The position numbers and the translations under genes were made by a program. The notes beneath the pieces are model-generated. The model searched no databases and was not told the DNA's origin. It was given only the letters and a program-made list of their open reading frames with translations. A stretch of DNA of 36,035 nt from a virus. Within the stretch, counting starts at the first letter, position 1; every line of letters begins with the position of its first letter. Below are positions 1 to 36,035 of this stretch, piece by piece. Location of the stretch: positions 1 through 36,035 of IMG/VR virus record IMGVR_UViG_3300045988_105737. One strand, given 5' to 3'.

Positions 1-99
1 CTTTTTTTTATGCAATTATGAGTTTCAGAAGTGTGTTAAATTAAAGGGTGGGGTATCTAATGGGTGACGATACATTTATAAAATTGTGCAAAGAGAAAA
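1..99. repeat. Left copy of the 99-bp exact terminal overlap (equals 35937-36035)
   Basis: Compared base by base: c, T8, atgcaattatgagtttcag ... tgtgcaaagagaaaa is identical at both ends. Confidence 0.95.
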
Positions 100-332
100 T
101 AGTTGATTATACTAACACAACTATGAACTTAAACAGTATAGACCGGCCATTTTATATCAGTACAAACAATGTGCAGGTTGTATGGTTTGACAGAGTATTG
201 CAAAACAGCAAAGCATTGCTATCAACTACAATTAACGATGGCTTATATTATGAGGTTATTTATAACGAGGATAAGAATGAACTGTATTTTGATGTTTATA
301 AGCGCATACGCAATAAGGTTAAATTGAAGTAA
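60..332 (+). CDS. Hypothetical protein, first gene of the late operon (90 aa)
   Basis: Same frame as ORF-track 48..332. The GTG at 48 lies inside the SD (aaagggtgggg, 43-53), and the ATG at 60 follows it by 6 nt. No recognisable motif. Confidence 0.6.
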   Translation: MGDDTFIKLCKEKIVDYTNTTMNLNSIDRPFYISTNNVQVVWFDRVLQNSKALLSTTINDGLYYEVIYNEDKNELYFDVYKRIRNKVKLK

Positions 333-367
333 CACAAGGAATTACAGAGAAAGGTGGTGAACTCACA

Positions 368-862
368 ATGGCTAAAGGATTGTATCAAAATTGGCTAGAG
401 GATGATAATTTAGTTTTACTCCAGGGATGGAAAAGAAACGGCTTAACTGATGAACAAATTGCTCATAATATGAGCATAAGTGTCCACACTCTCAATCATT
501 GGAAGCAAAAATACAAGCAGATAAGGCAATCTCTAAAAGTGGGACGCGAAACGGCCAACTTCATTGTTGAACGAGAGTTGTTTCAAAAGGCCATCAACGG
601 TAATACAACCGCTATGATTTTTTGGTTAAAGAACAACTGGCGTGATAAATACAACGATAGTCAGTTATCACCAGATGAACTTAAGCTTGCCAAAGCTAGA
701 TCACGCAAGACAAATGCAGAAGCAAATATTGCAGAGTTCAAAGCTCAGATACTTAAAGATAGTGGTTCGAGTGGCGTAGAGTTGCTAAACGAATATCTAG
801 ACAAGTTAGACACTTTGGCAGGCAAGGAAGTGAAAGAAGATGGGCCTAAGACAGATGTATAG
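368..862 (+). CDS. terS: Terminase small subunit
   Basis: N-terminal HTH (LTDEQIAHNMSISVHTLNHWKQKY) followed by AMIFWLKNNWRDKY, typical of Firmicutes phage small terminases. SD aaaggtggtga. Overlaps terL by 23 nt. Confidence 0.8.
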   Translation: MAKGLYQNWLEDDNLVLLQGWKRNGLTDEQIAHNMSISVHTLNHWKQKYKQIRQSLKVGRETANFIVERELFQKAINGNTTAMIFWLKNNWRDKYNDSQLSPDELKLAKARSRKTNAEANIAEFKAQILKDSGSSGVELLNEYLDKLDTLAGKEVKEDGPKTDV

Positions 863-2063
863 CGAGCGTCAAATTGAAGTCTTGAAGAAGTACAAGCAAG
901 GCTTTCGATTGATGATTAATTATGGCGCTAAGCGTAGTGGCAAGACTGTGATTGATAATGACTTGTTTCTGATGGAATTACGAGCAGTTAGGAAGCGAGC
1001 AGATGCAGTTAAATTCAGAGAGCCACAATACATTTTGGCCGGTGTATCATCTAAAACAATTGAACAGAACATACTCAATCCACTAAGAAATAAGTATGGG
1101 ATGGAATTCAAGTTTGATAAACACGGCAATTTTACTTTATTTGGCGTTAAGGTTGTTCTAGCTTATACAGGTTCAATCGGTGGTTTAGGTGCTATCCGTG
1201 GTATGACAGCATGGGGTGCATACGTTAATGAAGCATCCCTTGCTAATAGATATGTGTTTAAAGAAATCATGGATAGATGTTCAGCAGATGAGTCTAAGAT
1301 TATATGCGATACCAACCCAGATCACCCACAGCACTGGCTGAAGGTGGATTATTTAGACAACGACAAGCCAGAAGTTAGAACAGCATCCACACATTTTACT
1401 TTGGATGATAACAAGGCTTTTCTAGGCCAAAAGTATATCAACGATCAAAAAGCTATGACACCAAGCGGCATGATGTATGAACGGGATATCCTAGGCTTGT
1501 GGGTATCTGGCGAAGGCATGGTTTATCAAGATTTCGATAAGAAACGTATGTTAGTAGATGAAGTGCCAAAAAATTTACATTATTATGCAGGAGTTGACTG
1601 GGGATACGAACACAAAGGCTCGATAGTGTTGTTTGGAGATGACGATAAGGGAAACACTTATCTAATTGAAGAACATACTAAAAAACACAAATTCATTGAT
1701 TATTGGGTTAATATTGCTAAGGGCATTCAGAAAAGATATGGATACAACGTTACCTTTTTTGTAGACGGAGCAAGGCCGGATAATTACAATGAGTTCTTAC
1801 GTAATGGAATAAACGCCAGAAATGCAAATAAAGCACGTATGGCAGGAATAGAAAGCGTAGCTAAACTGATGAAGTTGGGACGCTTTTTTGTTTTAAGTTC
1901 AGCAGTACAATCATTCCTAGATGAGATTTATACATACGTTTGGGATGATAAAACGGGCGAACCAATCAAACAAAATGATGACGTAATGGACGCCGTACGC
2001 TATGGAATATTTAACGAGCATCTAAACAATGACGCTCAATTTATCAATTCAGTTTACATTTAG
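840..2063 (+). CDS. terL: Terminase large subunit (PBSX/Terminase_3-like)
   Basis: Walker A GAKRSGKT (nt 924-947). 407 aa, positioned between terS and portal, with acidic nuclease-type C-terminal motifs (FFVDGARPD, DDVMDAVRY). Confidence 0.88.
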   Translation: MGLRQMYSERQIEVLKKYKQGFRLMINYGAKRSGKTVIDNDLFLMELRAVRKRADAVKFREPQYILAGVSSKTIEQNILNPLRNKYGMEFKFDKHGNFTLFGVKVVLAYTGSIGGLGAIRGMTAWGAYVNEASLANRYVFKEIMDRCSADESKIICDTNPDHPQHWLKVDYLDNDKPEVRTASTHFTLDDNKAFLGQKYINDQKAMTPSGMMYERDILGLWVSGEGMVYQDFDKKRMLVDEVPKNLHYYAGVDWGYEHKGSIVLFGDDDKGNTYLIEEHTKKHKFIDYWVNIAKGIQKRYGYNVTFFVDGARPDNYNEFLRNGINARNANKARMAGIESVAKLMKLGRFFVLSSAVQSFLDEIYTYVWDDKTGEPIKQNDDVMDAVRYGIFNEHLNNDAQFINSVYI

Positions 2064-2074
2064 GAGGTGGTAGC

Positions 2075-3559
2075 GTGGCAGACAGTGTAAAGATTGCTGG
2101 CAGTGCTTATATATCCAAGGAAGGCATGTATCTTTATCCAAATGAAGAACTAACAGGCGAAGATGTTTTAACGTTTATCAACTATAACAGAGGCATCACA
2201 ACGTATGGAGAGAACTACCGTTACTATACTGGCGAGCATTCGATTTTAAAGAAGAAGTTTGATCCTAACAGTTTTAGACCAGATAACAGAGTAATCAGTA
2301 ATTGGGCTAACTATGTTGTTGATACTTATATCGGATACTTTATGGGAACGCCAGTTAAAATCCAGCTAGAAGATGATGGCAAGAACAAACTGTTACAGGA
2401 TTGGCTGAAGGTTAACACGTTTACAGACAAATTATCAGAAGTAGCCAAGCAAGTGGCAATCTATGGATCGTCCTACATGTTGGCTTATCAAGACGAAGAT
2501 AGTAATACTTGTGTTGCAGTAGTGCCACCGGATGAAGGTTTTATTATCTATGATACAAGTATCAAGCGTAAACCTATTGCGTTTGTCAGATATGCTTATT
2601 TTAATTCTGAATTAGTCGGGGAAGTTTACACTGATAGTAAAATTTATAGTATTGGCAGAGACGGAGTGCTTGAAGAAACAGGAGATATCGTTCCGTTTAC
2701 AGAAGTTCCAGCGGTAGAGTTTTATGCAAACGAAGAACGTTTATCTTTGGTGGGTAAGATCAGGACTTTAGTTGACACGTACGATAATGCAATTTCACAA
2801 AAAGCTAACGAGCTTGAATATTTCGACCAGTCTTTTCTTTTGATGCTAGGCATTAATTTACCTAAGGATCCTAAAACAGGTAAGCCAATCCTTGACTTTA
2901 ATGGTGGCAAGCGTGTGTTTAATGATCCATCACCAGACGCAGCCAACGCAAAATTTGAATTCTTATCTAAACCGGACAGCGACAATATGCAAGAAAACAT
3001 GCTTAATCGTTTGGTTAATGATATCTTTCAAACAGCGATGGTAGCCAATTTAAACGATGAGGCGTTTAGTGGGAATTCTAGTGGTGTGGCTATTAGATAC
3101 AAGTTACTAAGCATGCAGAACCAAGCAGCATTAGAAGAACGCAAATTCACGATAGCTTTAACTAATTTCTTGAGCAATGTCGCAAGCTTAGGCAAGATTA
3201 TCGGCAGTGCTACAACTGATGAAGTCAAGTCTGGATTATCATTGACGTTTAAACGTAACATACCAGTAAACGACGCAAACGAAGCAAATACAGCTAAGAC
3301 ACTCGAAGGCGTTGTATCTAAAGAAACACAGCTTAAAGTATTATCTATTGTTGATGATCCTAAAGCTGAGCTTGAAAAGATGGATGCAGAAAAGGAAAAT
3401 CTTATCAAACAATCATTGCAGAATTCAATTAATGCGACTGATATGTTTAAAGGGAGTGTAACTGATGCAGAACCGGAAGAACGAAGCGTACTGGAAAGCC
3501 AGGGAGCAAGCCGAGAAAAAGTGGATAATTCAAAACCTGAAGAACGACAAGGAGTTTAA
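2075..3559 (+). CDS. Portal protein (SPP1 Gp6-like)
   Basis: 494-aa ORF immediately after terL. GTG start behind aggaggtgg. Size, position and acidic C-terminal tail are typical of SPP1-type portals. Confidence 0.82.
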   Translation: MADSVKIAGSAYISKEGMYLYPNEELTGEDVLTFINYNRGITTYGENYRYYTGEHSILKKKFDPNSFRPDNRVISNWANYVVDTYIGYFMGTPVKIQLEDDGKNKLLQDWLKVNTFTDKLSEVAKQVAIYGSSYMLAYQDEDSNTCVAVVPPDEGFIIYDTSIKRKPIAFVRYAYFNSELVGEVYTDSKIYSIGRDGVLEETGDIVPFTEVPAVEFYANEERLSLVGKIRTLVDTYDNAISQKANELEYFDQSFLLMLGINLPKDPKTGKPILDFNGGKRVFNDPSPDAANAKFEFLSKPDSDNMQENMLNRLVNDIFQTAMVANLNDEAFSGNSSGVAIRYKLLSMQNQAALEERKFTIALTNFLSNVASLGKIIGSATTDEVKSGLSLTFKRNIPVNDANEANTAKTLEGVVSKETQLKVLSIVDDPKAELEKMDAEKENLIKQSLQNSINATDMFKGSVTDAEPEERSVLESQGASREKVDNSKPEERQGV

Positions 3560-4472
3560 TAACAAACTTGCTGAATACTATGAGAGAGCTATTGACGATA
3601 TTTGCAACAAAATTGATGCAGAGTATCAAAAGATAGCCGAAGCGCATGGCGATGATATCAACATTACAGGAGCTTACAGAGCAGTTAACAAGCTTGATAT
3701 AGAAAGATACGAGCGCGAAGCAAAAGAGCTTGTAGCTAAAGCAAACAGGCTTAGAAGCCAAGGCAAGAAAGTATATAAAGACTTTACACCAGAAGAAAAC
3801 GCACGTATGAAAGTCTATAATGCTACCATGCGGCTCAATCGACTTGAGTATCTAAAATCACAAATAGGTCTCACTATGGTCGATTTAGGTATGGATATAA
3901 GCAACGATATGCGAGACAAGATCCAAGATGATTACATGGATGAAATTAAACGCCAATCCGGTATTTTAGGCAAAGATTTAACTAAGACGTCGTTATGGAC
4001 AAGCAAGGAAGTTGCAACGGTTGTGATGGCTCAAACAGGTAGTGTTAATTTCAGGCAACGTATATGGGCTAATATAGATGCTTTAAAGGCTGAGTTAGAT
4101 GCAGTTATATCAACAGGAATTATACGCGGAGATAATCCGCGAGAGATGGCAAAGTTGCTTAAAAAGCACGTTGGAGCGACAGTTACTAATCATAGATACG
4201 TCACTGAGCGCCTTGCACGTACTGAAAGCGCCAGAGTGCAGTTTGTGGCGCAAAAGAACTCACTGATTAAGATGGACTATAGATTTTGTAAATGGCACGC
4301 AGAACCTGGTGCATGCAAGATTTGCTCAGAAATAGCTAATAATGATGGTGGTTTTGGCAAAGGTGTCTATGGGATAGATGATTGCCCAATCGTTCCAGCT
4401 CATCCAAATTGCAGATGCGGGATTAGTGCTTATTGGGTTGACGGCAAAAACAATTCTCACGAAAATTCCTAA
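3465..4472 (+). CDS. Minor head / head morphogenesis protein (SPP1 gp7 / Phage_Mu_F family)
   Basis: C-terminal RTESARVQF ... CKICSEI ... HPNCRCG signature of Mu-F/gp7 proteins. SD aagggag lies 8 nt before the ATG. Overlaps the portal 3' end by 95 nt in another frame. Confidence 0.82.
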   Translation: MQNRKNEAYWKAREQAEKKWIIQNLKNDKEFNNKLAEYYERAIDDICNKIDAEYQKIAEAHGDDINITGAYRAVNKLDIERYEREAKELVAKANRLRSQGKKVYKDFTPEENARMKVYNATMRLNRLEYLKSQIGLTMVDLGMDISNDMRDKIQDDYMDEIKRQSGILGKDLTKTSLWTSKEVATVVMAQTGSVNFRQRIWANIDALKAELDAVISTGIIRGDNPREMAKLLKKHVGATVTNHRYVTERLARTESARVQFVAQKNSLIKMDYRFCKWHAEPGACKICSEIANNDGGFGKGVYGIDDCPIVPAHPNCRCGISAYWVDGKNNSHENS

Positions 4473-4484
4473 GGAGGTATTTCT

Positions 4485-5897
4485 TTGATTAGTGATAACG
4501 AAAAATTCAATATGCAAGTTAAACCAAATTCATTTTTTTTAAATGAATTAAAAAGTAAGTTACCAGAATTTTTTGATCTTGAAGGGAATTTTGACTTAGA
4601 TAAATTTAAGGGACAATTAAAGGAACACAACATTAATGAGTTAAGTGATGGTTATCAACTTAATTTTATTGGTAAAGATTATGCTCGTCGTCAGGCTGGT
4701 GAAATTCCATCAACAGTGATAGTTCCTGATGAAGAACAAAATAATGGTGAAGGTAAAGACAGTAAAAACCTATTCTTTACAGGAGATAATTTAGAAGTAC
4801 TCCGCCATCTACAAAATAACTATGCTGGTAAAATTGATGTGATTTATATTGATCCACCGTATAACACAGGGAATAAAGATTTTGTTTATCCAGATAAATT
4901 TAGTCATTCGGCATGGCTTACTTTTATGTATCCAAGGTTGTATTTGGCAAAGAATTTATTGTCTAAAAAAGGTGTGATATTTGTATCAATTGATGATAAT
5001 GAGTATGCTAATCTTTATGAAATTTTGACAGAAATTTATGGTGAAAACCAAGTTGATACTTTGATATGGAATAAAGCTTCTGAAGGTAAGAACGGAACAC
5101 TAAAGGCTGTTAACCAATATAGGAGAGTACATGAATATATAGTAGTTGCATATGTTAATAAAAAAGATACTAAATTCAATAAAATTCATGAAGCATTAGA
5201 AGGCAGAGAAAATGAATTTAACACAGCTAATCTAGCTGTTAATGCTTCTAATGAAGATATAAATCATAGTAATTATTTTACGTTAACTAGCCCAAATGGG
5301 AAAAAATATACAAGACAATGGAAATGGCCTAAAGAGAAAATTAATGAATTGATAAATGAAGGCTTGATATATTGGGGAAAAGATGGGAAAAGACAACCTA
5401 GATTAATTTTGCCTATGGATGAGAGAAGAACGGTATATTTATCAAGTATATTGAATTATGGAAGCACGACTAGTGGGAGAAAAGATTTTGAAAAGCTATT
5501 TTCTAAAGGCATTTTTTCATATCCTAAGCCAATAAAATTATTAAAAAAAATATTAGAAGCGACTACAAGTAAAGAATCTGTAGTTTTAGATTTTTTTGCT
5601 GGATCTTCAACAACCGCAGATGCTGTTATGCAACTAAATGCTGAAGATGGTGGGAATCGTAAATTTATCATGGTCCAACTACTTGAAAAAACTTATAAAG
5701 CAAATGATGATGGCAAGGAAGTACCAGCAAAAGGTGGAAAAGTTGCCTATGAAGCAGGGTTTAAATCTATTGATGAAATTTCACGTGAACGTATTCGTCG
5801 TGCTGCAGCTAAAATTAAAGCTGGTAATGGTTTAACTTTGCCCAAGGATTTTGATGGCAGCTTTAAACATTATAGAGTTGTCAAACCAACTAAATGA
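4485..5897 (+). CDS. Orphan DNA methyltransferase, beta-class, type III Mod-like (probably N6-adenine)
   Basis: Motif IV DPPY at 4851-4862 (DVIYIDPPYNTGNKDFVY) precedes motif I FFAGSSTTADAV at about 5591-5620. The N-terminus (LNELKSKLPEFF ... FTGDNLEVLRHLQ) and C-terminus (FIMVQL ... ISRERIRRAAAKI) follow the Mod layout. TTG start 7 nt after aaggagg. No Res or endonuclease partner is present. Confidence 0.85.
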   Translation: MISDNEKFNMQVKPNSFFLNELKSKLPEFFDLEGNFDLDKFKGQLKEHNINELSDGYQLNFIGKDYARRQAGEIPSTVIVPDEEQNNGEGKDSKNLFFTGDNLEVLRHLQNNYAGKIDVIYIDPPYNTGNKDFVYPDKFSHSAWLTFMYPRLYLAKNLLSKKGVIFVSIDDNEYANLYEILTEIYGENQVDTLIWNKASEGKNGTLKAVNQYRRVHEYIVVAYVNKKDTKFNKIHEALEGRENEFNTANLAVNASNEDINHSNYFTLTSPNGKKYTRQWKWPKEKINELINEGLIYWGKDGKRQPRLILPMDERRTVYLSSILNYGSTTSGRKDFEKLFSKGIFSYPKPIKLLKKILEATTSKESVVLDFFAGSSTTADAVMQLNAEDGGNRKFIMVQLLEKTYKANDDGKEVPAKGGKVAYEAGFKSIDEISRERIRRAAAKIKAGNGLTLPKDFDGSFKHYRVVKPTK

Positions 5898-5980
5898 CTT
5901 TTTCCATGCTTGCAGTCATTAAAGAACAACTTGAGTAAACTGTCTCCCAAGACGTTAAATGCGAGTTAGGAGGGCCAATT

Positions 5981-6589
5981 ATGGATACAGAAGAAACAAC
6001 ACAAGTAACTGATGTTCAAGACAATCAAGAAAACGTCGAAACGGTTGAGAAGGACGTCCAAGATAAGAAACCGGTAAATGCTGACAAGATTGCTAAGAAG
6101 TTACAAAAGCGTATTAGTAAGGAACAAGAAGGCAAACACCAAGCTTTAAAGGAAGTAGAGGAGCTTAAAGCTAAACTTGCTAAGTACGAAAACAACGACA
6201 AGAGTATTAAGGAACTTTCAGACGAAGAGAAAGCTAAACAGGAAGAAGACGCCAAAGATAGACGTATCAAGGAGCTTGAAGACCGTTTAGCACATAACGA
6301 AGACTTAAAGCAAACTAAACAAGTGTTTGAAGAGTCCGGCTTATCTGTCCCTGACGAAGTACTTGATATGGTTGTTGTAAATGATAACAAGAAGACTGTT
6401 GCTAACGTTCAAGCAATTACTAATTTCATCGAGAGAATCAAGGAAGATACACGCAAAGAATTGTTAGCAGGCAAAACTCCACGAACAACAGGAGTTAGAA
6501 CTAAAATGACAAAAGAACAAATTAGAAATATTAGGGACACAGCAGAGCGCCAAAAAGCAATGCGTGATAACTGGTCCTTATTTAGCTAG
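5981..6589 (+). CDS. Capsid scaffolding protein
   Basis: Highly charged, coiled-coil-like 202-aa protein (KE-rich) directly upstream of the major capsid gene. SD aggaggg. Confidence 0.7.
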   Translation: MDTEETTQVTDVQDNQENVETVEKDVQDKKPVNADKIAKKLQKRISKEQEGKHQALKEVEELKAKLAKYENNDKSIKELSDEEKAKQEEDAKDRRIKELEDRLAHNEDLKQTKQVFEESGLSVPDEVLDMVVVNDNKKTVANVQAITNFIERIKEDTRKELLAGKTPRTTGVRTKMTKEQIRNIRDTAERQKAMRDNWSLFS

Positions 6590-6603
6590 GAGGAAACAAA
6601 ATT

Positions 6604-7542
6604 ATGGCAGATCCAAAATTAATCAAAACACCTGATATGGGTGATGTACAAGCAAAAGACTTCGTAGAACGTTTTTCTGAAAGTGTTACAAAATTAACTC
6701 AAGCATTGAGTACTACACGTCCGCAAGCGATGACTCAAGGCAACACTATTCAAATGTATAAGTTCACTACTGATATGGCTGAAACAACAACCGTTGGCGA
6801 AGGCGAAGATATCCCATTGAGTGGAGTTAAGCGCATTAAAGATCGTGCTTTCACTGTTACCTTTGAAAAAGCACGTAAGGCTGTATCTATTGAAGAAGTT
6901 CAACGTGTTGGATATGATATGGCAGTTCTACAATCAGACAAGCGCATCTTAAAGGCAATCCAAAAGAATGTTCGTAAGAGTTTCTTTGATTTTCTTGCAA
7001 CAGCGCCAACAGATCTAAAAGCCCAAGGTGGCTTACAAAATGCAATTGCTCAATCAGTAGGTAAATTACAAGTATTGTTCGACGATGATGCAGTAGAAAC
7101 AATTGTGTTTATCAATCCGATGGATGCAGCTAAGTATCTAGGTGCAGCAGAAATTACAAACGGAGCAAGTGTTGGTTTTGGTTTAACATTGCTTAACAAC
7201 TTCTTAGGTGGCGTTACTTTAATCATGAACTCCAGTGTTCCAGAAGGTACATTCTATGCAACTGTTAAGGATAACATTAACTTGATGTATTTAGATACTA
7301 ACGGAGAAAGCCGTAAGTTATTTGCAAACAAGTCTATTACAACAGACGAAACAGGTTTAATAGCTTTAGTTCATGACGATAATACAACAAACTTGACAAA
7401 CCAAAGTACACTATACTGGGGCATCAAGATCTTCCCAGAAGTTGCTAACGGCGTAATCAAAGGAACTTTAGCAGCGCCAGCTGCAAGTGAACCGGGTAAA
7501 GGTAATCAAGCTACAAGTGGAACGGAGTCAAAAGGAAAATAA
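6604..7542 (+). CDS. Major capsid protein
   Basis: 312-aa ORF after the scaffold with a strong SD (aggagga). Position and size fit SPP1 gp13-like capsid proteins. Has a low-complexity C-terminal tail. Confidence 0.75.
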   Translation: MADPKLIKTPDMGDVQAKDFVERFSESVTKLTQALSTTRPQAMTQGNTIQMYKFTTDMAETTTVGEGEDIPLSGVKRIKDRAFTVTFEKARKAVSIEEVQRVGYDMAVLQSDKRILKAIQKNVRKSFFDFLATAPTDLKAQGGLQNAIAQSVGKLQVLFDDDAVETIVFINPMDAAKYLGAAEITNGASVGFGLTLLNNFLGGVTLIMNSSVPEGTFYATVKDNINLMYLDTNGESRKLFANKSITTDETGLIALVHDDNTTNLTNQSTLYWGIKIFPEVANGVIKGTLAAPAASEPGKGNQATSGTESKGK

Positions 7543-7559
7543 AGAAAGGTCAATAGCTT

Positions 7560-7916
7560 ATGGAACTATCAGACTTAAAAATCATGTTGAAGCTATCAGA
7601 TGAGAATAAGGAGTCTGATAGTCTTCTACAATTAATCATTAAAAATACAGAGTTGTCATTACGATTTAAATTGGGTTTAAGAGCCGATGAAGATATCCCT
7701 GGTGAATTATCATATATACCTTTAGAAGTCGCTATACGGCGTTTTAACCGTGTTAGAAACGAAGGTATGACGTCTTATTCTCAAGAAGGTGAGTCTATCA
7801 CGTTTAGTAACAACGATTTTGACGCCTTCGAAAGTGATATTGAGGAGTACAAGCGCAGAAACAATTCAGATGGATTGTTATATACGATTGATCCTTATAG
7901 GAGGCATGGTGTATGA
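7560..7916 (+). CDS. Head-tail connector (gp6/gp15-like)
   Basis: 118 aa, first of four small genes between capsid and tail genes. The LSDLK ... start resembles the Phage_connect_1 layout. Confidence 0.6.
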   Translation: MELSDLKIMLKLSDENKESDSLLQLIIKNTELSLRFKLGLRADEDIPGELSYIPLEVAIRRFNRVRNEGMTSYSQEGESITFSNNDFDAFESDIEEYKRRNNSDGLLYTIDPYRRHGV

Positions 7917-8221
7917 GATTTGATACTTTAGTCAGTTTCTATTCTGAAGACCAGAAGCATTATGACCCATCAACGCATGGATATGTTGGGGGAATTGATT
8001 TCCTTGGAATCTGTATGGCCAACGTTACAGACGTAGGAACTAACAGGGCTGTTCAATTGTTTGGCAGGTTTGACGTTAACAGCCTAGTTATCAGAGTTGC
8101 AGAATTGCCTTATCAAAATTGGGCGTTCATTACTGTTGGAAACTCTGAAACTAAATATCGACTCCAGACCATGCGACAGACACAGAAAATGACAACTCTA
8201 ATCGTCGGGGAGGGGGATTAG
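7913..8221 (+). CDS. Head closure / head-tail adaptor (gp16-like)
   Basis: 102 aa, ATGA-coupled to the previous gene. Called from conserved position in the siphovirus head-tail joining block. Confidence 0.55.
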   Translation: MRFDTLVSFYSEDQKHYDPSTHGYVGGIDFLGICMANVTDVGTNRAVQLFGRFDVNSLVIRVAELPYQNWAFITVGNSETKYRLQTMRQTQKMTTLIVGEGD

Positions 8222-8224
8222 GGT

Positions 8225-8578
8225 ATGGCACGAGTTAAAATTAGCGGTGTCAAGGAATTAAAAGCAGCATTACAGGGAAACGTTTCACGTTTTCCAAATG
8301 AAGTTGAACAAATTGTGGCAAAACATGGCGCTAGATTGCAGGATCAAACTCAATCTAACATGGATAGTGCTTATACGGCCGGGTATAGTACTGGCGCTAC
8401 CAAACGAAGCGTTACTCTAGAAAGGAGTAAATTCAAAGCAGAAGTACAGCCACACACTAAGTATTTCGCCTACCTTGAGTACGGTACTCGCTATATGAGT
8501 AGACGGCCTACATTAGGCCCGGCGTTTAGCAAGATAGAACCACAATTTCGCAGAGACTTCAACAACTTATTTAAGTAG
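8225..8578 (+). CDS. HK97 gp10-family tail-component protein
   Basis: N-terminal ARVKISGVKELKAAL plus the YLEYGT motif, characteristic of the HK97 gp10 family. Confidence 0.65.
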   Translation: MARVKISGVKELKAALQGNVSRFPNEVEQIVAKHGARLQDQTQSNMDSAYTAGYSTGATKRSVTLERSKFKAEVQPHTKYFAYLEYGTRYMSRRPTLGPAFSKIEPQFRRDFNNLFK

Positions 8579-8586
8579 GTGGAATC

Positions 8587-8979
8587 ATGACACCAGATCA
8601 ATTAATTTTTGACTACATTTATCAATTATCATTAAATTCAGGCTATACAACATACGACCATTTGCCACTAGAAAGCGAAAATGCACTTTATCCGTTTGTT
8701 TTAGTCGGATCAGTACAAATACTACCGGCTACAACTAAAAATGCAATACAAGGGCAAATAACGGCTAATGTGGACGTATGGGGAGACGGGGAGAGCCGTT
8801 TCAAAGTTTCTCAAATAATGAATGATATCTTTATCCAGTGCATGCAACCAGTAAGGCTGGGAGATACATTCGTTAGATTACGTATAGACCAGTACGACAA
8901 TCAAATAATTCAAGATACAAGCGTTCCGAATACCGTGTTAAATCATGGCATAATGACGCTTGTATTTAATTTAAGCTAG
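8587..8979 (+). CDS. Tail terminator / tail completion protein (gp17-like)
   Basis: 130 aa, immediately upstream of the major tail protein gene. Called by position only. Confidence 0.5.
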   Translation: MTPDQLIFDYIYQLSLNSGYTTYDHLPLESENALYPFVLVGSVQILPATTKNAIQGQITANVDVWGDGESRFKVSQIMNDIFIQCMQPVRLGDTFVRLRIDQYDNQIIQDTSVPNTVLNHGIMTLVFNLS

Positions 8980-8992
8980 GAGAGTGATATAC

Positions 8993-9565
8993 ATGGCAAA
9001 GCCACAAGTTTTACAAGGTATGGATACCTTAGCATATATTCGTTTATTAAAGAATGCAGCAACAGAACAAGGACAATTAATCCCTTATCAAACCTCACTA
9101 TCATTCGAACCAAAACGCGATAGTGATACAACTAAAACTAAAGATGGCGCAGTTGGCACGTCAAGTTCTTTAGAAACAGAAATTGGGGTTGAATTTGTAA
9201 ACAACATTTCTAAAGTTTCTGATGACCTATACGATGCTTTAATTCAAAATGAAAAGGTTGAATTTTGGATCGTAAACATTTCACGTAAGAATTCAGAAGG
9301 TAAAGTATTTGCTTGGTACGCTCAAGGCTCCATAACTGAAGACAGCAACGATAACGACCCAGATGATAATTCAAAACGAGAAATAAAGTTTAGTGTTACT
9401 GGAACACCACAACGTGGTTGGTTAGAATTGCCAGCAAGTGCTAAGGAAGAATTGGCATATGTATTTAGAGGCTTAGGCGTTGTTTCTAGTGATGACCAAA
9501 CAGGCAAAGGTACAGCATGGAAAGATGCAGACCGTGGAACAGGTTCAGCAACAACACAAGAATAA
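8993..9565 (+). CDS. Major tail protein
   Basis: Same frame as ORF-track 8984..9565. The GTG at 8984 is only 1 nt from the SD (aggag, 8978-8982), whereas the ATG at 8993 is 10 nt away. Sits directly before the G/T chaperone pair. Confidence 0.7.
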   Translation: MAKPQVLQGMDTLAYIRLLKNAATEQGQLIPYQTSLSFEPKRDSDTTKTKDGAVGTSSSLETEIGVEFVNNISKVSDDLYDALIQNEKVEFWIVNISRKNSEGKVFAWYAQGSITEDSNDNDPDDNSKREIKFSVTGTPQRGWLELPASAKEELAYVFRGLGVVSSDDQTGKGTAWKDADRGTGSATTQE

Positions 9566-9585
9566 TTCAAAGGAGCATTTTTTAG

Positions 9586-9927
9586 ATGAAAATTAAAATT
9601 AAAGGCACAGAATATGAACTAAATTTTGGCATTCGTTTTGTTCGTGAATTGGACAAAGTAGCAAGCGTATCTAATAACGGAATTTCTTTAGGTATGGCTT
9701 TAATGCGTACATTACCAGCATTGCAAACATATGACCCAGTGGCATTGTGTAATGTAATTTATGCAGCAGCTTATGACAATAAGCCACGTCCAACTATGAA
9801 GGATGTAGAAGCTTTCATCGATAAGGAAGTTTCATTTGAAGATTTAGAAAAGTATTTTGACAATATTCTTAAGCAAATTGATGAAAGTACAGCTACTAAG
9901 CTTGTGTCAAAAAACCTCAAAGCCTAG
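9586..9927 (+). CDS. Tail assembly chaperone, short form (gpG-like)
   Basis: 113 aa between the major tail and tape measure genes. The slippery heptamer lies 10 nt before its stop codon. Confidence 0.8.
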   Translation: MKIKIKGTEYELNFGIRFVRELDKVASVSNNGISLGMALMRTLPALQTYDPVALCNVIYAAAYDNKPRPTMKDVEAFIDKEVSFEDLEKYFDNILKQIDESTATKLVSKNLKA

Positions 9928-10409
9928 ATACTGGAGATGCAGGATTATCAAGTGAACAGATGTATCACGAGATAGTCCTTAACTCTTTAGCATATCTAGG
10001 CTTGGTTAGCATGCAAGAGATTGAAAAGATGACTTTTAACGAGTATCTGATACGTTTAGAGGCGTTTCAACTCAAAACAATCAAACGTAACGAAGAATTG
10101 GCTTATCAAGCGTGGCTTAATCAACAAGTGCAAGCCACAACAGGCAGTTCCAAGAATCCTAAACCTAAATTTAGGAAGTTTGACCAGTTCTTTGATGCTA
10201 ACGAGATGATTGATGAAGCTAGAGGGAACTTTGAGCCTGATTACAAAGCTGCAAGTAAGCAAAACACACTACAAACTAACGAAAGCTTATTTGCAGAGCG
10301 CTTGAAAAAATTTAAAAAGCTCAAGAAACAAGGAAAGATTATTCCTTGGAGCATGAGAACTAAAGAAGAAAGGGGGGGGCTTCTAAATGGCACAGTCATT
10401 CAGTGTTAA
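9586..10409 (+). CDS. Tail assembly chaperone, frameshift-extended form (gpGT-like, about 274 aa)
   Basis: Joins 9586..9915 (frame 1) to 9915..10409 (-1 frame). The -1 frame has no stop between the slip site and the annotated ORF start at 9960. Confidence 0.72.
9909..9915 (+). promoter_or_regulatory. -1 programmed ribosomal frameshift slippery heptamer A_AAA_AAC
   Basis: Zero-frame codons are tcA AAA AAC. The -1 frame from 9909 is open (KKPQSLDTGDAGLSSEQ) and runs straight into ORF 9960..10409, which is in that same frame. Confidence 0.8.
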
Positions 10410-13212
10410 AGCAGTATTGCAGGCTGTTGATGAAAGCTTTAGTTCAACTATGAGTAAAGCTATGCAAATGATGAAGAAGTTGCAAACAACAACTGATTCC
10501 GGGTCAGACAGTATGAATAAGAAATCAAATTCAGTAAGTAATACGTTTAAATCAATGGCCGGAGCTATAGGAACTGTTCAAATTGCCAGCAAAGCTTTTG
10601 ATACTGTTAAAAATTCATTAGATGGGGCTATCAGCCGGTTTGATACTTTGAACAAATATCCGGTTGTTATGAAGGCCTTAGGCTATTCAGCGAGGGATGT
10701 TTCTAAATCAACTAAATTGTTAAGCAATGGCATTGATGGGTTGCCAACATCATTAGATGAAATCACCTCAAATGCTCAACAGTTAGCGCCTCTTGTTGGT
10801 AGTTCTCAAAAAGCGGCGAAATCAGCTTTGGCACTTAACAATGCTTTCTTGGCTAGTGGTGCAAGTGTTGGAGATGCAAGCCGTGGGCTTACACAATATA
10901 CACAAATGTTATCTACCGGCAAAGTTGATATGATGAGTTGGCGAACGTTAATGGAAACGATGCCTATCGCCTTACGTAAGGTAGCTAATTCATTTGGCTT
11001 TACTGGAAAATCAGCTGAAACAGATTTATATGATGCTTTACAGAAAGGTAAAATAACTGTCGGCCAATTAAACGATAGATTTATCAAGCTAAATGGTGGA
11101 GTAAATGGCTTTGCTAGTTTAGCAAAGAAAAATAGTGCCGGAATAGCGACGTCGTTGGCTAACTTAAAAAATTCCGTAGTTAAAAATTTAGCTACTATGG
11201 TTACAGCTATTGACAAAGGATTTGCAAAAGCTGGATTTGGTTCTATTGCTCAACAATTAGATAGCCTTAAATATGCAATCAATGGAGCATTTACAGCAAT
11301 AGGCCCAGTCGCTACAAAAGCAGCATCGACAATTTTAAAAACCCTGTCAAGTATTTTTAATTTCGTTAAGCAAAATAAAGATTGGCTTGGACCTTTGGCG
11401 GCTAGTATAGTTACTTTTATTGGAGCGTTCAAAGGCACTCAGGCTGCTGTAAGTGGTATTACATCGTTAATAACTGGATTACAGAAAATGCAAACGTTCG
11501 CGCGGTCGGTAGCCGCTGCAAAGAACTCTATCAAGGCATTCTTTACACTACTAGGATTAAATCCTTGGATTGTATTAATTGCCGGTATTGCTGCAGTTGT
11601 TGCTGGTTTAGTGTGGTTCTTTACACAAACAAAAACCGGTCAAAAGGCGTGGCAAGCATTTACCCAATTCTTAAGCAACACATGGCAAAAGCTAGTTTCA
11701 ATTGCTCAAAACGTATGGAGTGCAATAGCGAACACGTTTACGACAGCTGTTGACAAAGTTAAAAGTGGATGGAACGGTATAACCAGCTTTTTTTCAAGTT
11801 TATGGCAAGGAATTGTTTCGGTGACGCAAAGTGTGTGGAATTCAATCGTTAATGTATTTACAACAGCTTGGAATGGGTTTATTCAAGCAGTATCGCCAAT
11901 CATTGATGCATTCAAGAACTTATGGAACTCGTTAACAGAATTCTTTATGGTTTTGTGGCAAAGAATTGTTTCCATTACTCAAACAATTTGGAATGGCTTG
12001 TCAACGTTCTTTTCAAGCCTATGGCAAGGAATTGTTGCGGTAGCTACACCTATTTGGAGTGGCTTGGTAACAGTTATAACTACTATGTGGAATGCGATTA
12101 AAACAGTAGTTCAAACAGGAATCAATGTTGTATCAACAGTAATTCAAACCACTATGACAGTACTACAAACGATTTGGTCAACGATTTGGAACACGATTGT
12201 AATAGTTGCACAAACTGTATGGAGTGTGATTACAGCAGCTGTACAGACTGGGATAACAATGATTTCATCAATTATTCAAGCGACACTTATGATCATTCAA
12301 ATAGTTTGGTCAACGATTTGGAACACGATTGTAATAGTTGCACAAACTGTATGGAATATGGTTGTAACTGTAATTTCAACAGCTATTAACGTAGTAGCAA
12401 GCATAATTCAAGCTATTACACAAGCTATCCAAGGTAATTGGGAAGCGGTATGGAATACGATTGTTTCAATTACTACCGCCGTTTGGAATGGCATTACATC
12501 AGTTGTGAGCGCTGGGATCAATGGCGTTAGAAGCGTGATAACAGCCGTAATGAATGGCTTGGGATCTGTTGTTAGTACGGTATGGAACACGATTAAGAAC
12601 GTATTTAACGCTGGTGTAAACTTTATCAAGTCAGTCGTTCACATTGACTTAAGTACACAAGGTAGAGCGATTATGAACTCTTTCCTTGAAGGCTTGCAAT
12701 CAGTATGGGAGACAGTTAAGTCTTTCGTTGGCAAGATCGGTTCATGGATCAAGAAACATAAAGGGCCAATCAGTTATGACCGTAAGTTGTTAATTCCCGC
12801 CGGTATCGCAATCATGACCGGCTTTAACAAAGGGTTACAAGGCCAATTTGAAGCAGTCAAGAAAAATGTATCTAATATGGCTGGTGCAGTTTCTGATGCA
12901 GTATCTAGCAATTTAGGAACAATCACAGTACCAAGCCCAGATGCAAGGAACTTCATGGCTACAATGAGTGCTTTACAGAGTGCTAGGCAAAATCTATATA
13001 GACAACACTTAGTAAGCTTTGGTGGGACTTTCAGTGATAACTTGACGATTGATAGTCCTACTATGGCACAGGAGAACAACAGTCTATTGCGGAAGATAGC
13101 AGATAAGCAACAGGATATCTATCTAGATGGTGATGTGCTTGTTGGAAGTACGTACGATAGATACGATAATCGCTTAGGAAATCGTGTAAATTTGAAAGGT
13201 AGGTGGAGTTGA
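10387..13212 (+). CDS. Tape measure protein
   Basis: 941 aa, the largest ORF, downstream of the G/GT genes. Has hydrophobic central segments and long W-x10-W periodic repeats. Confidence 0.9.
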   Translation: MAQSFSVKAVLQAVDESFSSTMSKAMQMMKKLQTTTDSGSDSMNKKSNSVSNTFKSMAGAIGTVQIASKAFDTVKNSLDGAISRFDTLNKYPVVMKALGYSARDVSKSTKLLSNGIDGLPTSLDEITSNAQQLAPLVGSSQKAAKSALALNNAFLASGASVGDASRGLTQYTQMLSTGKVDMMSWRTLMETMPIALRKVANSFGFTGKSAETDLYDALQKGKITVGQLNDRFIKLNGGVNGFASLAKKNSAGIATSLANLKNSVVKNLATMVTAIDKGFAKAGFGSIAQQLDSLKYAINGAFTAIGPVATKAASTILKTLSSIFNFVKQNKDWLGPLAASIVTFIGAFKGTQAAVSGITSLITGLQKMQTFARSVAAAKNSIKAFFTLLGLNPWIVLIAGIAAVVAGLVWFFTQTKTGQKAWQAFTQFLSNTWQKLVSIAQNVWSAIANTFTTAVDKVKSGWNGITSFFSSLWQGIVSVTQSVWNSIVNVFTTAWNGFIQAVSPIIDAFKNLWNSLTEFFMVLWQRIVSITQTIWNGLSTFFSSLWQGIVAVATPIWSGLVTVITTMWNAIKTVVQTGINVVSTVIQTTMTVLQTIWSTIWNTIVIVAQTVWSVITAAVQTGITMISSIIQATLMIIQIVWSTIWNTIVIVAQTVWNMVVTVISTAINVVASIIQAITQAIQGNWEAVWNTIVSITTAVWNGITSVVSAGINGVRSVITAVMNGLGSVVSTVWNTIKNVFNAGVNFIKSVVHIDLSTQGRAIMNSFLEGLQSVWETVKSFVGKIGSWIKKHKGPISYDRKLLIPAGIAIMTGFNKGLQGQFEAVKKNVSNMAGAVSDAVSSNLGTITVPSPDARNFMATMSALQSARQNLYRQHLVSFGGTFSDNLTIDSPTMAQENNSLLRKIADKQQDIYLDGDVLVGSTYDRYDNRLGNRVNLKGRWS
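12173..12355 (+). repeat. Internal duplication in the tape measure gene (51-bp exact copies, 132 bp apart)
   Basis: tttggtcaacgatttggaacacgattgtaatagttgcacaaactgtatgga occurs at 12173-12223 and 12305-12355. The offset is 132 bp, or 44 codons (4 x 11). Confidence 0.9.
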
Positions 13213-13973
13213 TGCAGTATGAGTTTAGAAACCTTGATCCTATAGATGAGGAAGCTAAACCAAACATAGCAAGCGAAGGCTTTATCTTTAACAATTACGA
13301 TACACGCTTGAACGGCTGGTGGTTAACTGAGAGAACAGCTCCAACACCTGAAGAACAGGAGATTACTGAAAGCGTGCCGTATCGCCAAGGAAGCTACGAT
13401 TTTTCGATGATTGATAACGAACGTTTTTTCAACAATCGCGAGATCACTTACAAGCTGCTGTATGTTGGCGAAAAATATTATAATCGTAAAGGCTTTGAAC
13501 AAGAGTTAAAACGGCAATTAATGCCGCACAATTGGGATAAACTAGTTGATACACACGAGCCGACTTATTATTGGTGGGCTAAGTGCAAGAGTGTTGAAGT
13601 TAACGATAATAGTGATAACGAAACACTTGAAGCTTCAATCGTGTTTACTGCATATCCGTATGCTTACACGAACCACAACGAAGGTGCTGATTACTGGGAT
13701 GATGTTTTCTTCCCTCACTGGCTGTGGCAACAAGTCAAGTTCAGTGTCAATGGCAGTCAGGACGTCAATGTTAAAAATATTGGCTCACGGCCAGTTTTAT
13801 CGTCTTTTGTGGTAACTGGTAACGTCAAGGCAAAAGGAAGCTTTGGCGAAGTATCGTTAAATGATGGCAATTACAAGCAAACACAGGTAGTGCTTGTAAT
13901 TGGTGATAACAAAATCAATTTGTTTGGCAACGGCACGATTGAATTTATCTTTAAACGTGAGGAGATGGTTTAA
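13212..13973 (+). CDS. Distal tail protein (Dit)
   Basis: First gene after the TMP, of Sipho_tail-like size. The ATG at 13212 overlaps the TMP stop (TGATG) behind aggtggag. The ORF-track start at 13203 lies inside that SD. Confidence 0.7.
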   Translation: MQYEFRNLDPIDEEAKPNIASEGFIFNNYDTRLNGWWLTERTAPTPEEQEITESVPYRQGSYDFSMIDNERFFNNREITYKLLYVGEKYYNRKGFEQELKRQLMPHNWDKLVDTHEPTYYWWAKCKSVEVNDNSDNETLEASIVFTAYPYAYTNHNEGADYWDDVFFPHWLWQQVKFSVNGSQDVNVKNIGSRPVLSSFVVTGNVKAKGSFGEVSLNDGNYKQTQVVLVIGDNKINLFGNGTIEFIFKREEMV

Positions 13974-16270
13974 TGTATCGGATTATTGGATATAACGAGC
14001 CTACCGATAAGAATGGCTTTATCGTGCTTGATCAACGAGTTAATCGCACGGTTAGCGAAGGCAAGTTGACGATCAAAGAAACCGATATTGATGATCTGGA
14101 ACTCACTGTAAATCGTGATAGTTTGTTGTTTGATAACGTCAGACCAATGCACACACATGTTGAAGTCTATGATGATGATAAACTGTTGTTTCGAGGCCGA
14201 GCAATCAAGCCAAAGAAAGAAATGCAATCAAGCGGGAACTTTATTAGAACATACACGTTCGAGGATATCGAAGCATATCTGCTTGATAGCGTTCAGCGGT
14301 TTTACGAAGCCGTCGGATTGAAACCAAAAGAGTTTCTGCAGTCGCTACTGGATGTTCATAATAGTCAAGTACCACAGTATAAGCAATTTAAGTTGCGTAA
14401 CTGTAACGTTACTAACAATAAGGATGATGCTTATCGACAAATCGATTATCCCAAAACACGGGATGCAATCAAAGACAAGCTAATTAACGAGTTAGGTGGC
14501 TATCTAGTAACAGAATACAGGCCAGGTGGACCGAATGTGCTTGACTATGTAACTGATATTGGTAGTGATCATAAGAACGATACGCCTATTCAGTTAGCAG
14601 TCAATATGCAATCTGCAAGTCTTACAATTGATCCTACAAAAGTTATAACTAGACTTATACCTTTGGGGAAACAATTAGAAAGTAACAAAGTTGAAGTTGA
14701 TGGTGAAAACTCAACAGTAACGGCTGGTGGCGGTGCGACTACCGCTATCAATGGTGATTGGACTGAAGCAATTAAGCATGCTGCAAAGATGATGAATGTT
14801 AACCTTGATCAGAACGGCTTAAGCGCTGTTTTAAGACGTATTAATCAAGAGTCTGGCGGTAGTGAGACTGTTACGAACAATTGGGACAGTAATGCAGCAG
14901 CAGGCCACCCATCAACTGGTTTGCTTCAGTATATTCAACCAACATTTGATGTTTGGAAGGTACAAGGATATGAAGATATTCATAAAGGTTTTCATCAGCT
15001 TTTAGCATTGTTTAATGACTCTAATTGGTTAGCTGATATCTCACACGCTGGCGGTTGGGGCCCAACTGGTACACGACGAGTTAACGGGCCTGTTAGTGAT
15101 ACCACGACAACAACAACATCAAACAGCTGGGGGTGGCCATTTCCTAGCGTTGGCGAAGGTAGTTTTTCTGGCGGCCAATTATTTGGCGTTCATCCTGGCG
15201 GTGAATTTAGGCCTAACGGGTTCCATGATGGTTTAGATTTTGGATCTGTAGATCATCCGGGTAGTGAAATACACGCTATTCATGGCGGCACAGTGGTTTT
15301 CAAAGGCTATATGGGTGGCCTTGGTAGCTACGTCGTGACACATAGTACTGATGGCTTTAACATTGTGTATCAGGAGGCGTTTAGCAGTGCTGGGCAAATT
15401 CGGGTAAACGTTGGTGATAAAGTCAAAACCGGCGATGTTATTGGTTGGAGAGACACCAGTCATTTACACGTTGGCGTTACTAAAGCCGATTTTTATGAAG
15501 CTGTCAGAAAATCATTTACGAATGATGGGACATGGTTAGACCCACAAGCGTTGATAAAAAGCGGTGGTGATGGTTCACAATCTAAAGATGAGAATAAAAA
15601 GGATGAGATCAGCGATTCAAATGCTGCTAAACCCAAACTAACAATCACTAGCGTCAACGAGGGACGTGATTATATCGATATACCAGATTTGCAGAAAGAA
15701 TTTGGTATTATTTGCGGCACGGTTGAGTTTAACGAAGTAACTGACACTAACGTTTTAATGAGTCAAGCCAAAGCATGGATAGATGCACAGCGAGTTCCAG
15801 AAAATTGGCAAGTTAGTGCGATTGAGTTGAATTTGCCTAATTTCAACCATTTTAAAGTTGCTGACCGCTATATGTTTATCAACCCCTATGTTGCACAATC
15901 TCAGTTATTACGAGTTGTACAGAAGGAAATTGATCTTTTAAGGCCACACAAATCAACATTAACTATTGGCGATAAGTCACTAGGATTAACTGATTATCAG
16001 GCAGAAACAAACCGACAGGGTCAAGATTTAGAACGTGTCAAGGTTATTGTTGGCCGTGTAGCTGAAGTTCAAGCAAGTGGGCAATCTAACGTATCGAGCA
16101 CTACTACAATCATTCAGAATGGAGCAAGCAGTGAAGATGTAACACAGCTTAAGTTTGATATAAAACAACTACAAACGGTTATCAATGATAGAATTCCAGC
16201 GGGATATGTATCACAAGCGGATTTCGATGCACTAAAGGCCGAAGTTGATAAGTTGAAAGGAGAAAGTTAA
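13973..16270 (+). CDS. Tail-associated lysin (Tal) with lytic transglycosylase and M23 peptidase domains
   Basis: SLT-type motif RINQESGGSETVTNNWDSNAAAGHPSTGLLQYIQPTF at about nt 14830-14950. M23 motifs HDGLDFG (from nt 15224) and HLHVGV (from nt 15461). The N-terminal region is sized like a prophage tail endopeptidase. Confidence 0.85.
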   Translation: MYRIIGYNEPTDKNGFIVLDQRVNRTVSEGKLTIKETDIDDLELTVNRDSLLFDNVRPMHTHVEVYDDDKLLFRGRAIKPKKEMQSSGNFIRTYTFEDIEAYLLDSVQRFYEAVGLKPKEFLQSLLDVHNSQVPQYKQFKLRNCNVTNNKDDAYRQIDYPKTRDAIKDKLINELGGYLVTEYRPGGPNVLDYVTDIGSDHKNDTPIQLAVNMQSASLTIDPTKVITRLIPLGKQLESNKVEVDGENSTVTAGGGATTAINGDWTEAIKHAAKMMNVNLDQNGLSAVLRRINQESGGSETVTNNWDSNAAAGHPSTGLLQYIQPTFDVWKVQGYEDIHKGFHQLLALFNDSNWLADISHAGGWGPTGTRRVNGPVSDTTTTTTSNSWGWPFPSVGEGSFSGGQLFGVHPGGEFRPNGFHDGLDFGSVDHPGSEIHAIHGGTVVFKGYMGGLGSYVVTHSTDGFNIVYQEAFSSAGQIRVNVGDKVKTGDVIGWRDTSHLHVGVTKADFYEAVRKSFTNDGTWLDPQALIKSGGDGSQSKDENKKDEISDSNAAKPKLTITSVNEGRDYIDIPDLQKEFGIICGTVEFNEVTDTNVLMSQAKAWIDAQRVPENWQVSAIELNLPNFNHFKVADRYMFINPYVAQSQLLRVVQKEIDLLRPHKSTLTIGDKSLGLTDYQAETNRQGQDLERVKVIVGRVAEVQASGQSNVSSTTTIIQNGASSEDVTQLKFDIKQLQTVINDRIPAGYVSQADFDALKAEVDKLKGES

Positions 16271-16447
16271 ATGGCTACTACCGATGAGATGAAGCACATT
16301 GCTGAAACAATTCGTAAGGCACAATACGGCAAAGATGTTCGGGAAGCTATAGCAAAAGGCTTTGAACTGTTAGCTTCAAAGCAGGACAAAGTAGATGGCT
16401 TTTTGAATTCCTATGGGCTTGATGAAGACACTATAGACAAACAATAA
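16271..16447 (+). CDS. Small tail-module protein (58 aa), absent from the ORF track
   Basis: The ATG directly abuts the Tal stop codon. Translation: MATTDEMKHIAETIRKAQYGKDVREAIAKGFELLASKQDKVDGFLNSYGLDEDTIDKQ. The IRKAQYGKDVREAIAKG stretch resembles N-termini of Firmicutes phage fibre/baseplate proteins, judged from memory only. Confidence 0.5.
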   Translation: MATTDEMKHIAETIRKAQYGKDVREAIAKGFELLASKQDKVDGFLNSYGLDEDTIDKQ

Positions 16448-16464
16448 GGAAGAAGGTTTAGTAA

Positions 16465-17814
16465 ATGGCACTACGAGAGAAAGCACGGCTAACGCTTGAT
16501 CTAACGCGATATCAAGATCAAATCTTAGATATTAGCGGCTATTTTAACGGCCGTGTAGGAGACACAGACGACCATTTGCCTGTGTACATTACCAGTAACG
16601 GGCTACCAGTTAATATGAGTGGCTGGAAGTACGAGTATGGCGGTGTAGACAACCAAGGGCATGTACACAAACATATCTATCCAGTAAAAGGCGATGATCG
16701 TAACGACCAAATTATGTTAGGACGAGCAACACTGCACTTTGATGAACGCACGTTCAACGTCCCCGGTCACTGGCAACAATTTTATATCAGATTCATTGGC
16801 AAGGACGGTTCAACCGTATCAACTGTTGATATGGATTTTAACGTTATCGATGATCAATTTTTTGCACACATCGGAAACGCTGGCAGAGATTACATTGATG
16901 AATTAGAGAAGATCCTTGATCAAGTAACTAATAAAGGCAACACAATCAAGGACGAACTTAACGAGAAAGGCGAAACATATAACCGAGAATTCAGTGAATG
17001 GTTGGCTAAGTACAAGCAGTCGTTAAATGATGCAATGGCAGAGGTCAACGACCCTAAGAATGGGTTATATGTCCGCTATAACCAATTGCTAGAGATGACA
17101 AAGCAGATCCAGGAAACATTAAAGCAAGCTCAGTTTCACGATCGAGCATGGCAATTCAGTGATGTTCCAACCATGCAAGACTATGCTCCACTAGCTGCAG
17201 GTGATCTTGCAATTACAAAAGGCTGGAATAACTATGATGATGGGCATGGAGCTGTTTGGCAAATTCGTGTTAAACATAAGGATGAAGTCCCAGATGGCAC
17301 TAACGTTATCGCGCTATCCAATGGTATGGCTGCTGAACGTAACGCAAGTATAGTAACAGCTGACAGCTTGGAAGATTTGCTTTATGGCTACAAGATCACA
17401 ATCATGCACAATCAGAAAGATTATCCTAAACCAACTGTATTCTACTATGAAAACGCGATTGGTACTGAAATTGGTGGTTTTGCTTCTGGTTCATTTGGTG
17501 AAACTTTAACTAAATTAGTTCCTTGTGAAGCTGAGTATGCGAACAATAATTCAATTGTTGTCCGTATACCACGTAATTTTTACATGAACGCTGTACCTTT
17601 CTACAAGTATGGTGACTGGTATTTAAGAAGTGAGAATAAAGTAATTAAAATTAGTTTAGGTGATGTTGATGATGCTGCTGCTAAGGCTGGAGATGGTAAA
17701 GGAGGAAGCACTCTTGCCGGTGGATCTGGTTACTTTAGCAAACCAACAGGCCCATCTGACTTACGTGCCAACAATATTGATCAACATACACAACGCCTAG
17801 AATGGCGCAAATAA
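16465..17814 (+). CDS. Baseplate upper / receptor-binding protein candidate (BppU-like N-terminus)
   Basis: 449 aa downstream of Tal. The N-terminal about 130 aa have a BppU_N-like beta-rich layout, followed by a central coiled-coil stretch and a C-terminal globular part ending in a G-rich tail. Confidence 0.45.
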   Translation: MALREKARLTLDLTRYQDQILDISGYFNGRVGDTDDHLPVYITSNGLPVNMSGWKYEYGGVDNQGHVHKHIYPVKGDDRNDQIMLGRATLHFDERTFNVPGHWQQFYIRFIGKDGSTVSTVDMDFNVIDDQFFAHIGNAGRDYIDELEKILDQVTNKGNTIKDELNEKGETYNREFSEWLAKYKQSLNDAMAEVNDPKNGLYVRYNQLLEMTKQIQETLKQAQFHDRAWQFSDVPTMQDYAPLAAGDLAITKGWNNYDDGHGAVWQIRVKHKDEVPDGTNVIALSNGMAAERNASIVTADSLEDLLYGYKITIMHNQKDYPKPTVFYYENAIGTEIGGFASGSFGETLTKLVPCEAEYANNNSIVVRIPRNFYMNAVPFYKYGDWYLRSENKVIKISLGDVDDAAAKAGDGKGGSTLAGGSGYFSKPTGPSDLRANNIDQHTQRLEWRK

Positions 17815-17834
17815 AAAAGAAAGAAGGAACAAAC

Positions 17835-18227
17835 ATGGCAATAAATTTTGAACCTATTTTTTCTGAAATGGCAAATGGACCAGAAAAAATTAAAGAAAAC
17901 TTTGATAAAGTAAACAATGGTTTGCTTTGGAGCCAACCACAGAGCTTCTTAAATTTAGAAGGGATTGGTAATTCCAACTCTTACAAAATCAAAAATGATG
18001 GCAGCGAAATTTCATTAACGATGTATATTACTGGTGATGGTAACGGATCGTGCTATTTACCAATATCAATCTCAAAAAAACTTGATTATAATTCAATAGT
18101 TGGGCGCACAGACAATAAAGGAATTGGCTATATGAACATCAACAACGGGACTGGTAAATGTACGTTCTACAAACCAGATACATCGGGAATGTATATTCAA
18201 GCGTCAATTCCATTGATAGAACACTAG
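17835..18227 (+). CDS. Tail-tip accessory / possible receptor-binding head protein (130 aa)
   Basis: The ATG at 17835 follows gaaggaa. The ORF-track start at 17802 has no SD and overlaps the upstream gene. Function unknown; called by position in the baseplate block. Confidence 0.4.
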   Translation: MAINFEPIFSEMANGPEKIKENFDKVNNGLLWSQPQSFLNLEGIGNSNSYKIKNDGSEISLTMYITGDGNGSCYLPISISKKLDYNSIVGRTDNKGIGYMNINNGTGKCTFYKPDTSGMYIQASIPLIEH

Positions 18228-18238
18228 GAGGAGAACAA

Positions 18239-18598
18239 ATGAAGCAAGTATATTTTTATAATAGTATCACAAAAGAATTTGCTGGCTATGATGTAATTGA
18301 AGATACTGCAGAAATTCCAGCTAATGCTACAACAGTAAAACCAGTAGATAACAACAGTGTTGGCTTGTATGGCCCAACTTGGAATGAAAACACATATTCT
18401 TGGAATGGTTTAACAGAAGAAGAATGGAAGCAAAAGCATGCTACTTCAGAGCCTAAACCAGAACCAACTCAAGATCAACAAACGTTAGCATCTTTAACTA
18501 AGCAAGTTATGCAATTACAAACAGCAAATGTACAACAACAAAAGATCAATACAAGTTTAACAAAACAATTAATGGATCTAAATAAGGGAGGAAAATAA
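18239..18598 (+). CDS. XkdW-like / fibre-assembly-like small protein (119 aa)
   Basis: The ATG at 18239 is 8 nt after taggaggag, so the ORF-track start at 18158 is an upstream extension. N-terminus MKQVYFYNSITKEFAGYDVIEDTAEIPANATTVKP, with a Q-rich coiled C-terminus. Confidence 0.45.
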   Translation: MKQVYFYNSITKEFAGYDVIEDTAEIPANATTVKPVDNNSVGLYGPTWNENTYSWNGLTEEEWKQKHATSEPKPEPTQDQQTLASLTKQVMQLQTANVQQQKINTSLTKQLMDLNKGGK

Positions 18599-18599
18599 C

Positions 18600-18764
18600 A
18601 TGGACGAAGTGATGTATACAATGTTTAAGGAATATTATCCATTAGGATTATTTAGCGTAGATGATTGTCGTTTAGCTGTTCAAGTTCATTATTTTGGCAA
18701 GGAACAATTTAAAGAAATTACCGGTCAAGATTATGATGTACCAGTAGCAAATCCAGCAGTTTAA
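18600..18764 (+). CDS. XkdX-family small protein (54 aa), absent from the ORF track
   Basis: Translation: MDEVMYTMFKEYYPLGLFSVDDCRLAVQVHYFGKEQFKEITGQDYDVPVANPAV. It shows the XkdX pattern (YY.LGL.. ... FKEITG..Y). SD gggagga. Sits just before the lysis cassette, as in PBSX-like elements. Confidence 0.65.
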   Translation: MDEVMYTMFKEYYPLGLFSVDDCRLAVQVHYFGKEQFKEITGQDYDVPVANPAV

Positions 18765-18816
18765 GATAATGACAGGGTGGGTGGGTAGGATTAAAAATAA
18801 AAGCAGGTGAGTATAT

Positions 18817-19125
18817 GTGCATTCATTATTAGGATATTCATGGACGGAAATTGCGTCGATGTTGGCTGCTGCTTCTGTCTTTTTTAGTGGGGTGTATTGG
18901 CTGGTTAAACATGGAGCCAAAGTGATAAACAACGCAATTATTGTTGGAACATTCCCACTACAACAACAGTTTAAAGAACTAAACAATACGATCAAACAAC
19001 TCAACAACAATTTTGAAGAGCAACACAAAAGCTTAGAGGAATTGAGAGATGAAGTTAGTAGACACCATGATGAGTTGATTGAACACGAAAACCGAATCGG
19101 AAATTTAGAAGGTGATACAAAGTGA
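18817..19125 (+). CDS. Membrane-anchored coiled-coil protein of the lysis cassette (XhlA-like)
   Basis: GTG start after gcaggtgag. One N-terminal TM (IASMLAAASVFFSGVYWLV) and a C-terminal coiled coil ending in HENRIGNLE, resembling XhlA. Confidence 0.45.
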   Translation: MHSLLGYSWTEIASMLAAASVFFSGVYWLVKHGAKVINNAIIVGTFPLQQQFKELNNTIKQLNNNFEEQHKSLEELRDEVSRHHDELIEHENRIGNLEGDTK

Positions 19126-19481
19126 AAATTATCAATGATATTATCGAATGGCTAGTACAGACAGGGCTAGTATCTGTACTGGCTATTTTTTTACTCAAGC
19201 AACTCAAGCCGGTTTTAGATAATAAGGCTGAACATGCATCCACCGAACAGTCAAAAGCATTGTGGACGTTGCTTGAACGAGTGGCAGATATGGCAGTTAC
19301 AAGTTTAGTCGGCCAAGATAAAAGCGGACGTGAAAAGTTTGATGAAGCTAGTATGATTGTTAATGATGTGATGAAAAAACAAGGATATAAGCTTGATTCA
19401 CAAGTTATCCACACCGCGGTTCAATCAGCTTACGAAAAATCAGATTTAACACCAACAGTTAAGATTAAGGAGGATAAATAG
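19122..19481 (+). CDS. Holin (LL-H-type, single N-terminal TM)
   Basis: 119 aa with TM IIEWLVQTGLVSVLAIFLLKQL followed by a long hydrophilic tail. Directly precedes the endolysin. GTG start overlaps the previous stop codon. Confidence 0.65.
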   Translation: MKIINDIIEWLVQTGLVSVLAIFLLKQLKPVLDNKAEHASTEQSKALWTLLERVADMAVTSLVGQDKSGREKFDEASMIVNDVMKKQGYKLDSQVIHTAVQSAYEKSDLTPTVKIKEDK

Positions 19482-19482
19482 C

Positions 19483-20415
19483 ATGGTTATGTACACAGTA
19501 GACGTTTATTCAGGGTCAGATGATAGTATTATCCGTGATCCACATGCTCAAGGAGTAATTGTGAAGGCTACTCAAAGCACCGGATATGTTAATCCAAAGT
19601 GCAATCATCAATGGGATCTAGCTGGAGAACTCGGTAAAAAGCGTGGCTTGTATCATTATGCTGGTGGTGGTAATCCAGTAGCAGAAGCACAGTATTTCAT
19701 CGATAACATCAAAAATTATGTTGGTCAAGGTATGCTGGTGATTGACTGGGAAAAATACCAAAATTCAGCATTTGGCAATACCAACTGGGTTCGCCAATTC
19801 GTAGATGAAGTACACCGTTTAACTGGTGTATGGTGTGTAATTTACGTTTCAGAATCTGCATTAAATCAAGTGGCTAATTGTGCCAAAGATTGCGCTGTTT
19901 GGGTAGCTAAATATGCATCAATGAACTGGAACTCTTGGACAGTACCTGATATGTCTGTATCTAGTGATGCTTTTGGTTCTATTGCTGGTTGGCAATATAC
20001 AGGAGGAGACATGGACCGTTCTATTTGGTATTTGGATGCCAATGCTTGGGATAAGTTTGCTAAACCTAGTGATGAAAAAACACAAATTGAAACGCCTAAA
20101 CCAGTTCCAGCTCCTAGCCAGAATGATGTTAAGTATGACTCATGGACTGATGACTTAGGTGTTAAGTGGTTCAAAGAAAGTGGCAAGTTTACTATCACTG
20201 TTGATGAAGGTATTGTCTTACGTTGGGGAGCCACAACAAGTTCAAGTGAAATCGCAGTACTATCTAAAGGCTCAGTAGTTGAATACGACGCATTTGCACA
20301 TAGTGGGGGATACGTATGGATTAGGCAACCTAGAGGAAACGGTCAATTTGGTTACTTACCAACTGGCGTAAGTGTAAATGGCAAGCGTGTAAATAGCTGG
20401 GGCAATTTTGAATAA
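19483..20415 (+). CDS. Endolysin: GH25 muramidase plus C-terminal SH3b cell-wall-binding domain
   Basis: N-terminal GH25 pattern (VDVYSGSDD ... GVIVKATQSTGYVNP ... DWE). C-terminal SH3b-like GKFTITVDEGIVLRWGATTSS ... GGYVWIRQPRGNGQFGYLPTG. Confidence 0.88.
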   Translation: MVMYTVDVYSGSDDSIIRDPHAQGVIVKATQSTGYVNPKCNHQWDLAGELGKKRGLYHYAGGGNPVAEAQYFIDNIKNYVGQGMLVIDWEKYQNSAFGNTNWVRQFVDEVHRLTGVWCVIYVSESALNQVANCAKDCAVWVAKYASMNWNSWTVPDMSVSSDAFGSIAGWQYTGGDMDRSIWYLDANAWDKFAKPSDEKTQIETPKPVPAPSQNDVKYDSWTDDLGVKWFKESGKFTITVDEGIVLRWGATTSSSEIAVLSKGSVVEYDAFAHSGGYVWIRQPRGNGQFGYLPTGVSVNGKRVNSWGNFE

Positions 20416-20421
20416 TGTTTT

Positions 20422-20449
20422 AAGTCTACCTTGGTAGGCTTATTTTTTT
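20422..20449 (+). terminator. Rho-independent terminator of the late operon
   Basis: Stem aagtctacc (20422-20430) / ggtaggctt (20433-20441) with one G-U pair, followed by a T-run to 20449. Confidence 0.75.
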
Positions 20450-20461
20450 ATGCTTTTAAAA

Positions 20462-20490
20462 TTGATAACAACAGCTTATACTGATATAAT
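20462..20490 (+). promoter_or_regulatory. Near-consensus sigma-A promoter
   Basis: -35 ttgata (20462-20467), a spacer of exactly 17 nt, and -10 tataat (20485-20490). Confidence 0.7.
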
Positions 20491-20496
20491 ATAGTT

Positions 20497-20562
20497 GCAG
20501 GTGCTACAGTGTTGGTGCACTGACTAAACAGATCCTACTAAATTGTAGGATCTTATTTTTTT
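20497..20562 (+). ncRNA. Candidate small RNA (about 65 nt) between promoter and terminator
   Basis: Predicted start about 7 nt after the -10. Contains a 5' hairpin cagtg (20507-20511) / cactg (20518-20522) and a terminator hairpin. No SD or ORF inside. Confidence 0.4.
20530..20562 (+). terminator. Rho-independent terminator
   Basis: Perfect 9-bp stem agatcctac (20530-20538) / gtaggatct (20545-20553), loop taaatt, then tattttttt. Confidence 0.8.
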
Positions 20563-20583
20563 GCACTTTTTTATAAAAAAACT

Positions 20584-20646
20584 ATTGCATTATAGCTCAA
20601 ATGAGATATAATAATAAATGTAAGGAAGATATAAAAACTAGGAGGA
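20584..20646 (+). promoter_or_regulatory. Promoter-operator-leader cassette, copy 1
   Basis: -35 attgca/ttgcat, -10 tataat (20607-20612), and an imperfect 18-bp palindrome atagctcaaatgagatat (20592-20609). The 56-nt block 20591-20646 recurs at 21274-21330. Confidence 0.65.
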
Positions 20647-20655
20647 GTAATTGAA

Positions 20656-21060
20656 ATGAGCAAGAAAAATTTAATGAAGCAAGCGCATAAGCTTGCTAAA
20701 AAAATTGTAGAAAAGGTGGGCGATTATATAATCGCCTTGAAATTAGCCCTTAAGAAAGTTTGGACTATGGCTAAAGCAGGGCGAAAGAAAATGAGTGATA
20801 CTGCATTTAAGAGTGCATTATATGAATTAACTCATCAAAAGAAAGAATATAATGGACCAGAGTTCTTCTGGTTGGGTAGCAAAGGTATTCCAGTTTGGTT
20901 AATGGAAAAGAACCTTGACCAAGCAGAATTACAAGGCGCTCAATTAGCTTATAACATTGGAGTAGAACGTGAAACAGAAAAAGCATTGTTATTATGCTTT
21001 GAAACTGATTTCGGAAATATCACAATGTGGGCTCCAAAGTCAGTTGTTAAAGGTTTCTAA
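20656..21060 (+). CDS. Hypothetical moron protein (134 aa)
   Basis: Strong SD (taggagga). Basic helical N-terminus (LMKQAHKLAKKIVEKVGDY). C-terminal ERETEKALLLCF ... WAPKSVV. No function recognised. Confidence 0.6.
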   Translation: MSKKNLMKQAHKLAKKIVEKVGDYIIALKLALKKVWTMAKAGRKKMSDTAFKSALYELTHQKKEYNGPEFFWLGSKGIPVWLMEKNLDQAELQGAQLAYNIGVERETEKALLLCFETDFGNITMWAPKSVVKGF

Positions 21061-21078
21061 AATTTAGGAGGTTATTCA

Positions 21079-21258
21079 ATGGATATTGATGAAATAAAAA
21101 ATAAAGTAATGGATAGTAATTACAGCGCTTACGACATTCAGAAAAAAACTGGAGTTAGTACGTCAACTATTTATGATTTAAGAAGAAGTAAGCGAAATTT
21201 TGATAATCTTACAATTAAAATTATCAAAAAGTTAGATGAGTATTTTAAAAATAATTGA
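21079..21258 (+). CDS. Small XRE-type HTH protein (59 aa), absent from the ORF track; Aca-like position
   Basis: Translation: MDIDEIKNKVMDSNYSAYDIQKKTGVSTSTIYDLRRSKRNFDNLTIKIIKKLDEYFKNN. HTH core is KKTGVSTSTIYDL. SD taggagg lies 8 nt upstream. Confidence 0.65.
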   Translation: MDIDEIKNKVMDSNYSAYDIQKKTGVSTSTIYDLRRSKRNFDNLTIKIIKKLDEYFKNN

Positions 21259-21266
21259 AAAAAATA

Positions 21267-21330
21267 TTTACAATATAGCTCAAATGAGATATAATAATAG
21301 ATGTAAAGAAGATATACAAAACTAGGAGGA
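21267..21330 (+). promoter_or_regulatory. Promoter-operator-leader cassette, copy 2
   Basis: -35 tttaca (21267-21272), 17-nt spacer, -10 tataat (21290-21295). The block 21274-21330 matches 20591-20646 with 2 substitutions and 1 indel. Confidence 0.7.
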
Positions 21331-21337
21331 AATAACA

Positions 21338-21742
21338 ATGAAATTAGAAGAAACAGAATACATTAAAGTAAGAGATGCAGAAGTAGGCGAAACAGGATGG
21401 GCTTATATTAGTAATGGTTCATACGTTTTGGATAACGTTTTTAAAAGAATCCCACACGGTAGCATATTGGAACTTGAGAAAGATGGATATACCATAAAGA
21501 ATTTTGTTGATAGAAACAAGTTAGATGCAGAAAGAAGAGAACGTGAACACAAAGAGGAGATGGCACGTCAAAACAAAGAATTGCACAAGTATATTGGAAA
21601 GCATGTAAAAACACGTCAAGGTATCGGTGAAATTTTAAGAGTCGAAGGAACATGGGCGATAGCTGAGTTTGAAGACGGAGAGATAAAACATTATACTTTA
21701 TCATCAATCAACGATTTTCTAAAAAACGGAAGAATTTATTAA
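21338..21742 (+). CDS. Hypothetical moron protein (134 aa)
   Basis: Strong SD (taggagga). Has a central charged helix (DAERREREHKEEMARQNKE) and a beta-rich C-terminus. No function recognised. Confidence 0.6.
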   Translation: MKLEETEYIKVRDAEVGETGWAYISNGSYVLDNVFKRIPHGSILELEKDGYTIKNFVDRNKLDAERREREHKEEMARQNKELHKYIGKHVKTRQGIGEILRVEGTWAIAEFEDGEIKHYTLSSINDFLKNGRIY

Positions 21743-21756
21743 GGAGGAAAAATATT

Positions 21757-22191
21757 ATGCCTGACAATGTTTATAAAAATCACAAAAAATTAATCTTAAC
21801 CGTTGCGATAATCTTTGCAATAGTTGGAACAGTTATCCCGGTAATCGGAAATATTATTTTTGGCCTATTAGGATTTATGATTATTTTCCTTACATGTGCG
21901 ACAATAGACTACTTTAAACTTCCTAAAGCTGAAAAGGAAAAGCTAAAGGCTGAAAATCAAGCTATGCAAGATTTCAAAGTCCAAGCACAAAAAAATAAAT
22001 TCAAATGTCCTAATTGTGGTTCTAAGAATATCCAGGCTTTAAGTATCCACAAAAAAGGATTCTCAACTGGTAAGGCTGTTGGTGGTGTCATCCTGACTGG
22101 TGGTGTTGGGGCTTTAGCAGGTTTTGCCGGCAAGAAAACAAAGAAAACTGATTATGTATGTAACGAATGTGGTAAACGTTTCGTATTGTAG
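21757..22191 (+). CDS. Membrane protein with split zinc ribbon
   Basis: Two N-terminal TM helices. CPNCGS (ribbon half 1), then the Gly-rich hydrophobic segment GGVILTGGVGALAGFAG, then CNECGK (ribbon half 2). Confidence 0.6.
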   Translation: MPDNVYKNHKKLILTVAIIFAIVGTVIPVIGNIIFGLLGFMIIFLTCATIDYFKLPKAEKEKLKAENQAMQDFKVQAQKNKFKCPNCGSKNIQALSIHKKGFSTGKAVGGVILTGGVGALAGFAGKKTKKTDYVCNECGKRFVL

Positions 22192-22230
22192 AAAGGAATG
22201 AACATAATGAACGAATTATCATAAAAAAAC

Positions 22231-22264
22231 AAACTCCGCTCAAAAGGTGGAGTTTTTTTATTTT
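22231..22264 (+). terminator. Rho-independent terminator of the moron island
   Basis: Stem aaactcc (22231-22237) / ggagttt (22249-22255), extendable with G-U pairs, followed by tttttttatttt. Confidence 0.75.
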
Positions 22265-22501
22265 GAATACGAGTTGAATACGTTAATCAGCAAACCACAG
22301 AAAAATACAGAAAACTAAAAATCTTATTTTGTGTTAAAATGCTAGTTACAGAAAGGCGTGGAAAAGCTCAAAAAATAGCACATTTAAAATTAAAATTTAA
22401 TCCATACAAAAATATAATTACGTCAAAAAACATTGATATATAAACGATTATAGACACTTTTATAAGTGTCTATTTTTGTTTTGAATATGTAATTGAATAC
22501 G
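22264..22501. other. Candidate attP region with flanking arm-type repeats
   Basis: Non-coding stretch directly 3' of int. tgaatacgagttgaatacg (22264-22282) and tgaatatgtaattgaatacg (22482-22501) are near-identical direct repeats of paired TGAATAY half-sites, about 218 bp apart. The core was not identified. Confidence 0.45.
22451..22482 (+). terminator. Plus-oriented terminator hairpin next to the int 3' end
   Basis: Perfect stem tagacactt (22451-22459) / aagtgtcta (22464-22472), followed by tttttgtttt on the plus strand only. Confidence 0.6.
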
Positions 22502-22507
22502 TATTGA

Positions 22508-23662
22508 TTAAAAATCAATATATTTAGCAAATTTTTCTGCCGTTTTCTCTCTAGCTGATTGTGTAACATGAGTATAGATATCCATGGTTGTTTTTATGTT
22601 TTCATGGCCAAGTCTATCTTGAACCTCTTTAATGCTTGCTCCACTCTCAAATAATAACGATGCATGAGTGTGTCTGAATCCATGCGGTTTGATTGGTGGA
22701 AGATCGTATTTTCTCAAAAAAGACGGAAGAAACTGGTCAATGTATTTGTTTATGAAATTTCCGTTATTTCTATGAAAGATGAATCCGTCGCCTTTATCTA
22801 TGTTTTTACCTTGTTTAAATAATTCTTTTCTGAGTTCGTTTTTCCACGTTCTAAGAGCGTTTAAAGTGGTATCGTCAACTGATATAGTACGTATGCTTTT
22901 ACGTGTCTTAGGCGTTTGTATATGCAAGCCTCCGTTACTATCAATCGCGACAGTTTTATCTATCGTAATGGTTCCATTGTTAAAATCCACGTCAGACCAT
23001 TTTAATGCAGCTAACTCACCTTTACGGATACCAGTGAAAGCAAGAACTCTAAATACTGCATACATTTGATATGTAGAATGTTTCTTTAATGTTTCTAGGA
23101 ATGTTCTTAATTGTTCTTTAGTGTAAAAATTCACTTGCTTATCAGTATCATCTAAAGTCTTTCGTTTCTTCGAAATTATAACGTCGTTCATAGGATTAAC
23201 TTTAATTTGTTTCATCACTTTGGCATAATCAAAAATCCGGCGTGTTAAGTTGATAATATTATTATAGTTTTTGGAAGTTTTGAACATTCGATTAACTTGT
23301 TTTTGACAAAATGCAGTATCTACCTTATCTACTCTTAAAGCTCCAAAATAGGGGAGTATTTGAACGTTTATAATATTGTTTTGAGTGTATGCAGTACTTT
23401 CCTTAACGGTCGTTTTGTATTGCTCAAACCACATTTTATAAACCTCCTCAAAGGTCATAATTTTGCGCTTGCTTGTAGGTAGTCCGTTTTCCATAACCTC
23501 TAATTCAAGTCTTGATAATGTGGCCTTTGCCTCTGCTATTGTCCTAAATCCACGCCTTGTTGTTCGGCGCTGTTTTCCGGTTACTGGGTCAGTTCCTAGA
23601 TACAAGTTAAACATGTAAGCCTTAGAGCCGTCTTTTTTAATGTATTTTTTGATTTTAGTCAT
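22508..23662 (-). CDS. int: Tyrosine integrase
   Basis: 384 aa. C-terminal catalytic region has HGFRHTHASLL and GHENIKTTMDIYTHV (R-H-R-Y type). N-terminal SAM-like domain. Confidence 0.92.
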   Translation of the reverse strand: MTKIKKYIKKDGSKAYMFNLYLGTDPVTGKQRRTTRRGFRTIAEAKATLSRLELEVMENGLPTSKRKIMTFEEVYKMWFEQYKTTVKESTAYTQNNIINVQILPYFGALRVDKVDTAFCQKQVNRMFKTSKNYNNIINLTRRIFDYAKVMKQIKVNPMNDVIISKKRKTLDDTDKQVNFYTKEQLRTFLETLKKHSTYQMYAVFRVLAFTGIRKGELAALKWSDVDFNNGTITIDKTVAIDSNGGLHIQTPKTRKSIRTISVDDTTLNALRTWKNELRKELFKQGKNIDKGDGFIFHRNNGNFINKYIDQFLPSFLRKYDLPPIKPHGFRHTHASLLFESGASIKEVQDRLGHENIKTTMDIYTHVTQSAREKTAEKFAKYIDF

Positions 23663-23680
23663 TGTTTGAACCTCCGTTAG

Positions 23681-23709
23681 AATATACGTTCTTTTTAAGG
23701 CATTTTCAA
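23681..23709 (-). promoter_or_regulatory. Candidate int promoter
   Basis: On the minus strand: -35 ttgaaa (23704-23709), a 17-nt spacer, -10 tatatt (23681-23686), then SD ggagg before the int ATG. Confidence 0.5.
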
Positions 23710-23730
23710 ACCCGTCGATTTCGACGGGTT
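23709..23730. other. Perfect palindromic hairpin between the ImmA-like gene and int
   Basis: aacccgtcga (23709-23718) / tcgacgggtt (23721-23730). No clear T-run on either strand, so its role (terminator, processing or binding site) is uncertain. Confidence 0.4.
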
Positions 23731-23737
23731 ATATAAT

Positions 23738-24178
23738 TTATATGTAGTGTTTATTTGCATTTCTTTCATTAAAAAACTTAGTTATTTCATCAGTAGCAAC
23801 GTCAACCAAATATTCAGGTATGCAGTACTGTCTAATAAAATCATAAACGCTTATATCTTTAATATCTGTATCATTGCAATAAAAAGGTACTAACAACCTA
23901 ACGGCGATTACATTTGTCTGATACTCAATACCTGATTTATTGTTACGTGACGTGTTGTAAAAGGCTAAGTCCGATTTATCCCCGCGTATTATGTGGGATA
24001 GTTCGTGGGCGTACTGGAAAATCAATTCATGTTGTTTATGCCAGTCTAAATTCATCACAACACACATATCTTCGTAAGATGCACCGGATGGAGTATATGG
24101 GTCAAAGTGTTCCCAGATAACACGTATATTATTATTAATCGCAATATTATTCAGATATGATATTATATCGTCAACCAC
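23738..24178 (-). CDS. ImmA/IrrE-family metallopeptidase (anti-repressor protease)
   Basis: HEXXH motif in YAHELSHIIRGD. 146 aa, immediately downstream of and co-oriented with the repressor gene. Confidence 0.8.
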   Translation of the reverse strand: MVDDIISYLNNIAINNNIRVIWEHFDPYTPSGASYEDMCVVMNLDWHKQHELIFQYAHELSHIIRGDKSDLAFYNTSRNNKSGIEYQTNVIAVRLLVPFYCNDTDIKDISVYDFIRQYCIPEYLVDVATDEITKFFNERNANKHYI

Positions 24179-24193
24179 AATAATATACCTCCA

Positions 24194-24535
24194 CTATTTC
24201 AAGTCGTTACGTGTGCCTCTCATCAATCGCCTCATAAACTCTAAATCCTCTTTTGGAATCTGTCTGCCTTCGTAAGTAAAGATAATGCTATCGTCCTCAA
24301 TATCGGCAGTCTTGACGGTTTCAGTTTGAGTGGGTTTTCCGAGCAGGTAATCAACAGAAACACCGTATAATTCAGCCAATTCTTTCAAAGTTTCAAGATC
24401 CGGTTCTCTGCTACCGTATTCATAATTAGCATATGTTTGCATTGTTTTTAAACCAATTTTCTTTGATACATAAGTTTTATTCCAACCTTTACTTTCTCTT
24501 AGATTTTCTAATCTTTTACCTAATTCAACCGACAT
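24194..24535 (-). CDS. CI/ImmR-like XRE-family repressor (113 aa)
   Basis: HTH WNKTYVSKKIGLKTMQTYANYEYGSREP. The ATG at 24535 lies 8 nt after gggagg, while the upstream ATG at 24550 overlaps that SD. Confidence 0.85.
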   Translation of the reverse strand: MSVELGKRLENLRESKGWNKTYVSKKIGLKTMQTYANYEYGSREPDLETLKELAELYGVSVDYLLGKPTQTETVKTADIEDDSIIFTYEGRQIPKEDLEFMRRLMRGTRNDLK

Positions 24536-24569
24536 AGGATAACCTCCCATCTAAATTTATATACTATAT

Positions 24570-24598
24570 TATATATTGGTTAAACAGAAAATACACAA
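24570..24598 (-). promoter_or_regulatory. Leftward (repressor) promoter
   Basis: On the minus strand: -35 ttgtgt (24593-24598), a 17-nt spacer, -10 tatata (24570-24575). Confidence 0.55.
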
Positions 24599-24600
24599 TT

Positions 24601-24617
24601 TTAAACAAAAAGTTTAA
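24601..24617. promoter_or_regulatory. Operator palindrome copy A (ttaaac-N5-gtttaa)
   Basis: ttaaacaaaaagtttaa has perfect 6-5-6 dyad symmetry and lies between the divergent promoters. Confidence 0.6.
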
Positions 24618-24624
24618 AAAAGGT

Positions 24625-24653
24625 ATTTACTTTTACAGAATGTTTAGTATAAT
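24625..24653 (+). promoter_or_regulatory. Rightward (cro / early) promoter
   Basis: -35 atttac/tttact (24625-24631) and -10 tataat (24648-24653). A degenerate operator, ttttac-agaat-gtttag (24631-24647), lies in the spacer. Confidence 0.55.
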
Positions 24654-24665
24654 AATAGTATAAAG

Positions 24666-24682
24666 TTAAACGATATGTTTAA
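24666..24682. promoter_or_regulatory. Operator palindrome copy B
   Basis: ttaaacgatatgtttaa, a perfect 6-5-6 dyad in the cro leader just after the predicted transcription start. Confidence 0.6.
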
Positions 24683-24699
24683 TTAAAGGAGGTGAGAAC

Positions 24700-24906
24700 A
24701 TGACCTTGTTGAAAGAAAATGCAAACTCTATTTTAAAAGAAGAGCTTGAGAGTAGAGGTTTGAAACAAAAGTTTGTGGCTGAAAATATTGGAGTTACAAC
24801 TACATACTTAAGCCAATTATTAAACGGAAGTAGGAACTTAAGTGTTGAAATAGCAATCAAGACGGCACGTTTTTTAAACGTTCCACTTGAAAAAATTTTA
24901 AGCTAA
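24700..24906 (+). CDS. Cro-like XRE-family HTH regulator
   Basis: 68 aa with HTH KQKFVAENIGVTTTYLSQLLNGSRNLS. Divergent from the repressor. SD aaaggaggtga. Confidence 0.8.
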   Translation: MTLLKENANSILKEELESRGLKQKFVAENIGVTTTYLSQLLNGSRNLSVEIAIKTARFLNVPLEKILS

Positions 24907-24908
24907 AG

Positions 24909-24925
24909 TTAAACGATATGTTTAA
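24909..24925. promoter_or_regulatory. Operator palindrome copy C (distal)
   Basis: ttaaacgatatgtttaa, identical to copy B and 243 bp downstream, immediately after the cro stop codon. Confidence 0.6.
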
Positions 24926-24992
24926 TTAAAGGCGGGATTACATCGGAACAAGAGTTATTGAAGAGCTGATCGAAAAAAAGGAGGTGTAATTC

Positions 24993-25277
24993 ATGGAAGT
25001 TACAGTTCCGATAAAAATTGAGGCAAAGGAAGTGGCAAACGAAATTGTCAGTCAAGCACTCAAGGCGTTTGATGCACGTATGAATCTAATGACTGACACA
25101 TACGATTTGCCACCTTATCCAACTCAAGAACAACTTAAGCAATCTTTAGGAATTGGACAAGATCGTTTAAACGAATGGATTGCAATGGGCTTGAAGAAGC
25201 AAATATGGTCAACCAGTTCAATTCGGTTTGATCGCGAAGAAGTTAGACGTTTCTTAAAAGAAAATTTTGAAATTTAA
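24993..25277 (+). CDS. DUF771-like small DNA-binding protein (possible excisionase)
   Basis: 94 aa, second early gene after cro. C-terminal IRFDREEVRRFLKENFEI resembles DUF771/excisionase-type proteins of lactic-acid-bacteria phages, judged from memory. Confidence 0.4.
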   Translation: MEVTVPIKIEAKEVANEIVSQALKAFDARMNLMTDTYDLPPYPTQEQLKQSLGIGQDRLNEWIAMGLKKQIWSTSSIRFDREEVRRFLKENFEI

Positions 25278-25289
25278 GGAGGAACACAA

Positions 25290-25997
25290 ATGAACAATTT
25301 AGTAATCATGCACGACAAGCAAGTCGTTACAACAAGTTTAAAAGTAGCTGAAATTTTTGGAAAAGAACACAAGCATGTCATGGAAACAGTCAGAAAACTC
25401 ACTGCCGAAAATTCGACCGTGAGAAAAATGTTTATTGAAGATAGCTATTTAAATAGTAGAAATCAGCAACAACCAATGTATTACATGAACAGAGACGGAT
25501 TTACTTTATTGGCTATGGGATTTACAGGCTCAAAGGCTATGGAGTTCAAACTTAAGTACATTGAAGCATTTAACAAAATGGAACAAATCGTAAGACAAGA
25601 GTTACCACAAACGCCAGAAGAAAAATTGGCTTTAACGATGCAAGTTACATTAAGGCTTGATAAACGTGTTGGAAAACTTGAAAAGAGCATTGACGAAATT
25701 CAAAACAAGTCAGAAATTGACTCTGACCAAAGATACAAGCTTGGGGTTGCCAGAAATAAGAAAGCAGTTAAGGCTTTAGGCGGTAAGGGCAGCAATGCTT
25801 ATAAAGATAAGGCTTTATCAAGAAAAACATTCAGAGCTTTAGAGCATAGCTTGAAAAAGAAGTTTGTGATTTCACGTTACGAAGATCTTAAGAAAGAAAA
25901 TTTTGATAAAGCTAAAAACTTTATTAGCAACTGGTATCCACCATTTGAACTAAAAGAAGAAATAGAGCTTAGAAATGCACAAGAAAATCTATTTTAA
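25290..25997 (+). CDS. Rha-family phage regulatory protein / antirepressor
   Basis: N-terminal Phage_pRha signature (VVTTSLKVAEIFGKEHKHVMETVRKL) and a C-terminal ORF6C-like helical domain. Confidence 0.8.
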   Translation: MNNLVIMHDKQVVTTSLKVAEIFGKEHKHVMETVRKLTAENSTVRKMFIEDSYLNSRNQQQPMYYMNRDGFTLLAMGFTGSKAMEFKLKYIEAFNKMEQIVRQELPQTPEEKLALTMQVTLRLDKRVGKLEKSIDEIQNKSEIDSDQRYKLGVARNKKAVKALGGKGSNAYKDKALSRKTFRALEHSLKKKFVISRYEDLKKENFDKAKNFISNWYPPFELKEEIELRNAQENLF

Positions 25998-26010
25998 GGA
26001 GGTAAATGAT

Positions 26011-26109
26011 ATGTGGTGCATATACGGAATGTTTGCATGTATGGCATTTGCATGCAGTGTAGATCTTTATAGATGGAACAAGAAGCGTAAGGAAGGTGAT
26101 GGAAAATGA
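26011..26109 (+). CDS. Micro-ORF, hydrophobic peptide (32 aa)
   Basis: aaggagg lies 7 nt before the ATG. Translation: MWCIYGMFACMAFACSVDLYRWNKKRKEGDGK. Confidence 0.45.
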   Translation: MWCIYGMFACMAFACSVDLYRWNKKRKEGDGK

Positions 26110-26219
26110 TCGAACTAACAACCACGGATTACATTGTATTAATAGGCTTGTCTGCATTAGGTGGATACACGCTACATGGCGTGGTAGATGCAATCAAAGA
26201 TGGAACATTTTTTGATTGA
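26106..26219 (+). CDS. Micro-ORF, hydrophobic peptide (37 aa)
   Basis: ATGA overlap with the previous micro-ORF. Translation: MIELTTTDYIVLIGLSALGGYTLHGVVDAIKDGTFFD. Confidence 0.4.
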   Translation: MIELTTTDYIVLIGLSALGGYTLHGVVDAIKDGTFFD

Positions 26220-26222
26220 AAC

Positions 26223-26252
26223 AAAAAAGCCCAGAGCATAAAGTTCTGGGCT
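26223..26252 (-). terminator. Terminator-like hairpin oriented for minus-strand transcripts
   Basis: 8-bp stem agcccaga (26228-26235) / tctgggct (26245-26252). The A6 run (26223-26228) precedes it on the plus strand, so the T-run follows the hairpin only on the minus strand. Confidence 0.5.
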
Positions 26253-26333
26253 AGACGTAAAGAAGATATAACTCTCTAAGGAGTTTAGTTAATTGAATTA
26301 CTTAAAGTATACCACTAACGGAGGATACAAGCA

Positions 26334-26492
26334 ATGGACAGACAGGAAACAGACAAAGCTATTGAATATTCATTTGGCAAAGATCCGATAGCCTTGCCAG
26401 ATGATAGATACCTTGAATGTAAAAGGCAAGAATACCTTAACAATCAAGGTTGGTTAGAACGTGAGTTAGGAATCAAGGAGGAAATGAAATGA
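26334..26492 (+). CDS. Small hypothetical protein (52 aa), absent from the ORF track
   Basis: SD acggagga lies 8 nt before the ATG. The stop overlaps the recT start (ATGA). Translation begins MDRQETDKAIEYSFGKDPIALPDDRYLECK. Confidence 0.5.
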   Translation: MDRQETDKAIEYSFGKDPIALPDDRYLECKRQEYLNNQGWLERELGIKEEMK

Positions 26493-27400
26493 ATCAATTA
26501 ATTAAAATGCAAAAAGGTATTACAGAGGCAGTAGGCAAGCGTATCAAAGTTTTAGAAGGTGAAGGCTTAGCATTGCCGGAACAATACAGTGTGAAGAACG
26601 CATTGAGTTCAGCATTTTTTACTTTACAAAAGGTATATGGCATTGAGAAAGCAACTCAAGAGAGTATAGCCAATGCTTTACTTGACATGGTAACTCAAGG
26701 TTTAAGTCCTGCCAAAACTCAATGCTACTTTATCGTTTACGGTAACGAGCTGCAGATGCAACGATCATATTTTGGAACGGTCGCAGCATTAAAACGGTTG
26801 ACTAACGTAAGCAAGGTTAAGGCTGAAGTGATCCATGAGGGCGACGTTTTCGAGATTGGCTCAAATGAAGATATGGAAATGATCGTTACTAAGTTTGAAC
26901 CTAAATTTGAGAATATGAACAAACCAATTATAGGAGCGTTCGCAATGATCAAGTTAGAAGATGGGTCAATCAATTATACAGTGATGACAAAAGAAGAAAT
27001 TGATAAATCATGGCAACAATCAAGGAACAAAAACAATAAAGTTCAACAAAATTTTGGCCAAGAAATGGCAAAGAGAACTGTTTTAAATCGAGCTGCCAAG
27101 ATGTTTATCAATACAAGTGATGATAGCGACTTATTAACTGGAGCTATCAACAATACAACAGAAAACGAATTTGAACGTGAAGAGCCTAAAGAAATTCAAG
27201 CTCAAGAGAAACAAGCAAATGAGCTTATTAACAAAGCTTTAAACAAGCCAGAAGAAACTAAACCCGAACCAGTTGAAGAGCCAAAAGAAAAGACTGATGA
27301 AGTAGTTATTGAAGATACTGAGTCAGATGCAGAACAAACAGAAGTAGACACAAATGAAAATCAAACAGAATTGTTTGATGAGTTTGGATTAATTAAGTAG
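26489..27400 (+). CDS. recT: RecT-family single-strand annealing recombinase
   Basis: RecT-like core (GLSPAKTQCYFIVYGNELQMQRSYFGTVAALKR ... AKRTVLNRAAKMF) with an acidic C-terminal tail. Paired with the downstream nuclease. Confidence 0.8.
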   Translation: MNQLIKMQKGITEAVGKRIKVLEGEGLALPEQYSVKNALSSAFFTLQKVYGIEKATQESIANALLDMVTQGLSPAKTQCYFIVYGNELQMQRSYFGTVAALKRLTNVSKVKAEVIHEGDVFEIGSNEDMEMIVTKFEPKFENMNKPIIGAFAMIKLEDGSINYTVMTKEEIDKSWQQSRNKNNKVQQNFGQEMAKRTVLNRAAKMFINTSDDSDLLTGAINNTTENEFEREEPKEIQAQEKQANELINKALNKPEETKPEPVEEPKEKTDEVVIEDTESDAEQTEVDTNENQTELFDEFGLIK

Positions 27401-27409
27401 GTGGAACTT

Positions 27410-28228
27410 ATGGAGTTGACACAAGAAAATTATTACAACCATGATACCAGTTGGAAATATATGAGTGTATCACTCTTTAAAGACTTTCTTAATTGTGAAG
27501 CTCAAGCACTGGCAAAACTCAAAGAAGAATGGAAACCAGTAAGCGATCCAACAGCTTTATTACTTGGTAATTATGTTCACTCGTATTTTGAGAGTAAAGA
27601 AGCTTACGAAAGCTTTTTAGAACAAAATAAAAAATCATTATTCAAGTACGGAAACCCAGAGAAAGGAATCAAGAAAGATTTTGTTAAGGGCGACGAAATG
27701 ATAAAAGCACTTGACGAAGACGAAGCTTTTAAGAACATCTACATGCCAGGCAAGAAAGAAGTAATCGTTACTGGAGATATATTCGGCCATAAATGGAAAG
27801 GTAAGATTGATAGCTTAATGCTTAATGATGGTTACTTTTGCGATATCAAGACAAATCAAGACCTCCACAAGAAACACTGGAGCGAAGATTTAAACAGGTA
27901 TACAAATTTCATCAGTGCATACGGTTATTACATGCAAATGGCTGTTTATAAAGAACTGATTAAGCAAACATTCAACGTAGATTGTCAACCGTTCATATTT
28001 GGGGTTAGTAAGCAAACACCGCCAGATCATGAGGCTTACAGTTTCAATAGTCCAGACGCTCAATATTACATGAATGAGAGTTTGGAAATTATAAAGAAGA
28101 ATCAAGATCATATTTTTGAAGTTATGAATGGAGAAACAGAACCTAAACGTTGTGGAGTTTGTGAGTATTGTAGACGAACAAAGAAAATAACAGCGTTCAT
28201 AGACGCTAACGATATCGAAATTTATTAG
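27410..28228 (+). CDS. PD-(D/E)XK-family exonuclease (RecT partner) with C-terminal Cys cluster
   Basis: GKIDSLMLNDGYFCDIKT (D ... D-x-K) and Q..Y motifs. C-terminal CGVCEYC, as in Cas4/AddB-type nucleases. The ATG at 27410 lies 5 nt after aggtgg. Confidence 0.7.
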   Translation: MELTQENYYNHDTSWKYMSVSLFKDFLNCEAQALAKLKEEWKPVSDPTALLLGNYVHSYFESKEAYESFLEQNKKSLFKYGNPEKGIKKDFVKGDEMIKALDEDEAFKNIYMPGKKEVIVTGDIFGHKWKGKIDSLMLNDGYFCDIKTNQDLHKKHWSEDLNRYTNFISAYGYYMQMAVYKELIKQTFNVDCQPFIFGVSKQTPPDHEAYSFNSPDAQYYMNESLEIIKKNQDHIFEVMNGETEPKRCGVCEYCRRTKKITAFIDANDIEIY

Positions 28229-28240
28229 GAGTGATAAGTA

Positions 28241-28429
28241 ATGACGTTAAGTGAATTAATTGAACTAAAAGAAGATATAAATGTTTGTAAATTAATGCTT
28301 TTCAAAGAAGAAATAACAACAATCCCACAAGAAACAAGATTTAAAATTTGGCTACCAAAGTTAGAAGCAGCACAAGAAAAGTTATCTAAATTCATTTTAG
28401 AAAACGAAGGTAAGGACATAATTTTTTAG
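28241..28429 (+). CDS. Hypothetical protein (62 aa)
   Basis: SD taggag. Tightly packed in the early operon. Confidence 0.5.
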   Translation: MTLSELIELKEDINVCKLMLFKEEITTIPQETRFKIWLPKLEAAQEKLSKFILENEGKDIIF

Positions 28430-28439
28430 GAGAAATCAA

Positions 28440-28733
28440 ATGAAAATTAAAAACAAACTTCAAGAATTAAAAAACGAGTACCCAGAACTAAACTTAAAGG
28501 CACTCGTTATAAAGAATAATGATTTGAATTTTGCTTTTACTCTCAGAAACTATTTTGGAGTAACAATTATCGAAAGTAACGATTATCAAGGAATACTTTA
28601 TCAAAGAATAACACAAGAAAGAACAATACAAAATAAATATCCTGCATTAGTAATCGAGATGATAGTTGATACAGAAGAATTCGAAAGTTCAAGCAATAGA
28701 GCATTTTATCTGGTTAAAGAATATGGAATTTAA
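28440..28733 (+). CDS. Hypothetical protein (97 aa)
   Basis: SD taggag. Its 3' end converges on and overlaps the minus-strand gene by 20 nt. Confidence 0.5.
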   Translation: MKIKNKLQELKNEYPELNLKALVIKNNDLNFAFTLRNYFGVTIIESNDYQGILYQRITQERTIQNKYPALVIEMIVDTEEFESSSNRAFYLVKEYGI

Positions 28734-28944
28734 TATACACGCCTTGTAAGTCGTAGCTTAAATTATTTTGAAAAGCAAATTGGCGGATATGTTTTTCAAA
28801 ATGTGGGCTACCTTCAAAACCAGAGTGATGTATCTCAAAGTCTGATTTTCCTTTTTTTATAGCTTTATCGTAATTAATTTGAAGAAGGAGAAAATCACCA
28901 TCTTTTAAATATTCCAATTCTCTATCAGAAATATGTTCAACCAT
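28714..28944 (-). CDS. Hypothetical protein (76 aa), the only leftward gene inside the rightward replication module
   Basis: The ATG at 28944 lies 8 nt after aaaggcgg. Translation begins MVEHISDRELEYLKDGDFLLLQINYDKAIKKGKSDFEIHHSGFEGSPHFEKH. It has its own promoter (next feature). Confidence 0.55.
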   Translation of the reverse strand: MVEHISDRELEYLKDGDFLLLQINYDKAIKKGKSDFEIHHSGFEGSPHFEKHIRQFAFQNNLSYDLQGVYIKFHIL

Positions 28945-28976
28945 TATTACACCGCCTTTCATTAGGAGATACGTTA

Positions 28977-28985
28977 ATTATACCA
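28977..28985 (-). promoter_or_regulatory. Extended -10 promoter element (TGgTATAAT) for the antisense gene
   Basis: The plus strand attatacca (28977-28985) reads tggtataat on the minus strand, about 33 nt upstream of the ATG at 28944. Confidence 0.5.
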
Positions 28986-29045
28986 AAGTCAGTGAACTTA
29001 CAGTGCTGGATGGTTGGGATGCCCATTAGAAAGGAATGATGAAAA

Positions 29046-29876
29046 ATGAGGATCAGGAAACAACGTCAAAATGGATTTACAACAGTTGATAATGCAGTAC
29101 TCAACGACACAAATTTATCATGGAAAGCTAAAGGCTTATTCGTTTACCTATGGTCACAGGCCGATGAGTGGGATTTTTACGAATCGGAAGTCGTAAAGCA
29201 TTCAACAGATGGATTATCTAGCTTAAAAAGTGGGATAAAAGAGCTTGAAAAGCAAGGATATTTGAGACGCGAGAGAAAAAAAGATGACAAAGGGTATTTT
29301 AGAGAAAATGCTTGGATCCTATCAGAAAATCCTATGTGCGAAAATCCTATGTGCGAAAATCCTATGTGCGAAAATCCTATGTGCGAAAATCGTATATTGG
29401 ATAATCGCACACTAACAAATACTAATAATAACAATACTAATAATAACAATACTAACTATAATATAACTACTACTACTAGGCCAACTGAAATTGGATCGAT
29501 ATATGAGTTTTGGGAGTCAAACGTTGGCAGCTTACCCCCTTTATCCCCTTATCTGTATGAAGAAATTCAAGCTATCTATGAAGATTGGTCAGAAGTATCT
29601 AAGCAACCTAAAGAGATGATACTTGAGTCAATCAAGCTAGCACTTGATAAAGGAGTTAGAAATATCAGTTATATCAAGGCTATCTTAAAGCGTTGGCATG
29701 ACAACCGTATATATAACATTGAAGACTTAAAAGCAGACCAAGAACGATTTGAGAAGAACAAAGAAAGCAAATACAACAAACAAGCTAAAAAAGGTAATGC
29801 TGCTGGATATGATGCCAAACAATGGACGTATCTATCTGAAGAAGAAGAAATGAGGCGATTTTTTGGGGACAATTAA
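29046..29876 (+). CDS. Replisome organiser / DnaD-domain replication initiator
   Basis: N-terminal winged-helix layout (FTTVDNAVLNDTNLSWKAKGLFVYLWSQ ... ELEKQGYLRRE). C-terminal DnaD-like domain (ESIKLALDKGVRNISYIKAILKRWHDNRIY). The linker is encoded by tandem repeats. Confidence 0.78.
   Translation: MRIRKQRQNGFTTVDNAVLNDTNLSWKAKGLFVYLWSQADEWDFYESEVVKHSTDGLSSLKSGIKELEKQGYLRRERKKDDKGYFRENAWILSENPMCENPMCENPMCENPMCENRILDNRTLTNTNNNNTNNNNTNYNITTTTRPTEIGSIYEFWESNVGSLPPLSPYLYEEIQAIYEDWSEVSKQPKEMILESIKLALDKGVRNISYIKAILKRWHDNRIYNIEDLKADQERFEKNKESKYNKQAKKGNAAGYDAKQWTYLSEEEEMRRFFGDN
29325..29395 (+). repeat. Tandem 15-bp iterons (4.7 copies), candidate ori
   Basis: gaaaatcctatgtgc repeats exactly four times (29325-29384), followed by the partial copy gaaaatcgtat. 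Translated in frame as ENPMC x4. Confidence 0.9.
29418..29456 (+). repeat. Second tandem 15-bp AT-rich repeat (2.6 copies)
   Basis: aatactaataataac repeats twice, followed by aatactaac. Encodes NTNNN repeats. Confidence 0.85.
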
Positions 29877-30687
29877 AACAACGGGAGATATTTTCTCTCA
29901 AATGATGAAAAGAATATTTATTGAAGTTGGAGATTGTCCACAATGTGGGAGTAAGTTGCTAGTGCCTAAAGCAAAGCAAACAGTTCCACCAACGTGTCCA
30001 ACTTGTGCATACAGTGACAGAAACTTAAGGAAAAACAATACAGAAGAAACGTGGAGCGTAGCGGCCCAGAAAAACAAAGCTACAGGAGCATTCTTAGACA
30101 ATTCTATTTTGCCAAACCTAAAGATGATGGGGTCAACGTTTAATAACTTGAATCTTTATTCAAACGATATCAAGGAAGTCGCCAGAATTGCTAAAGATAT
30201 AGCTAACAGGCTATCAAAGCCACAACATAGTCCAGTGCATTCATTATTCTCTGGAAGTTCAGGACGTGGAAAAACAAGAATAGCAGTATCTATTATCAAC
30301 GAAGTATGGCGCTTGACCGGATATAAGAGGAGCGTTGTGTTCATTGACTATCCATTGCTTGTATCTACTCAAAGATTAGGAATTAACAACAGTGAGGCAC
30401 GTGAAAAAGTAGATAAGGCTATTCATAAAGCTAAGCAAGCAGATTTATTGATCGTTGATGATATTGGGACAGAAAGCCAAATGAATAGTGGCTGGAACAA
30501 GGAAGTCTTTAATGAAATCATGCGATTTAGAGAAGATAAAGACGTGATTGTCACTACTAATGTTCCACCTAAAGAATTAGTCAGTCTTTACAGTGAACAA
30601 ACTATATCAAGGCTTAGAAAACACGCAAGAGGTAATTATATTTTATTTAAAGACAGTATAAAGGATTATAGGAGCGTTGCAGTATGA
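29863..30687 (+). CDS. DnaC/IstB-like AAA+ helicase loader with N-terminal zinc ribbon
   Basis: Walker A GSSGRGKT and Walker B LLIVDDIG. N-terminal CPQCGS ... CPTC. TTG start 7 nt after gagg; the in-frame ATG at 29902 is an alternative start. Confidence 0.75.
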   Translation: MGTIKTTGDIFSQMMKRIFIEVGDCPQCGSKLLVPKAKQTVPPTCPTCAYSDRNLRKNNTEETWSVAAQKNKATGAFLDNSILPNLKMMGSTFNNLNLYSNDIKEVARIAKDIANRLSKPQHSPVHSLFSGSSGRGKTRIAVSIINEVWRLTGYKRSVVFIDYPLLVSTQRLGINNSEAREKVDKAIHKAKQADLLIVDDIGTESQMNSGWNKEVFNEIMRFREDKDVIVTTNVPPKELVSLYSEQTISRLRKHARGNYILFKDSIKDYRSVAV

Positions 30688-30875
30688 GAGTAGAAAAGAT
30701 GATGCTAGACGATAACGAAATCACATACACGATCGGAGGAGTCAAGTTCCGTTATCTGTTTGAAAACAAGCCTGTGCTTAAGGTTGGCCAAGAAGTGGAA
30801 CTTGTGGAGTTGATACACAATACAAGGCCTTACTTGATTAAGAGTAAAAAAACGCAGAAACAAATGGAGGGCTAG
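30684..30875 (+). CDS. Hypothetical protein (63 aa)
   Basis: ATGA-coupled to the upstream gene. Confidence 0.45.
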   Translation: MRVEKMMLDDNEITYTIGGVKFRYLFENKPVLKVGQEVELVELIHNTRPYLIKSKKTQKQMEG

Positions 30876-30878
30876 AAA

Positions 30879-31097
30879 ATGGATAACAAAACAAAACTAG
30901 ACACAGCTATCACTTTACTAAGAATGGCTAGAGAGCAAATGAACGTTGAATTTAGAAATTTTAATCAAGCTAGATTTAAAGATGAGATTAAAGAGGCTAG
31001 GCGTTTACAAGCTGATGTTTTAAGGGGCTTGTCGTATAGCGATGCTTCAGTTTTTGAAGAACTAAGAGAAAACGAGGGGGAAGACTTGCATGACTAA
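30879..31097 (+). CDS. Hypothetical protein (72 aa)
   Basis: SD ggaggg. Helical, charged protein. Confidence 0.45.
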   Translation: MDNKTKLDTAITLLRMAREQMNVEFRNFNQARFKDEIKEARRLQADVLRGLSYSDASVFEELRENEGEDLHD

Positions 31098-31314
31098 CGA
31101 ATACAAGCAAGGTCAACAGGATATGCTAGCACTGATTAAAGATGCATATTATAAGGCTGACAAATCAGAGTTTGAACATTTGCTTGACACAGATGATGAG
31201 AACGAAGTACAGGAATTCTTAAAGTGTGAGTATATCAAGCAAGGCATGAAAATTGAAAGAACTAGACTTTTAAGGAAAATAAGGGAGCTTACAGGGGGAT
31301 ATGGAATTGATTGA
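31090..31314 (+). CDS. Hypothetical protein (74 aa)
   Basis: SD gaggggga. Overlaps both neighbouring genes. Confidence 0.45.
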   Translation: MTNEYKQGQQDMLALIKDAYYKADKSEFEHLLDTDDENEVQEFLKCEYIKQGMKIERTRLLRKIRELTGGYGID

Positions 31315-31531
31315 GCCGCAACAAAAAAACATATCGAAGAAAGAGCACGTCAGACGCACAAAAGGGCACGTCAGACCAATTGTAAAGCCTGACTTGGATA
31401 ATTATATCAAATCAACGTTAGACGCCTTAAACGGCGTTATATGGACGGATGACGCCGCTATCGTAGAATTGAACACGAGTAAGTGGTATGCAGACGACCC
31501 AAGAATCGAGATTGAGGTAAAGGAGACTTAA
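31301..31531 (+). pseudogene. rusA: N-terminally truncated RusA-family Holliday junction resolvase remnant (76 aa)
   Basis: VKPDLDNYIKSTLDALNGVIWTDDAAIVELNTSKWYADDPRIEIEVKE matches the catalytic C-terminal half of RusA (DLDN ... DAL ... DD). The motif starts at residue 29, versus about 65-85 in full-length RusA. The upstream frame is closed and the SD is weak. Confidence 0.6.
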
Positions 31532-31533
31532 AA

Positions 31534-31824
31534 ATGAAAATTGAATACAGAAATGAAGATTATAAAAACAAAAATATTTATAAAGTTGGAAGTGTGATTG
31601 AAGATGATGGGAGTGTTTATTTAGTTTGTCAAAAGGCTGCTTCTAATGGATGTACAGAATATTTCCTTATAAATTTATACACAGCAACTGTATCGTCAAA
31701 AATGTATGAATCTTTAAAAGAATTGAGACTAGCAGTGGGAGACGAAGACGATACATTAGTCAAAGCTAAGCTAATCGTTGATTACAAACTTGATGGAGAT
31801 GCAGAAGATGAAAATACTAAATAA
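31534..31824 (+). CDS. Small protein, paralogue family A copy 1 (96 aa)
   Basis: Shares MKI.Y ... IY.(V/I)G.VI ... YL(V/I) ... NL.T ... VGDEDD.LV.A with ORF 32685..32918. Confidence 0.6.
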   Translation: MKIEYRNEDYKNKNIYKVGSVIEDDGSVYLVCQKAASNGCTEYFLINLYTATVSSKMYESLKELRLAVGDEDDTLVKAKLIVDYKLDGDAEDENTK

Positions 31825-31936
31825 ATTATTATCCTGGCTAGTAGGAATTGCAGTTTTTGCAAATGCCATAATCTTGATTTTAGAAATATTCTATTTTTTG
31901 ATGTGTTTCTATTCAAGCTGTGGATTGCTGAGTTAG
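31808..31936 (+). CDS. Micro membrane ORF (42 aa)
   Basis: The ATG overlaps the end of family-A copy 1. Translation: MKILNKLLSWLVGIAVFANAIILILEIFYFLMCFYSSCGLLS. The SD is weak (ggag, 10 nt upstream). Confidence 0.35.
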   Translation: MKILNKLLSWLVGIAVFANAIILILEIFYFLMCFYSSCGLLS

Positions 31937-32011
31937 TAGCAACACTTGCAATAGTAGGAATTAAAGCGCATGTATCATTTGTAGTTTTTGAGTCAAAGGA
32001 GGAAGAAAACA

Positions 32012-32398
32012 ATGAAATTGATCAAAGAAATTGAAGAGCTTAAAGAATACAAAGAAGATAAAGATTTGCCAATTGCAGAATTAGCAAGAAGAATTGAAGC
32101 CGATGATACAACGGTCGGTAGGTGGTTAAAAGGCGGAGCTACACCTAGTTGCTATTCTTTATATAAAGTGCGAAGATTTCTAAATAGCGTCAAGGGTTGG
32201 GAAGGTTCGAAACTGCTAGAACCATTTAAAGATAAAACAACTAGAGAACGCGAACAAACAAAGAAAGATATTAACTATTTAAAACAACGTATCAAGGATC
32301 TAAACGATATTGAAGATTTAGATGCATTAGTGACTGAATTGAACGTTATTACACAGCTTGGAAATCTTGTACGTGATGCTCACAAGATGCCATTCTAA
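32012..32398 (+). CDS. HTH DNA-binding protein (128 aa)
   Basis: The ATG at 32012 follows aaaggagga. HTH is LPIAELARRIEADDTTVGRWLKGG. Confidence 0.55.
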   Translation: MKLIKEIEELKEYKEDKDLPIAELARRIEADDTTVGRWLKGGATPSCYSLYKVRRFLNSVKGWEGSKLLEPFKDKTTREREQTKKDINYLKQRIKDLNDIEDLDALVTELNVITQLGNLVRDAHKMPF

Positions 32399-32423
32399 AA
32401 GTATCAACAAAGGAGAAATTAAC

Positions 32424-32684
32424 ATGGATTATCAAAAGAAAGTAGATATGAAAGAAGTTAAAGAAATACAGAAACAAACAACTGAAATAGCTAAAATCTT
32501 GAAAAAAGAAGGCTATGAAGCAGGAGTAATAGCGTTGGGTAAAGGAACAGGGGTCGCGACTAATGTTTTTGGTAGCAGAAAAGACGTGTTATTTACTGTA
32601 TACACTATTTTGGAAAATTTGAAAGAAGAAGACAAACTAATACTGTTATCTATGATTTCAGGTATCAAATTAGGAGATGAGTAA
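32424..32684 (+). CDS. Hypothetical protein (86 aa)
   Basis: The ATG at 32424 follows aaaggag, so the ORF-track start at 32358 is an upstream extension. Confidence 0.5.
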   Translation: MDYQKKVDMKEVKEIQKQTTEIAKILKKEGYEAGVIALGKGTGVATNVFGSRKDVLFTVYTILENLKEEDKLILLSMISGIKLGDE

Positions 32685-32918
32685 ATGAAAATTAATTATG
32701 AAAGTAACAGTAGTGAACGTATATATCAAATTGGGAATGTTATTAGGAATAGTTATGAAGACTTATATCTCATAGTAAATAAACCAGAAGGAGAACTTTT
32801 TGTTGTTAATTTACGAACTGATTTGGTTTATGGGCCTTATACAACAATGGATGATTTATACCATGATGTTGGCGATGAAGATGATGTTTTAGTTCATGCA
32901 GAAGTAAATGTTCTATAA
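32685..32918 (+). CDS. Small protein, paralogue family A copy 2 (77 aa)
   Basis: See 31534..31824; the VGDEDDVLVHAEVNV block is shared. Confidence 0.6.
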   Translation: MKINYESNSSERIYQIGNVIRNSYEDLYLIVNKPEGELFVVNLRTDLVYGPYTTMDDLYHDVGDEDDVLVHAEVNVL

Positions 32919-32932
32919 GGAGGAAGCAAAGC

Positions 32933-33091
32933 ATGGTTTCAAAAATATTAGATATCATTATGATAATCTCTTTAACAGGCGTAATTATTGAACTAGCTTT
33001 ATCTAAAGAAAGCTTTACTATGAGAACCATAGCTGTAATGCTGATAGGTATATTTTTAGTGCTAGATAGGATTTCAAGAAAAATGAGGTGA
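32933..33091 (+). CDS. Micro membrane ORF (52 aa)
   Basis: SD aaggagga. Translation: MVSKILDIIMIISLTGVIIELALSKESFTMRTIAVMLIGIFLVLDRISRKMR, with two hydrophobic helices. Confidence 0.5.
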   Translation: MVSKILDIIMIISLTGVIIELALSKESFTMRTIAVMLIGIFLVLDRISRKMR

Positions 33092-33097
33092 ATCGAA

Positions 33098-33376
33098 ATG
33101 AATTCAAAAACAGATATCAATTGTAACGATGCTTTTGCTGAATCTGGACTAGAAAAAAGCAAGTGTAAAAAAGTGACGGTTTATCTAGCCGACGGTAGAG
33201 AAATGACGACCGTTAACGTTTTGAACGTTAGCAAATGCGATGGTGGGTGTGGCAATCTTATGCTCGAACTTTATGGCAAAGGCAAAGCAGGAAAAAACAG
33301 AAGGATGGTTTTTAATCTAGCAAGCAATAACATCATTGGATATTCAATAGATGATCAAGAAACAAGCAAATCTTAA
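33098..33376 (+). CDS. Small protein, paralogue family B copy 1 (92 aa)
   Basis: Shares C.KV ... LA(D/N)G ... C.GG ... F(N/D)L ... N(I/V)(I/V)GYSI.D with 34595..34798. Confidence 0.55.
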   Translation: MNSKTDINCNDAFAESGLEKSKCKKVTVYLADGREMTTVNVLNVSKCDGGCGNLMLELYGKGKAGKNRRMVFNLASNNIIGYSIDDQETSKS

Positions 33377-33481
33377 AGTTTGACCTTAACAAGTCGTAAA
33401 ACTGTTAAATGTTGATGTGGTTGTTTGAACGGTATACATTCACAAAAAAACGTAAATCAGGATCTCACAAATAACGACACA

Positions 33482-33746
33482 GTACAGGCTTGGTATCTGT
33501 CAGAGGATGCTGAGTCATAGGCGGTAAAGATGCAAGGAAGCTGTAAACAACAAAATTTATTAAAAAGGTAGGTGTAATTTTCCCTTTCTCATTAATTCAC
33601 ATCGCAGCAACCAAGCAAATTTATTGCTAAAAATTAGGGTTTATAAAACCTACTTAATCTTTTAAATACGTTACAGGCCAAATAAATTGAGAGGAGTAAA
33701 CCTCTGTAACATGTTCTTCGTAAGCCTGTAACACCACCTTGCATCT
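33482..33746 (+). ncRNA. Candidate structured RNA / regulatory element inside the 455-bp ORF-free island
   Basis: Nested perfect complements: 33528-33537/33737-33746 (10 bp), 33670-33678/33724-33732 (9 bp), 33690-33694/33701-33705 (5 bp), and 33566-33573/33648-33655 (8 bp with one G-U). An upstream duplicate of the two 5' strands sits at 33483-33507. Strand and ends are not established. Confidence 0.35.
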
Positions 33747-33831
33747 GCGAAATTTGAGCCAGTCACACGTTTTGAGGGCGTGGCAAGGTATTTATACCGG
33801 TATAACAATAAAACGATAGGAGAGTGTAAAA

Positions 33832-34326
33832 ATGGAGTTTATAACAGCGATTCACAAGTTAGAACAATGGAGACCAATTATGGAATGGGATGATCATATA
33901 AAGGAACTACCAGACGAGTTAAAAGAAAGCTGGGATAGAATACTGCAAGCTAGAGATGTAGGATTAGTGGACAGGTTAGGACTAACACAAGTTGAAATTA
34001 GAGAAATATCCGAGCTGATTAATAATGATGTGCTGCCAACTGAAGCATTTAGAAGATATGGGTTCAAGTATGCGAAGCGTCTAGCCAAGAGATTGGGCAT
34101 GGAAGATGTGATTGATAATTATTACAGAAGAGTTAAGTCATATTGTTTGATAGATGTTGTTACTAAAGAGAAACATCAGTTTTATAGGTTGCAAGACGTG
34201 GCTGAGTTTTTAGGGAGAAAAGATTATAGATCATTGCCACAATACATTGATAGAGCTTCATTCATTCCAAGAACAAATTACAAGATTTATAGATATAGAA
34301 CATTCAAGAAAAGAAAGAGGTTTTAA
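33832..34326 (+). CDS. Hypothetical basic protein (164 aa), possible DNA-binding regulator
   Basis: SD taggagag. HTH-like stretches (LGLTQVEIREISELI; FYRLQDVAEFLGRKDY) and a very basic C-terminus (YRYRTFKKRKRF). Confidence 0.5.
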   Translation: MEFITAIHKLEQWRPIMEWDDHIKELPDELKESWDRILQARDVGLVDRLGLTQVEIREISELINNDVLPTEAFRRYGFKYAKRLAKRLGMEDVIDNYYRRVKSYCLIDVVTKEKHQFYRLQDVAEFLGRKDYRSLPQYIDRASFIPRTNYKIYRYRTFKKRKRF

Positions 34327-34327
34327 C

Positions 34328-34519
34328 ATGAAAAAGATCATAGCATTAATTTTTACAATAATTTCAGGAGTAAGCATGTTTGGAGTTATTGCAGGATATA
34401 TACTTGATGCGCTTGGCGTATGTGGAGCAGGCTTTTATCTAATAGGAATAGGAGAGGTTGTATGTGTTGCGTCCGCGTCGGTAGTTGTCACAATTGGCAT
34501 TTTTAGTTATTTAGAGTAA
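34328..34519 (+). CDS. Small membrane protein (63 aa)
   Basis: The ATG at 34328 lies 2 nt after the upstream stop. Translation begins MKKIIALIFTIISGVSMFGVIAGYILDALGVCGAGFYLIGIG. The ORF-track start at 34247 is an out-of-context extension. Confidence 0.5.
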   Translation: MKKIIALIFTIISGVSMFGVIAGYILDALGVCGAGFYLIGIGEVVCVASASVVVTIGIFSYLE

Positions 34520-34594
34520 TAAGATATGGCAATGCTAATATTTTGGAAACTAGAACGCTTTTTAGAAAAACTTAAATAAGAAGGATTGATTAAG

Positions 34595-34798
34595 ATGGAT
34601 AATTGTGTAAAAGTATTTTTAGCAAATGGGGAAGCATTTATTTTAGATGATGTTTCAAGCACAAAAGAATTATGCAAAGGTGGTAAGACAGTTCTCTTAG
34701 TTAGCCACTTTGATGACGAAGCAAATCAAGAAATGATATCATGTTTCGATCTTGGTAAAGAGAATGTTGTTGGCTATTCAATAAGTGATGAGCTTTAG
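34595..34798 (+). CDS. Small protein, paralogue family B copy 2 (67 aa)
   Basis: The ATG at 34595 lies 9 nt after aagaagga. See 33098..33376 for the shared pattern. Confidence 0.55.
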   Translation: MDNCVKVFLANGEAFILDDVSSTKELCKGGKTVLLVSHFDDEANQEMISCFDLGKENVVGYSISDEL

Positions 34799-34810
34799 GG
34801 AGGCGAAACA

Positions 34811-34990
34811 ATGAAACAATGGATTGTTGGTGGAATGATTACAATAGGAATAACGTTTATGGTAGTAAGCTGCTTTATATGTTCAATGAAGCGCGAAGGT
34901 AAAGACGAAGTTTTAGAATTAATAGAGGATGTAGGCTATGTTGCTATTTTGGTGATAACGATAATGTTTTTTAGTTTAATGGTGGTGTAA
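34811..34990 (+). CDS. Micro membrane ORF (59 aa)
   Basis: SD gggagg. Translation: MKQWIVGGMITIGITFMVVSCFICSMKREGKDEVLELIEDVGYVAILVITIMFFSLMVV, with two TM helices. Confidence 0.5.
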   Translation: MKQWIVGGMITIGITFMVVSCFICSMKREGKDEVLELIEDVGYVAILVITIMFFSLMVV

Positions 34991-35141
34991 GTATGAATAC
35001 TGTAAATTAACAAGCATTGATGGCACTTTGCTTTATCGAGACAATATTATCTCGAAACATTAATAAAAAACGTACCCCTACAATAAAGAAGTACGCAGAT
35101 CATATTAGTTGACACGATTATATCATAAGGAGCGTGGGCTT

Positions 35142-35582
35142 GTGGAAGATATGTTATTAGATTTACCTCAAATTGATTATGATGGAACAGCTGATAATGT
35201 TGTAAAGTTTCTAACAAACAGAAGTTACTATCCTAGATTGTATGATATATACATGCAAGCTAATCCAGAAAAATTACAGAGCCCAAGTTTGAGTGACATG
35301 CCTGGAGGTAGTGTTGGAAACAGCAACGAAAATAAAATGATCAAATATTTGTATGCGAAGGCGATTGTAGATGGAGTTAGGCAAACGATAGATAAGGGAT
35401 CACATGAGTTAAAAGTAGTGTTTAGTAACATAACTGGAGAGACAAGCGCAGCTGAAGCAATGCAGATGTTACACTACGAGAAATCAAGATACTACTTAAT
35501 TAGAAAACAAGTTTTAAATGAATTTGCTGATATTTTAGAAGTCCAAAATCTACATTGTCCAGATCTGCACATTTATATTTGA
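35142..35582 (+). CDS. ArpU-family late transcriptional regulator
   Basis: LLDLPQIDYDGTADNVVKFL ... QSPSLSDMPGGSVGNSNENKM ... YEKSRYYLIRKQVLNEFADIL follows the ArpU/RinA-like pattern. Last gene before the late operon. The GTG at 35142 lies 9 nt after aaggag; the ATG at 35151 is an alternative start. Confidence 0.78.
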   Translation: MEDMLLDLPQIDYDGTADNVVKFLTNRSYYPRLYDIYMQANPEKLQSPSLSDMPGGSVGNSNENKMIKYLYAKAIVDGVRQTIDKGSHELKVVFSNITGETSAAEAMQMLHYEKSRYYLIRKQVLNEFADILEVQNLHCPDLHIYI

Positions 35583-35914
35583 ACATTGCATAAAAGTAAA
35601 GGCTAAAAGGATTTTTTGGAAACGTACATTGGAAACAAAAAGGATGCGATCAAACGAAAAAGGTGGTATTATATTATTGTCGAAAGATATATAAATGATT
35701 AATTCTTTCATTTCAATTCCAAAACTTAATAATTAGCTTCAAAGACAGCGAGACGAGTTTAACTCGCCTCTTACGTGGTGTGTAGGAACACTGCTTTGTG
35801 TGTATGACACTATTCATACCGTAGCTACAGCGTTATGTAGATATAATTGCATTTTCGATTGTTATTCATGTTGGTTTTTCAATAACTATCATTTTTCATT
35901 TTATTCCTTTTACG

Positions 35915-35946
35915 AAGAACAGTTTTAACGACTGTTCTTTTTTTTA
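35915..35946 (+). terminator. Rho-independent terminator immediately upstream of the late operon
   Basis: Stem aagaacagt (35915-35923) / actgttctt (35931-35939), loop tttaacg, and a T8 run. The T-run forms the start of the window (bases 2-9). Confidence 0.8.
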
Positions 35947-36035
35947 TGCAATTATGAGTTTCAGAAGTGTGTTAAATTAAAGGGTGGGGTATCTAATGGG
36001 TGACGATACATTTATAAAATTGTGCAAAGAGAAAA
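35937..36035. repeat. Right copy of the 99-bp terminal overlap (includes the 5' end of the first late gene from 35996)
   Basis: Identical to bases 1-99. Confidence 0.95.

Follow-up and report, generated by a model that had tools for sequence, protein, structure and literature searches.

Comparison of an ORF-free island at 33377-33831, near the end of the window (the entire 36,035-nucleotide stretch of DNA analyzed here), with related loci predicts that temperate phages of the Lactobacillus type share a conserved RNA, ~310 to 430 bases long, that adopts a defined fold. We conclude that the island very probably specifies a structured RNA, read from the plus strand, that contains the salivarius-1 motif. 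The comparative data show a universal core of ~310 nt (33482-33791), with a predicted 5′ hairpin (H1), a long-range domain (P2), an optional hairpin (H3), a helix (P3) enclosing a smaller hairpin (P3a), and the salivarius-1 junction. A candidate structured RNA had been proposed at this position in an initial annotation made from the letters of this one genome, and that proposal is strongly supported by covariation across relatives.

The window is a complete temperate siphovirus-type genome on a metagenome-derived contig (ENA ERZ772969). Terminase and late genes lie at its start, an integrase (22508-23662) and a CI-like repressor (24194-24550) are encoded on the minus strand, and beyond the repressor follow, in order, Rha, RecT, a PDDEXK nuclease, a DnaD-like initiator, a DnaC-like loader, a run of small ORFs, and the island. 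Four small ORFs lie 3′ of the island, ahead of an ArpU-like transcriptional activator (35109-35582; PHROG 248) that resembles the ‘ArpU-like protein’ of Lactobacillus phage Lv-1. In the ORF list this ArpU-like block opens with orf164, whose ribosome-binding site (RBS; AGGAGAG) and start codon (ATG at 33832) occupy 33817-33834 on the plus strand. The closest cultured relatives are Lactobacillaceae phages, with portal identities below 45% at the amino acid level, and when 50,697 records of cultured phages were searched at the nucleotide level, neither the island nor a 24-kb portion of the window returned a match. IMG genome 637000143 may be that of L. salivarius UCC118.

A cmscan search of Rfam 15 placed salivarius-1 (RF03030) at 33736-33791 on the plus strand, at 72.6 bits where the family's gathering score is 50 (E = 3.5e-14); the match spans the whole model, positions 1-56 of 56, and its alignment contains zero non-canonical pairs. 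This segment is a full-length member of the family, with three stems, P1 (33736-42 / 33783-89), P2 (33745-48 / 33758 and 33760-62) and P3 (33766-71 / 33777-82), arranged as a three-way junction. All conserved loop and junction nucleotides of the family are present, comprising the GAUUUGAG loop, the UUGAG loop, and the AUC and UCA junctions, and UUGAG occurs in both loops of the window copy. The initial annotation did not match the island to a named RNA family; salivarius-1 is such a family and covers 33736-33791, and the remaining ~250 nt match no Rfam model. Across the whole window no other family reaches its gathering score, and in a search of 33200-34000 at E values up to 10, salivarius-1 was accompanied only by two snoRNA chance matches. 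ROOL and GOLLD, which had been suggested for testing, are excluded because no other Rfam covariance model matches the island. Salivarius-1 is one of 224 motifs in Weinberg et al. 2017 (PMC5737381), and the crystal structure of the RNA is available as PDB 9G4Q (bioRxiv 10.64898/2025.12.30.696949). Our literature search found it only in that set of motifs and as an RNA-Puzzle crystal structure, with a function described nowhere. The catalogued family is a 56-nt orphan motif, whereas here it forms the 3′ end of a ~310-nt conserved RNA with ~250 nt of additional covarying structure, in which the motif and helix P3 are repeatable in tandem.

Homologous loci were collected with degenerate patterns. 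Those built on the salivarius-1 core recovered 17 loci from IMG/VR, one contig of a GTDB genome and 22 contigs from metagenomes, and a pattern built on the 5′ hairpin H1 recovered 69 IMG/VR loci. The core is conserved in ~90 related phage, prophage and metagenome loci at 67-90% identity, and where enough flanking sequence is available homology covers the whole core while the genes on either side differ. The position of the element is constant: it follows small early ORFs and lies 0.5-1.4 kb upstream of an ArpU-like gene or a sigma-like alternative, with terminase coming after the ArpU-like gene where the flank extends far enough. Each locus tested carries a salivarius-1 match above the Rfam threshold, with scores in relatives of 51.6-82.5 bits.

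Within the single sequence, the excess of pairing over chance is modest, and the decisive evidence is comparative. The window island contains 3 perfect inverted repeats of at least 9 nt where 1000 dinucleotide shuffles predict 0.56 (P = 0.025), and the plus strand of 33482-33791 has a folding z-score of -2.31, with 0 of 100 dinucleotide shuffles equally stable. That modest excess could be taken to mean that the island is a decayed gene, or spacer DNA whose AT-richness yields inverted repeats by chance, and stop-free stretches of 70-93 codons do occur in some homologues. These stretches, however, are without start codons and differ in frame and strand between loci, and gap lengths among homologues show no 3-periodicity. 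Conservation and compensatory changes track helices rather than codons, and our searches found neither a conserved reading frame with synonymous-site bias nor a protein homologue of the island. The absence of a credible ORF, as first reported, holds in the window, where the longest candidates encode 31-45 aa, and gene callers, including an independent one run on the window, leave the stretch empty. We consider decay or chance an exceedingly improbable explanation.

Covariation is found in what we call the 3′ module, which consists of P3 and salivarius-1. In a covariance-model alignment of 73 distinct sequences, 98.1% of cells in this module are paired and 26 of its 32 pairs show changes on both sides; alignments of this kind (A4, A6 and A7) are biased toward the model, and cell counts overstate independent events because the loci belong to related mosaic phages. 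None of 500 shuffles reaches any of the measures. As many as six pair types occur at one position (for example UA 26, AU 17, GC 13, GU 3, UG 3 and CG 2), which argues for repeated independent events rather than one inherited haplotype. Helix P3 (33670-78 / 33724-32), whose strands in the window are GTTACAGGC and GCCTGTAAC, is the perfect 9-bp helix of the initial annotation and extends to 11 bp in relatives. It encloses P3a, a GGAG/CUCC hairpin represented in the window by GGAG (33693-96) and CUCU (33702-05), together with a conserved UUCUUCGU. Both-side changes affect 11 of 11 pairs in P3 and 3 of 4 in P3a, and the two are 96.5-99% paired across the 73 sequences. In the same set, the salivarius-1 stems are 97.9-100% paired (98.8% for stem P1), with both-side changes in 12 of 17 pairs, and the UUGAG and UGAG nucleotides are at least 97% conserved.

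The 5′ domain, made up of H1 and P2, shows the same behavior in alignments that use no structural information. Two covariance models provided the structure-aware alignments, and the 5′ domain was also aligned with structure-free MAFFT. In the latter, unfitted alignment, 94.2% of cells are paired, compared with 23-54% when partners are slid, and 11 pairs show both-side changes; on the covariance model, 62 distinct sequences give 94% pairing and both-side changes in 12 of 33 pairs. H1 is a 12-bp hairpin (33487-98 / 33505-16, loop 33499-33504) recovered by RNAalifold and by the single-sequence minimum free energy (MFE) fold; in the plain MAFFT alignment it is 99.3% paired, with both-side changes in 5 pairs. 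Two of its G·U pairs are conserved, and it is followed by a near-invariant junction, AGUCAUAGG. P2 (33520-33628) is assembled from segments P2a (33520-28 / 33620-28), P2b (33531-33 / 33615-17), P2c (33536-37 / 33611-12) and P2d (33540-44 / 33604-08) around an A-rich interior with a conserved AAAGGnnGUG. It is 91% paired in the plain MAFFT alignment, with both-side changes in 6 pairs, and pairing is kept in two sequence classes, UGC-AA-GG and UGCUGAU. The optional hairpin H3 (GGGUUU 33637-42 / AAACCU 33646-51), present in the MFE fold, keeps its pairing in the variants GGAUUU/AAAUCC and GGGU/ACCC, and about one third of loci are without it. RNAalifold on the MAFFT alignment and the MFE fold of the window sequence yield the same architecture. 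A mutual-information scan for pseudoknots and tertiary pairs returned only haplotype linkage within P2. Kissing of the H1 loop (UCAAA) with UUUGA loops was also considered and set aside, as inspection by eye showed that the H1 loop varies and the salivarius-1 loops are invariant.

Upstream of the core, ‘type I’ loci alone carry a conserved, non-coding 5′ block (33379-33482 in the window, plus strand, with TTGACC at 33379-84). This ~100-nt block is found in most loci; elsewhere its place is taken by the 3′ part of an ORF whose stop lies ~25-30 nt ahead of H1 (type II and III loci). A tentative hairpin within the block, H0 (ACGGT 33429-33 / AACGT 33449-53), has one mismatch in the window, and its variants range from ACGGT/ACCGT to ACGTT/AACGT and include mismatched versions.

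This architecture differs from the fold first drawn for the island, a 220-nt three-way junction closed by a 10-bp helix, with riboswitch-like, mutually exclusive pairings of the TACAGGC and AGAGGA strands. As sequence features the proposed elements are real. The outer helix, AGATGCAAGG (33528-37) with CCTTGCATCT (33737-46), is a perfect 10 bp; AGAGG (33690-94) and CCTCT (33701-05) match perfectly; AGGTAGGT and ACCTACTT form 8 bp with one G·U; the agcaa/ttgct hairpin exists at 33614-18 / 33624-28; and both the TACAGGC..AGAGGA duplication and a palindrome at 33787-33803 are found where the window was said to carry them. Among the five proposed helices, the 9-bp helix and its inner hairpin (P3 and P3a) survived comparison and the other three did not. 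The outer helix is 63% paired across loci with zero compensatory change. Its 3′ strand is also the 5′ strand of salivarius-1 stem P1 (ACCUUGC, 33736-42), so the two cannot both form and the outer helix would destroy that stem; in the covarying P2, the partner of its 5′ strand is instead 33611-33617. The strand AGAUGCAAGG belongs to P2: in loci of the L002 type a G-to-A change is matched by C-to-U in the P2 partner (UAC/GUA, in P2b), and the same change produces an A·C mismatch against salivarius-1 that is uncompensated there. For the 8-bp arm, pairing is 61% and the strands do not occur together, and the place of the agcaa/ttgct hairpin is taken by P2a. Alternative pairing of the duplicated strands over at least 7 nt is available in just 15 of 70 loci, so that the switch is not conserved, and the MFE and centroid structures of the window contain none of these long-range pairs. 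In about one third of loci (class alpha) the outer helix retains 9-10 contiguous possible pairs; it is possible that it represents a lineage-specific alternative conformer there, and it is not a conserved feature. Even with perfect helices in the window and class alpha on its side, the earlier fold seems to us highly unlikely.

The strand on which the structure forms can be read from its mismatches. G·U outnumbers A·C among cells by 236 to 14, and by 385 to 23 in the wider 5′ set, so the folded strand is the plus strand, the sense of all neighboring genes. Covariation and G·U asymmetry alone cannot separate RNA from plus-strand single-stranded DNA, and a DNA-level element, either an initiation or origin-like signal on the plus strand or an array of protein sites or operators, has to be weighed. 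The island resembles the single-strand origins of rolling-circle replicons in working in one orientation, behaving as a cassette, encoding no protein and being heavily paired; perfect palindromes of 10-14 bp lie at its 3′ edge, and CGGTATA is found at both of its ends. Against this, G·U makes up 12-20% of paired cells and several G·U pairs are invariant, a share that is typical of RNA rather than DNA, in which such pairs are destabilizing. The island is without iterons or a clear AT-rich unwinding region, and phages whose initiator is of the DnaD type usually have their origin within that gene or next to it. The proposed array of CTGTAAC/GTTACAG boxes was confirmed in part: exact copies occur only at 33670, 33704 and 33726, position 33541 carries only the 6-mer CTGTAA, and 33482 does not match. 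Across loci only the two boxes that are the strands of P3 recur, and they keep complementarity rather than sequence. Salivarius-1, moreover, is a curated RNA family with a solved RNA structure (PDB 9G4Q). We therefore regard a DNA-level element as very improbable.

The 3′ edge of the island is closely tied to the gene that follows. A perfect palindrome lies 3′ of the last module in every locus, in three types (UAUACCGGUAUA, UAGCUAGCUA and UCUAAUCGAUUAGA) that track the class of the downstream gene. In the window it corresponds to P4, UUAUA (33792-96) and UAUAA (33801-05) around a CCGG loop on the plus strand, between salivarius-1 and the RBS. Variants of the palindrome (UUAUGCCGGUAUAA, UGGCUAGCUA, UAGCUAGUUA, UGGCUAGUCA, and a 1-nt insertion at the center) give plus-strand G·U or a larger loop, and for this reason we read P4, on thin evidence, as a probable small RNA hairpin rather than a DNA operator. 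An inverted repeat that might have closed the island (33421-39 / 33790-808) was rejected, as the 5′ block is unchanged where the palindrome is TAGCTAGCTA and the arms hence do not covary. Past the last module, 52 of the 55 distinct loci have their next start codon at a distance of 34-41 nt, and this holds for several downstream genes that are unrelated to one another. The first downstream ORF is of at least four unrelated kinds, rather than the single class of downstream gene sought as a mark of a riboswitch, and the sole recurrent neighbor is the more distal late-regulator gene.

How such an RNA might act is suggested by this placement. A scan in and next to the island found no sigma-70-like promoter and no plus-strand terminator-like site, and hand inspection of TTGACC-N17-TGTTAA and TATACA showed only poor -10 boxes. 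In phage 80alpha, one polycistronic early message transcribed from the cI-cro region includes rinA, and results for phi55 ltrC are similar (PMC3753634). Because the island is without a promoter or terminator of its own, is followed by an RBS at short range, and precedes an activator whose relatives are expressed from early transcripts, the simplest reading is an internal leader. The RNA would most likely be transcribed as part of the early transcript and act in cis, as a leader or intercistronic element that sets how strongly expression carries on into the small genes downstream, a block whose last member is the ArpU-type late activator; in this way it may help to time late gene expression. 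The effector would be a bound protein or other macromolecule, a possibility suggested by the invariant UUGAG loops and the repeatable 3′ module, rather than a simple terminator or RBS-masking hairpin. We searched for an expression platform of the riboswitch or attenuator kind and found none, there being no plus-strand terminator in or after the island. Sequestration of the RBS by the 3′ end was rejected since predicted folds and RBS accessibility are inconsistent among homologues, and we discarded a leader peptide encoded 3′ of the GGAG hairpin since the conserved UUCUUCGU falls, by eye, in different frames across loci. The variety of downstream genes is unusual for a gene-specific cis-regulator and fits only if the whole block is the controlled unit. 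On these sequence-based grounds a cis-regulatory mechanism is tentatively our first choice, at somewhat less than even odds; as a compromise, we rate the structured RNA and its cis role taken together as an even call.

The modular organization of the element bears on the same question. Most loci (62) have one 5′ domain and one 3′ module, and 9 have two 3′ modules in tandem, 2-22 nt apart. In one locus (L061) an ORF is inserted after H1 and three weaker modules are present, and two others (L007 and L037) keep salivarius-1 and are missing H3 and P3. The 3′ module thus occurs in 1-3 tandem copies, every one of which exceeds the Rfam threshold. An RNA that acts in trans or by sequestration would account equally well for the tandem modules and invariant loops, and it is possible that the element is a stable trans-acting non-coding RNA, cut from the early transcript or made from an unrecognized promoter. 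Such an RNA would bind or sequester a protein of the host or the phage, or assemble with itself, with the late-regulator neighborhood being incidental. The large multi-domain architecture, the occurrence of the invariant UUGAG loop twice per module, and the repetition of the 3′ module, as in protein-sequestering RNAs, are all compatible with such a role, as is the movement of the element as a cassette independent of both neighboring genes. Rfam files salivarius-1 as ‘Gene; sRNA’, and ROOL and GOLLD, the large multi-domain RNAs of other Lactobacillales prophages, are abundant stand-alone RNAs (PMC12286853). Our scan, however, found no promoter or terminator belonging to the element, its 3′ end is always tightly joined to the RBS of the next gene, and no target or partner is known. 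It is the less probable of the two, and remains a serious rival because an expression platform was not found for the cis-acting leader.

Returning to the cis-acting leader, analogies by position are found in other temperate phages. Lambda nut and HK022 put are cis-acting RNA elements of early transcripts, and the CI RNA of phage P4 is a leader-derived regulatory RNA; like these, the island RNA would be a structured element in an early polycistronic transcript upstream of a late regulator. It is much larger than they are and shares no sequence with them; terminators that it might override were not identified, and no protein is known to bind it. The presence of a structured module in 1-3 head-to-tail copies recalls tandem riboswitch aptamers, such as the glycine riboswitch, and protein-sequestering RNAs of the CsrB/RsmZ type. 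The island RNA differs from these in having no known ligand or protein, in the negative search for an expression platform, and in the mixed class of its downstream genes. The resemblance to ROOL and GOLLD extends to large size, multi-domain organization and carriage by prophages of the same bacterial group. In contrast to those RNAs, which it does not match in sequence or structure, the island RNA is about half their size, has no tRNA island beside it in the window, and forms part of an operon in which the RBS of a gene follows it directly.

Our results place salivarius-1 at the end of a covarying RNA many times its size, as the last module of an element whose 3′ module can be duplicated, and assign that RNA a fixed place in phage genomes, after the replication and early genes and before the late-activator block. 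The ~250 nt of structure beyond salivarius-1 were previously uncatalogued; the Rfam seed model can be extended to include them, and the exact boundaries of the RNA can be used to design constructs for probing, cryo-EM and genetics. We speculate, with more doubt than confidence, that salivarius-1 is the repeatable 3′ module of previously undescribed large (~310-600 nt) modular phage RNAs that would lie in the early transcript and gate an ArpU/Ltr-type late activator through invariant UUGAG loops that bind a factor of the phage or the host. In a less likely variant, the RNA might multimerize through the self-complementary loop of P4, by analogy with ROOL and GOLLD assemblies. For an orphan motif, this provides a testable hypothesis on late-gene timing in temperate phages of lactic acid bacteria. 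If gating by the RNA proves true, the element would be an RNA-based timer of the switch from early to late expression in temperate phages of Gram-positive bacteria.

The 3′ module of the structured RNA, composed of P3 and the salivarius-1 motif (Rfam RF03030; window 33670-33791), varies in copy number among the related phage, prophage and metagenome loci that carry the element. In nine of these it is present as a head-to-tail duplicate with 2-22 nt between the copies, as in L048 (4214-4504), L062 (5711-6000), L063, L085, L044, L056 and L068, and three weaker copies are found in one further locus, L061 (3663-4244). Each duplicated or triplicated copy exceeds the Rfam threshold. Two loci, L007 and L037, are natural deletion variants that retain H1, the P2 domain and salivarius-1 and lack H3 and the entire P3/P3a domain, a stretch equivalent to window 33628-33734. 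L061 lies on a 180-kb contig in which host DNA is probably also present. In this locus H1 is separated from the 3′ modules by a 180-aa ORF for a predicted membrane protein (4205-4747 on the locus's − strand), an arrangement that looks like an insertion in the P2 domain.

The interior of P2 includes a purine-rich sequence, AAAGGnnGUG (window 33565-33577, AAAGGUAGGUGUAA), that has an equivalent in all loci and is near-invariant. Although it looks like a ribosome-binding site with a start codon after it, the "ORF" that follows varies in length, from a start codon directly joined to a stop up to 15 codons, and is therefore not conserved as coding sequence. AAAGGnnGUG might be a binding site for ribosomes or for a protein. 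Near the 5′ edge of the gene-free island, an optional block (window 33379-33409 and 33429-33453) begins with a strictly conserved TTGACC and contains a possible hairpin, ACGGT...ACCGT, which becomes ACGTT...AACGT in some loci. No good -10 box was found behind TTGACC; a promoter, a protein site and a part of the RNA are candidate readings of this block.

The P4 site (window 33792-33805), which separates the RNA from the gene that follows, holds a palindrome, and every related locus has one at the equivalent place, for example L009, L044 and L068. Three types are found there, TATACCGGTATA, TAGCTAGCTA and TCTAATCGATTAGA, all of them perfect, 10-14 bp long and inclusive of a classic 6-bp restriction-type site (ACCGGT, GCTAGC or ATCGAT). 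Since palindrome type tracks the class of the downstream gene among related loci, this site marks a mosaic junction. The island region is flanked by orf92 (window 33098-33376) and orf70 (34586-34798), which in tblastn searches both align to the same parts of related loci (34% and 62% identity, respectively, in L001) and appear from these alignments to be paralogous. Some related phages have tRNA genes no more than a few kb away from the element (L004 8794-8866, L062 7094-7164, L090 3041-3112), and none adjoins it in the window.

Farther downstream, two terminator-like hairpins at window 35775-35794 and 35914-35940 (+ strand) follow the ArpU-like late activator gene and precede the late (terminase) operon, in an interval where an activator-dependent late promoter would be expected. 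In L009, L004 and L028 the ArpU-like gene is replaced by one encoding a 139-aa sigma-70 region-4-like protein, which in L009 is found downstream of the motif at roughly +1.7 to +2.2 kb. The element is thus linked to a position before the late regulator, and not to any one regulator family.
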